The position numbers and the translations under genes were made by a program. From Blastocystis sp. Blastoise (lineage: Eukaryota > Protista > Bigyra: Opalinata), in assembly GCA_039096225.1 (NCBI GenBank), contig JBBPEB010000013.1, positions 1,302,001 through 1,366,000 on the forward strand: a stretch of DNA of 64,000 nt, written 5' to 3'. Shown piece by piece: positions 1 through 64,000 of the stretch. The notes under the pieces were generated by a model, which saw only the letters and a list, made by a program, of their open reading frames with translations, was not told the origin of the DNA and ran no database searches. Position 1 is the first letter of the stretch, and the number at the start of each line of letters is the position of its first letter.

Positions 1-840
1 AAACTCATATAAATACTTCATTATTAAAAGAACAAATCAAAACTATTCTTACATTTGAAAATTCTGAAATGATGACTCAACTGAATCACTTTGAAAGTAT
101 ATAATGAATTATTAATCCCTCTATTATTATTAGATATATTATACTTATTTAATAATAATATATAACTATTTATTTTTATATATCTTTGATAGTATTTTTT
201 TTTTTGCATTATATATTTACTTAATATATCAATATATTTTTCTTAATTGTTTATATATTTATATTATTATTAATTTTTTTTCACTCTATTATATTATTTT
301 TATTGTTATTGATATACATTTTATTATACAATAACTATGTTACTTTAATGGTTATAATTAATAATTATATTATAATTGAATCTGTTTTTAAATATCATTG
401 TGAACTGTTTATAACAATTTCTTTATATATATAATTATTGACTATATGTGGCTATATTTATTATTATGCTTTTTCTCATGTATTTATTTTTTATTTCATA
501 TTTTTTGTAAATTCTTATTCTTATTCCTCTTCTTGTTATTATTATTATTTACATGAATATACATAATACTATTATATATTTTTTGCTACTATTATTATTC
601 TTAAATACCTATATCTCATTCATGAAATATATGATATTTATATAATTGATACATATAATGATTATCAAGTACCGAAATCATTCTTTCTTGTTATTTTTCT
701 ATTACTATTACTATTAATATTAATATTAAATTATTCAAAATATTTGTTTTGTTAGTTATTATTCATTAACAAGAATTACTGTAATGATGGAATTTAACAA
801 TAGATTTCGTTTATGTAAGGACAAATATTGTATTCGTTAT

Positions 841-918
841 CAGTGTCTTCCCTGTCACTGGACGGAATTGCCATGTGGCAATTGTCACAATATTTTCTGA
901 CAAAAAAGTGACAATTGC
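841..918. repeat. Cluster of overlapping inverted repeats, possibly a transposon-end relic
   Basis: CAGTG..CACTG (841-860), AATTGCCA-tg-TGGCAATT (866-883), and a perfect 11-bp inverted repeat GCAATTGTCAC (878-888)/GTGACAATTGC (908-918), all in a local GC-richer island. Confidence 0.55.
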
Positions 919-3227
919 TTATAACTTTTTTGTTTTTCATTTTGAAAATAGTAAAAAACGATTAAAAGAATCTTTCATGAAAAAAATTAGAAAATGACGA
1001 AGTTTAGCATTTTTTTTTCATGATTTGATTACTCAGTCCTTTTCAGATCAATTTCATCTAAGAATACAAAAAAATATTCAACTATGAAATACACACTCTA
1101 TGAAATTTATTGTGGATTATAATATCGATACTAGTTTATCTCCTATTCCTCGTCACATTTCAGACACAGTTATACAATATTATAGTGAGCATAATGGTGA
1201 TTCTCTCTTTCATGTTATCAAAATTAAGTGTTATAACTCCTTCATATATTTCCTATTATTCTGATAAGTCTATAGAAATAAAATAATTTCATATCCAGCT
1301 CAAATATTTCTTTTTGGTGTAATTCTCTTGAGATATCTTCATTAATCTATTTCTATATTCTCGGTGGTTGTTTCTTAATATAAATAGAATTCAATATTCA
1401 AAAATATTCATTATAAAAAGAAAAATATATAGAATGTGATAGAGAATCACCTTAAAAATATCTAGTTTCTCTTCTAACTATTAAAAAAGTTAAATAACTT
1501 GATAAATTAAGCTATTATTCAATTATTACCAAAATATATGTTGTATTAGGCATTAAGAACGAATAAATAAAAATATTTCTTTTAATAATATAGTTTAAAT
1601 ACATTTAGCATTGCCTATTAATTAAATAGTATCAAAATATCTATAATAAATTTTTGTGATTAATAAAAGTATTGATATTATTGTTGTTATTGCACTAGCA
1701 TTTATGTATGTATCAAATAAAAGTCACTGTCTTATTATAATTAAATTTTAATAATTTTTAACATTTATACTATAAATAGGTTAATTTATACGTATATTTT
1801 ATTTATATTAAAATATTTATATATTTATATCTTATTTATAGATTCATTATATAACGATATACAGTATAATTATATCAATAAATCATATTTATGTTAATAA
1901 TGTCTTTTTCGATATCTTTTTTCATTTATACAACATTTTTTCTAAACCTGATAATTTAAAAAGTTACATTAAAACAATGTCAACTTGGGTTTTAATATTA
2001 TTATATGTATTCAAAGACCACAATACTATAAAATATAATAATTTGTTATTTCTAGATTATTATGATTAAAAATATATGTTTATCGAAAACAAATAATTTT
2101 ATTTATTATGCTATGTTTTCAATTACACTCAAGTACATAAACATGATATATACAGGATAGTTTTACTAACTATATGTATAAATAATATATCAGATATTAT
2201 TGCCACATAATTTATTTTAACATTTTTATTCAAGTAATTATAGATAGAAAGAAATTATTAATTTGGTTTTTATCTATTACTTGTCCATATATTTACGCTA
2301 ATAATTATTTTTATTATCTATATAAAGACAGGTAATAATGTGAATATTGCATGAAAAATTGTAATAAGAAATAATTCACTATTTCAAACTGTATTTTTAA
2401 ATATGTAAACTAATAAGAAAAATGATATATATATCGGAAAAAGTATTTGTTGATATATTTTCATTTTTCCTTTCATTAATATCTTGACAACATAAACAAT
2501 AATTCTAATATATATATGTAACACATATTTTATTATCATCTCCTTATGGATCTATAAAACTGTGTCAAAATAGTTGAATGCTATCAATTGCAAGTGAAGT
2601 ATTACATAGATAATACTTTTATAAGTGATCTAATAAAACTATTTTGTTTTCTTATTAATGGTATTTTATAATAAATTCTTTTTAATTATTATGTATATTT
2701 ATTTATGTATCTATTAAATATTTTATATCCTATTATTACAAAAATTACTTGTTTATTTATTTGTTTTGAAAAAGTGGAATAAAAAGATTATAGGTAAACA
2801 TTTTAGTGTTATATTGTAATAATATTATTTCATAATATTTCAAGTGTAATGTATCTTATTTATTAACAAAATTATAAACTTTTAAAAACATTATAGGGTA
2901 TATATAAATGATTTACTAAAATAAAAATATTATTAAAAAATAAATTAATTAGATAAATTAAAATTATTTATAAGTAAAATTTCAAGAAGAATATATATAA
3001 TAAAATATTTAACAGAAATATAAAAAATAGATAAAATTAATATTTATAATAAAATTTATAATAAATATGTAAATAATAGCGTTTTCTCTCGCTTATAGAA
3101 TAATTACAATAACAATAAATGATAACTATTTTGAGTAATTCTTAATCTGATTAAACATTAAGAAATTAAATCATTCTAATTCGGAATATCATAAAACAGA
3201 AATAATGGTATTATAGAAATATTATAT

Positions 3228-4255
3228 TTAGACACCAGTATATACTTCAAAATCAATTAAACCAAATATATTTTCTTCATCAGGTTTATCAGTATCAATA
3301 AAGAAACCATTTCCTAATTTAGGATAAGGAGATATATATACTGGATTATTTTCTTCACATAAAAAATCTATTTTACCATTTATAAATCGATCTTTTTCAA
3401 TTTGAGAATGTAAATATATACCACAACAAAATGTGAGTTCAAATAATGAATCATTACTAATTAATGCACTATTTGTATATTTACAATTAATATTTAATTT
3501 AGTATAATTATATCCATATGGATTGGTTAATGAAAATAAAAAGGCTTTTGAATCTGATCTAAATCCTGTACCCTCTATATATTATATATAAATATGTATT
3601 AATTTAGTCAATATATACTTCTAAGTGGATCTGTTTTATTTATATGATTCTTTCCCCAACCAACACTAGTATATCCTCCAAAAACATACGATTGACCATC
3701 TTTTCATTTTCCTTGTATAATTACTAAGGATTCTTTATCATCACATTTGTCATGCCATTTCTTTACACTTCTATTTTCATCAGAACATCTATATATAATA
3801 ATAAAGCAATAATATTATAATATACCTATATAATAATTCCCATTCTTTATTCTTATCAAACCATTTACTTAATTGTATACTCATTTCTTCATTAATAAGA
3901 ATTGAATTTGGTAAATATAAATCATGATTTGGTATTAATTCATATACTTCATAATCATTAACAATAAAAAAATTTTTTCTTCTGGTCCAGCAGTGTTCAC
4001 AAATAATGATCGGAATTGAGGAGTAAGACTATGAGAATATACACTAGTTTTACCATTAACATAACTATTATTATTATTATGACAATCATCAGAAATACAT
4101 ATATCTAGAAAACAAGGGCCAATATTCTTATCACAATATAATGCATTAGGTGGTTTTATAACATCATATTTAGTAGGAGGAATATCATGTTCATTACTTA
4201 ATGCAAATAAGAAAGATCCACTATCATATTTATGATCTATATAGTATTATACTAT

Positions 4256-4302
<47 letters not shown>

Positions 4303-4452
4303 TTTCACTTCTAGATTCCCAATATTGAGTAGTATATCCTCCAAATATATTAATCTTATTATCATGACCTATGTGTTTAATAATAGTTACAGTAGGACAT
4401 TTATTATCACAATATTTATGGAATTCACTTGCTTTATAGTCATGTTCACTTG

Positions 4453-4494
<42 letters not shown>

Positions 4495-4513
4495 CATACC
4501 TAAATAATAATAA
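3228..4513 (-). pseudogene. 5'-truncated tandem-TLDc-domain pseudogene, paralog of 22553-24214
   Basis: Spliced minus-strand exons give LLFRASEHDYKASEFHKYCDNK..IFGGYT..FLFALSNEHDIPPTKY..DYEVY and a second TLDc repeat (..YVFGGYTSVGW..AFLFSLTNP..DFEVYTGV*). There are two 1-nt frameshifts (~3970, ~3845) and an in-frame TGA (~3704). The 5' end stops at a repeat element at 4514. Confidence 0.8.
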
Positions 4514-4655
4514 GAGGCATTGTTAGAAATACCCAAAAAAACCATAATTATTTTAACCTGCCCAAAAAAAAATCGAATTGTTAGAAATACCCAAAATCTT
4601 TCAAAATTTTTGTTAAAATACCCAAAATTTTTACAAAATTGGTAGAAATACCCAA
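4514..4655 (+). mobile_element. Solo DNA-transposon terminus (MULE/Mutator-like) with four subterminal repeats
   Basis: Starts GAGGCATTGTTAGAAATACCC and carries four copies of TG(T/G)TA(G)AAATACCCAA (~4521, 4579, 4611, 4640). It abuts the truncation point of the TLDc pseudogene. No partner end was found in the window. Confidence 0.45.
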
Positions 4656-5956
4656 CTGTTTATTTTAGAATCTAAACGATTGGTGGCTTGAAAACACAAA
4701 TTCTTCATAGCCAATTAAAATTCTTTTTATTTCTTTTGTCATTATTAGAAAAAAATATACTCAAGAATATATTTTTATTTTCTTTATAAAGCTTACATAA
4801 AATTTTTGTAGTAATTAAAACATAAGAAATATTTTAATAGATTATTATAATAATTTAGAAAAGTAGTTATTTAATTTAAGAGAAGCATTTTTATTTACAA
4901 ATTAAATATAATTATCTCAAATTTTTGGATTAAGGATAGTATAAATACTGCAGACACTTATATCGACTGATTAGTGTCATTTATAGTGTAATAATATATT
5001 GTATTGCTCTCGAATAAAGCTTTTAAAAACTACAACGTAAGTTCTCATGATTTTTCATTAATTAATCACTATAAAAATGAAATTTGTTGTCCAGAATCAC
5101 AAAAATATACTTTATTTTAATTTTGACATATTTAGACAATTAAAGCTTTAATTACTGCATATTTAACAACAAAGATATCTGTAAATCAATATTAGATTCA
5201 TGTAGACTATTTTTATGTTATAATTTGGTAACTGATTCAGTTCAGCCACAACCAGAAGTTGAAATATGTTTTGGTTTGATTAAGGTGAACTATCATAAGT
5301 TTAAAGATAGTGAATAAATAACAAAATTTGAGACTGTAAAAACATATGGAGTCAAAATTATGTATGTAAAAAGTTTCAACTAGAAAATGTAGTTTTACTA
5401 TATATGTAAAAGCTAGGGTATCGAATAAAAAAACAAAAAACCCCAAAAAAGAAGACTTGCTTACAGATGTTACATTTCAAATTACCCGTTTATGTTCCAT
5501 TTCCAAGGTGATGATGTTTCTGGATGGGTAGTCAAAAGATATTGTTGTCACGACTCTTCTGAGCAAACTTAAATAAATAAATTATATTCTTATATTAACA
5601 TATTTATAGAAATGCAATCGTTTGTATATATTATATATCAAATGAAACAAAAAGCAAAAAATAGATTATAAGTTGTTAAAAAAAGTGTTAAAAATAAATT
5701 AAATGATTTAAAAGATAATACTAAACAATATATAGTGCTAAAAGAAAGAATAAAAGAAAACAAATTAGACATATCATATGAACTATTAATATTTTTAATC
5801 AAGAATATATATATATATTACATGATTCTACATAAATATATTAATATATTAGATTTTCTATTTTATACACAATATTTAATATATATAAATTTATATATAT
5901 ATGTATACATGTATACTATTCAATACATATGTATATCTATTCTATATACATATACA

Positions 5957-6025
<69 letters not shown>

Positions 6026-6279
6026 CATTCTATACATATGCTTATTTATATCTATATATAGAATTCTAATATATCCGATTAAGTATATATATATGTTCAA
6101 TATATATATAATATATGTTTTTCTATATATGTTATTCTTCATACTAATAAAAGTAACATATATACACAATTCTATTTATTGTTTTATATATCAATATATA
6201 TATAATTCAATATATCAAATATTGTGTATAGCGTTTTAAAAAATGAGAATTCAACTTCAATTGAATGAAAAAAACGATT

Positions 6280-9200
6280 CTTAGAATAATAGGAATAGGA
6301 AAATTATAATAAGAAGTGGTAGTAATATACGTAGATGAAGAATGATAATAGAAGTTGATAAAAAAGTAGCATCACAAGTAAAATGAGAAAGAGAAAAAGT
6401 AGAAGTAGAAGGACAAGGAGATATAGAAGGACAAGGACAAGGACAAGGACAAGGACAAGAATAAGACGAGTGAGAAGGAGAAGGAGAAGGACAAGGAGAA
6501 GAAGAAGAAGAGGAAGAAGAAGAAGAATAAGACGAGGGACAAGGACAAGGACAAGGACAAGAAGAAGAAGAATGACAAGGATAAGGACAAGAAGAAGGAC
6601 AAGAAGAAGGACAAGGACAAGGACAAGGACAAGGACAATGAAAATGGCAAGAATAAGAATAAAAAGGATAAGGATAAGGACAAGGACAAGGACAAAAAGA
6701 AGAAAGACAGGAGAAGAAGAAGGAGAAGAAGAAGAACAAGGAGAAGGAGAAATATAAGGATAAGAACATGAAAGAGAAAGATAAGCACGAGAAGAAGAAG
6801 AAAAAGAAGAAAGAGAAGAAAATAAGAATAAACCAAGAATAAGCATAATAAGAAAAACATCAGTAGAAGGTAGGAATAAGTAGAATGAGAATGATTAGAA
6901 GTAGAAGTATAAGGATAATATAAGAAAAAACAGACGGAGAAGGGAAAATATGTGGATGTAGAAGAAGAAAATGAGAATAAAAGTGGAAGAAGAAGAGAAT
7001 AAAAAGATAATAGGAAGGAGAAGGATAATAAGAGAATAAGAATGGCAAAGTGAAGGAGGGAAAAAAGAAAGAGAAGAAGAAAAATTATAAGAAGAAGACA
7101 AGAAGGAAAAAGAGAATAGAAGGAGAGGAACAAAATATGAATAAGAAGGAGAATAGGAAGGAGAAGGATAAGAAGGGGAAGAGGAAAAGAATGATAAAGA
7201 GAAGGAGGAGAAGGAAGAAAGAACAAGAAAAAGACGAATGGAAAAAGGAAAGAGAAGAGAAGAATAACAAAGAGAAAGAGAAGTAGAAGTAGAAGTAGAA
7301 GAGGGAGAAGAAGGAGAAGTAGAAGAGGGAGGAGAAGGAGAAGGAGAAGGAGAAGGAAAAAGAAAAAGAAAAGGAAAAGGAGAAGGAGAATAAGAAGGAG
7401 AAGGAGAAGGAGAATGACAAGAATAAGAAGGAGAAGGAGAATGAAAAGGAGAAGGAGAAGGAAAAGGAGAAGGAAAAGGAGAAGGAGAATGACAAGAATA
7501 ATAAGGAAACGGAGAATGAGAAAGAAAAAAAGAAAGAGAAAGAGAAAGAGAAGGAGAAGGAGAAGGAGAAGGAAAAAGAAAAAGAAAAGGAAAAGGAGGA
7601 TAAGTAGAAGGAGAATGACAAAGACAAGGAGAATGAAAAGGAGAAGGAGAAGAAGGAGAAGGATAATAAGAAGAAGAAGAAGGAGAAGGAGAAGGAGAAT
7701 GACAAAGACAAGGAGAATGAAAAGGAGAAGAAGAAGAAGGAGAAGGATAATAATAATAAGAAGAAGGAGAAGGAGAAGGAGAACAAAAGGAAGAAGTAGA
7801 AGTAGAAGTAGAAGTAGAAGTATAAGGACAAGAATAAGAATGACAAGGACAAGGACAAAGACAAGAAGAAGAAGAATGACAAGGAGAAGGACAAGAATAA
7901 GAATAAAAATAAGAAGGATAAGAAGAGAAGGATTAGGACAAGAATAAGAATGATAAGGACAAGGACAAGAAGAAGAATGACAAGGACAAGGACAAAAAGA
8001 AAGACAAGGATAAGAAGAAGACGAAGGACAAGATGAAGGGCAAGAAGAAGAGCAAGAGGAAGAAGAAGAAAGAGAAGTAGAAGGACAATGACAATGACAA
8101 TGACAATGGCAAGGACAAGGACAAGAAGAAGAAGTAAAATAAGAAGAATAAGAAGAATAATAATAAGAAGAAGAAGAAGAAGAAGTAGAAGGAGAAGGAG
8201 CAGGACAAGATAATGGACAAGAAAAAGAAGAAGAAAAAGAAGAAAAAGAAAAAGAAGAAAGAGAAGAAAATAAAAATAAACCAAGAATAAACATAATAAG
8301 AAAAACATCAGTAGAAGATAAGAATAAGTAGAATGAGAATGATTAGAAGTAGAAGTAGAAGTATAAGGATAATATAAGAAAAAGAAGACGGAGAAGGGAT
8401 AATATGTGGGTATAGAAGAAGAAATATGAGAATAAAAGTGGAAAAAGAAGAGACTCAAAAGAGAATAGAAGGAGAGGAGCAACATATGAATAAGAAGGAG
8501 AATAGGAAAGAGAAAGAGAAGAAAGAGAAGAAGAAGAAGAAGAAGGATAAGAAGATAAGAATGACTAAGAGAATGAGGAGAGGAAAGAGAAGAACGAGAA
8601 AAAATGAAGGAAAAAAAAAAAGAGAAGAAGAAGAAGGAAAAGTGAAATTATAAAGCGAAGAAGAAACAGAAATAGAAAGAAAATGATAAGAAGAATGAGA
8701 AGAAGAAGAAGAAGAAGACAGAGAAGAATATATGGAGCAGGAAGAGAATAAAAAGAGGGAGAAGGAGAGGAGCAAAGTATAAATAAGAAGGATAATAGGA
8801 AAGATAAGAAAGATAAGAAGGATAAGAAGGACAAGAAGGACAAGAAGGACAAGAAGGAGGAGAAGAAGAAGAAAAATTATAGGAAGAAGGATAAGAAGGA
8901 AAAAAAAAAGTAGGTTTTAAAAGAGGAAAGAGAAAGAGAAGGACAAGAAGGAAAAAAAGAGGAGAAGAAGAAAAATTATAAGAAGAAGGATAAGAAGGAC
9001 AAAGAGGATGAGGAGAAGAAAGAGAATAAAGAGAAGAAAGAGAAGAAAGAGAATAAAAAGAAGAAAGAGAATAAAGAGAAAGAAAAGAAACAGACGAAGG
9101 AGAAGGATAAGAAGAAGGATAAGAAGAAGGACAAGAAGAAGGATAAGAAGAAAGACAAGAAGAAGAAGAAGAAGAAGAAGAAGAAGAAGAAGGACAAGAA

Positions 9201-10315
9201 GAAGAGGAAGGAATGCCAAGAAGAAGAAGAGCAAGAACAAGAAGAAGAAGAAGAAGAAGAAGGATAAGAAAGAGAAGAAGGACAAGAGGAAGGATAAAGA
9301 AAAGTAAAAGTATAAATAGAAGGAGAATATAGAAAAGGAGATAGAGATGAAGACAAAAAAGTAGACGTAGAAGGAGAAAAATAAATAAATAAAAATATAG
9401 TAGTAGAAACAGAAGTATAAATAGAAGTATTAGGAATAAGAAAATGAGAATCATTAGAAGAAGAAAAATGAGAAGAAGAATGAGAAGAAGAATAAAAATA
9501 AGAATAAGAATAAGAAAAAGTGAAAAAGAAGAAGAAGAATGAGAAATTGAATATAGAAAAAAGAAGAAGAAGAAGAAAGAGAAAGAGAAAGATAATAGCA
9601 AGGAGAAGTATAAGTACAAGAAGACTGAGAAGAATAAAAAGTAGTAGAAGCAAAAGCACGAGTACGAGTAGGAGTAAAAGCAGAACTACAAGTAGATATA
9701 TAAGCAGAAATATAAGTAGAATAATAAGAAGTATTATCAGTAGTAGTGTAGCTGTAGAAATAGAAGAAAAAATAAAAGAGTAGTAGTAGTAGAAGAAATA
9801 TAAGTAGAAGTACAAGTAGGAATAGAAGAATGAAAAAAGGAAAGAAGGAAAGAAGGAAGAAGCTAAAGGAGAAGAATTGAAAGGAGAATAAGGAAAAAAA
9901 AAAGGAACAAAATGGAATGGAAATGATAACGAGGGAAAAAAAAAGAAAAGAAGAAGAAGAAAAAAAAAATAAGAAGATGTAGAAGGATAATAAAAGAAGA
10001 AACAACAATAATAATGAGAACAAGAAGTAAATCTATAATGAGAGGAGAAGTGGAAAGGAAGTATAGTAGAGAAGAAGAATAATGAAAAGTAAAATAAGAT
10101 GTAAAGGTGAAAGAAGCATAAGAAGAAGTAAAGTAGAAGAAAAAGAAGAATCATGAAAGGATAAGAAGAATGAAGAATAATGAAAAGGATAAGGATAAGA
10201 AGTATAATGAGAAGGACGAAGAAGTAATAGTAGAATTTGTGAAGAGGTAATAGTAAAGAAAAGAAAAGTTTATATCTATACATAAAAGAAGAAAAACTAG
10301 AGTAAGATGTACAGT
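6280..10315 (+). repeat. ~4-kb polypurine (GAA/GGACAA/GAAGGA/GAAGTA) low-complexity tract with a ~1.45-kb internal tandem duplication
   Basis: The + strand is almost all A/G with stops in every frame. The unique-looking block AACCAAGAATAA(G/A)CATAATAAGAAAAACATCAGTAGAAG...GACGGAGAAGGGA occurs at ~6831 and ~8279 (offset ~1448). Confidence 0.9.
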
Positions 10316-10447
10316 AGAATTAAGAATGAAGAATTAACAATAAAGAATGAAGAATTAAGATTAAGAATTAAGAATTAAGAATGAAGAATTAAGACTAAGA
10401 ATTAAGAATGAAGAATGAAGAATGAAGAATGAAGAATGAAGAATTAA
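10316..10447 (+). repeat. Degenerate heptamer array (AAGAAT[T/G])n
   Basis: Roughly 18 imperfect copies of AAGAATT/AAGAATG mark the right edge of the purine tract. Confidence 0.85.
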
Positions 10448-10576
10448 TACCAATAAAACTAAAGAATATATAACATTATAAAAATGGAATAATTATTATT
10501 ATAAAGAAAAAAATAACAAATATATTATTAATAGTCAGTTAAAACAAACTAAATATATTATTAAATACATATATAC

Positions 10577-11140
10577 CTTAATGAAGACTTGAATCATTGC
10601 AATCTGTTTTTTTGGTTGTACTTGAATACGCTAAGATTCTATAGATAAATACGTAGAATAAATTAAAAAAATTAAATAGAGTATATATATATTAAAAGAT
10701 AAACAAGATAGAAAAATAGAAAGCAATTCAATTGTAAAAAAAATATATAAATGAAAATGAAATAAATATGTTATAGAAATAATATGAATGTATTGATAAT
10801 ATAGAAATAAATAAGATATAGCAAAGAATAAACAAAATGAGAAAATGTAAAATAATTATATACCTTAGATTCATTAGTATTGTTTACCAAGACCTTTAGA
10901 GTTGATTTGAAACCATATGAAGCTTGTTCTGAATATCTAAACAATACGCAACCAATTGATCAACTGATTACTATATAAAACAAAATATTTGAAGAGAGTA
11001 AACTATATAATATATATATTTATGACTAGAAAACATACGTAGATTCATTTTATATGCTTATAATGACAATATATGAAATAAATCAATATTTGAATCTCAA
11101 GAAATAATCATTCTGAGGATGGAAACAGGGATAAATCAGC
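10577..11140 (-). other. Exon-like segments of a spliced non-coding transcript or decayed gene
   Basis: Minus-strand segments 11140-11039, 10970-10864 and 10638-10577 are each bounded by TAG| and |GTAT sites typical of this genome. The joined sequence has stops in all frames. Confidence 0.4.
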
Positions 11141-11421
11141 CTAAATAGCGGAAACAACCTCTTTGATAAAAACTTTTTTGTGATTCAGTGAACAAGTTTT
11201 AAAAATAATTTCTAGAGATTCAAAGTTTGGGATAAAAAGTCTTTTTTGATATGTTCCCTATTCTTAAAGTTTTTCAGAATTACTTCAATCCGTGAAAGTC
11301 TTATTCAGCATCAGCTTAAATGAACTGCTGAAAGAAGTATATTTTTTAAATATTAGTATATGAATTATTTGTTTATTTAGAAGGTTATTTTATTATTTAT
11401 ATTTATATTATATTTTATTAG

Positions 11422-12991
11422 GTAGATTATTATAGATTAGGCTTGAAATGAATCCAGATAATAAACCAATTAGTAATTCAAACTTTGTAGGTATATGTTT
11501 AATTTATTTAACATTATTTGTATAGGTTTAGAAACATGATTTAGAGAGCATGATGACGTTGGCTGTTCAATATTGGAAGAAACTATATTTGTCATAATTT
11601 CTTGATTGGCAATTTTGGTTTTAGTATGCTCTAGTAGTATATTGTTTTATATTTTGTTTCTATATTTAATTATTATATAGTGAAGAATTTGAAAGAAAAA
11701 ATTAAATGAATTGCATTTACTGAGAAGAATGTTACCTAGGTCTTTTTATTATTTTAATGACTTCTCTCATGATCTTACAAGTATATATTTTTATTATTAT
11801 TAATATAAATCATATTATTATATAGAAATGGTGAATAATCTGTTTGGAGTTTTGCTATTTTTCAAATTTAGAGTATCATTAAGTACTTAAAGGTATATAT
11901 ATATATAATAATTATCATATCTTCTATAGGTATAACAGAAACAAAACAATGATTATGTCAAGATTATTTTACATATATTCAGTTAAAAGTATATATATTT
12001 ATTAGAACTTAAACATCATCATCAATAGTTGATTCTGATATATATATATATATATATTATTTATTTATCATTTTTATTCCTTTTATTCATTATATATATA
12101 TAATATTATTTATTATATATTATCATATATAGACGTATTAATGATCACTTGGAAAATCAACTCATTATATACATATAGTATATATATCTACATATATTCT
12201 TGTTTATATATGTATATATATATATATTTATATTAATAACATATGTATATAGATTACATTATTTATTATAATATTTAAGTATTATCTTATTAGCAATCAC
12301 ACAATGTATATATAAATATATATTCCTATTTATTAATTTATATTTTAATAATTTGTCTAGAATATTTTGTATATAATATAATATTATGTTATACATTTTC
12401 TTTTTCTTTTTATAATCTATTGTTTTTTATTCTTAAACTTATATATATATATAGAATTATTACTACCATTGAATAGTTTGCTTTCTATAATCGATATTAC
12501 TACATAATACATATTCTTTTTATGTAAATATATATGTTATATTACTTTTCTATTATTCTTTATCTCTTATTAGTATTATGTTGTTTATTATCTTTTATTT
12601 TATTTTTAAACAATGATTATATATATATTATATTTCTATTATTAGCTATATGTCATTTTTTATATAGTGAATAGTTATTGTTATATTCAAGATTATTTTT
12701 TAGTATATATATATATTATATTATATATTATATTATATATTATATTCCATTTTGAGTTATATACTTCATTCTTCTTTCATTTTTAATCTATAAAGTATGT
12801 AGTTTATACAAATAGATACGTTTTACTAATTATCATTATTTAGATTATTTATACTTTTTATTTCTTATTCATGTTATTATTATTATTATTATTATTAATA
12901 TTTATTATATATTCATTCTATATGTATAAATATATTTAATAACTATCACATTATATGTGTTTATTTATTTAGTTTTATTTAGTTTTATAAG

Positions 12992-13055
<64 letters not shown>

Positions 13056-14064
13056 TTAGAGATATATATATATAAATTATTATTATGTATTATTTATTTT
13101 TATTATATTATTACCATAATATGTCTATTTGCTTACATATGTATATATAGTTGTTTTATTTCATATTCAAACGTTGCTTTAGTGAACAAATATATATATT
13201 TATATATGATATTATAGAATTATTTTGTATTCATTATATATATATATTATGCATTAATTTATACATGTTTGTTATACTTAATATATATATATATATGTAA
13301 TTATTTTATATCTATATATATACATATATATATATATAGATATCATTGATATTAATATTCAAAGTATATATATATAAACATATATAGACTTATATATAGT
13401 ATTTTATATGTATTCATATTATAATATATTATGTATAGTTAAATAGTTATATGTAAGTCATCCTTTCATGTTTCTTATGAATTTATATAAATATATTCCT
13501 TTAATTCTGATTATGTATATATTATTATATATATCATCTTATTCTATATATATTATGTATTTTTTATTTAATATAAAAGATAATATTTTGTGTATTTAAT
13601 ATTTTATATCAATTATTCTTCTATTTAACTCTTTTATATCATTTATCTTTCTACAACTTTATTATTTATTATCTTTTTTAAATACCATTTACCATATAGT
13701 TTATTATACGTACATATAGTAATAGTCATAGCGCTTCTTTATGTATGTTTTATTCAATTATGTTAGTATATGTATTGTGGTATATATGTATATTAATTGT
13801 CGTTTATTTATATATCGTTTTGTATTTATTTTGAAATAAAGATTATATACATATAGTTATTATGTATATATATATATATATATAACATTATTGATGTGAG
13901 CAATTTATTTTTCGTAATATATATTAAGTCTACTTCTCTTATATATAAATATATCTAATAATTTACTATATGTTTTCCAACTTTATATATATATATATGT
14001 ATTTACTATTTTCTATTATTATTATATATATATTGCTAATGAAATTAAGATATTGTCCAGGTAA

Positions 14065-14103
<39 letters not shown>

Positions 14104-14512
14104 TTGTTTTTATTCTTATAAGTATTATGTTCTTATATTATATTTAGATATGTTTTTTTCTTTTTGTTATTTTTTTTTAATTATACTGTAAATATAAATA
14201 CATAACTTTCTACTCTGCTTATTACTTCTTTTATAGTATATATCTATATTTCTTTCTATAAATATGTCATTCATCTATATGCTATTATATATATTTTAGA
14301 ATCCAAGCTCCTAATAGAAACTACTATAATTAATGATGATACAACCTTTTTGGTATATACATATTTATACTATTATTAGTTTTTTATAACTTATTATGTA
14401 ATATTTTATTAATATTTTAACCAAATTTATTTATATATTATTATTCATTTTCTTTATTCTCTAACTATTTATAGAACATATCCTTAGCTTGTCTCCTATG
14501 TATATATGGCTT

Positions 14513-14548
<36 letters not shown>

Positions 14549-14758
14549 TCTCTTTTTATATCTCTGATACATTATACTTATCACATATTAATAGTTATCT
14601 TTTATTATAAGGTTTTTATTATATAGATTATTAATAATAGGTATAATGGAGTATTTATATATATATGTATATATATATATATATATAATTATATAATTAT
14701 ATTTTGGGTTTTTGTCTGTTAAACATATATACATGGTTATATTCAAATAATTAATATT
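11422..14758 (+). other. Multi-exon non-coding unit or decayed gene leading into tRNA-like element A
   Basis: Segments 11422-11490, 11526-11636, 11681-11780, 11826-11892 and 11930-11988 are bounded by TAG|...|GTATAT sites. The joined sequence has stops in all frames. Further AT-rich exon/intron-like pattern runs to ~14.7 kb. Confidence 0.4.
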
Positions 14759-14829
14759 CCTTAGACTGAATATGGTTAGTAGCAATCATTAATAGATTGT
14801 TATCAGGTTCAATTCCTGATCTAGGGTCA
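14759..14829 (+). ncRNA. tRNA-like cloverleaf A (non-canonical, linker-less)
   Basis: Acceptor CCTTAGA/TCTAGGG; D-stem CTGA/TTAG with GG in the loop; 8-bp stem TAGCAATC/GATTGTTA with loop ATTAATA; T-arm TCAGG-TTCAATT-CCTGA, which includes a perfect B-box. Confidence 0.7.
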
Positions 14830-15662
14830 TATATTATATTTTTTTATAAAAATTTTCAATATTTTTCTCTATAGATATTTTCATTCATTATAGCCAGTAT
14901 GAAAGGGTATATTGAGTTTCATGTAATTAAATAAACTCTATACATTGCTAGTCGCTTTTCTATAATGTTTTTAGTTTACTATATTCAACACACAACACAT
15001 TCACAATTACATTCACTTAGAATACCACATTCATTATTTTGTTTTGCTATATATCCTATTGATCAATTCTACACACAAATAAAAAATAAATATTCATCAA
15101 TAACACCTTGAAGTCTATAAACACGCAATGCATTCTTTGTTTATACTCTTAAAAAGCATTTAAATCATCTATATTAATATGATTGACACTAAAAGTCATT
15201 TGTAACATTTCTAAACTACTTTTAAAACTGTTGAAGAACCTTAACGAATTTACATTACCTCGAAAACTATTATAATCAACTTTGGCTTATACGAGTCATA
15301 ATTAAATTTAAATTATTAACAGAATGTCAGAATAAAGGCATTCTAACTCAACATATCACCAAGAAAAATCGATTCTGTTTGTAACTTCCCTAAAATTAAA
15401 TTAATTACTAAAAGACGTATTTTAATTAATGTTGAATTTAAATTTAAACACACACAAACTCACCTTTTCTGACAGTTCTACACATTTAGGCAATCTAGTG
15501 ACTATCATATAATCGACTAATTCTTCTTGCCTTCATCAAGTCTAGTGATTTCCTTATGACAAGAAGCATCAATTTTGTTTTATTCAACACTCTATAAATA
15601 ATTAATCAATTAACTATTTTTATTTACATAAATACATACTCCATCAACAACAAGAAGACATC

Positions 15663-16222
15663 ATGAGTAAGAATAACAGTTTAAAGTATTTAAATAAAAT
15701 AATAAATAATAAAAAGTAGAAATATTAAGATTTCAATAAAATTTAATAAGTTAATTTATAGTGAAGTTTCAATAATCATATAAAAAAAATGATTAATTTC
15801 GTTTTTGTATGTTTTAAGTATATATTTATCTATATATAGGCCCTAGGAGTATAGTAGAGTACCTTCCAGTCTCCATTGGCAGATTGATCTGTTGTGCTAT
15901 GTTCTCTTTCTCTATGGTGAGCTTGTCTGAGTGGTGTAAAGTGGTTGAGCTAGATGATCTGCTATTGTATTGTGGTTTAAATTGGATGATGTGACGTCAC
16001 CATACAAAGTTATTTCTTTAGGCTTTCTCACTGAGTAGCAATTGGTCGGTTATATTAACTGAGCGTGGCTTGATACTTTCAAAAAAAAAATTTACTTAAT
16101 TGGATAAACAGATTGGTCTTAAATTACAGAGAAGGATGGATCTCTTCACTTAATCACTACCTATACAACTCAAATGCTTATAATTAGAGTTAGTTTGTAT
16201 TAGTCATATTCAGATTCTAGAT
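15663..16222 (+). other. Spliced unit (ATGA|intron 15667-15839|GC-richer exon); possible 52-aa small ORF or non-coding RNA
   Basis: ATG A|GTAAG...TATAG|GC CCT gives MSPRSIVEYLPVSIGRLICCAMFSFSMVSLSEWCKVVELDDLLLYCGLNWMM*, with TGA at 15992-15994. Codon usage is atypical and no family was recognised. Confidence 0.3.
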
Positions 16223-16350
16223 GTATATATTTTCTGTATTTATTTTCTTTATAATTATAATTATAATATTATATAGATATTTATATAGGTTATTATATAG
16301 TTATTAAGCCTAGTTCTTGTTCTTCTTGTCACTAACTTCTTGGTTTTTCT

Positions 16351-16395
<45 letters not shown>

Positions 16396-16544
16396 TTTTT
16401 TTATTTTGCTTACATATTATTATTTTCTTTATTATTAAGAATTACTTTTATTTTTCTTTATTATTAGTTTAATTCAATATATTTATAGACTTATTTATAT
16501 TTTTTATTCTTTTTCTTATATATATATATATATATATATAGGCA

Positions 16545-18600
16545 AAACTTTTATATATTTGTTTTTCTTCATTCTTATTTTCTCCTCTTGTCCTGAATTG
16601 GCCTTGTTCTCCTCTTCTCTCTTCCATTCATCTACTCTCTAGTTTTTACTCATTTTTATTCTTATACTCTTATGTTATATAGAACAGTTAGAGTTATTTC
16701 TAATATTACTTTATAGTATGTTTTATTTCATGTTCTTCTATTCTATATTCTAGTTTTTCCTCACTTTCTTCTTTCCTCCATAATTATTACTGGTTCTTCT
16801 TCTCCTATCATTACATACTCTCTTCATTTCCTTCTCTTTATCATGATCTTCTTCTTTCTCATTTCCTTCAACTCTTCCTTTTCCTATTCTTCTTCTTTAT
16901 TTCCTTCTATATTATTACTTCTTTTTCTCATCTTCTTCCAATTATACTTTCCTTATTCTTTATTCCTTTTAATTCTCATCTACACATTGTTTCTATTTTC
17001 CTTCTTCTTCTATATATCCTTTTTTTTGTCTCCTTGTTCATTCCTTTCTCGTTCTTTTTCATCTATTTATTCTTCTTCTATTTATTTTAATTCTGAATCA
17101 CCTTCTCTCTATCTCTTTCTGTTTCTTCTTCTTTTATTTAATCTTATTTTTCTTCTGGTCCTTCTTGTCTTCTTTTTCTTCTCCTTCTCTTTCTGTATAT
17201 CCTTCTTCTATATATTGTTTTTCTCTCTATCTTCTTCATCTGTATTTTCTCTTCTATTTATCCTTATTCTTATTCTACATTTTCTCCATATCATTCTCCT
17301 CCTATATCTTATGTACCTCCTTTATCTTCTTCTTCTTCGTCTATGTCTTCTATTTATTCTTCTTCACCTTTTTTCTTCTTCTATATATATATTCTACTTA
17401 TTCTTCTCTATCCTTGTCTATATATCTTTCTTCTATATTTTCTGCTTCTACTTCTTCTTCTATATCTTCTATTTATCATTATTTTCCAACATATTTTTCT
17501 ATGGTACTTCTTCTTTTCTCTTCCTTCTCCTTCTTTTCTATGTCTTCTGTTTATCTTATTCTTCGTCTATATATAATTATTCTCCTTATTCTTCTTCTTT
17601 ATATATATATTCTTCTTTTTCGATATATACATATATATTTTTCGTTCTTTTCCTTGTTCTCCTTCTCAATCTCTTTCTCTTCATTGATATCCTTCTTCTT
17701 CTTCTTCTTCTTCTTCTTCTTCTTCTATTCATCTTTTTCTCCTTCTTCTTCTTCTTCTTCTCCTCCTCTGTCTTCTTCTTCTTCTATTCATCTTTCTTCT
17801 TCTTCATTTAATCATTCTTCTCCTCCTCTGTCTTCTTCTTCTATTTATCCTTCTTCTCTTTCTATTCTCCTATATATCCTTTATCTCCTGTTTTTCCTTC
17901 TCAATCTCCTTCTCTATATCTCTTTCTTTTTATCCTTTTTCCACTTTTTCTATATTTTTCGCTTCTTATCTTTCTATATCTTCTGTATATCATTCCTCTC
18001 CTTCTTCTTCAGCATCTTCTTTTTATATCTTATAATTCTTTCCTCTTTATATTATTCTCATTTCATTCCATTTCATCTATTTTTCTATATCTCATTATTT
18101 TCAATATTTATTATACAGAATATCATTTATATTTAATGTTTTTCACTTTCATTATCTTTTCCATATACATTATAGTCTTATTTGCTTTTCCTACATCTTC
18201 ACTTGTTCTTCTTATGTGTATTCTCCTCATATTTTTATTTCTTTTCTAATAGATTTTCCTTTATAGTTCTTCTAACTCTTCTCTACCTTCTTTCTTCTTT
18301 TTCTCTTCTACATGATTTTCTATTCTTCATGTTTCTTTTTTTTCTTTTTTATCTTCTTATCTTATTATCTATATGTGCTTCCTCTTCCTCTAATTCTTCT
18401 TTATACATATAAATTCTTTTCGCTATTTATCATTCTAATTATTTCCTTATTCTCATTTAATTAATATTATTCTTCTTCTTAATTTATTTTCTCTTATTCT
18501 TCTTATTCTTGTCTTTAATTTTTTTCTATACACAGTTCCTGTCTTTTATTATCTTTTATATCTATATATCTATTTTCTCTTCATATTTTAATTATTTCTA
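16545..18600 (+). repeat. ~2-kb polypyrimidine (TTC/TCT-rich) low-complexity tract, mirror in composition to 6280-10315
   Basis: The + strand is strongly T/C-rich and nearly G-free, with (TTC)n runs. The long ORFs here are compositional artefacts. Confidence 0.85.
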
Positions 18601-18731
18601 TCTGTTATACTAATTAATCTAATATTTATTTTTTATTAATAAAAACATTTTTCAATTTTTATTTCTTATTTATACTTATTATTTCATTAATTTATATACT
18701 ACTTATTTATATATTTATTTTATATATTTTA

Positions 18732-18768
<37 letters not shown>

Positions 18769-18806
18769 ATTATGTATTTTAATATTATTATCATTATTAT
18801 TATTAC

Positions 18807-18876
18807 TCTTATGCTCTAGAAGGTGAGAGGCTATCATAATTAGATAGCAATCAGGTTCAACTCCTGACATAAGTCA
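18807..18876 (+). ncRNA. tRNA-like cloverleaf B (paralog of A)
   Basis: Acceptor CTTATG/CATAAG plus a terminal T.T mismatch; D-stem CTCT/AGAG with GG in the loop; stem GCTATC/GATAGC with loop ATAATTA; T-arm TCAGG-TTCAACT-CCTGA. Same 68-nt span as A. Confidence 0.7.
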
Positions 18877-20071
18877 TTCCTTATATATATATATATATTT
18901 TTTTATTTAATAAAAGTTTTAATTATATGTTCTTTTTACACTTATGAATGCATTTATTAAATTATTTATAGCTCTTTATCCTTTAAAACTCCATAGTTTC
19001 TGAAATGAGTTGTAATCTGATTTATTCTCAACAGTGTAGCTTATTCAAAATATATTAGAATTGAGTTAAATGCAGTTTTCAAACTTAGATTCATTTTTTA
19101 TTTTCAAAATATACTCAAATACAGAGTATATTCAGCAATCATTAATAATTTAATGACTGTAGTTTATTATTTTAAACTGAATTCTGGTCAGTATGCTCAA
19201 CATAAGCAACTAAACACAACACATACACATTCATGATTTTTAAACAACATTTTCCATTTCGACATTTACTTGATCCATTATAAAACTATCTGTCCTTTTG
19301 ATATAGTATCGAGAAACTAATATCATATACCAAACAAAACTTGTTAACTTGAATCTCGTCATCTATTAAATACTTTTCTTAATCAATTCACAGTTCATAC
19401 TCTTAAAACAGTTATTTGAGATTAATATTTATATGTTTGTCTTTAAACAATGTAACTATGACATTGTAATAGTATATATGAAAATATAAAGAATCAACAA
19501 ATCTGTTAATTATCAAAAAATAAGTTCTATTTTCTAAAAACATCTTTATAAGATTTATAAACTCATATAATATAAATATATAGATCTTATATAAAGTATT
19601 CATTGAATTAACTAATTTGTCAGTAAATTAAAAGTATGTTATATAAGGTAATTCTATGTTATCTTTTTTAATCAGGTTTATCTTATAGTTGTTCATCGCT
19701 TATACGTCTGCTAATCTTATTTTTTAAAACAATTACAGACAATTATGTTATGTTCCTTGTCTATTAAGTTTTTTTATTGAATTAATAGTATAAATACAGG
19801 GTATATAACAAAACAAATGTGTATATTAGTTAAAATAAGACATAAATATAAATAAAGAAAAATAGATAAAATTGCCAAAAAGCAAATTCAAGGAATAATA
19901 TAGTACAACAAATGAATTTCTAATAGAAACTTAAAAATCGATTGATTGGATCAAATTGTCAAATCCTAACGTCATAATATGAATTATTCTTTTAATTTTT
20001 TATTAATTTAAATTCTAGAAATACATCTAATAAACACGGTTATTATATAAATTAATACGATTGGACAATGA

Positions 20072-21892
20072 AATCAAAATGTTAACAGATATTTTTGGGT
20101 ATTTCTACCAAATCATAAAGAAGAAAATGCTGAAACCAATTTGTCTTCTACTGTTGTCAATACCACTTCTACTACTACAGAACCTACTATTCCTTCTTCT
20201 ATTCCTACTACTGATACTACTATTCCTACTGTTACTGATACTACTATTCCTTCTCCTATTCATGATGTTACTGATACGACTCTTCCTTCTTCTTTTTCCT
20301 CTACTATTGAACCTACTATTTTTCCTTCATCTTCTACTACTACTGAACCTGCTATTCCTTCTTCCACTTCTATAATTGATCCGGCTACTAACTCAATTTC
20401 CAATTCTGTTTCAATTTCTACTTCTGAACCTCCTGCTTCTTCGTCTTGTTCATTCTTTAGACTTCCTTCAGTTGCCAAATACGTAAAGAAATTCATCTCT
20501 CCTTTTAGAATCAAATCTTTGGCTACAAAAAAAGTGATTGTTCCTTTACAAAAAAGAGAAAGAACTTTTGGTAAAAAGGATCCTTTTTCTGCTTCTAATG
20601 ATCGGCTACTCAAAATTAAAAGCTATAAGAATGGTGATGGAAATCTTGACAATGATTCTAATCGTGATAGTCTTCCTGAGAAAGAATCTCGAGTTGATGA
20701 TGGAGAAGGAGTTCACCATTCCTTCTCTGGATTCACTTCTAATTCTTTTTCAGATAGGTCTGCTGCTACAAACGATCTGCTCCAAAAGAATGGAAAATTT
20801 GTAAAACCAGTAAATCCGCATAATGTGATTCCTTCAAATATATTTGGAAAAGGAATCACATTTCCAAATGGTTGTACAAATCCAGGGAAGCAAAAAGAGG
20901 GTATCTTGAGTAGAACCAAATATTCGCGAAAGACTGGTAGTGTTAATCCAATTGGTCTTCAAGTATTTTTTCCTATCAAAAGATCTATGGAATTAGATGA
21001 TGAAAATCAAATCAAAAAGAAATACCCTGAAACTGAGTTTGGTTGTTTTTATGATGAAAAAAACATTTTTAAAAGTAGTACTTACTTTTATAATTATGAT
21101 TCTTTTTCTAATAGAAGTTCCAAAAACAAAAAGAATATGAATATATATAGGTCTACTAGAAATAATAATGATGATCAAAATGAATGGAGGCTTGATATAA
21201 GTAAGTATAAAGGTAAGTATAGAGGTAAGAATATAGATATAGATATTGATAAAGATATAGATATTTATAATTATATAGATAAAAACAAAGATATAGATAT
21301 AGATAAAGATATTGATATTGATAATGATAGTGATATAGATATAGATAAAAGTAAGAATATATATATATATATATATAGATAAAAATTATTATTATATGAA
21401 TATATTTATATAGATAAGGATGTGAAGAATTCTAACAGTAATAAGGGTTCCTCTATGAAAATGAATGATAAATATTCTATAGATAATTATAAACATGAAA
21501 CAAATAACGATTTCTCCTTTCCTAATATGATAGATATATATGATGATTCTTTTCATGTTCCTTTCTCACTACCTAATAATTCTATATCACCATATCCTTC
21601 TATATCAGGATCTTATTATAATAATAATAACACTATTAGTACTTCAAATACTTCTTCTCAATCTATTAATAATCCTTCTTATTATTATTATCATTCTTAT
21701 ATGAATAATTCTTATTCTTATTTATCTCCTCCTTCTTATCCAACTTTTAATCCTCTTCCTTCTATTTCTTCAACGAATATATCTCCTTCTCCTTCTCCTT
21801 CTCCTTCTCCTTCTTCTTCTCCTCTTTCTTTTTCATCTTTTTCCTCTCGTCCTTCTTCTCCTTCTTTTTCTGAAGAAGATGAATTGAATTAA
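20072..21892 (+). CDS. Hypothetical S/T/P-rich, largely disordered protein (start codon unresolved)
   Basis: The 413-aa ORF joins the 156-aa ORF through a phase-compatible GT-AG intron 21351-21413. The frame is open from 20072 but has no in-frame ATG at its 5' end. A/T-ending codon bias. Confidence 0.5.
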
Positions 21893-22552
21893 ATTTATTC
21901 AATTCTTCATTATATAAAAAAAAAATTAAACAAAAAAAAATATCTAAAACTCAAAAAAATTCAACTTTATTCTTTCAATAACTTCTTCTTTTTATATTCA
22001 AAATATAATTAAATTCTTTATGTTTCTTATTTTTCTATATCTAGTTGTATATCACCACTATTACTTCTAGATAGAACTTTATTCCTGATTCTATTATTTG
22101 ATCTCAGTCTGCCACCACCTCTCTGTCTTCAAATAATTCTATCAGTGAATAAACAGAAACTTAAGAACTATAAAGAAATTCTATTAGTTTTGTTTATATA
22201 TTGCTTTTGTTATTGAATATTTATTGTTGTTTATATAATTGTTTAGTTTATTTAAAAGAATAATTCATTGAATAATTTTTTTTTGTTTATATTTATTAAA
22301 AAATATATGTATTATACATGAAATTGCAATATATAAAAAAAGTTACCAATTCTTATTATAATTATATATTATATTTTTTTTATGTTTCATTGTTTATAAT
22401 AGAAAAAAACTAAAATAACTGATAAGTTTTGACATTTAAAAAAAATATAAAAAAACATAAATAAAGAGATAAAAAAAATAAAAGAATATAAATAAAAACA
22501 TTAATAAAAAAATAATACACAATAGATTAAAAAAATATATAATATATATATA

Positions 22553-24214
22553 TTAAGCTCTTCCCCAGACTTCATAATCTTCTACATAAAAGTGATTATT
22601 AGAATTAGAGTTATTCGTATTCACAAATAATGAATACTTTTGAGGAGTATTACATACACTAGAATAAACTCCTTGACAATAAGAATAAGTATTACTATGA
22701 CATTGATCATAAATATGTATATCACCACCAATGAAATAAGGACCATTAGAAGAATGACAACATATACCACAACTTCTATCACTATTTATATAATCATATT
22801 TAGTAGGAGGAATATTATGTTCATTACTTAATGTAAAGAGGAATTCTTTAGAATAAGGTTTCCAACCTATATAAATGATAATGATTATATAAAATATATA
22901 TATACTATTTGAACTATTCCAACTTTGATTTGTATATCCTCCAAATATATTAATACAATCATCGTGACCTATATGTTTGATTATAGTTACTGTTTCTCCT
23001 TTATTATCACAGTATTTATGGAATTCACTTGCTTTATAATCATGTTCACTTGCTCTATATATAAAATGATATAATATAATAAAATATAAATACCTAAATA
23101 ATAATTTCCATCTCTTTTCTTTACCAAGCCAATTCACTAATGATCTCTCAAGTTCTTTATCAATAATAGTTGAGTGCTTGAACCATCCTGGAATCATTGC
23201 CTCTTTCGCTTCTTCTTTTCCTTTATCACCAAATAATTCAATCATTTCTTTCTCGAATATTTCATTATTAATACCAATAATCTTATCTTCTTCTATATCT
23301 ATATATCTATAATTTGCATATTGAGTAATATAATCAATATATTCATATTTCTTATTCATATATAAACTATCATCTAAAGGATTATAATTGATAAATCCAT
23401 TATCATAATTTTTAACATAATTATTCCATAAGTCATTCTTTATCAAATAATCTTTAATATTATCATTCTTATTTCCATTAATAAACAAAGAAACTTCATC
23501 CCCTTCTTCATATTTCTTCTTCTTTCGATCTCTTCTTTCTCTACAATTTATTAATTCTATAGGAATCACTAACCCACAGAATTCAAATAAATCTAATATT
23601 TTTAATTGTTCTTCATAAGAAAAAGAATCAAAATCCACTTTCTTTCCATTCAAATAATCTAATAAATAATAAATAAAAACATCTTTTCCAGGATAATCAA
23701 GATATATAGATCCATCATTTGCTCTGAATTCTTCATCACGCTGTTCTTCAATAAAAGAACCTTTCAAAGAATCTAAAACAGATTTCGACATTTGAAATAC
23801 AGGACCATTATTGGTAAATCGTATTAAATCCATATCATCATCATTATTATTATCCATATCCATCTTCATATTCTCATTATTCTTACTTTCATAAACACAT
23901 TTCTTTTCAAATTCATTACTTTCGCCTTCTTTCTCAATACAATCATCTCCTATATGCTTAATAAGCCTATTCATCGATATTCCAGAATGTATTCCAAGAT
24001 TCATCACTGATCCAAATACATTAACAACATCTTTCATCAATTCTTCATACACATTGATATCCTCCTTCAATCTATTGAATTTATCAATATCAAATAACAC
24101 CTTTTCTTTCACCATTAACGAGATAATGCTAATTAAATTAACTGAGCTGTTTCCCCTGTTTATTTTTACATGAATGTGATTCTTTTGTTTCTTCGTTACT
24201 CTATTCTTATTCAT
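22553..24214 (-). CDS. BTB/POZ-like plus TLDc domain protein
   Basis: N-terminal KCTD-like BTB (VFQMSKSVL..DGSIYLDYP..YYLLDYL). C-terminal TLDc motifs WKLLFRASEHDYKASEFHKYCDNKGETVTII, IFGGYT, FLFTL, GPYF, VEDYEVW. Two 39-nt GT-AG introns (23055-23093, 22867-22905). Confidence 0.9.
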   Translation of the reverse strand: MNKNRVTKKQKNHIHVKINRGNSSVNLISIISLMVKEKVLFDIDKFNRLKEDINVYEELMKDVVNVFGSVMNLGIHSGISMNRLIKHIGDDCIEKEGESNEFEKKCVYESKNNENMKMDMDNNNDDDMDLIRFTNNGPVFQMSKSVLDSLKGSFIEEQRDEEFRANDGSIYLDYPGKDVFIYYLLDYLNGKKVDFDSFSYEEQLKILDLFEFCGLVIPIELINCRERRDRKKKKYEEGDEVSLFINGNKNDNIKDYLIKNDLWNNYVKNYDNGFINYNPLDDSLYMNKKYEYIDYITQYANYRYIDIEEDKIIGINNEIFEKEMIELFGDKGKEEAKEAMIPGWFKHSTIIDKELERSLVNWLGKEKRWKLLFRYLYFIILYHFIYRASEHDYKASEFHKYCDNKGETVTIIKHIGHDDCINIFGGYTNQSWNSSNSIYIFYIIIIIYIGWKPYSKEFLFTLSNEHNIPPTKYDYINSDRSCGICCHSSNGPYFIGGDIHIYDQCHSNTYSYCQGVYSSVCNTPQKYSLFVNTNNSNSNNHFYVEDYEVWGRA

Positions 24215-25695
24215 ATAGAATTATTAATAGTATATTAAATAATTAATACTCAATAGGATCTACAAAGATCTGCTAAGAGTTCTTAAAAATAAAACATTCC
24301 TTGTGGATCTTCACTTCATTTATTATTCTAAATAGATAATTGAATATTAATAAGAAATATAGATGATACTACAAGCTGAATAATATGTCTAATGAATTTA
24401 TATCTCTTGCATAATTTACATTTTGATTAATAAGTCTCTTATTTTAAGCATATGCATTTCTATTTTAATTTATAATGTACATATATATACTTATAATGTG
24501 CTAATTAGTGTTTATATAGAAATGAAAAGTAACATTTTCTATTAATCATTCCTGATTTCTAACTGAATTTAATACATAATTGTTTATTTTTATATCATAT
24601 CTATGAAATGTGCATCTATTACTCAAATAGAATCTATTTTAGAACCTATTGATACAAAAAAAGCTCTCCTTATTTTCCTATCTCCTTCTTCTTATTCTTC
24701 CATTTCTATTTTATATTATTTTATTTCAAATTTTTATAAAACAATTGATTAAAATTTATAAGTCATCATATTCAAATAAATAATATATTATTTATATGTA
24801 TGATTAATAAAACTATTTTGATATTTTACTCGATAAGATATTATTGGTAATAGGAGTATATATTATTTATATGTTTCACATATATATTAAATTAGTAGAG
24901 ACATACATGAATAATTACATTTAAGGTTATTAGAATATATTCAGTCCATAATTCTCAAATGATATTCTATGTTTAAAAATGTTTTAATATAATAATTTTA
25001 AATAATAAGTCACAAAATATTTTATTACTCTCAATGTGTTGATTTAAAAATGTATTTGTTGCCAATATATAATAATATAATTGTGATTAGATTTATCGTA
25101 TTTTTAATTAATTATAAATATAAAAATACTTCATTATAAACTATTATATATTGAAAAAGAAAAATATATTCGGTAAATAATACGTTTTAATTATTTAATA
25201 CTATTTATCAAAGGCATTTAAGAATTAAAATGTTATTTAAAAATATAACTAAAATAAAAAAATATATAATATAATTAATTATCTTATTATATTAATTAAA
25301 ATGTTTATCTAGAAAGTTATTAACTTTAGTTTATTATATATACAAACAAATTAAAACAGTTTTTAACTATTCTTAAAGCTGTTGTTTTAATAATTGCAAA
25401 CCTCTAGAAAGATTTAAGAAATTAAAATTTCATAAATAATATAAAATTAAATTCATAATAAACCCTAAATAGTATTCTATTATATATTGCATGTATATAT
25501 GTTATAAGAAATTTACTTTATTTAATCACTACTATGTTAATATTTTCAAATAAAGCACGAAGAGATATTAGTAAAGTATTATATATACTTTATATAACAT
25601 TAATAAATGAAGAATAATCATGACAAGAAATTTATAAATAAAACAATTATAATATAAGTTATAAATAATCATATATTCAAAAGAATTAAATATTC

Positions 25696-26807
25696 TTAGT
25701 AAAGTTTATAATGCACGTGATTTTCCTGAATAAATGAAGAATCCTTTAATTGTTGTTTGCAGATATTAACTTGTTCAGATGAAATATCAGAATATAAACA
25801 AAGACTAAATTCTTTCAATTGAGGAAAATTTCCAGTAGTAATACATTTAGTAAGTTTTGATAATTGTTCATCATCAACTATTTTTAGTTTTAAACGTTTT
25901 ATACTTTTAGTTTTGTTTTCATTTATACAATCAAATAATGTTTCTATTTCATATTTACTCATCATTTTACCTATATGTATGAATAATATGATATATATGA
26001 TATATATATAAATATATACCATTGATACCAATAATTGAATCCATAAATAAATGAGTATCATATTTACATCGAAAAACAGAAGTACTAGGATCATAAATAT
26101 ATTCATCATTATAAAAAAACGATTCTATAGAAATATAATATTAATGAATATAAATAGAATCATTTCATATATAACATACTACTTAATATTAGATTACATG
26201 ATGATGGAAAGTTATTATTATTCATATATTCACAAAATGTTTTAATAATAGAAATCAACCATTCGTTATCATCATATTTACCTATATATACATATATTAT
26301 TTTTAAAAATAATCATTGTATAATAAAAATATGCATATACAAATATACATGATTTAATATATAAAATATTATTATTATTATTAATATATATATATATATA
26401 TACAAAAATTGATAGTTTTTAATTGAGGGAAATTATCTGTAGTATATAGTTTAAAAAAATTATCATCCGGTATATCACTAATTCCTAATTTAATATTCAA
26501 AAAAAAATATTAGGATAAAATATATTATATATTATAATTGAAACATTATATGTATTTAATATATATATACCTAGAAATAATTCGGTTGTATTATGAAAAT
26601 AACCTTTCGGAATTAATCGATTTATAAAAGACATAGTACAACCTAATAATAATAATTAAAAATAATTAAATATTTTTTTCTAATTATATAAATAATTACA
26701 TTTTATAGTAACAATAGAAGCCTTTGGAATTAATATCTTCATTATATTTTCATATATAGTTAAATACTCAGATGATGAATCTTCATTGATAAGTACTATA
26801 TTTATAT

Positions 26808-26862
<55 letters not shown>

Positions 26863-27778
26863 TACACATAATTTCTAATTTATGAATAGTATTAAACTTA
26901 TTGCCATTAAAAAGAGTTGATATCCATGTTAAATATTCTATACTTATACTACGATAATCGACTATTGATATAATACATAGAATAATAATATATATAACAA
27001 TAATAAATATACATATAACAAACAACTTATTCAAATATTGTAATATATCACTCTTTAAGAATCTTTCTAATGAATTTCTGACATCATCTTCATTATCTTT
27101 ATCATCTATAAATGAATAAATACTAGTATTATTATTATAGATCAACAATAAATATGTATAATCTTTATTTAAAAATACCTCTAAATTCTATATATAAACA
27201 ATCAATATTTTGCTTATTATTTTCAATAGACTCAAACAAATCTATATTAGCAGAACGAGAAGAATCAACTATATAGAATAGTTTATAAAATATATAAAAT
27301 TAACAATTAACAATTAAAATAATAAAGAATATTTCATACGTGAAAGATAATCAATTGAAATCAGATTTTTAGCTAATAACTCTTTTAGATGTGGGAAATT
27401 ATAAGCCAAATCATCTAGATAAAAAGTAAATTAATATAATGAACTATATAGAAAGTATTATGATCATAAATGAATATATATATATATAATACATATATTT
27501 ATATCGATTATATTAATATGAATTGAATGAGTATAAACTAGATTATCTAAAAAAAGAGCTATTTCCTCTTTTTGACCACTATAAGTTCTGCGTATTTGAA
27601 TAGTGTCTATTATAGACATTACATTAACAGGAAACAGAGACTTAAAATTGTCATTAGCTAAATTAGAAATAATACAGTTTATTTATTAATATATATATTT
27701 ACTTATTCTCATGTCGTAATTAATAATATTTAATTTTGGGAAGCATTCTTTCTTTATTAAAGATAATTGGAAAGGTTC

Positions 27779-27813
<35 letters not shown>

Positions 27814-29506
27814 TTATATTTATATATATATATACCATCATTATCATCATATATTAGTTCAGTAACATTAGGAAATACATGAGTTGTCATTAATTTACTA
27901 AGTAGATTCAAATCAATTTGATTTGTTATTTCCTTAACTATGCAGAATTATATATTAATAATAGTTCAAAAAGAAAATACTCGATTTAATACTTAATACA
28001 CTTAAAGAATCCAAAAGTTTTTCTTCAAATAATTTCAAAACAATCAAAGAATGATACTGACTATACCACTCTAAAATAAATTATTCTATTTATTATATAT
28101 ATTTACTTACGTCTAGCTAAAATAACTTTGGAAATAAATAAATAGGAAGGAAGAAACAACAATTGAGATATACCCAATTTAGAAGATACTATAAGAATAC
28201 TATTTATTAAATATTAATATAAATGTATAGTATAGAATAATAATAATAGTTACTAGAATGTTTTATCATTTGTTTTATCTATTTATAATAATAATAAATT
28301 ATATAATTATATAGTAATATATATATACCATCATATTTAATTCTGACTTTATCATCTAATGTATATTCATTTTCTGTTTTATTAATGTCTATTTGAGAGT
28401 AATCATTTGTATATATAGCTTCATTAACTACATATTTATATAATTTAGGTAATTCATTCTTATCTCTTCTTTCAGCAACAGTGTCAATCAAATCACGGGA
28501 ATAATATAATTTATTACGATCTAAAGAAGAAGAAATCTTATTATATTCATTCATCTCTGATTCGTTATAATACTCATATTCATCAGGACTCTTTATTTCA
28601 TAATCATTATTATTAAATAAGCGAATATACTCCATTATATAATCATCACTATTTGGATTTAATAATAGCTCAGTTTTCTTATAATTTGAAATGACTATAT
28701 AATATACTTATTAATAATATATATATGTATATACCATCTATTTCTAATTCTTCTAAAGAAGGAAATATATCTTTAATACATTTTGGACAGATATATTCTA
28801 ATGAAATATTTGACGAATAATTATCTATATATATATATTATTATTTATATTATATATTATATATATTTACAAGTAATTTTAACTCTAGTAATACTCATCA
28901 TTCTAATAAGAAGAGAATAATACAATAATTCATTTTTTTGTTTTGGAGTTATTAATCCTATATATATATAATATATTTAAATAAAAATATTAACATATTA
29001 TAATAATACCTTTTATATACATTTCTTTTCCATCTGAACTAAATAATTCCATAAGTAATGTTAATTCGTTGTCTTCACCATACCATCCACATATAGTATA
29101 ATTATTGTCTTTCAAATATTTTTTAAATAACTCTTTAACATGTAATAATAAATCACTTTGAATTTCATTATCAATCTTAACTGAGTATTCAGTTAGTGTT
29201 TTATAGATATCATAACTCTCTTTTACATTTAAAGAGGAAATATCCACGTTATCTTCCATTAAAAACTGAATAACTTTATTCATGGGATAAGAAGGTATAT
29301 CTATATAATAACTACCATCGTCATATTTCTCAGAGTGTTCGATGATATCATAAAAGGGTAATTGAGGATATTTCTCAATAAATTCTTTTGAAATCCATAA
29401 TTGCGTCTCATCTTGAAATGTAAGCAAATCTAGAAATATAGCAGAATATTAATCTTCATATTTAAATACATTTATCATCACCTTGCACAGTTTCAAATCC
29501 AGACAT
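25696..29506 (-). CDS. Multi-exon protein with a BTB-like N-terminus and FPxLxxL LRR-like repeats (lineage-expanded type)
   Basis: ATG at 29506 (MSGFETVQGDDK|YLLTFQDETQLWISKEFIEKYPQLPF..DGSYYIDIP). Many phase-compatible GT-AG introns. Recurrent FPSLEEL, FPNVTEL, FPKLNII, FPHLKEL, FPQLKTI and FPQLKEF motifs. Confidence 0.7.
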
Positions 29507-29655
29507 TACTTAAATTCAACTATAATGACAGAATAATCATATATCAATGTAATAATGATCTTGTAGATATATATAATCAATAAATATACTTTTAAGAATT
29601 ATAATATTAATAATTATATTGAATTCTTAAGATAAAAATAGTAAAACTTGCAATT

Positions 29656-29752
29656 CACTATTAGGCACTTTTGACCTTTTAGAATAAATGATTGGCAAAA
29701 TTCACATTTTTATCCAATCATTTTTCTTAAAGCGTCAAAATGCCTAATAGTG
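29656..29752. mobile_element. 97-bp CACTA-type foldback MITE
   Basis: Ends CACTATTAGGCA / TGCCTAATAGTG. The arms stay complementary for ~40 bp. Flanked by a 3-bp direct repeat ATT (29653-29655, 29753-29755), the CACTA target-site-duplication length. Confidence 0.75.
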
Positions 29753-30647
29753 ATTGTTTTTAAGGATATACAGAAGTTCCTACAAGTTTTGCAGCTTCGA
29801 AGTGCCAACATGTAGCTACTTTCAGCTACTTAAAGAAGCTACAAGTGTTCATATTTTTCACGGAAGAAAAATAAAATGTTAATTCATTATTCAAATAACG
29901 GTGTATGAAGAAACAATGAATGAGACTTCAAAGAAACATTAGTTATACATAATGAAAGTGTTTAGAACAATGATCATAATAGAAATGTATATTAATTGAA
30001 ATGTAGCATATTTTCAAGTAACAGAAATCAAAATACAGTTTTCCAAATATGCAAGATCAATCGAGATATTCTATATTCGAGATATTACTAAAAACAGTCA
30101 TGATTTTTATTTTAAAAATGTATATATAATTATGTTCCATTACCTATAACCATCTTATTTTGAGTTATATTTATTCTCTAGAAGGAAAATCATTCCATTT
30201 ATGTGTCATTTTATTTAATTATACTTGTACTTTTCTTTTTTTGAATGCTAAAAACTAGTTTTGACTAATGACAATAGAATATAATAGAAAATATAGAAAA
30301 AAGGAGATGTGATTAATAAAAAAAACCATGTAATGCTTTATTCTATCTCTAGCATGGGTAAACATAAATTTGATATAATAAAGAAGCTCTTCTTTCTCAT
30401 ACAATAATACTAAAACAACTGTTCATCAATTAATAGGTTTAATTATAAAAATGTTATAATAGAAGTTGAGGAATAATGGAATGAATATGAAAACATATTA
30501 AAATTATTTATATATATATGTTCTGGTTATTTATAACAAGAATGTAAATGTTGCAAATACTTTTTATACAAAAGACGTTTCATATATCTTGTATATCGCT
30601 AACAATAAGAAACCAAAAGAAAAATAAATAAAAATAAATATATATTA

Positions 30648-32499
30648 TCAGTGATGTTTATGTGAATGACTATAGCTGTGACTATGGTGCACATGTCGAT
30701 CACGTGATTCTGATTGACTATGTGAACTGTGTTTATGTGAATGATGACGATGATGTTTATTTCCTGATACCCTATAATATAATAATATATATAAAATAAA
30801 TGATGCTAATATTATATTATTATTATATATATATTTAGAACCATTATAAATATATTATATATATACATAGATATATCCTTTGAAATTGTTTCCATGGTAT
30901 TTCCTTCTTCTCTTTGCAATTTCTCCAGCAAAAGTCGTTTTTCAGCATCAGTCAGACTATTGATTAATTTCATTTCTTCTTCTTCTTCTTCTAACTCTTT
31001 CTCATCATCACTACTTTCAACAAGTGTCAATAATCGCGGGTTTTTCACATTTCCATAAGCAGTATCTTTCTATATAAATAAAAATAGAAATAAGTATATA
31101 CAAATGTATAATAATAATTATAATTTTAATTATATATATATATGATCAAATATATTATATATATAAATATAATATTTATTATATATATAGTATACTATAT
31201 TATATATATATACTTTCATATACATATTTCCAGCTATTTGTAATATCTTTTCTCTACGATCTTTATGAAGGGGGTCTTCCCTCTCTTTCTCTTCAGCATC
31301 TATATATATATATATATAGTAAGTATATATAAAGTGAGTTCTTATATAATAATAATGAATATAATAGGTATATACATAAATAGGCAAATAATAGATAGAT
31401 ATATAATAATTTTAATTTTTTTTAGTTTCATTTAATAATATATATAATTATTGCTATTTTTTTAGTGTCATTTAATATGTGTATATAAATATATAATTAT
31501 AATTACATTTTAGTTTTATTTAATATATATATACCATTAAGTTGAACCCCATAAAGAGGACACTTCTTATCGCTACTAATGTGCCCCATTTGACCACATT
31601 TCAAGCATTTTACCGGTTTATAAACACTTCCAAAGGGCTTCACATTCGCAGTATCACTGATCTGAAAGTTACCAGCTACAGGGGCTATTTTATGCTATAT
31701 ATATATATATATCAAATAAACATGAAAAAACCTAAAAGATAGATTCAATAGATATAATAATATATAATATATATAATAAGAAATATAAACTAATGATGAC
31801 TTTACGTATATAACTACAATATCATTTAAAATAATATAAAGGGAGAAATAAATAATATAATAGAGAAATAAATATTATACTAATAATTATTATTATATAA
31901 ATATTATAATAATAAATATTATTATATAAATATTATAATAATATTTATAAATATAATAAAATACAATATTTGTTTGATCATGTTGAGTAATAATAGCATT
32001 TTGTTCCTGAATATTAAGAGTTGTTTCAGAATGACTTGATTGGTCAGTTTCAGGCAAATTAATCTCATTATGTATAGAGTTATCTTGAGATGAAGGATTT
32101 GCAGTGGTTTTCTTTAAGTATTTAGACATAAATTGTTGTGATTCTTCATCAATCTTTGGTGCTTTTGAGACTGGTTGTTGATTTTTACTATCACTTGGAT
32201 TCACATATAAAAAATCCAGTTTTGACTTGGTTTCATCAATTTCATGAGTATTATTGGAATTTTGAATCATCTTTTCAAATTGATATTTCTCTTCACGCTT
32301 GATTAATTCATCTCTTGCCATTTTTTCTCGTTTTGTTTTGGCTTGTTCCTATCATTTTATATATAGAATAAGTTCTTATTTTTTTTTAAATTCAAATAAA
32401 GTAAACAATACATACTTCTTGTTCAGCTACAAATAATTTCATTCGATTTACTTTATTTGTAGGGTGCCACTTCTTTAACATAAGGTAATGATGATTCAT
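30648..32499 (-). CDS. CIR1: CIR1-like (Cir_N domain plus Zn-knuckle) splicing/corepressor protein
   Basis: N-terminus LMLKKWHPTNKVNRMKLFVAEQE, LDFLY motif, KPFG..VKCLKCGQMGHISSDKKCPLY, EDP motif and His/Ser-rich tail. Five GT-AG introns; TGA stop. Confidence 0.8.
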
Positions 32500-33357
32500 G
32501 ATTCACTCTAGAACGTAAATAATGAAAGAGTTCTAGTATATTCAATAATAAAAAATATATAGTGTTTTTCTTAACTTTGAAATATCTATAAATTGACAAA
32601 AATGTTTAATATATGCAGGAAGAATAATTAGAACTGTGAGAAAGTTAGTCTATACAAAAGAATATATAATTCTTGAAGAAATAATTTATAATTATCTTCA
32701 AGTACTTGAGTGATGTTACTACGTATAGCACTACGAGACGATACCAAATGAGTTACCATAAGCACGAATACTCTATTATGATACATGATGACATTTTGTA
32801 AATTATGTAGTGTTTAAAACGTTTTGCTGTATTATACATGGTTATAATGATCTAGTTATGTCGATGTGAATATTATAAAGAGAAAAAATAATAAATATAA
32901 AAGTAAACGGTTCTTTTGAAAAAGTTATTTATGAAACAGTGAAAAGTTAAACAATTCAGTATATTAATACAAAACAAAATACAAAAGAAATAAAAAAAAG
33001 CAAGAATAAGATGTAGTAAATAATGTATTAAAATAATATTTAATAAAGAAAAATTTATATATAAGAAAAGTAGAAAAAAAGTGAAGTGACAATAACAAAT
33101 AAACAAAAAACAACAATTCTAAAAGAAAAAGCAAAGAAGATAGACTAGATTTTCCAAATATGGTTATCTAAATAAATAGTTATATATATATATATATATA
33201 TATAGGTAAAGAAAGACTTGAAAAGAGGAAATTAATATAAAAGCGTCGATATATTATTATTTTTATTGTTTTCGATGAATATATATATAATAAAAATAGA
33301 ATATAATTAGTATAAACATTAATATTAGATATATAATAAAAATAGAATATAAAGATT

Positions 33358-36021
<2,664 letters not shown>

Positions 36022-36596
36022 GTTGATTAAATTTTAGTATAAGTGAATCTTCAAAATGATTTATTCTATAAGATTAGTGCTTTGTAGCAAAAAAACGGAA
36101 AAACATTTATTAAAAGAACTTGTTTTGTTCTTAAGAAAATTTCAGCCATTCTCAATTCCCATGAAGAGTATTATTTATTTAGTCAAAAAACATTTTTTCC
36201 CATAAAAATGATCTCATGACAAATAAATTGGCTCTTTTGTTAACGAATTCGAATAGAACAACAGAAGTTTTGTGTATTGTTATGTGTATCTCTATTAATA
36301 AATGGCAATAAACTCATATTTTCAAATAATATATATATATATAGTTTTTCATTATGATTTTAATTATTTATACGTTATCTTATTTATAAAATAACCTAAT
36401 AATGTAGTGCAAACTGAACTCATACTTGTTTATCACATTTTCCTTTGTACTCACAAAAAAACACTGGTTTGGGAAAAAATGAAAAAGATCACTGAGTTCT
36501 TTTCAAGAGAGGGAGTATCTTCAAAATAAAGAAAACAAAGATTCTTCATAAAAACAGACTTTATATATCTAACTATATGACATGAAACTAAGTAAT

Positions 36597-37157
36597 TTAA
36601 ACATTTAAGCATGCATTTTCCCTTTGAATCTAGATATTATATTGAAAAAATAGAAAATAATGAATCAATAGTTCATGAAAAACAGCAATGAATGAACATA
36701 CTTGTTTTTTCTCTTCATCATTAAGATCATTTTCAACTTCAAAGAAACTTCTTATCTCTTCTACAGACTTACCATTGATTAAGAATGCACAATATGATGA
36801 AACTAGAGAGATAAGAGATGGTATTTGAAGTTCTTGAGCAGTACGAATAAGACTAAAAGCAGCTTCTCTTGATATTCCATAAACAAGTTGTGCGTCCCAT
36901 GGATCTGATATATTGTTTGCAAACTTCTGAAAGTCCTTTAATGGTTTAGGTATCTCAGCCATATCTTTTTCTTCATGATGTTCAAGGAATTGAGCAACTA
37001 TTTGAAGAGATTTTAAATCTGTATTGACGTTAATAACATCAAGTTGAGGATTTGACATAAACATCGTTTGAATATATTTTGATTTAAGAGCAGCTTTCTG
37101 GCTGATAATGACTTGCTCATTCAAGCCTGTCTTTAGAATAAATGTAGTTCTTTCCAT
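36597..37157 (-). CDS. Divergent SKP1-like paralog
   Basis: EIPKPL, ISDPWDAQLV, LQIPSLISL, INGKSVEEIRSFFEVENDL. Intron 36630-36701, then IQRENACLNV*. Confidence 0.9.
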
Positions 37158-37476
37158 AGATATAATAAAGTATTAAAAATAATAAATTCCCTTTTTTTAA
37201 ATAAACATGAAAAAATTTTCTATTCTAAGAAGAGAGGATACTTTTTATTTTTGGTTTTGGATCGGATGGTTTTTTAAAGCGATTAACAATAAGCTTTTTA
37301 ATATACTGTGTATTTGTTACTTTAAAGTAATGAAAACCAAGCAAGATAAATAAAATTTTATAAAATGATTATACAAACAAGAAAACAAAAATAAAACAGA
37401 AAAAGCAAACAGAATATGGTATAACCAACGCAAAAAAAAAAAGAAATACATAATAAAAAGAACAGTATGAATAGTT

Positions 37477-37670
37477 TTAAAGAAGGTTTTCTTTAACTAG
37501 ACTAATAGCATTATATATATCATTCTTATTTTCACAGGACATGAATCTTACAGAAAGAGTTCTATATAATGAAATATATAGAATATATATATATATATAT
37601 TAATCATGATAAATAAAATATGTTTAAAAAAAAATATTTTAAAAAATGTTTTTAATTCTTTTAGAAATAG

Positions 37671-37712
<42 letters not shown>

Positions 37713-38243
37713 TTCTTTGGTGTTTTGAAACTTAATTCCAGAGTACCTCTATTAACAATACTTTCAATATTTTCAATTAAAATAGAAGATTGTTTCTTTT
37801 TAAACATACCAGGTTTTCTATTCCAAAGTAACTAAATATTATATATATAGATTATATAATAGAGAAAAATATATTATAAATGATAAAATAATATATAATA
37901 TTCCTTATAATGACAATAATCAAAATATATAAACCAAATGATACATATATATATATATATATATATAGAAAAAATGAAATTATTAAAAATGTAATACATA
38001 TAGAATATAAACATATATATATATATATACAGCTTTCTTTCCTTGTACTTCTCCAAAGAAAAGACGAGAAGCATGTGTAGTACCGTTAGTACAGTGTTTA
38101 TCACATTCAACACCAGACTTCAAAAGATCTAACATTTCACGACCTACATATATATATATATAGAAGAATTTAAATAAATCTGAATAACAAAATAAAAGTA
38201 AAAATTCTTTGGAAAATAGACTTGCTTATATATACAATAAAAG

Positions 38244-38287
<44 letters not shown>

Positions 38288-41200
38288 AGTATCAATATCT
38301 TTTTGTGTCCATTTTGGTTTAGCAATTACAACTATGGAGATATATAATAATTATTAGAGAAGAATGAAGAAAACAATTGAAATAAATTATTTAAAAGTGA
38401 ATATATAAAATGACTAGAGAGTATAATAAAAACCAAATATATATGAATATAATGGAGAATAAGTATCATTAAGATAATGTATATGATATATACCAGGTTC
38501 AGTTGGGGCAATAGACTCGACCTTAGCAACAGATTCAAGAGGAGTAGTAGGAGTTGAAGGAACAGTAGTAGTAGCTATAGTAGCTGTAGTAGTAGCTATA
38601 GTAGCAACAGCAGCAACAGTAGCAACAGCAGCAACAGTAGCAATAGGAGCTATAGCAGAAACAGTAGAATTATCTTCATTAACAATAGGTTCAGAAGAAG
38701 ATTGAACTTCATGAACAGCTTCAACAGGAGCAACAGGTTCAGAAGTAGTAGTAGTTTCAACAGTAGTAGCTTCAACAGAAGCAACAGGTTCAGAAGCAAC
38801 ACATTGTTCTTCTTCAGTAGTTAATTTGATTTCGTTATCTTCATTCTCAACTGCTAACATAGCTTCGTCAGCAAGTTTAGCTTCTTCAGCTAATCTAGCT
38901 TCTTCAGCAATTCTAGCTTCTTCAGCAATTCTAGCTTCTTCAGCAATTCTAGCTTCTTCAGCAATTCTAGCTTCTTCAGCAATTCTAGCTTCTTCAGCAA
39001 TTCTAGCTTCTTCAGCAGCTTTCTCAGTAGCAAGTCTTTCTTCCTCTTCTTTCTTTAATCTTTCTTCTTCTGCAGCCTTTTCAGCAGCAAGTCTTTCTTC
39101 CTCTTCTTTCTTTAATCTTTCTTCTTCAGCAGCTTTCTCAGTAGCAAGTCTTTCTTCCTCTTCTTTCTTTAATCTTTCTTCTTCTGCAGCTTTTTCAGCA
39201 GCAATTCTTGCCTCTTCTTCTTTCTTTAATCTTTCTTCTTCAGCTAATCTTGCTTCTTCAGCAATTCTAGCTTCTTCAGCGGCTTTCTCAGCAGCAATTC
39301 TAGCTTCTTCTTCTTTACGTAATCTTTCTTCTTCAGCAAGTCTAGTTTCTTCAGCAAGTCTTTCTTCCTCTTCTTTCTTTATACGTTCTTCTTCAGCTAA
39401 TCTAGCTTCTTCAGCAAGTCTTTCTTCTTCAGCAGCCTTTTCAGCAGCAATTCTAGCTTCTTCAGCTAATCTTGCTTCTTCAGCAATTCTAGCTTCTTCT
39501 TCTTTCTTTATACGTTCTTCTTCAGCTAATCTAGTTTCTTCAGCAATTCTTTCTTCCTCTTCTTTCTTTATACGTTCTTCTTCTGCAAGTCTAGTTTCTT
39601 CAGCAGCTTTTTCAGCAGCAATTCTTTCTTCTTCTTCTTTACGTAATCTTTCTTCTTCAGCAGCCTTTTCAGCAGCAATTCTAGCTTCTTCAGCTAATCT
39701 TGCTTCTTCAGCAATTCTTTCTTCTTCTTCTTTTCTTAAACGTTCTTCTTCAGCTAATCTAGCTTCTTCAGCAAGTCTTTCTTCTTCTTCTTTTCTTAAT
39801 CTTTCTTCTTCTGCTAATCTAGCTTCTTCTGCTAATCTAGCTTCTTCTTCTTTACGTAATCTTTCTTCTTCTGCTAATCTAGCTTCTTCAGCTAATCTTG
39901 CTTCTTCTTCTTTTCTTAATCTTTCTTCTTCAGCTAATCTAGCTTCTTCAGCTAATCTGGCTTCTTCAGCGATTCTAGCTTCTTCTTCTTTTCTTAATCT
40001 TTCTTCTTCAGCTAATCTTGCTTCTTCTGCTAATCTGGCTTCTTCTGCTAATCTAGCTTCTTCTTCTTTCTTTAATCTTTCCTCTTCTTCTTTTCTTAAT
40101 CTTTCTTCTTCAGCTAATCTTGCTTCTTCTTCTTTCTTTAATCTTTCCTCTTCTTCTTTTCTTAATCTTTCTTCTTCAGCTAATCTTGCTTCTTCTTCTT
40201 TCTTTAATCTTTCTTCTTCTGCAGCCTTTTCAGCAGCAATTCTTTCCTCTTCTTCTTTTCTTAAACGTTCTTCTTCAGCAGCCTTTTCAGCAGCCTTTTC
40301 AGCAGCAATTCTTTCCTCTTCTTCTTTCTTTAATCTTTCTTCTTCAGCAGCCTTCTCAGCAGCGATTCTTTCCTCTTCCTCTTTTCTTAATCTTTCTTCT
40401 TCTGCAATTCTAGCTTCTTCAGCAATTCTTAATCTTTCAACTTCAGCAAGACGTTCTTCTTCTTCTTTTCTAGCTTGAGCAGCGATTCTAGCTTCTTCTT
40501 CTTTTCTGGCTTCTTCTGCAGCTTTTTCAGCAGCAATTCTTTCCTCTTCTTCCTTCTTCAATCTTTCTTCTTCTTCAACTCTTAATCTTTCAACTTCAGC
40601 AATTCTAGCTTCTTCTTCTTTTCTAGCTTCTTCAGCAATTCTTTCTTCTTCAGCTATTCTAGCTTCTTCAGCAAGACGTTTTTCTTCTTCTTTACGTGCT
40701 TCTTCAGCTAATCTAGCTTCTTCTTCCTGTCGAAGTTTTTCTTCTTCAGCTGCTATTCTAGCTTCTTCTGCAAGTCTAGCTTCTTCAGCAATTCTAGCTT
40801 CTTCTGCTAATCTGGCTTCTTCTGCAATTCTTTCTTCTTCCTCTTTACGTAATCTTTCTTCTTCTTCTTTCTTTAATCTTTCTTCCTCTTCTTTTCTTAA
40901 TCTTTCAACTTCAGCAATTCTAGCTTCTTCTTCTCTTCTAGCTTCTTCAGCAATTCTTTCTTCTTCTTCTTTACGTAATCTTTCTTCTTCTGCAGCTTTT
41001 TCAGCAGCAATTCTTTCTTCTTCTTCTTTTCTTAAACGTTCTTCTTCTGCAGCTTTCTCAGCAGCGATTCTAGCTTCTTCTTCTTTCTTTAATCTTTCTT
41101 CTTCTGCAGCCTTTTCAGCAGCAATTCTAGCTTCTTCTTCTTTACGTAATCTTTCTTCTTCAGCTAATCTAGCTTCTTCAGCTAATCTTGCTTCTTCAGC

Positions 41201-43867
41201 TAATCTAGTCTCTTCAGCAGCTTTTTCAGCAGCAATTCTTTCTTCCTCTTCTTTTCTTAAACGTTCTTCTTCAGCAGCTTTTTCAGCAGCAATTCTTTCC
41301 TCTTCTTCTTTTCTTAAACGTTCTTCTTCAGCAATTCTAGCTTCTTCTTCTTTTCTTAATCTTTCTTCTTCAGCTAATCTAGCTTCTTCTGCAATTCTAG
41401 CTTCTTCAGCAGCTTTCTCAGTAGCAAGTCTTTCTTCCTCTTCTTTCTTTAATCTTTCTTCTTCAGCAATTCTAGCTTCTTCTTCTTTACGTAATCTTTC
41501 TTCTTCAGCTAATCTTGCCTCTTCTGCTAATCTAGCTTCTTCTTCTTTCTTTAATCTTTCCTCTTCTGCAGCCTTCTCAGCAGCTAATCTAGCTTCTTCA
41601 GCAATTCTAGCTTCTTCTTCTTTCTTTAATCTTTCTTCTTCAGCTAATCTAGCTTCTTCTGCTAATCTGGCTTCTTCAGCAGCTTTTTCAGCAGCAAGTC
41701 TTTCTTCTTCTTCTTTACGTAATCTTTCTTCTTCTTCTTTCTTTAATCTTTCTTCTTCTGCAGCCTTTTCAGCAGCAATTCTAGCTTCTTCAGCAATTCT
41801 AGCCTCTTCAGCAATTCTAGCTTCTTCTTCTTTACGTAATCTTTCTTCTTCAGCTAATCTTTCTTCTTCAGCTAATCTTGCTTCTTCAGCTAATCTAGCT
41901 TCTTCAGCAGCCTTTTCAGCAGCAATTCTTTCTTCCTCTTCTTTTCTTAAACGTTCTTCTTCAGCGATTCTAGCTTCTTCAGCAATTCTTTCTTCTTCTT
42001 CTTTCTTTAATCTTTCTTCTTCAGCAGCTTTCTCAGCAGCAATTCTTTCTTCCTCTTCTTTCTTTATACGTTTTTCCTCTTCTCTCTTTCTAATGAGTTC
42101 TTCAGCTCTTTTCTGTTGTTCTTCTTGTTGACGACGTTCCTCTTCTTCTTTTCTTAATCTTTCCTCTTCTTGAGCTTTCATTTCAGCTTCTATTTTTTCT
42201 CTTAATTCTTCTTCAATCTTTCTATTTCTTTCTTCTTCAGCAAGTCTAGCAGCTTCAGCTATTCTTTGTCGTTCTTCTCTTTCTTTTATGAGACGCTCTT
42301 CTTTAGCCTTCTTTTCCTCTTCTTTCTTCTTTTGAAGTTCTTCTTCATTTAATTTAGCTTCCTCTTCAGCTATTCTCTGTTTTTCAAGTTCTTCTTGAGC
42401 TTTCTTTTCTTCTTCTTCTTTACGTAAACGATCTTCTTCTTGTTTACGAATATTTTCAGCTTCAAGTTCTTGTTGACGAGTAACTTCTTCAATACGAGCT
42501 AATTCAGCAAGTCTAGCTTCTTCAGCAATTCTAGCTTCTTCATCATTTTCATTATCATTAGTTTCTTCTTGAGCAGCTTTTTCTTCTTCAGATCTATGCT
42601 TTCGTCTCTTCTTCTTTTTCTTTTCACCATCTTCTTCAGGTTGTTCATCTTCATTAGCATCAGTCTTTTCTTCTTCTTCTTCAGCAGCTTTTTCTTCTTC
42701 AGATCTATGCTTTCGTCTCTTTTTCTTTTTCTTTTCACCATCTTCTTCAGGTTGTTCATCTTCATTAGCATCAGTCTTTTCTTCTTCTTCTTCAGCAGCT
42801 TTTTCTTCTTCAGATCTATGCTTTCGTCTCTTTTTCTTCTTCTTCTCACCATCAGCAGATTCTTGAGCAAGTTTTTCTTCTTCTTCTTGACGTATTTTAG
42901 CTTCTTCTGCTTCTAATTGCTTCTGGTTAGCTTTTATTCTTTCTTCTTCTTCTTTTCTAGCTTCTTCAGCTAATCTTGCTTCTTCAACATTCATAGCAGC
43001 TTTCTCAGCAGCAACTCTTTCTTCTTCTTCTTTTCTTAAACGCTCTTCTTCAGCTATTCTTTCTTCTTCTGCTTTCTTTGAAGCTTCTTCAGCTAATCTA
43101 GCTTGTTCAGCAATTCTAGCTTCTTCCTCTTTTCTAGCTTGAGCTGCAATCTTCTCTTCTTCTTCTTTTCTTATTCTTTCTTCTTCAGCAGCTTTCTCAG
43201 CAGCTAATCTCTCTTCTTCTTCAGCAGCAGCTTTCTCAGCAGCTAATCTCTCTTCTTCTTCAGCAGCTTTTTCTTCTTCTGTTCTATGCTTTCGTCTCTT
43301 CTTCTTCTTCTTCTCACCATCTTCTTCAGGTTGTTCGTCTTCATTAGCTGTCTTTTCTTCTTCTTCGGCAGCCTTCTCTTCTTCTGTTCTATGCTTTCGT
43401 CTCTTCTTCTTCTTCTTTTCACCATCTTCTTCAGGTTGCTCATCTTCATCAGCTACAGGTGTTTCAACTTCATTATTATCATCATCATTCTCCTCAGATC
43501 TATGCTTTCGTCTCTTCTTCTTCTTCTTTTCACCATCATCTTCAGGTTGCTCATCTTCATTATCAGAAGTTACACTCTTATGCTTTCGTCTCTTCTTCTT
43601 TTTCTTTTCACCTTCATCATCGCTGTCATCGCTATCTTTAGCCTTTGATTCATCATCATCGTCACTATCAACAACACTTCGATGATGCTTTCGTTTCTTT
43701 TTCTTTTCAACTTCTTTTTCAGTATCATCCTTTGTACCTTCATCATCAGAATCATCTTCTCGCTTTGATCTTCGAGATTTTTTTGGTGATTCTACAGAAA
43801 CAACTTCTTCTTCAGATTCTGTTTCGTCATCAGTGTCATCGTCCTTTCGAGACTTCTTTTTACCCAT
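37477..43867 (-). CDS. Very large E/R/K/A repeat (single-alpha-helix/coiled-coil) protein with a C-terminal PH-like domain
   Basis: A 5.37-kb first exon (43867-38494) of [20 protein letters not shown] modules. Spliced tail [69 protein letters not shown] resembles a PH fold. Confidence 0.8.
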
Positions 43868-45000
43868 ATTAATTCAAACTAAGAAATAGTAATGGATAGT
43901 ATAATCCAAATGTCAAAAATATAATCCAAAACACTCCTGCATTTTCAATATTGTTTCCTATCTTTCTATTGGATGAACCATATAAGAATCATAGTCGTTC
44001 ATCTTTAAATCAATTTTTTGGAATTCAATGTTGTCTTTTATATCTATTTGAATATCAACCTTTTGGAGAAAAGTTACTATTGAGGTCTAAGACCTATACA
44101 ATAGAAAATGAATCTACTATTATGATTATAGGGTGACACTTGAGATTTGCTGAAATTGTCTTCTTATTCAAAATAGCTTGCGAATGCTTAAACTATGCAT
44201 ACAACATAATGCATATAATTTTAGGCTTATTTTTATTCTAACTGTTATGGTATCAACAGCAACAAAAATTCAAAAAAAATTATTATTCATTGCAATAATC
44301 ATTACAATTATTATTTTTAAATATGAGAATATTTCTTATATGATATATACTAAATTATTCATAGAAAATGAAACTACTTTTGATAGAATAATAGTTGAAA
44401 AGTCTGTTAATTCCTATAGGATTCAAAATCCATCATTGAATGTAGCACTTGATATATTTATTTATCATAGTAATTATAATATAATAATTTCTTTCATGTT
44501 ATAAAAGAAAATACATCAGACATATTTCTAGAATTATAAGAAATTGAGTTATCAGCATGAGTTTATAATATATTTTATATCATGTATCATTGTATAAATA
44601 GTTCTTGATAGTAGCATAATAATTTTTCAGACTTTAATATTAATTATATTTTTTCATGTTGAAACTAAATTAAATTATACATATATATATTGCTTTTAAT
44701 AAAGAAACAAAAAGAATATTTGTAACATCATAAAATTCATATATTCTTCATTATTAAATAAACAAACTTTTAATAAAAAAGAATGAAATGATTTTTTATG
44801 CTTCTAAGAATTTAATTTTTTTGTCTCTTTCTTACTGATGAAATAAGCATTAAATAAAATATTATAAAATAAAATATATTCAATTTAGTAGATCTACAAT
44901 ATAATGTAGAATAAAAAAAAGAACGAATAGAGAAATAATTCAACTCTTTCACATAAATTCATTTCTTTCGTTTTTTATTTGTAATTTAAATCATTGAGAA

Positions 45001-46008
45001 ATGTCAAGTTTAGCTGCAGCACAAGCTGATGGTTATTATTACCCTCCTGATTGGAGTCCTTCTAGAGGTTCTAAGAATCAATTTCATAAAGTATCTTTAT
45101 TTAATGATTATTTATATTACATATAGTCTCACCCACTTGGACAAAGAGCCAAAAAGATAGATCAAGGTATTATTGTTGTTCGATTTGAAATGCCATACAA
45201 CTGTTGGTGTTTAAATTGTCATGGACATATTGCAAGAGGTGTACGATATAATGCAGAGAAGAAAAAAGTTGGAATGTATTACACAACACCTATATATGAG
45301 TTTTATATGGATTGTCGAATGTGTGGAAGTCCTTTTGTTATTCGTGTTGATCCAAAAACAAGTGATTATATATATGTGAGTGGTGTTAAGAAGAAGGATG
45401 AGTCATTTAATCCAGAAGCTATTGGTTCTTTTACTTATGATACAGATAAAATTATAGAATCAAGAAGTAATGCTATTGCGACATTAGAACATAAAGGAGA
45501 TGATAAAATGAAATCAATACGTGGTATTCCTGAATATGAAAAAATCAAACAACGACAGGATTTACTTTATGATGATGCAGTTGATTTAAGTGCTTTAGCT
45601 CGTAAGAAAATGAGAGAACAACGAAGATCAGATAAGAAACGTGCAGAACAAGCAAAGAATTCTGGGCTTAATATTAAATTACTTCCTACAACAGTTGGAG
45701 ATATTGATCGAGCACAAAATATACACTTTAAACAAAATAAAAAAGCAGATATTGATGAATCTATGAAGAAAAGTCAAATTCTTAGTAACTCCGTTTTTAA
45801 TACAAATAGAAATAAAGATAAAGCGCGTCTTGCAAATGAAATTATTAAGAAACATGTAAACTATAAGAACTTCAAGCCCATTGTTGAAAATAAACAACAA
45901 ACTTTATTCCCTAAGATCAAAGCATTACATAAAAAAGAAAGTTTAAATCAAAGTAAAAACCAATTGAATCTTCTAGGAAATCTTTATGATTCTGATGATT
46001 CCAGTTAA
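45001..46008 (+). CDS. CCDC130: CCDC130/YJU2B (Saf4/Yju2 family) splicing factor
   Basis: MSSLAAAQADGYYYPPDW..|SHPLGQRAKKIDQGIIVVRFEMPYNCWCLNC..GVRYNAEKKKVGMYYTTPIY..CRMC. Intron 45091-45126. Confidence 0.92.
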
Positions 46009-46251
46009 ATCGTTGATTCATTTATAGAAAAAATAAATTATATCTACATTTTTTTATATTCATAATATCATGATGATACTGTATAATATATTAATGTTGT
46101 GATATTTATGATATTATTATTTTTTTTTATATTAAAAAAAATTTGTTTGTCAAAGAAAAACCCTCCTTTTGTTTTATTTAAAAAAATATATAATTTGAAA
46201 ATGATTATTAAAAAAGTATATCCATTTATAAAACTTATTTATATTATCATA

Positions 46252-47392
46252 ATGAACAGATACGAAATTCTTTCAAAGGTGAATCGTGCATTTGTTCTTG
46301 AAGATGTCACCAATCAAGTATAATTCAAGAGGTTTTTCCATATTTTATAATACCAAACGATCTATAGAAAATAAAACAAAGGAAAAAAGAGTCTTTATCA
46401 AAGAAAGACCTTAAATCAAAACCCCATGTATTTTCTTAATATAATGCTTTTCATTGCCAAAGGTAACTTTTGCCGAGAGAGAGCCTCAAGTTTTTGAATT
46501 CATTCGTGATGATGCAGTAAACATAAATTTTATATAGAATAATACACATAGATCTCTCCCATCATTGATCCAAAAAGTAGAATAAAATACAATATATGTA
46601 TATCTCATTCTGTATCTTTTTAAATAATAAATGTTCAGTTAATCGACGAGACAGTTTATCTCCTTTCTCAGAAAAGAAACGGTCAATCATTGTATATATA
46701 TCTGTTTCAATTGATACTAGTTATATAGCAACCTAATATATCCCAAACTACAAGTTTTTTTCATATATTTAAACCAAAGACTAAAGCATTGCATATATAT
46801 GGAAAAGCAGCCAGAGAATTAGGTAATTAAGCTTTATATATATAAACTATTTTTTGTATAGTACATCCTTCAAATGAGTCACAAAATGATACTAGTTTAT
46901 CGAGTATATATAGAAATAAAATTATTATGATATATATAAATAGATTTATCATTTAATATATTGAATGAGTCTGTAGATAAACTTTTGGATAGTACAAATT
47001 CTACAAGTAACGATTCATTATCTTTTTCTCCAGTATCTGATTTTCAACTGATCTCAGACTCAATTCATTCTTTCTCTTCAGACGATGATCTATCTTGGAT
47101 TCAAATAGATTCTCTAGACTCACCAAAAGATTCACAACAATCTCTTCAAAAAACTTCAATTGAAAACAAAACAGAAGCAATAGAAAACACATATAAGTCA
47201 CAAGCGATATCTGAAATTCCTATTTCAACACAACATATAATTCAACCATGTTCGTTATCTCTTCTGTTTCCAAAACAACATCGAAAGTACAAATTTGTTC
47301 GTATGCAACTTGAGGTTGACTTGAATAAAATATATCTTTTAAATAATATATTCACTAAAAACAAATTATTAGCATTATTTAATTTTCTTTAA
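46252..47392 (+). CDS. Hypothetical protein with D-box-like (LEDVTN) and RVxF-like (KPHVTF) motifs
   Basis: Eight exons joined by phase-compatible GT-AG introns from ATG 46252. No domain recognised. Confidence 0.55.
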
Positions 47393-47815
47393 TTATGAAC
47401 ACCTCAAGACTCCTTGCAGCTCTTATTATAAAAGTGCATAATCTAAACGAAAAATGTTCATAAACTACTGTTAGATAAAGAAAATTATTCTTTGTTTTGT
47501 TTATGTTCTTCATGATTAAGGAAGCATTGTCATTTCAAGTATCTCCGTATTTCCCTATATTTGTAAATAATCTTCTGGAAAATAATTGAATCTATCGAGT
47601 TTTGTGGGAAAGTCAAACGTTTCAGGAATTAAGATAAAATAATCAAGGGGAAAAAGTTAGTTATGAAAAACTTTTCTAATTAAGTGTGTATACGAAGTTA
47701 TTAAGTTTGTTTTGTGTCCTTCTATTGTTTCAAGTATATTATTTAAACCTAATATTTCCTTACTAAATAGAATCGTTGAATTATATTATCTATTTATTTC
47801 TTTTCATTAGATTAA

Positions 47816-48351
47816 ATGTCGTCAGATAATATTAAACTGAAGAGTATTGATGGTAAAGAATTTACTGTACGTAAAGAAGTTATTTTCATGTCTGAATATA
47901 TCAAAGAACTTGTAAAAGATGAAGAAGGAGAAGTTGTTGTTCCTGCAGTAAATATTCGTGGAGATATATTATCTAAAGTTATTGACTTCTGTGAACATCA
48001 TTACAATAATCCCATGCCAGAAATTGAGAAACCACTTAAGAGTGTGAATATGAAGGAAAATACTGATGAATGGGATGCTAACTTTATTGAAGTTGATGAT
48101 GATACTTTATCAAAGATTGTTATTGCTTCTAATTTACTCATTATTCGTAGTCTTCTTGATTTAGCTTGTGCTAAGTATGCTAGCTTAATTAAAGATAAGA
48201 AACCTGAAGAAATTAGAGCTAGATTTAATATTCCTAACGATTTTACTCCTGAAGAAGAAAGCAGAGTATATAGTTATTGTTATGATTATGATTATTTTTA
48301 TATTTTTGTATATAGGTACGAGAAGAAAATAAATGGGCTGAAGAAATGTAA
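47816..48351 (+). CDS. SKP1: SKP1, SCF ubiquitin ligase adaptor
   Basis: IKLKSIDGKEF, ILSKVIDFCEHH, EIEKPL, WDANFI, LLDLAC, EEIRARFNIPNDFTPEEE|VREENKW. Intron 48266-48315. Confidence 0.97.
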
Positions 48352-48556
48352 TGCTCTCCGTTTTTTTCTTAATTATTATTTATTTGTCATTATGATTACT
48401 AGTTTTTAATTATAACAATTGTTGTTGTTTTATTGTTTTTAACATATATAGCTTTTAAATATAAAAAAAATCAATAGATAATAATAAACAAAATATAACA
48501 GAAAATGATCCTAGTATTCAACCAATATATTTTATATACATGATTTAAGAATGACT

Positions 48557-49781
48557 CTATTTATTTTGAATTGATTCCATAAAATGATTTAGAGCTTCTT
48601 CAGTATTCATTAGTTTTATTTCATAATTATCCTGTTGTTTGAGTTGTTCAGATAATCTAAAATGTATAGAATTTAATAATGTAATATAAATAATAATAAT
48701 TATTATTCTTATTGAAATAATAAGTAGTAGTCATCAAAATAATCTTAATAGAAATAATACTAACATAAATGTCTATTAAAGTATTTATTACACTTAATTG
48801 AATTTATTATATATATATACCTCTCTATTTTATTTTGAAATAATGTAGAATTCTGTTCGATATGTGTTTGAATATCAGAAAGAAAACAACTAAATACACT
48901 TTCAACATCTTCTTGTACTTCTATATAATAATATTAATATTATTATATATATTATTAAATTCATTTAATGAACAATAAATACTTCCAAGAAGGCTCTCTA
49001 GTTTCTCCTGTATTAACTTATGTCGCTCCTTATACTCAGCTATAATAATAAAAACAATAAATATCTTAATAATATAAATATAATAATAACAATAATAATA
49101 GTAATAATAATCATTATCATCATATAATATAACATCAATAAAATATAAGTTTTGCTATTCTATATTTAACGAATAACATAAAGTATATACATAATGAATT
49201 ATTCATATTTATTTCTAAATCTCCTATATATTAAGAATAATCAAAGAAACCTATCATATACCATTAAAAGAAGTTTCTTCTTTTTCGGAATGAATCTAAA
49301 TATATATATATACTTATGAATAATAACAATTTAACATAATACTTTAGACTGTGAATCCTGTATTTCAGAAAGATATGCAGATTCCTCAGAATGTTCTTCA
49401 GTATGTGCTTGTAGATCTGATGTATCATGATTTTTTTCTTTTATAGAGATCTCTAGATTCTTTTCTTCCTGAAAAACAAATGATATACATAATAGAAATA
49501 AAAATAAGAAATGAAATATAATACACTCTCCATCTTCATTCTTTTTGAGTCTTTATCATTAGGCAATTCTATTGAAGATAAATCAGAAGTATTGAATTGT
49601 CCAAAACGATTCTGAATACTTTGACGCTTTATAGATGGAACTATCAAAAAGTTTTTTTAATTCCTAACAATGAATACTAAGTTTATATACATGTTTGAAA
49701 TTTTATATTCGATAGAGACGGTGGATTAACTCCTAAAGACTTTATACCATCTTTCGTATCCTTATTATCTACAGGGAACAT
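48557..49781 (-). CDS. Hypothetical protein with a C-terminal coiled coil
   Basis: Eight short exons with consistent GT-AG phases from ATG 49781 to TAG 48557. No family recognised. Confidence 0.5.
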
Positions 49782-50207
49782 GCAATACAATACGTTGATC
49801 AGAATAAGAGATAAAACAATGCATCAAAAGGGACAAAACCTTCAAAATCATTTTCCCTCTTTTCTTTTTTATAGATTCCTTATTTAATACTTTTTGTACG
49901 TATTAATAAAGAACGCATACTATCAAGAAAATATATTTATTTTATCATTTTCAACAGATAATGACATTCGAGACAAAATTATAGTTTAATTTGTCCGATA
50001 AACTATTTTTTCAACATATACAACGCATGCAATACTACATAATGTATTCTTTTATAGTAATTAAACTCATACTAGAAAGATAATGCAAAAAAAACTGGCA
50101 TTCATGGTTTTTTCTCAAAATTCAGTGTGAAGAAACTTCTAGTAGAGTTTCATCAAGAATTAAATACCATTTAGAATTAATATCTTAATTACTTAAACAA
50201 ATTAAAT

Positions 50208-51526
50208 ATGAAGATTATTATTAATAACGTAAAGAATCAAAAATTCGAACTTGATATCGGTTCTGGCGTCACAGTATTTCAATTTGAACATCTTTAATAT
50301 TTAATAATATCTATTTTTATGATATCACATTCCACAGTATCTTAAATCACATATCTATTAGGTTTTACAACTGAAAGAATTAATTAATTCACAAAAAGGT
50401 TACGAGGTGTTGAATCAATCTATCATCTATAAAGGTAAAGTCATTAATGATTCAGTTATGATTGATGAGGCTAATTATCCTGAGAAATCTGTGTTTTTCT
50501 GTTTTGTAAAGAATGTCAAATTACCTCCTAAACCTGTTACTCCTGCTCCCCAAGCTCCCATTACAACCCCTGTTAAACCTACAATTGTCACTCCTCCTCA
50601 AACTTCTATAGCTCCCCAAGCTCCTATAGACATAGATATCGATATTGATGTGGATAATAAGCATGAACAAAATTCTATTAATACTCCTGTTGTTAATAAT
50701 CCTGTTGTTAGTAATCCTACTGTCCCTACTGTTCCTACTGTTCCTACTGTTCCTACTGTTCCTACTGTTCCTGCTGTTCCTACTTCCATTGAGAATGATC
50801 CTATGTTTCGTATATATATATTTTATTTATTTTTATTATGTCTATTGATATGAGAATTATATATATCTCCATTATACTATTGGAGCAACTATATATATAT
50901 ATATTTTTTTAATATGATTACATCAGTCTCTATCTCTTTTCTCTATAGCAGAAAGTGTCAAGAAACTCACAGATATGGGATTCCCGGAAGAACAAAGCAA
51001 GCAAGCTCTTGTATATAGAATATAATATTATACTATTATAATATAGAATATAATATTATACTATTATAATATAGAATATAGATTATACTGTTAACTATTA
51101 TATACTATTATACTATATAATATATTATAGATAGCTGCACATGGTACAATAGAATTAGCTATAAGTTACTTATATGATGGTATCCCCCTAACTGCCGTTT
51201 CTAATCATCCTAAGGCCACTATCGATATGCCCGCGTCTTCTCCTGCCGCCAAACAGCCCGAAGATACTCCAATTGACCCTAATGGTATATATATATATAG
51301 AAATAATAATAAATATTCAATTAATATAATCATTAATATATATTATTCATTATTGTTTATGATTTAAATATAGTTTATATGTATATCTATAGATTATAAG
51401 TCATTATTCAGCGCCTTTCAGCACTCTCCTATGTATCCCTCAGTTAAGGCCATATTAAACGAACAACCCACGGGAATTGAGGTCATTCTCAAACAACTTA
51501 AAGAAACTAACCAACCTTTATATCAA

Positions 51527-51606
<80 letters not shown>

Positions 51607-51652
51607 GGCTGCTATGGATCATCAAGAAGAATTTATTGAAATGCTTAATACG

Positions 51653-51704
<52 letters not shown>

Positions 51705-52668
51705 GCTGCTAGTGATGTTCCCGCGGGAATGGATGATGTTTCCTCAGAAACTATTGCGTATATATATTATATATATATATTAATTATTCACAATTATATA
51801 TAATACTATTATAATATCTTATATATATAGTTCTTTAATGCACAATCCAGAGATTATTGGTTCTCTCTCTCAGATGACGGGCTATCCTGTAGAACGACTC
51901 ACTTCGATGTCCCCTGAGGAATTCATGGGCATCTTCTCGGCTGTTACCAACAGTATATACACATTCTATATATATATATATATAATTCTTTCTATAGTTT
52001 TCTATTTTTATTATAATTATTATTCTTTATAATTTTTATTGTTTCTCATCTAGTTATATATATATATATAATTCTTTCTATAGTTTTCTCTTTTTATTGT
52101 AATTATTATTCTTTATAATTTTTATTGTTACTCATCTAGTTATATATATATATATATATATAGCTCTTAATTCTCTTAAGAATATGCAAGGAGGAGAGAT
52201 GGGATTAGATGAAGATGATGAAGATCATGATATTCCCGTGGGAAATGGAGCTGTTCCTTCCGATTCTGAAGATATGGGGGATGCTCCTCTTCCTCCTTAT
52301 GCACCTCAACGTATACAAGTAGATTTATCAGAAGAAGATATATTAGCTGTTCATAGAGTATTCATTTATTAATTATTTATATTCATTATTTTATTCTATA
52401 TTTATGTTTATTGTTTTATTCTATATTTATGTTCATTATTTATTATTTATTATGTTCATTATTTTGTTCTATACTTATATTTATTGTTTTATTCAATATT
52501 ATATAAGACTTGTTTTTATTTATAATAATAATAGTATTTATTTTTTTCTATATTATATATATATAGTTAATGGAACTTGGTTTCTCTGAACAACAATGTA
52601 TAGAAGCTTATTTAGTATGTGATAAAGATGAAAATAATGCTGCAAATTTCTTATTTGGAGGCTTTTAA
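50208..52668 (+). CDS. RAD23: RAD23 UBL-UBA ubiquitin shuttle
   Basis: N-terminal UBL (QKFELDI..VLQLKELI..IIYKGKVIND), UBA1 (LTDMGFPEEQSKQAL..AISYLYDGIP), XPC-binding-like region, UBA2 (RLMELGFSEQQCIEAYLVCDKDENNAANFL). Canonical introns. Confidence 0.93.
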
Positions 52669-53114
52669 ACTGCTTAAAAATTTAACATTTATTTATATGT
52701 TTGTATATATTTATTGTTTGTGCTTATATTTTATTCAGTATAGTTTTTTGTTTTGTTTTTTGAATTATTCACATTGTGTATATATTCTTTTTTTAAATAA
52801 ATTAATTCAAATCTTGTTGCTCAATACGTTTCATTTAAATGAATTCTTGAGAATATAAGAATAAAAGTATTAAAAAAAATTTTTGTTTAATAAAAATTGT
52901 TATTCTATCTATTATATAGCAAAACAAAGAAAGAAAAGAAATTCTACGATGAGAATGAATGAAATTATATACATAAAAGAGTTAGAAAGGTAAAGCTGTA
53001 AAAACAAAAAAAACAAAGAACGAATCACATAAATTCTTTTAAAACAATAAAAAATATTATAGAATTATACATTAAAAAGGTGAAAAATGAAAGTGAAGAA
53101 TATGTGTATATTCG

Positions 53115-54065
53115 TTATAAGTTAGATTGGAAGGGATTCGCTTGAGCAACAGGATTTGAATATTGAGATTGAGAATTAGCAACAGGAGCACCAAAAGCTA
53201 TATAAATAACATAAATATAATAATAATAAATAATATAATAATAATGCATATATATATATATAACATACACATATTAGCTTGAGGAGCATCGGTATAAGCA
53301 CCCATAGACACTTCTTTCTCTATATCAGCCATTTCTGACTCAATATCCATATCCATATTATCATAAGTATAATAAATATAATAATAATAAACATAAACAT
53401 ATAATAATAAATATAATAATAAATATAAATATATACGTATAATTTTGACTTAAAACTTCATTAATTTCTTGTTGTTTATCTCTTAATTCAGACATTTGAT
53501 CTTGAATATCATAAAATTCATCATCATGTAAACCAGTGAAATTCTTGGACATAACACCAACGGCTTGTTTCATAATATCTAATTGAGCCTTTTGGGCATC
53601 CATTTGTTCGACAGTAGCAACAGTATTATCAATACAATTGTTAATATTACCATAAGTAGATAATTGTTGCTTAAGATTACGTTTCTTTTGTAATAAAGAA
53701 AGAAGAAGATAGTAAAATATATTAATTTTTAAAAAACTAAATATTAAAAACTGAAACATAAACTGAAACATATATATACAGTCATAATACGGCTCCTAAT
53801 ACTCTCATATTGATAACCCTTAGCAGTAGAGAGTTGTATTTGGAATCTAAATAAAGAATATGTTTAAACAAATTTAGAAAACTTGAATGAATAATAATAT
53901 AAAAAGTAAATACCCTTTTATTTGAGCCTCGATATCATCAAGTTGCTTGTATAAATTTTCAACTTTAGTATTAATTCTATCACTATGCTTATAAAGATCA
54001 TCCATGTTTAAATTAGGTTCTTCAACTTTAGGTTGTTCCTTCTTATGACCGAAAATTCTGTTCAT
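53115..54065 (-). CDS. VPS60: VPS60/CHMP5 ESCRT-III (Snf7 family) protein
   Basis: MNRIFGHKK, LLQKKRNLKQQ, DIQDQMSEL..EINEVLSQNY, DIESEM. Four introns, two without a usable AG acceptor (see findings). Confidence 0.85.
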
Positions 54066-54191
54066 GATTAATTAATAACTTTAGTATACGATAAAAGCAA
54101 AAAATAATTAAAATATTTATCAAAAATTTGTATTTTTATTCTATTTGATAGTCAGTTCGTTTCTTCTTTTAAGAGTCAGTAAGGAGACATA

Positions 54192-55617
54192 CAATCAGTG
54201 CCAAAACCTGACAACCCTTATCGTTTTCAATAGTTACGGGGAATTTTTTGACGCGGTTTTTTTTGTTTGAATTGTAATAACATGTAGAATATATTCTAGA
54301 AATTTCTAGAATATATAATTAGTGGTTTTGGAAAAACAGAAATTTTAATTGGAACACAATTACTCTGAGACCTTTTTTAACCCTTTAAAAATAGTTTTAT
54401 TCTTTAAAAATAAGTTGTGTATGGGTAAATACGTCGTTATAACTGAAAGAGAGTTTAGAAAGATGATAAGAGACGGGTACACGGATGAACAGATTGCCAT
54501 TCATTTTCATTGTTCGCTTAGAACTGTTGCCCGTAGAAGGTCCCAATACAATATGTCCAAGTCAACTAAGAAAGGTGGAAGACCACAAGTTTTAACTCCT
54601 TCTAATTTACGAGAAATCAATAATATTGTCCCAAAAAGCTCTGAGAACTCTAGCGTTTTATTGGATATCTTCCAAAAGAAAACCGGTACTCATGTCTCAA
54701 AAAGGTCCTTTATTAGAGGACTCCATGCTGTTGGTTACGTCGCCAAAAAGAAGCTTCATAAACCACTCATATCGGAGAAAAATAGAAAAGTCCGATTGGA
54801 TTGGTGTTTAAAATACCGAAATATGCCAATAAGTTTCTGGGAAAACGTCCTCTGGTCTGACGAGTGTTCTATTAGAACACATCAATCAACCTTTCAAGAA
54901 TACTATTGGAAGAAACCTGGTTCTCCAAATAAGCCGTCAGAAATCATTCCAACCATGAAAAACGATGGAAAATCGATTATGATTTGGGGATGTATGACGC
55001 AACATGGTGCTGGTCAAATGGAGGTCCTTGATGGTCATGTGACATCATTAAAGTATGGAGAAACTCTTGGTCGAACTCTTCCGTCAACCGTGGAAAAATT
55101 GCAAATTGACCCCAAAACTATGGTATTCCAACAGGATAATGCTCCTATTCACAAGTCAAAAAAGATGAATAGTTTCTTTAAAACTGCTCAACTTACAGTG
55201 ATTGATTGGCCTCCACAGTCCCCAGACCTTAATCCCATTGAACATCTTTGGGTCTATATTAAAAGAAGATTACAAAGAAATTCCCATTGCGGATATACTT
55301 TGAGTCAACTAAAGGTCGAAGTTGACAAGATATGGAGGTCAATACCTGTAAATGTATGTGAAAGGCTTGTTTTATCAATGCCGAAAAGAATTGAGGCAGT
55401 AATAGCCAATAATGGTGGATTTACAAGATATTAATATTTGTGTTTCAATTCAAAAAAATGGTTTTTTAAATTTTTTTCCATGACGCTTATTTGTTTTGTT
55501 TCCCTGTTTTAATAGTCAATACAACCTTTGATGACAAATGACTTAATAAAAAAAAAACAAAGAAAAACTCGCCAGTTTAAAAAAAAAACCGAGGTTGTCA
55601 GGTTTTGGCACTGATTG
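54192..55617 (+). mobile_element. Intact Tc1/mariner DNA transposon (1426 bp)
   Basis: Perfect 25-bp TIRs CAATCAGTGCCAAAACCTGACAACC (54192-54216) and its reverse complement (55593-55617). TA target-site duplication on both sides. Confidence 0.97.
54421..55434 (+). CDS. Tc1 transposase, DD34E
   Basis: Intronless 337-aa ORF with HTH, GGRP, WSDE, IMIWGC, FQQDNAPIH and WPPQSPDLNPIE. There are 34 residues between the second D and the E. Confidence 0.97.
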   Translation: MGKYVVITEREFRKMIRDGYTDEQIAIHFHCSLRTVARRRSQYNMSKSTKKGGRPQVLTPSNLREINNIVPKSSENSSVLLDIFQKKTGTHVSKRSFIRGLHAVGYVAKKKLHKPLISEKNRKVRLDWCLKYRNMPISFWENVLWSDECSIRTHQSTFQEYYWKKPGSPNKPSEIIPTMKNDGKSIMIWGCMTQHGAGQMEVLDGHVTSLKYGETLGRTLPSTVEKLQIDPKTMVFQQDNAPIHKSKKMNSFFKTAQLTVIDWPPQSPDLNPIEHLWVYIKRRLQRNSHCGYTLSQLKVEVDKIWRSIPVNVCERLVLSMPKRIEAVIANNGGFTRY

Positions 55618-55977
55618 TATATAACGAAATGACACCCTTCTTTACTAGTATTTCTCCTGAAAAACTGGTCATAATAATTACGGTTATTTTTAAATTGTTA
55701 TTGAATATTCTCGTAGATTTTCGAGATAAAGACTAGATATCAAATGATTTCTCAAGTTTAGGGAACATTTAATGATATGGACGCCTATTTAATTTGGGAG
55801 AATAACTAGTTTTTTATGTGTTTTAGTCAATCTTTTGATCATATACAGTTTTTAAAATTACTATTTTTGAATGTAATTTGTATGTTTTTTCATTGTAAGA
55901 AGTTATATGAATCCATCTGAATCGTAATCTTGTCTTACCACCTTACATATATCCATGACAGAATCAAAATTTCAGTA

Positions 55978-56050
55978 GACTCCGTAGTGCAGTGGCAAAC
56001 ACGCTCGCCTGACACGCGAGAGATCCCGAGTTCAATCCTCGGCGGAGTCA
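55978..56050 (+). tRNA. tRNA-Val, anticodon GAC
   Basis: Acceptor GACTCCG/CGGAGTC-A; anticodon arm CTCGC-CTGACAC-GCGAG; T-arm CCGAG-TTCAATC-CTCGG; oligo-T Pol III terminator immediately 3'. Confidence 0.95.
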
Positions 56051-56295
56051 TTTTTATTTTTTTTAAATATTTTTTTGGGTGGTCAACAAACAATGATGAT
56101 GAATTCTATGTCACCGATTCTAGACATCTGATTTGCTAAGTACATCAATTTTGTTTCAAAAATAGTCAAAACCATTCACTTCCTGTTTATATTGAGGCGC
56201 CTCTTCTTTCGGAAATCCATGTTTTGTTGTTTTTCTGAGGCAGATATGTATTATTTTTTCATATACTATTGAATTTCTTTAAATTAAACTGAGAA

Positions 56296-57100
56296 ATGGG
56301 TATTAACGAAAATCACACATGGTTTTGTTTCAAGAACTTAAGTTCTAAGAAATACAATATGATTAATACCGTTCACATTGGTATTGGCTTCACATTACTT
56401 TTCTTTGGTTTTAATTCTGGACAAAATTTCGCAGTAAAGCTTTTTGGAAATCTTGGCTCTATATCTCTTGCTATTCTCTACTGCTCTTATTCCTTCTGTA
56501 ATTTACTTGCTCCTAGTATTATATCTGTCTTGAAAAGTCCTAGATTAGCTGTAGCTCTTGGTGCTTGTATTTACACCATTTATATTTTACAATTTGTTTA
56601 TGTTATACCATGGTTTATATACATTTACAGTATAATTCAAGGTTTAGGTTCAGGTGTATGTTTTCTTATATTTATCTCTTTATTATTTATTTTTTTATTT
56701 GATGTATCTTGTGTATTTATGTATATTAGCAGTCAAATTATTTTTCTTTTTTCTATATATATATATTATCTTATGATATTTTTATCTATTATAGTTATTA
56801 TGGGCTGCTCAAGGTATATATATAAATGATTGTTCTACTGAAGATGACCGTGGCCAAAAAGCTGGATTATTCTGGGCTCTTTTTATGATGAGTAATATAT
56901 CCTTTATTGTGTTTATTATATTTATGTTTATTATATTTATTATGTTTATTATATTTATTATGTTTATTATATTTATTATGTTTATTGTATTTATGTTTTT
57001 TATTATTATTAAATAGTAGTATAATAATTTCTTTAATAAATATACGTTCTTGGTAATTTAGCTTGCTTTTTTATTATTAGAGTCTTCCCTATTGTATATA

Positions 57101-57141
<41 letters not shown>

Positions 57142-58319
57142 GGAAGGTGTAGCCCATGATGGTTGGAATGATAATTGTTCTCTTCTTTTCCTTATTCTTG
57201 GTTCTATCTCTATTTTAGGTTGTCTTCTTCTATTTATCCTTCGTAAACCTTATAATGTTGGAGAAGCTATTCAATCAAGATTATTAGATAAAGAAAAAGC
57301 TGCTGAAACTAGTCTGAATGCCTCTGAAAATGCAACAACTCTCTCGGGTGAAGTTAAAGAAGTCGAAGAAGGCTTTATTCAACGTTTAAAGTGTATGTTT
57401 GAAACCTTAAAAGATGTGAAAATGTGGCTACTTCTTCCTCTCATCTTCTCAAGTGGTATATTATTATGTTTATTATTATGTTTATTATTATTATTAACTG
57501 TTTCATCTTCGTCTATTCTCTATGTCAATCACGTTACTATATATATATATATATATAGGTTATAGTGCTGTCTTTATTGCTTCTCATTATTCTCGTCAAA
57601 TCGTAAATACAGAGCTTATTGGTATATGTATGTGTATATATGGTATCGTAGAAGTTATATTCAGTTATATCATGGGATATGTTTCCGACCACTGGGGTAA
57701 TACCGTCTGTATTGTTACTGGAGTTGTCTGTCAAGTATATATATATATTTATATATCTTTTTTTCTAAATATACTAATGAACTATATATAATATATCTTT
57801 TCTATATTAATTAACTATATACTATATTCTATAGTTAATAAGTTTAATTGTGTCTGTTTTCGCCGATAGTGAGCAAAACTGGCTTATATATGTACCTGCC
57901 GTCTTCTTTGGCATAGCTGATTGTTCATTTAATACACAATTAATGACATTATGTGGTCAATTATTCTCTAAATATGTCGATGCTTCCTTTGCTGCTTTAA
58001 GAATGTTCCAATCTCTCGGTTCTACTCTCTGTTTCTTCTTAGCTCCTCTTTTCGTTTCTGCTGGTGCTGTTATTGCTACACATGATAATTATATTATTGA
58101 AGTTATTGTTTCTGGAGTAATCTGTATTTTTGGTTTCCTCTTCTATCTTATCTTAGCTTGTAAATATGGTACTAACTGGAACCCTGTATATATATATACA
58201 TAATATATTTTTAAATTCATTATATTAATACATATATATAGGCTAAGATTGATGATAATAAGCGTATAATGAGAGCCAGTTCTTCTTTCAATACTATTCC
58301 TATTAATAACGTTTTATAG
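56296..58319 (+). CDS. UNC93-like / MFSD11 MFS membrane protein
   Basis: GIGFTLLFFGFNSGQN, LGSISLAILY, GLGSGLLWAAQGIYI, RGQKAGLFWALF, GIADCSFNTQ, FAALRMFQSLG. Six introns, including one AT-AC. Confidence 0.9.
56897..57045 (+). other. U12-type (minor spliceosome) AT-AC intron
   Basis: 5' site ATATCCTTT; branch-point-like TTTCTTTAAT at 57028-57037; 3' end TAC. Removal restores FMMSN|VLGNL in phase 0. The nearby GT-AG alternatives hit stops. Confidence 0.9.
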
Positions 58320-58647
58320 AATTAGAAATATATCAAATAAATATTTCTAAAATATATATACAAGTATTCTTTATGGTATTTTCATTTTTAATTTGTTTTC
58401 ACTTGTATATATATATATATATAATCTTCTTTGTTTTCTTGTTTATTTACATCATCGAAATGGGATTTTCTCAAAAGTATATTCAATTATTTATAGATTC
58501 TTTTTTTTGTTATTGTTTTATATTTATTTTGTTATTATTCATATAAATCATATATATGTTTATAATATAAATATAACAAACTTGAAAATATAATATATAT
58601 ATGCAAAAAACTACAAACAAACAAAACAACTTTTCAACTAATAATAC

Positions 58648-59241
58648 TTAATGACCAAAAACTGCTTCTCGTAAGGAAATATTCTTAAAGAGAAGATGAA
58701 ATAATGCAGTACATGAATAAACACAATTCATAATGAAAAATGTTGAAAACATTTTTGAAAAATGGAGAAGAAGATATGTTATGAAGAAAGCCATAATCAC
58801 TTGATGGGTTGTTGAAACAGTATAATCCTTTATTTGAATGGTTATATCAGAGAAATAGACAGGAATCATGTTTGCTAGAATAACAAATAAAATAATTGTA
58901 CCAAAAGAAGGCCAAATCAAAGCAAAAACCATGACGAATATGATGTACAACAAATAATAGTTAATTCTGTAATACGAAGAATGAATTCGTATCCTTTTAT
59001 CAATTTGATCCAACGATGGAATACTGAATCCACTCAGAAATTCATGCCATGATTGCTAATATTGCATAAATATATCAAATAGTTTAAAATTGATAGAAAT
59101 ACTGTTTTTCCCCAACCCACTTGCTTGATGAATGCATAGGAAACTTGAAGTACTAGTAACAGAGCATTATAATATAGTTCATACACAATATTTACGATGT
59201 TCTATGAATTCAAAAAATTGATCTACCTTAGACTTTGTCAT
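58648..59241 (-). CDS. PRA1 (prenylated Rab acceptor) family protein
   Basis: SWHEFLSGFSIPSLDQIDKRIRIHSSYYRINY followed by hydrophobic hairpins and a late H-x-x-F motif. Two GT-AG introns. Confidence 0.75.
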
Positions 59242-59758
59242 TTAAAAAAATATTCAAAAAGTATTTTCATTTTCTTATTTAAAACTTTATAAAATATGTA
59301 TTTTCTTTTTTTTTAGTAACATATCATTTCCTTTCTATTCATGAATTTCAAGAAATGGTATATTTATACAAAACAGTTGATCAATGTGTAATTTGACAAA
59401 CAATAAAAACTTGATATATATATATTGTATATATTGTTCTATAAAATATAAATAACAAAAAAGAAACAGTTGTTAATCTAAAGATGTCTTTCAAATATAT
59501 TGTATCTCTATAATAATTGTATCGAATTTTTATATTTAGCAAATCAACCCTTAGACAAATCCAAATGAAAGTTTCCTTCTTCATGGCACACATTTTTGAT
59601 TCCCATGAGAATCAATGACAATAAACGGTATTTATGCAAAATTCCCGTTTTGGTATTTGAATAACAATTCAGTCCATAATATACAGTTCAAGGAATTAAG
59701 TCTAACTTTATCAAGATCTACTTTTGTTATTTCTTTATATTATATTATATAATTTGAA

Positions 59759-61062
59759 ATGGATACTGAGAGTATAGTTACAATTGTGGTTGTAGTAGTC
59801 ATCGTTCTTATTATTGTTGGCATTATATTGGGTAGTATAAAAGTTGTTAAACATTCAACAGTCATGATTGTTGAACGTTTTGGTTCTTATAATAGAACAT
59901 TAAGACCTGGTATCTGGGTTATTTGGCCTATTATTGAAAATACTCGTAAGGTAAATTGGAGATATGCTGAGTCTAATTGGGGTGAAATGAAGCAACGCCA
60001 TATAGTTACTGATAGAATTGATATGAGAGAGCATATTATTGATTTTGGTGAACAATCTGTCATTACTAGAGATAACGTTTTAATTAAGATTGATGCTCTT
60101 GTTTATTTCCGTATCACAGATCCTAGAGCTGCTACTTTTAATGTTAATAATCTTCCTGATGCTATTGAATTATTAACTCAAGCAAATATATACATAATGG
60201 TTTGATTGTTTATTTTTTATTATTTTTTATAAAGTTTTTATTATTTTTTATTATTGTTTTAATATTTTTTATTATTTTTTATTATTTTTTATTATCTAAA
60301 AATAATAATAATAATAATTTATATATAAAAGCTACCTTACGTAATCTTATTGCTAAGATTACTCTTGATGAAACATTCTCTTCTCGTGAAGTTATTAACG
60401 AAGAATTATTAAACAAAATATATATATATATGTTTATGTTTATTCTGTTTATATTGTTTATGTTTATTATGTTTATGTTGTTTATTATTGTTATGTTTAT
60501 GTTGTTTATTATTATTTTATATTACTTATATATATAATACTAATATATAATTAACATTATATATAAATAGATTCAATTAGATGCAGAGAGATGGGGTGTT
60601 AGTATAACTCGTGTTGAGATTCAGAATATTATCCCACCTGATGATATAAAGACCGTTATGGAAAGTCAGATTCGAAGTGAACGATTCCGACGTGCGGAAG
60701 TCTTAAAAGCTGATGGTGGCAGAATGAATGATGTTATTAAAAGTAGAGCAGAAGTAGCACAAGTATGTAGTATTATTATTATTATATGTATTATATTTAT
60801 TGTGTTATTTCAATATATTATTTATTGAATATATATTATTTATTGAATATATATTATTATTTATTATTATTATTTATTATATTTTATTAAGTCCTACTAT
60901 TAATATTGTTATAAAAAGTATTAAATGCCGAAGGCTATCGTTTCTCTACTATTACTATGGCTCAAGGAAATGCTACTTCTAAATTATTATTAGCAGAAGC
61001 AGAAAAGAAAAGTATCGACCTTCTTGCTGATGGTATATATTTATTATTATTATTATTAACCA

Positions 61063-61120
<58 letters not shown>

Positions 61121-61122
61121 CA

Positions 61123-61200
<78 letters not shown>

Positions 61201-61371
61201 GCCTTAAAGGACAGTGGTGTCTGTGTGACAGATTACATGGTAGCTCAACAATATATACAATCCCTTGGAGCTCTTCTTAATAATAAGAATAGTTGTGATG
61301 TTTATCTTCTTCCTTCTGATTCCATTCGTACAGTTGGTGAATTAATTCATAAAACACAAGTAGTTGCTTAA
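59759..61371 (+). CDS. Stomatin-like SPFH/Band-7 protein with an N-terminal TM helix
   Basis: IVERFGSYNRTLRPG, QSVITRDNV, TLRNLIAKITLDETFSSRE, WGVSITRVEIQNI, AEG-type 11-mer repeats, YMVAQQYI. Introns 1-2 are non-canonical. Confidence 0.92.
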
Positions 61372-61896
61372 ACATATATATATATATATTCATACTTAAT
61401 ATTAGTTGATGCAACTCTATATATCTTCCTTCTTATATAAATATGTTTATTTTATTTTAATTATATAAATTCTATTGCATTTCTCATTTTATTATATGTG
61501 TTTATATAATAATTCATTCATCTTTTTAAAGTGTTCTTAGTTATTATTAACATAAATGTACTACACACTATTTTTTATTCAACAAACATATATAACCAAA
61601 CACATATAAGATACATAAATAATCATTAAATCAATGAAAAAAAGTCCCAAATAATTGTCTGAATATATATAATTAAAAAAGAAATAAGACAATACAAGTG
61701 TATAGAATAGGTAACAAAAGAGTAAACATATAAAAAATAAAGACTAATAATGATATAATCCTTTAAATTTGAAATAAAAGTATATAAAAAATGAATACAT
61801 ACATATTATATATATATAAAGGAGACATATATAAAGAAAAGATATATAATTAGATTATACTATAGATTCCTAATCTCCTTTCATTTATATAGATCT

Positions 61897-61994
61897 TTAT
61901 GCAGGTTGTTTTGCTCTTTCGAATTCTGCGATTCTCTTCTCAATTCTCTTCTTCTGCCAAATAGTCAAACTCTTATCACCACTAATCTTTTCAA

Positions 61995-62050
<56 letters not shown>

Positions 62051-63698
62051 TGTTTATGGTATTAATTAGAATCATTATATACATTGCAATAAGATTCTAA
62101 TTCATCTTCATTCAAATCTTTCATGGGTTCCGTTAATTGTACGTTAAAGATCCATTTGCCGTTAGCTTGATCATAGACCATCATCGGTAATAAGCCAATA
62201 ATATCTGGAGAATTAATATAATAAGCACCATAACGAAGAACATCTATATATATATATATTATTAGAATAAGTATTATAATATATAGTATTATAGATTATA
62301 GAGATAATAATATATATTATATATATATTATATATACCTAAAGGAAGAGAAGTAGAGATTCTTTCGTCTTCTTTTTCTTGTTTGAAATTCGTTTGCTCAA
62401 ATTGAGGAGCAAAACGCTTAGCACGTGCTTTCTCTTTTTCTAACTGACGTTCCTTAACTAATTCTTTAAATCCTTCATTATAATTCTTAGATCCTCCAAT
62501 CTTCTTGATATATTCACGGGTATCTTCAACATCTTGCTCCACAATATCTATATATATATATAATATAAATAATAATAATATAAATAATAATAATAAGAAT
62601 AAGAATAAGAATAATAACTATATATATATATATATACCTTGTAATATAGGTATAATATCTAAGAGAGAAGTATCTTTCTTGGGATTCACTTTCTCAATCT
62701 CAGGAATAACTAACATATTTTCATTATTAACAAAATGGTTTTCATCAATATCAATAATAATAATATTTTTAGGATCTCTATTAATAGTATTAATATCACG
62801 CACTTTCTTTCCTTCAACGCTCTTCCATCCATCTTCATATAAAGACATATAAGGTAATTGTAAAGGATCTACCTTATGGATTAAATCGTCTGAAATCATC
62901 TTACTTTCATCACAAGCAAATACAATTTCATAGTCAGCAGCAGCTAATAATAAGAATTGATCGAAATTAGCACGTTTATAAGAACGTAATCCGGAATTCG
63001 GATTAAAAACTTCACCTGTAACACCGTGTTGTAAACGAATAATAAGAGTACGAGGAGCCTTCTGATTATCAGGCACATAAGGATCCTATACATATATATA
63101 TATTATATATATATATATATAGGAAGAAGAAGTAATAATATTTTTATTTTTATAATTCATTATAACTATTAATACTTATTATTATATAACAATACTAATA
63201 TTATTTATAATAATACATAGTACATTAAACATAATAAATAAACAATAACTATAGCATATATTAATATAATAAATATTATTATAAATAAAAATAATTCTTT
63301 ATATACAGGAAGTCTATTATCATTTTGTTCAAGAACATTTTGTTTTAATTTATACATAATAGGATCCATTAATTCATGATATGTACCAGCTACAGTTTGT
63401 TTGTAGTTTTCAACAGTTATAGATTTGAATTTCTTTTGAGTTTCATAAGCTTCATAACCAGCAATAGCAGCGACAGTTCCTATAACTCCACTAGTGATTA
63501 ATAAGGGAGTACGATTAGAAACAGTCTTGCTAATTGTAGGAAGAGGCTTGGTACGTGCCGCTTTAACTATATTTTCCTTAGGAAGGACAAACTTTTCACT
63601 AGAACTAGAAAAGGATCTTTCCATTTCTTTCATTATTTTTGAACCAGCTGCTCTCATAGCCTAACGACGTAAGTCAACTATAACGAAGAACATACCAT
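61897..63698 (-). CDS. TIM50: TIM50 (NIF/FCP1-like domain) mitochondrial import subunit
   Basis: Basic presequence-like N-terminus, one TM segment, LPDP..PRTLII, YKRANFDQFL, YEIVF, VRDINTINRDPKNIIIID, DTSLLDIIPILQ, DVEDTR. No DxDxT catalytic motif. Exon 1 is ATG only, followed by a 35-nt intron. Confidence 0.85.
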
Positions 63699-63941
63699 TT
63701 TTATCTACCTTTTGCTTATTACAATAGAGTATGTTGGATTTCTTTTTTGTGTATGGAGAAGAAAAGAAAGAGAACCTCGTTATTATTTTTGTTTTTCCCG
63801 TTGAAAGTCCTTTTGAGTATTCACATGGTTTCACATTGAAAATGACTGAGAAAACTCAAATTTTCGTGGGAATGTTTTTTGCTTGATCATTTTTTTAAAG
63901 TGCTTTAATTCTAAATTCTATCCTTCTAAAACAATAAAAAC

Positions 63942-64000
63942 ATGTCAGATGAAGCACTAAATGTATTGTCTGTAGCTGCATATGGAGAATATGAAACACT
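63942..64000 (+). CDS. 5' start of a gene running off the window, possibly ankyrin-like
   Basis: ATG TCA GAT GAA... gives MSDEALNVLSVAAYGEYET, divergent from TIM50. Too short to assign. Confidence 0.3.
   Translation, partial: MSDEALNVLSVAAYGEYET

Follow-up and report, generated by a model that had tools for sequence, protein, structure and literature searches.

Introns with non-canonical ends between intact exons in a stomatin-like gene of Blastocystis sp. Blastoise: probable decay of inherited splice-site bases

The gene WA158_004048 of Blastocystis sp. Blastoise raises the question of whether introns lacking the usual terminal GT and AG can still be removed from an intact gene, or whether the sequence, the gene model or the gene itself is at fault. 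An earlier note on this DNA had claimed that the exons are intact and the SPFH alignment gapless only if two introns end in GC-AA and AT-AG (and a third possibly in GT-AA), and had offered either a spliceosome with relaxed recognition of the terminal dinucleotides or editing-gated splicing as the explanation. Blastocystis sp. “Blastoise” matches the published tortoise isolate Rus-B, and the window (the whole stretch of 64,000 nucleotides that was analysed) has a GC content of about 22%, which makes it strongly AT-rich. The gene and its exons are as follows, with residue numbers referring to P0199, the orthologous protein of Blastocystis BT1:

59759-61371, + strand: stomatin-like/SPFH gene WA158_004048, five exons and four introns
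59759..60181, + strand: exon 1, 141 codons; N-terminal hydrophobic anchor and first half of the SPFH/Band 7 domain (residues 3-140)
60331..60417, + strand: exon 2, 29 codons; Band 7 profile positions ~95-126 (residues 141-169)
60571..60762, + strand: exon 3, 64 codons, 192 nt; end of the SPFH domain and start of a coiled region (residues 170-233)
60915..61032, + strand: exon 4, 118 nt in the ancestral register; in the canonical register it starts at 60919
61202..61371, + strand: exon 5, with the TAA stop codon (61369-61371) at its end

Exons 1, 2 and 3 are each open without interruption, the approximately 990 nt of exon sequence contain neither stops nor frameshifts, and the translation of exon 1 is 100% identical to the NCBI protein WA158_004048 (Blastocystis sp. 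Blastoise, hypothetical). Exon 1 matches the Pfam family Band_7 (PF01145) with 55.4 bits at profile positions 2-94 and exon 3 with 24.2 bits at positions 127-172 (gathering cut-off, 23.6), while the BT1 orthologue P0199 reaches 132 bits over positions 1-175. A contiguous Band_7 domain is obtained in the Blastoise gene with exon 2 in place, an arrangement that requires the odd-ended introns and is absent from the public model. Orthologues are WA171_006486 in BT1 and WA588_003803 in NMH, and the Blastoise protein is 57-62% identical to other Blastocystis orthologues; beyond the genus, the nearest named match comes from Paratrimastix (“putative Protein QmcA”). Like stomatin-like SPFH proteins of the bacterial QmcA or eukaryotic SLP-2 type, the product has an N-terminal hydrophobic anchor followed by Band_7, and with homology-guided exons the predicted protein shows nothing out of the ordinary in comparison with them.

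The intron boundaries were fixed by homology searches and alignments run exon by exon, with the single exons rather than the joined spliced protein or cDNA as queries. Exons 1, 2 and 3 align with P0199 with zero gap at either junction, and they are likewise gapless against P0200 and P0054 (other organism). The agreement of all three homologues places introns 1 and 2 at 60182-60330 and 60418-60570, just as the earlier note had them:

60182..60330, + strand: intron 1, 149 nt, 6.7% GC; GC-AA; interior a 10-nt tandem repeat
60418..60570, + strand: intron 2, 153 nt, 11% GC; AT-AG (or TA-GA / AT-AT); starts with (AT)7
60763..60918, + strand: intron 3, two in-frame registers, 60763-60914 (GT-AA) and 60767-60918 (GT-AG)
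61033..61201, + strand: intron 4, 169 nt; canonical GT-AG, phase 1

Thus introns 1 and 2 have neither GT-AG nor GC-AG ends, intron 4 has them, and intron 3 has them only at 60767-60918. A 4-nt repeat (AAGC) gives intron 1 five equivalent registers, from 60180-60328 through 60184-60332, which read AA-AA, AG-AA, GC-AA, CA-AG and AA-GC; GT-AG, GC-AG and AT-AC are all absent, and the CA-AG variant that had been described as a 1-nt shift is one of these five. Every canonical rescue of introns 1 and 2 failed, which upholds the claim that no in-phase GT-AG solution keeps the conserved residues. The sole GT (60200) ahead of the first in-frame stop in intron 1 is in phase 0 and the sole AG (60330-60331) needs phase 1, so that the two cannot be paired (GT 60200 with AG 60331), and a GC-AG intron at 60182-60331 loses one base and shifts the frame into a stop codon. 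A consensus-like AT-AA register for intron 1 (60186-60328) was set aside because it adds two residues at a point where every homologue is gapless. For intron 2, the first available GT (60432) is 14 nt downstream and breaks the frame; its actual start equals the local donor consensus GTATAT except for A instead of G at +1. The direct repeats at the boundaries of the odd introns of this gene are AAGC (4 nt), AT (2 nt) and AA (2 nt).

All four introns are rich in simple repeats: introns 1-3 are made of tandem repeats of 10-33 nt, and intron 4 (window positions 61041-61197) is nearly all a (TTA)52 microsatellite. Slippage looks to be what drives intron growth in the tortoise lineage.

Are these interruptions introns at all, and if so, how old are they? 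We compared the genomic locus of BT1 (subtype 4; L001) with an intron-less contig (L002) that encodes the same BT1 protein. The BT1 introns are GT-AG introns of 30-35 nt, and three of them lie exactly at the positions of introns 2, 3 and 4 (the last with a 31-nt GT-AG intron). In L003 and L004, two metagenomic relatives, a GT-AG intron of 30 nt occupies the intron 1 position (phase 0, after ELLTQ), and both also carry GT-AG introns, as BT1 does, at the intron 2 position. Among BT1, L003 and L004, then, all four positions are filled by GT-AG introns of 29-31 nt at the same codon boundaries, and this sharing of positions indicates that the interruptions are inherited spliceosomal introns and not insertions. 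The comparison also bears on intron 3, where the earlier note had set a GT-AA register beside a canonical alternative. Both registers are indeed in frame, and the canonical one was adopted by the public model; only the GT-AA register, which lies at the ancestral phase-0 position, gives exon lengths (192 nt for exon 3, 118 nt for exon 4) that match BT1.

The description of the odd ends as differing from canonical ones by G-to-A holds for the three introns and extends to the last bases of the exons, since the upstream exons end in CAG or AAG in the relatives and in CAA or AAA in Blastoise. Because these exon bases changed likewise, the pattern fits AT mutation pressure, and as far as the comparison with relatives goes, one G-to-A drift has altered both the intron ends and synonymous exon sites.

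A census of introns in the nine CCT genes of the Blastoise genome shows how far such ends depart from the local norm. At 22 of 30 testable junctions there was a GT-AG intron at zero offset, a further seven proved canonical when doubtful cases were re-read by eye, and one was odd (an automated count with a tolerance of +/-3 residues was overly permissive, its out-of-frame control giving canonical pairs at 21 of 30). The 22 canonical introns (loci L017-L025) have the donor consensus GTAT(A/G)T, with GTAT in 21 of 22, and the acceptor TATAG, with T at -3 in 22 of 22. Scored with a matrix built from only these 22 introns, the intron 3 donor reaches 11.7 at 60763, where GTATGT is a perfect consensus, vs. 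-3.3 at 60767 (GTAGTA). With the dinucleotides masked, the same matrix gives donor scores of 4.9 for intron 2, 6.7 for intron 3 (60763) and 1.7 for intron 1 (60182), so that introns 2 and 3 exceed the 95th percentile of the background (2.5); GCAAAT, the donor of intron 1, is only a moderate match apart from its leading G, and the acceptor scores of the stomatin-like introns are mixed. Two to three odd introns among four in one gene is unusual against 29 of 30 canonical CCT introns, a rate that is also compatible with the gene having been picked out by a reader of the whole genome. The one odd CCT intron is:

G000:C34:195427-195548 (L024), minus strand: odd intron of a CCT/TCP-1 subunit gene, 122 nt, flanked by the 8-nt direct repeat GCTAAGTT

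Its register options are GC-TA, CT-AG, GT-AA and TT-AG, with GT-AG in none, and like stomatin intron 1 it starts with the GC of the next exon's GCT codon and has an AG one base out of place. A search across the Blastoise genome found no other copies of it, and a transposon origin was rejected for that reason.

Could the odd introns simply be an artefact of the gene model? The public protein (P0053, 303 residues) reads ...ELLTQ-LPY-IQLDAERWG..., with a three-codon exon between the two canonical-looking introns:

60332..60340, + strand: “micro-exon” LPY of the public model, 9 nt; flanked by a GC-AG intron (60182-60331) and a GT-AG intron (60341-60570)

This model drops 26 conserved residues and breaks the Band_7 match into two stretches, on which grounds we ruled it out; its donor at 60341 scores only -0.4. 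We judge the micro-exon to be an annotation artefact, seemingly of a predictor confined to canonical sites, and judged by homology the public model of the gene is wrong. Searches of the protein collections and the representative library with exon 1, exon 3 and P0053 returned no transcript-derived Blastoise protein, the public model being the only one found.

A related explanation takes the gene to be dead or dying, or the 303-residue isoform to be its true product, with the odd introns unspliceable or bypassed. The public protein does need only GC-AG and GT-AG introns, and G-to-A changes at splice sites are the disabling hits that one would expect under AT pressure. Against the isoform stand the lost residues and the split domain; against a dead gene stands, above all, the state of the exons. 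Read in its own frame, exon 2 shares 24 of 29 residues with BT1 although synonymous sites are close to saturation (pS 0.74, pN 0.14); it has stop codons in both alternative frames and is under purifying selection. Three splice-end hits would have to be set against zero disabling changes in about 990 nt of exon, although splice ends make up only ~16 of ~216 disabling targets by a rough estimate, so that neutral decay is very unlikely. The earlier note had also asked about an intact paralogue and about silence of the gene. A genome search found no second close stomatin-like/SPFH copy in Blastoise, which makes this a single-copy gene with no paralogue to take over, and the locus is present in two probable RNA data sets, in one of which its share is about that of its exons. 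We therefore regard a dead gene or a micro-exon product as quite unlikely.

The first of these data sets, run X1 (2023; study shared with X3 and X4), is probably the strain's own RNA-seq by the genome authors and contains 0.47 of the sampled words from positions 59400-61800. The share expected is ~0.47 for an mRNA that is fully spliced and has ~270 nt of UTR, and 0.51-0.62 if introns 1 and 2 are retained; the observed share is thus probably about what fully spliced mRNA with UTRs would give. The second, run X2 (a polyA metatranscriptome of a gut sample), contains 0.22 of the words. PMC12129017 names BioProject PRJNA1041441 for the RNA-seq of this strain.

It is also conceivable that the bases are wrong and that the real DNA has canonical ends. 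According to the available text of the genome paper, the Blastoise assembly was made from R9 nanopore reads with Flye and polished with racon and MiSeq reads. Runs of A and (TA)n tracts adjoin the boundaries, each intron could be repaired by a single-base change (with one more G behind 60331, intron 1 becomes GC-AG; intron 2 would need G at 60418 or one AT unit fewer before the GT at 60432), and the gene was picked by a reader out of the whole genome. On the other side, only 1-2 nt separate the odd bases from unique exon sequence, in which polishing with short reads is effective, the roughly 990 nt of exon carry no frameshift, and the “missing G” repair of intron 1 calls for a rare GC donor, found in 0 of 22 aligned canonical introns. 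Independent evidence comes from the essential ribosomal protein gene RPS5/uS7, which has two copies on different contigs:

G000:C1:169900-171800 (L029): RPS5/uS7 copy
G000:C21:957900-959800 (L030): RPS5/uS7 copy

Over 1.9 kb the two share 93.6% identity, with a single synonymous difference in the exons and many substitutions and indels inside the introns. Nevertheless, identical GT-TG, GT-AA and GT-AT introns are present in each copy in addition to two canonical ones, and the GT-AA junction is exact, since exon 3 aligns with residues 37-65 and exon 4 with residues 66-110 of human uS7 without a gap. The same odd ends in two conserved copies argue against both random assembly error and pseudogene decay, all the more because errors at RPS5 would have to involve three different types of substitution at two separately assembled loci. 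We conclude that the odd intron ends are probably real biology, and consider base errors in the assembly unlikely.

Two identical intron-less Ribosomal_S7 reading frames of 164 residues also occur on different contigs (G000:C9:1501-1911 and G000:C12:17118-17528); these may be organellar or bacterial-type uS7 copies.

What, then, could remove such introns? The reading that we find best supported, and more likely than not, is that the odd introns are ordinary U2-type introns whose end bases have decayed and which are still removed at their ancestral sites. A putative spliceosome with relaxed recognition of the dinucleotides, as proposed in the earlier note, thus stands as the best reading. The introns would be ancestral Blastocystis U2-type introns, inherited and grown from ~30 nt to ~150 nt in the AT-rich tortoise lineage, in which terminal G would have decayed to A at -1 of intron 1, at +1 of intron 2 and possibly at -1 of intron 3, with an additional T to C at +2 of intron 1. 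Splicing at the ancestral sites would then yield a predicted stomatin-like SPFH protein of 329 residues. Site choice might depend on the remnants of strong local signals: a donor of the GTAT(A/G)T type that ordinary U1 and U6 would read, a TATAG-like 3' context, a CTAAY-like branch site, and the sharp contrast between exons with 30-39% GC and introns with 4-11% GC; the end dinucleotides would be preferred, not obligatory. Several considerations count against this. In yeast and human, exon ligation fails or is severely impaired when an intron has A at +1 or AA at its 3' end, and about 95% of Blastoise introns retain GT-AG, which means that the ends are still strongly constrained. The moderate fit of the intron 1 donor and the R9 nanopore basis of the assembly weigh on the same side.

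U1 and U6 offer no obvious adaptation. The earlier note had suggested a look for substitutions where U1 and U6, among other factors, contact the splice sites; both RNAs are standard (the 5' end of U1, ACTTACCT, and the ACAGAGA and AGC boxes of U6), no compensating change in either was found, and Prp18 and Slu7 are both present in the Blastoise genome.

If ordinary splicing factors are at work, the ends could still be restored beforehand by A-to-I editing of the pre-mRNA (AU to IU, AA to AI), as was proposed in the earlier note. ADAR2 provides the precedent, creating a 3' splice site by self-editing of AA to AI, and an AA would likewise serve as acceptor here. A single A-to-I change each would turn all three odd ends of the stomatin gene into GC-AG or GT-AG, and some double-stranded RNA could arise by pairing between the (TA)n tracts that lie at the two ends of the introns. 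Two findings weigh heavily against editing. The RPS5 GT-TG and GT-AT introns and the odd CCT intron are beyond A-to-I repair, and no ADAR-type enzyme (deaminase plus dsRNA-binding domain) was detected in the Blastoise genome, where the only A_deamin family member is this one:

G000:C31:58085-59564 (L012, 1342-2821): A_deamin gene, two exons, sole family member in the genome

Its domain begins at residue 54, with 53 residues ahead of it and no Pfam dsrm match, so that by its domain content the gene is ADAT1-like and lacks a dsRNA-binding domain. We consider the editing proposal highly improbable, and do not retain it.

Intron 2, with its AT start, might instead be a minor, U12-type intron. U12-type introns tolerate variant end dinucleotides, and the genome contains a possible U12-like snRNA:

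G000:C24:844725-844868 (L016, 1501-1644): U12-like snRNA candidate, 46.8 bits vs. an Rfam gathering threshold of 53

Although below threshold, this candidate carries the branch-site-binding box GAGTAAGGAAA, and Blastocystis ST1 has abundant AT-AC minor introns, hundreds of minor introns having been reported there (PMC10639083). The earlier note had, however, already remarked that the AT donor lacks the U12 signature, and we concur: intron 2 begins ATATATAT, not ATATCC or GTATCC, and a TCCTTAAC-like branch site is absent 10-20 nt from its 3' end, near which only a TTAAC fragment is found. In both respects it departs from U12-type introns, including those of ST1, and its orthologues in BT1, L003 and L004 are major introns of the GTAG type. 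A U12-type intron 2 is in our view scarcely credible.

A further alternative is a removal route that is blind to the end dinucleotides, in which the ends would be brought together through pairing and short direct repeats, a mechanism proposed for the non-canonical introns of euglenids, diplonemids and Amoebophrya. The boundary repeats are in its favor: the seven odd introns checked have totals of 2, 2, 2, 3, 4, 4 and 8 nt (the RPS5 repeats including TGG and GTGC), vs. a mean of 1.7 nt in the 22 canonical introns. Moreover, positions 2 to 5 counted inward from the 5' end can pair with those counted inward from the 3' end in 19-22 of the 22 canonical introns, as the two consensus sequences are complementary there. 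Introns have more (TA)n tracts at both ends than in their interiors (duplex energy -4.2 vs. -1.5 kcal/mol). End-to-end duplex energies are, however, the same in odd and canonical introns (-4.5 vs. -4.1 kcal/mol, p = 0.39) and the same between an intron's own two ends and the ends of different introns (-4.2 vs. -4.4 kcal/mol), which makes the complementarity a mere property of the shared consensus, and we rejected end pairing as a guide to removal. Moreover, the stomatin introns lie at ancestral positions, and the intron with the 8-nt repeat is no repeated element in the genome. We hold such a route to be very unlikely. It is equally doubtful that tortoise-lineage Blastocystis has a second, dinucleotide-blind form of intron removal beside normal splicing that acts also on the ancestral introns of essential genes; if this were true, it would be the stramenopile counterpart of the euglenozoan and Amoebophrya introns discussed below and would explain the direct repeats at the odd boundaries.

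Consequences for annotation may reach beyond this locus. In the genome paper, the available text gives BUSCO scores of 42-43% for three tortoise isolates vs. 55-61% for human isolates; the term “non-canonical” is absent from that text, and its intron passages do not discuss splice-site ends. We speculate that the low scores of the tortoise isolates may result in part from mis-modelled genes.

The G at +1 and the G at -1 of introns are otherwise among the most constrained bases of eukaryotic genes. If RNA confirms the decayed-end reading that we prefer, then a standard-looking spliceosome accurately removes GC-AA, AT-AG, GT-AA, GT-TG and GT-AT introns, including those of RPS5, and Blastoise would be a natural setting in which to study what further features mark a splice site. 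One parallel is the appendicularian Fritillaria borealis, in which, as Henriet and colleagues are said to have described in 2019, numerous non-canonical U2-type introns occur and the major spliceosome is thought to process their diverse ends; it belongs to another lineage, and its spectrum of end dinucleotides differs from that of Blastocystis. Hemistasiid diplonemids, with their non-canonical introns, and euglenids, with nonconventional or intermediate ones, likewise have introns lacking GT-AG together with an apparently complete U2-type machinery, but extensive pairing joins the ends of their introns, whereas here pairing is weak and equal to that of canonical introns (PMC12621601, PMC4770533). 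In Amoebophrya non-canonical introns make up more than 60% of the total; many of them are introner repeats with inverted repeats of 8-20 nt, and RNA-seq validates them (BMC Biol 2021, PMC7789003). The Blastoise case, in which the odd introns are predicted, differs in that 1 of 30 CCT introns is odd and in that the odd introns are at ancestral positions, form no repeat family and have no extra pairing of their ends. What the two have in common is that intact genes carry non-GT-AG introns with direct repeats at the boundaries (3-5 nt in Amoebophrya), on which gene predictors fail (PMC7789003).
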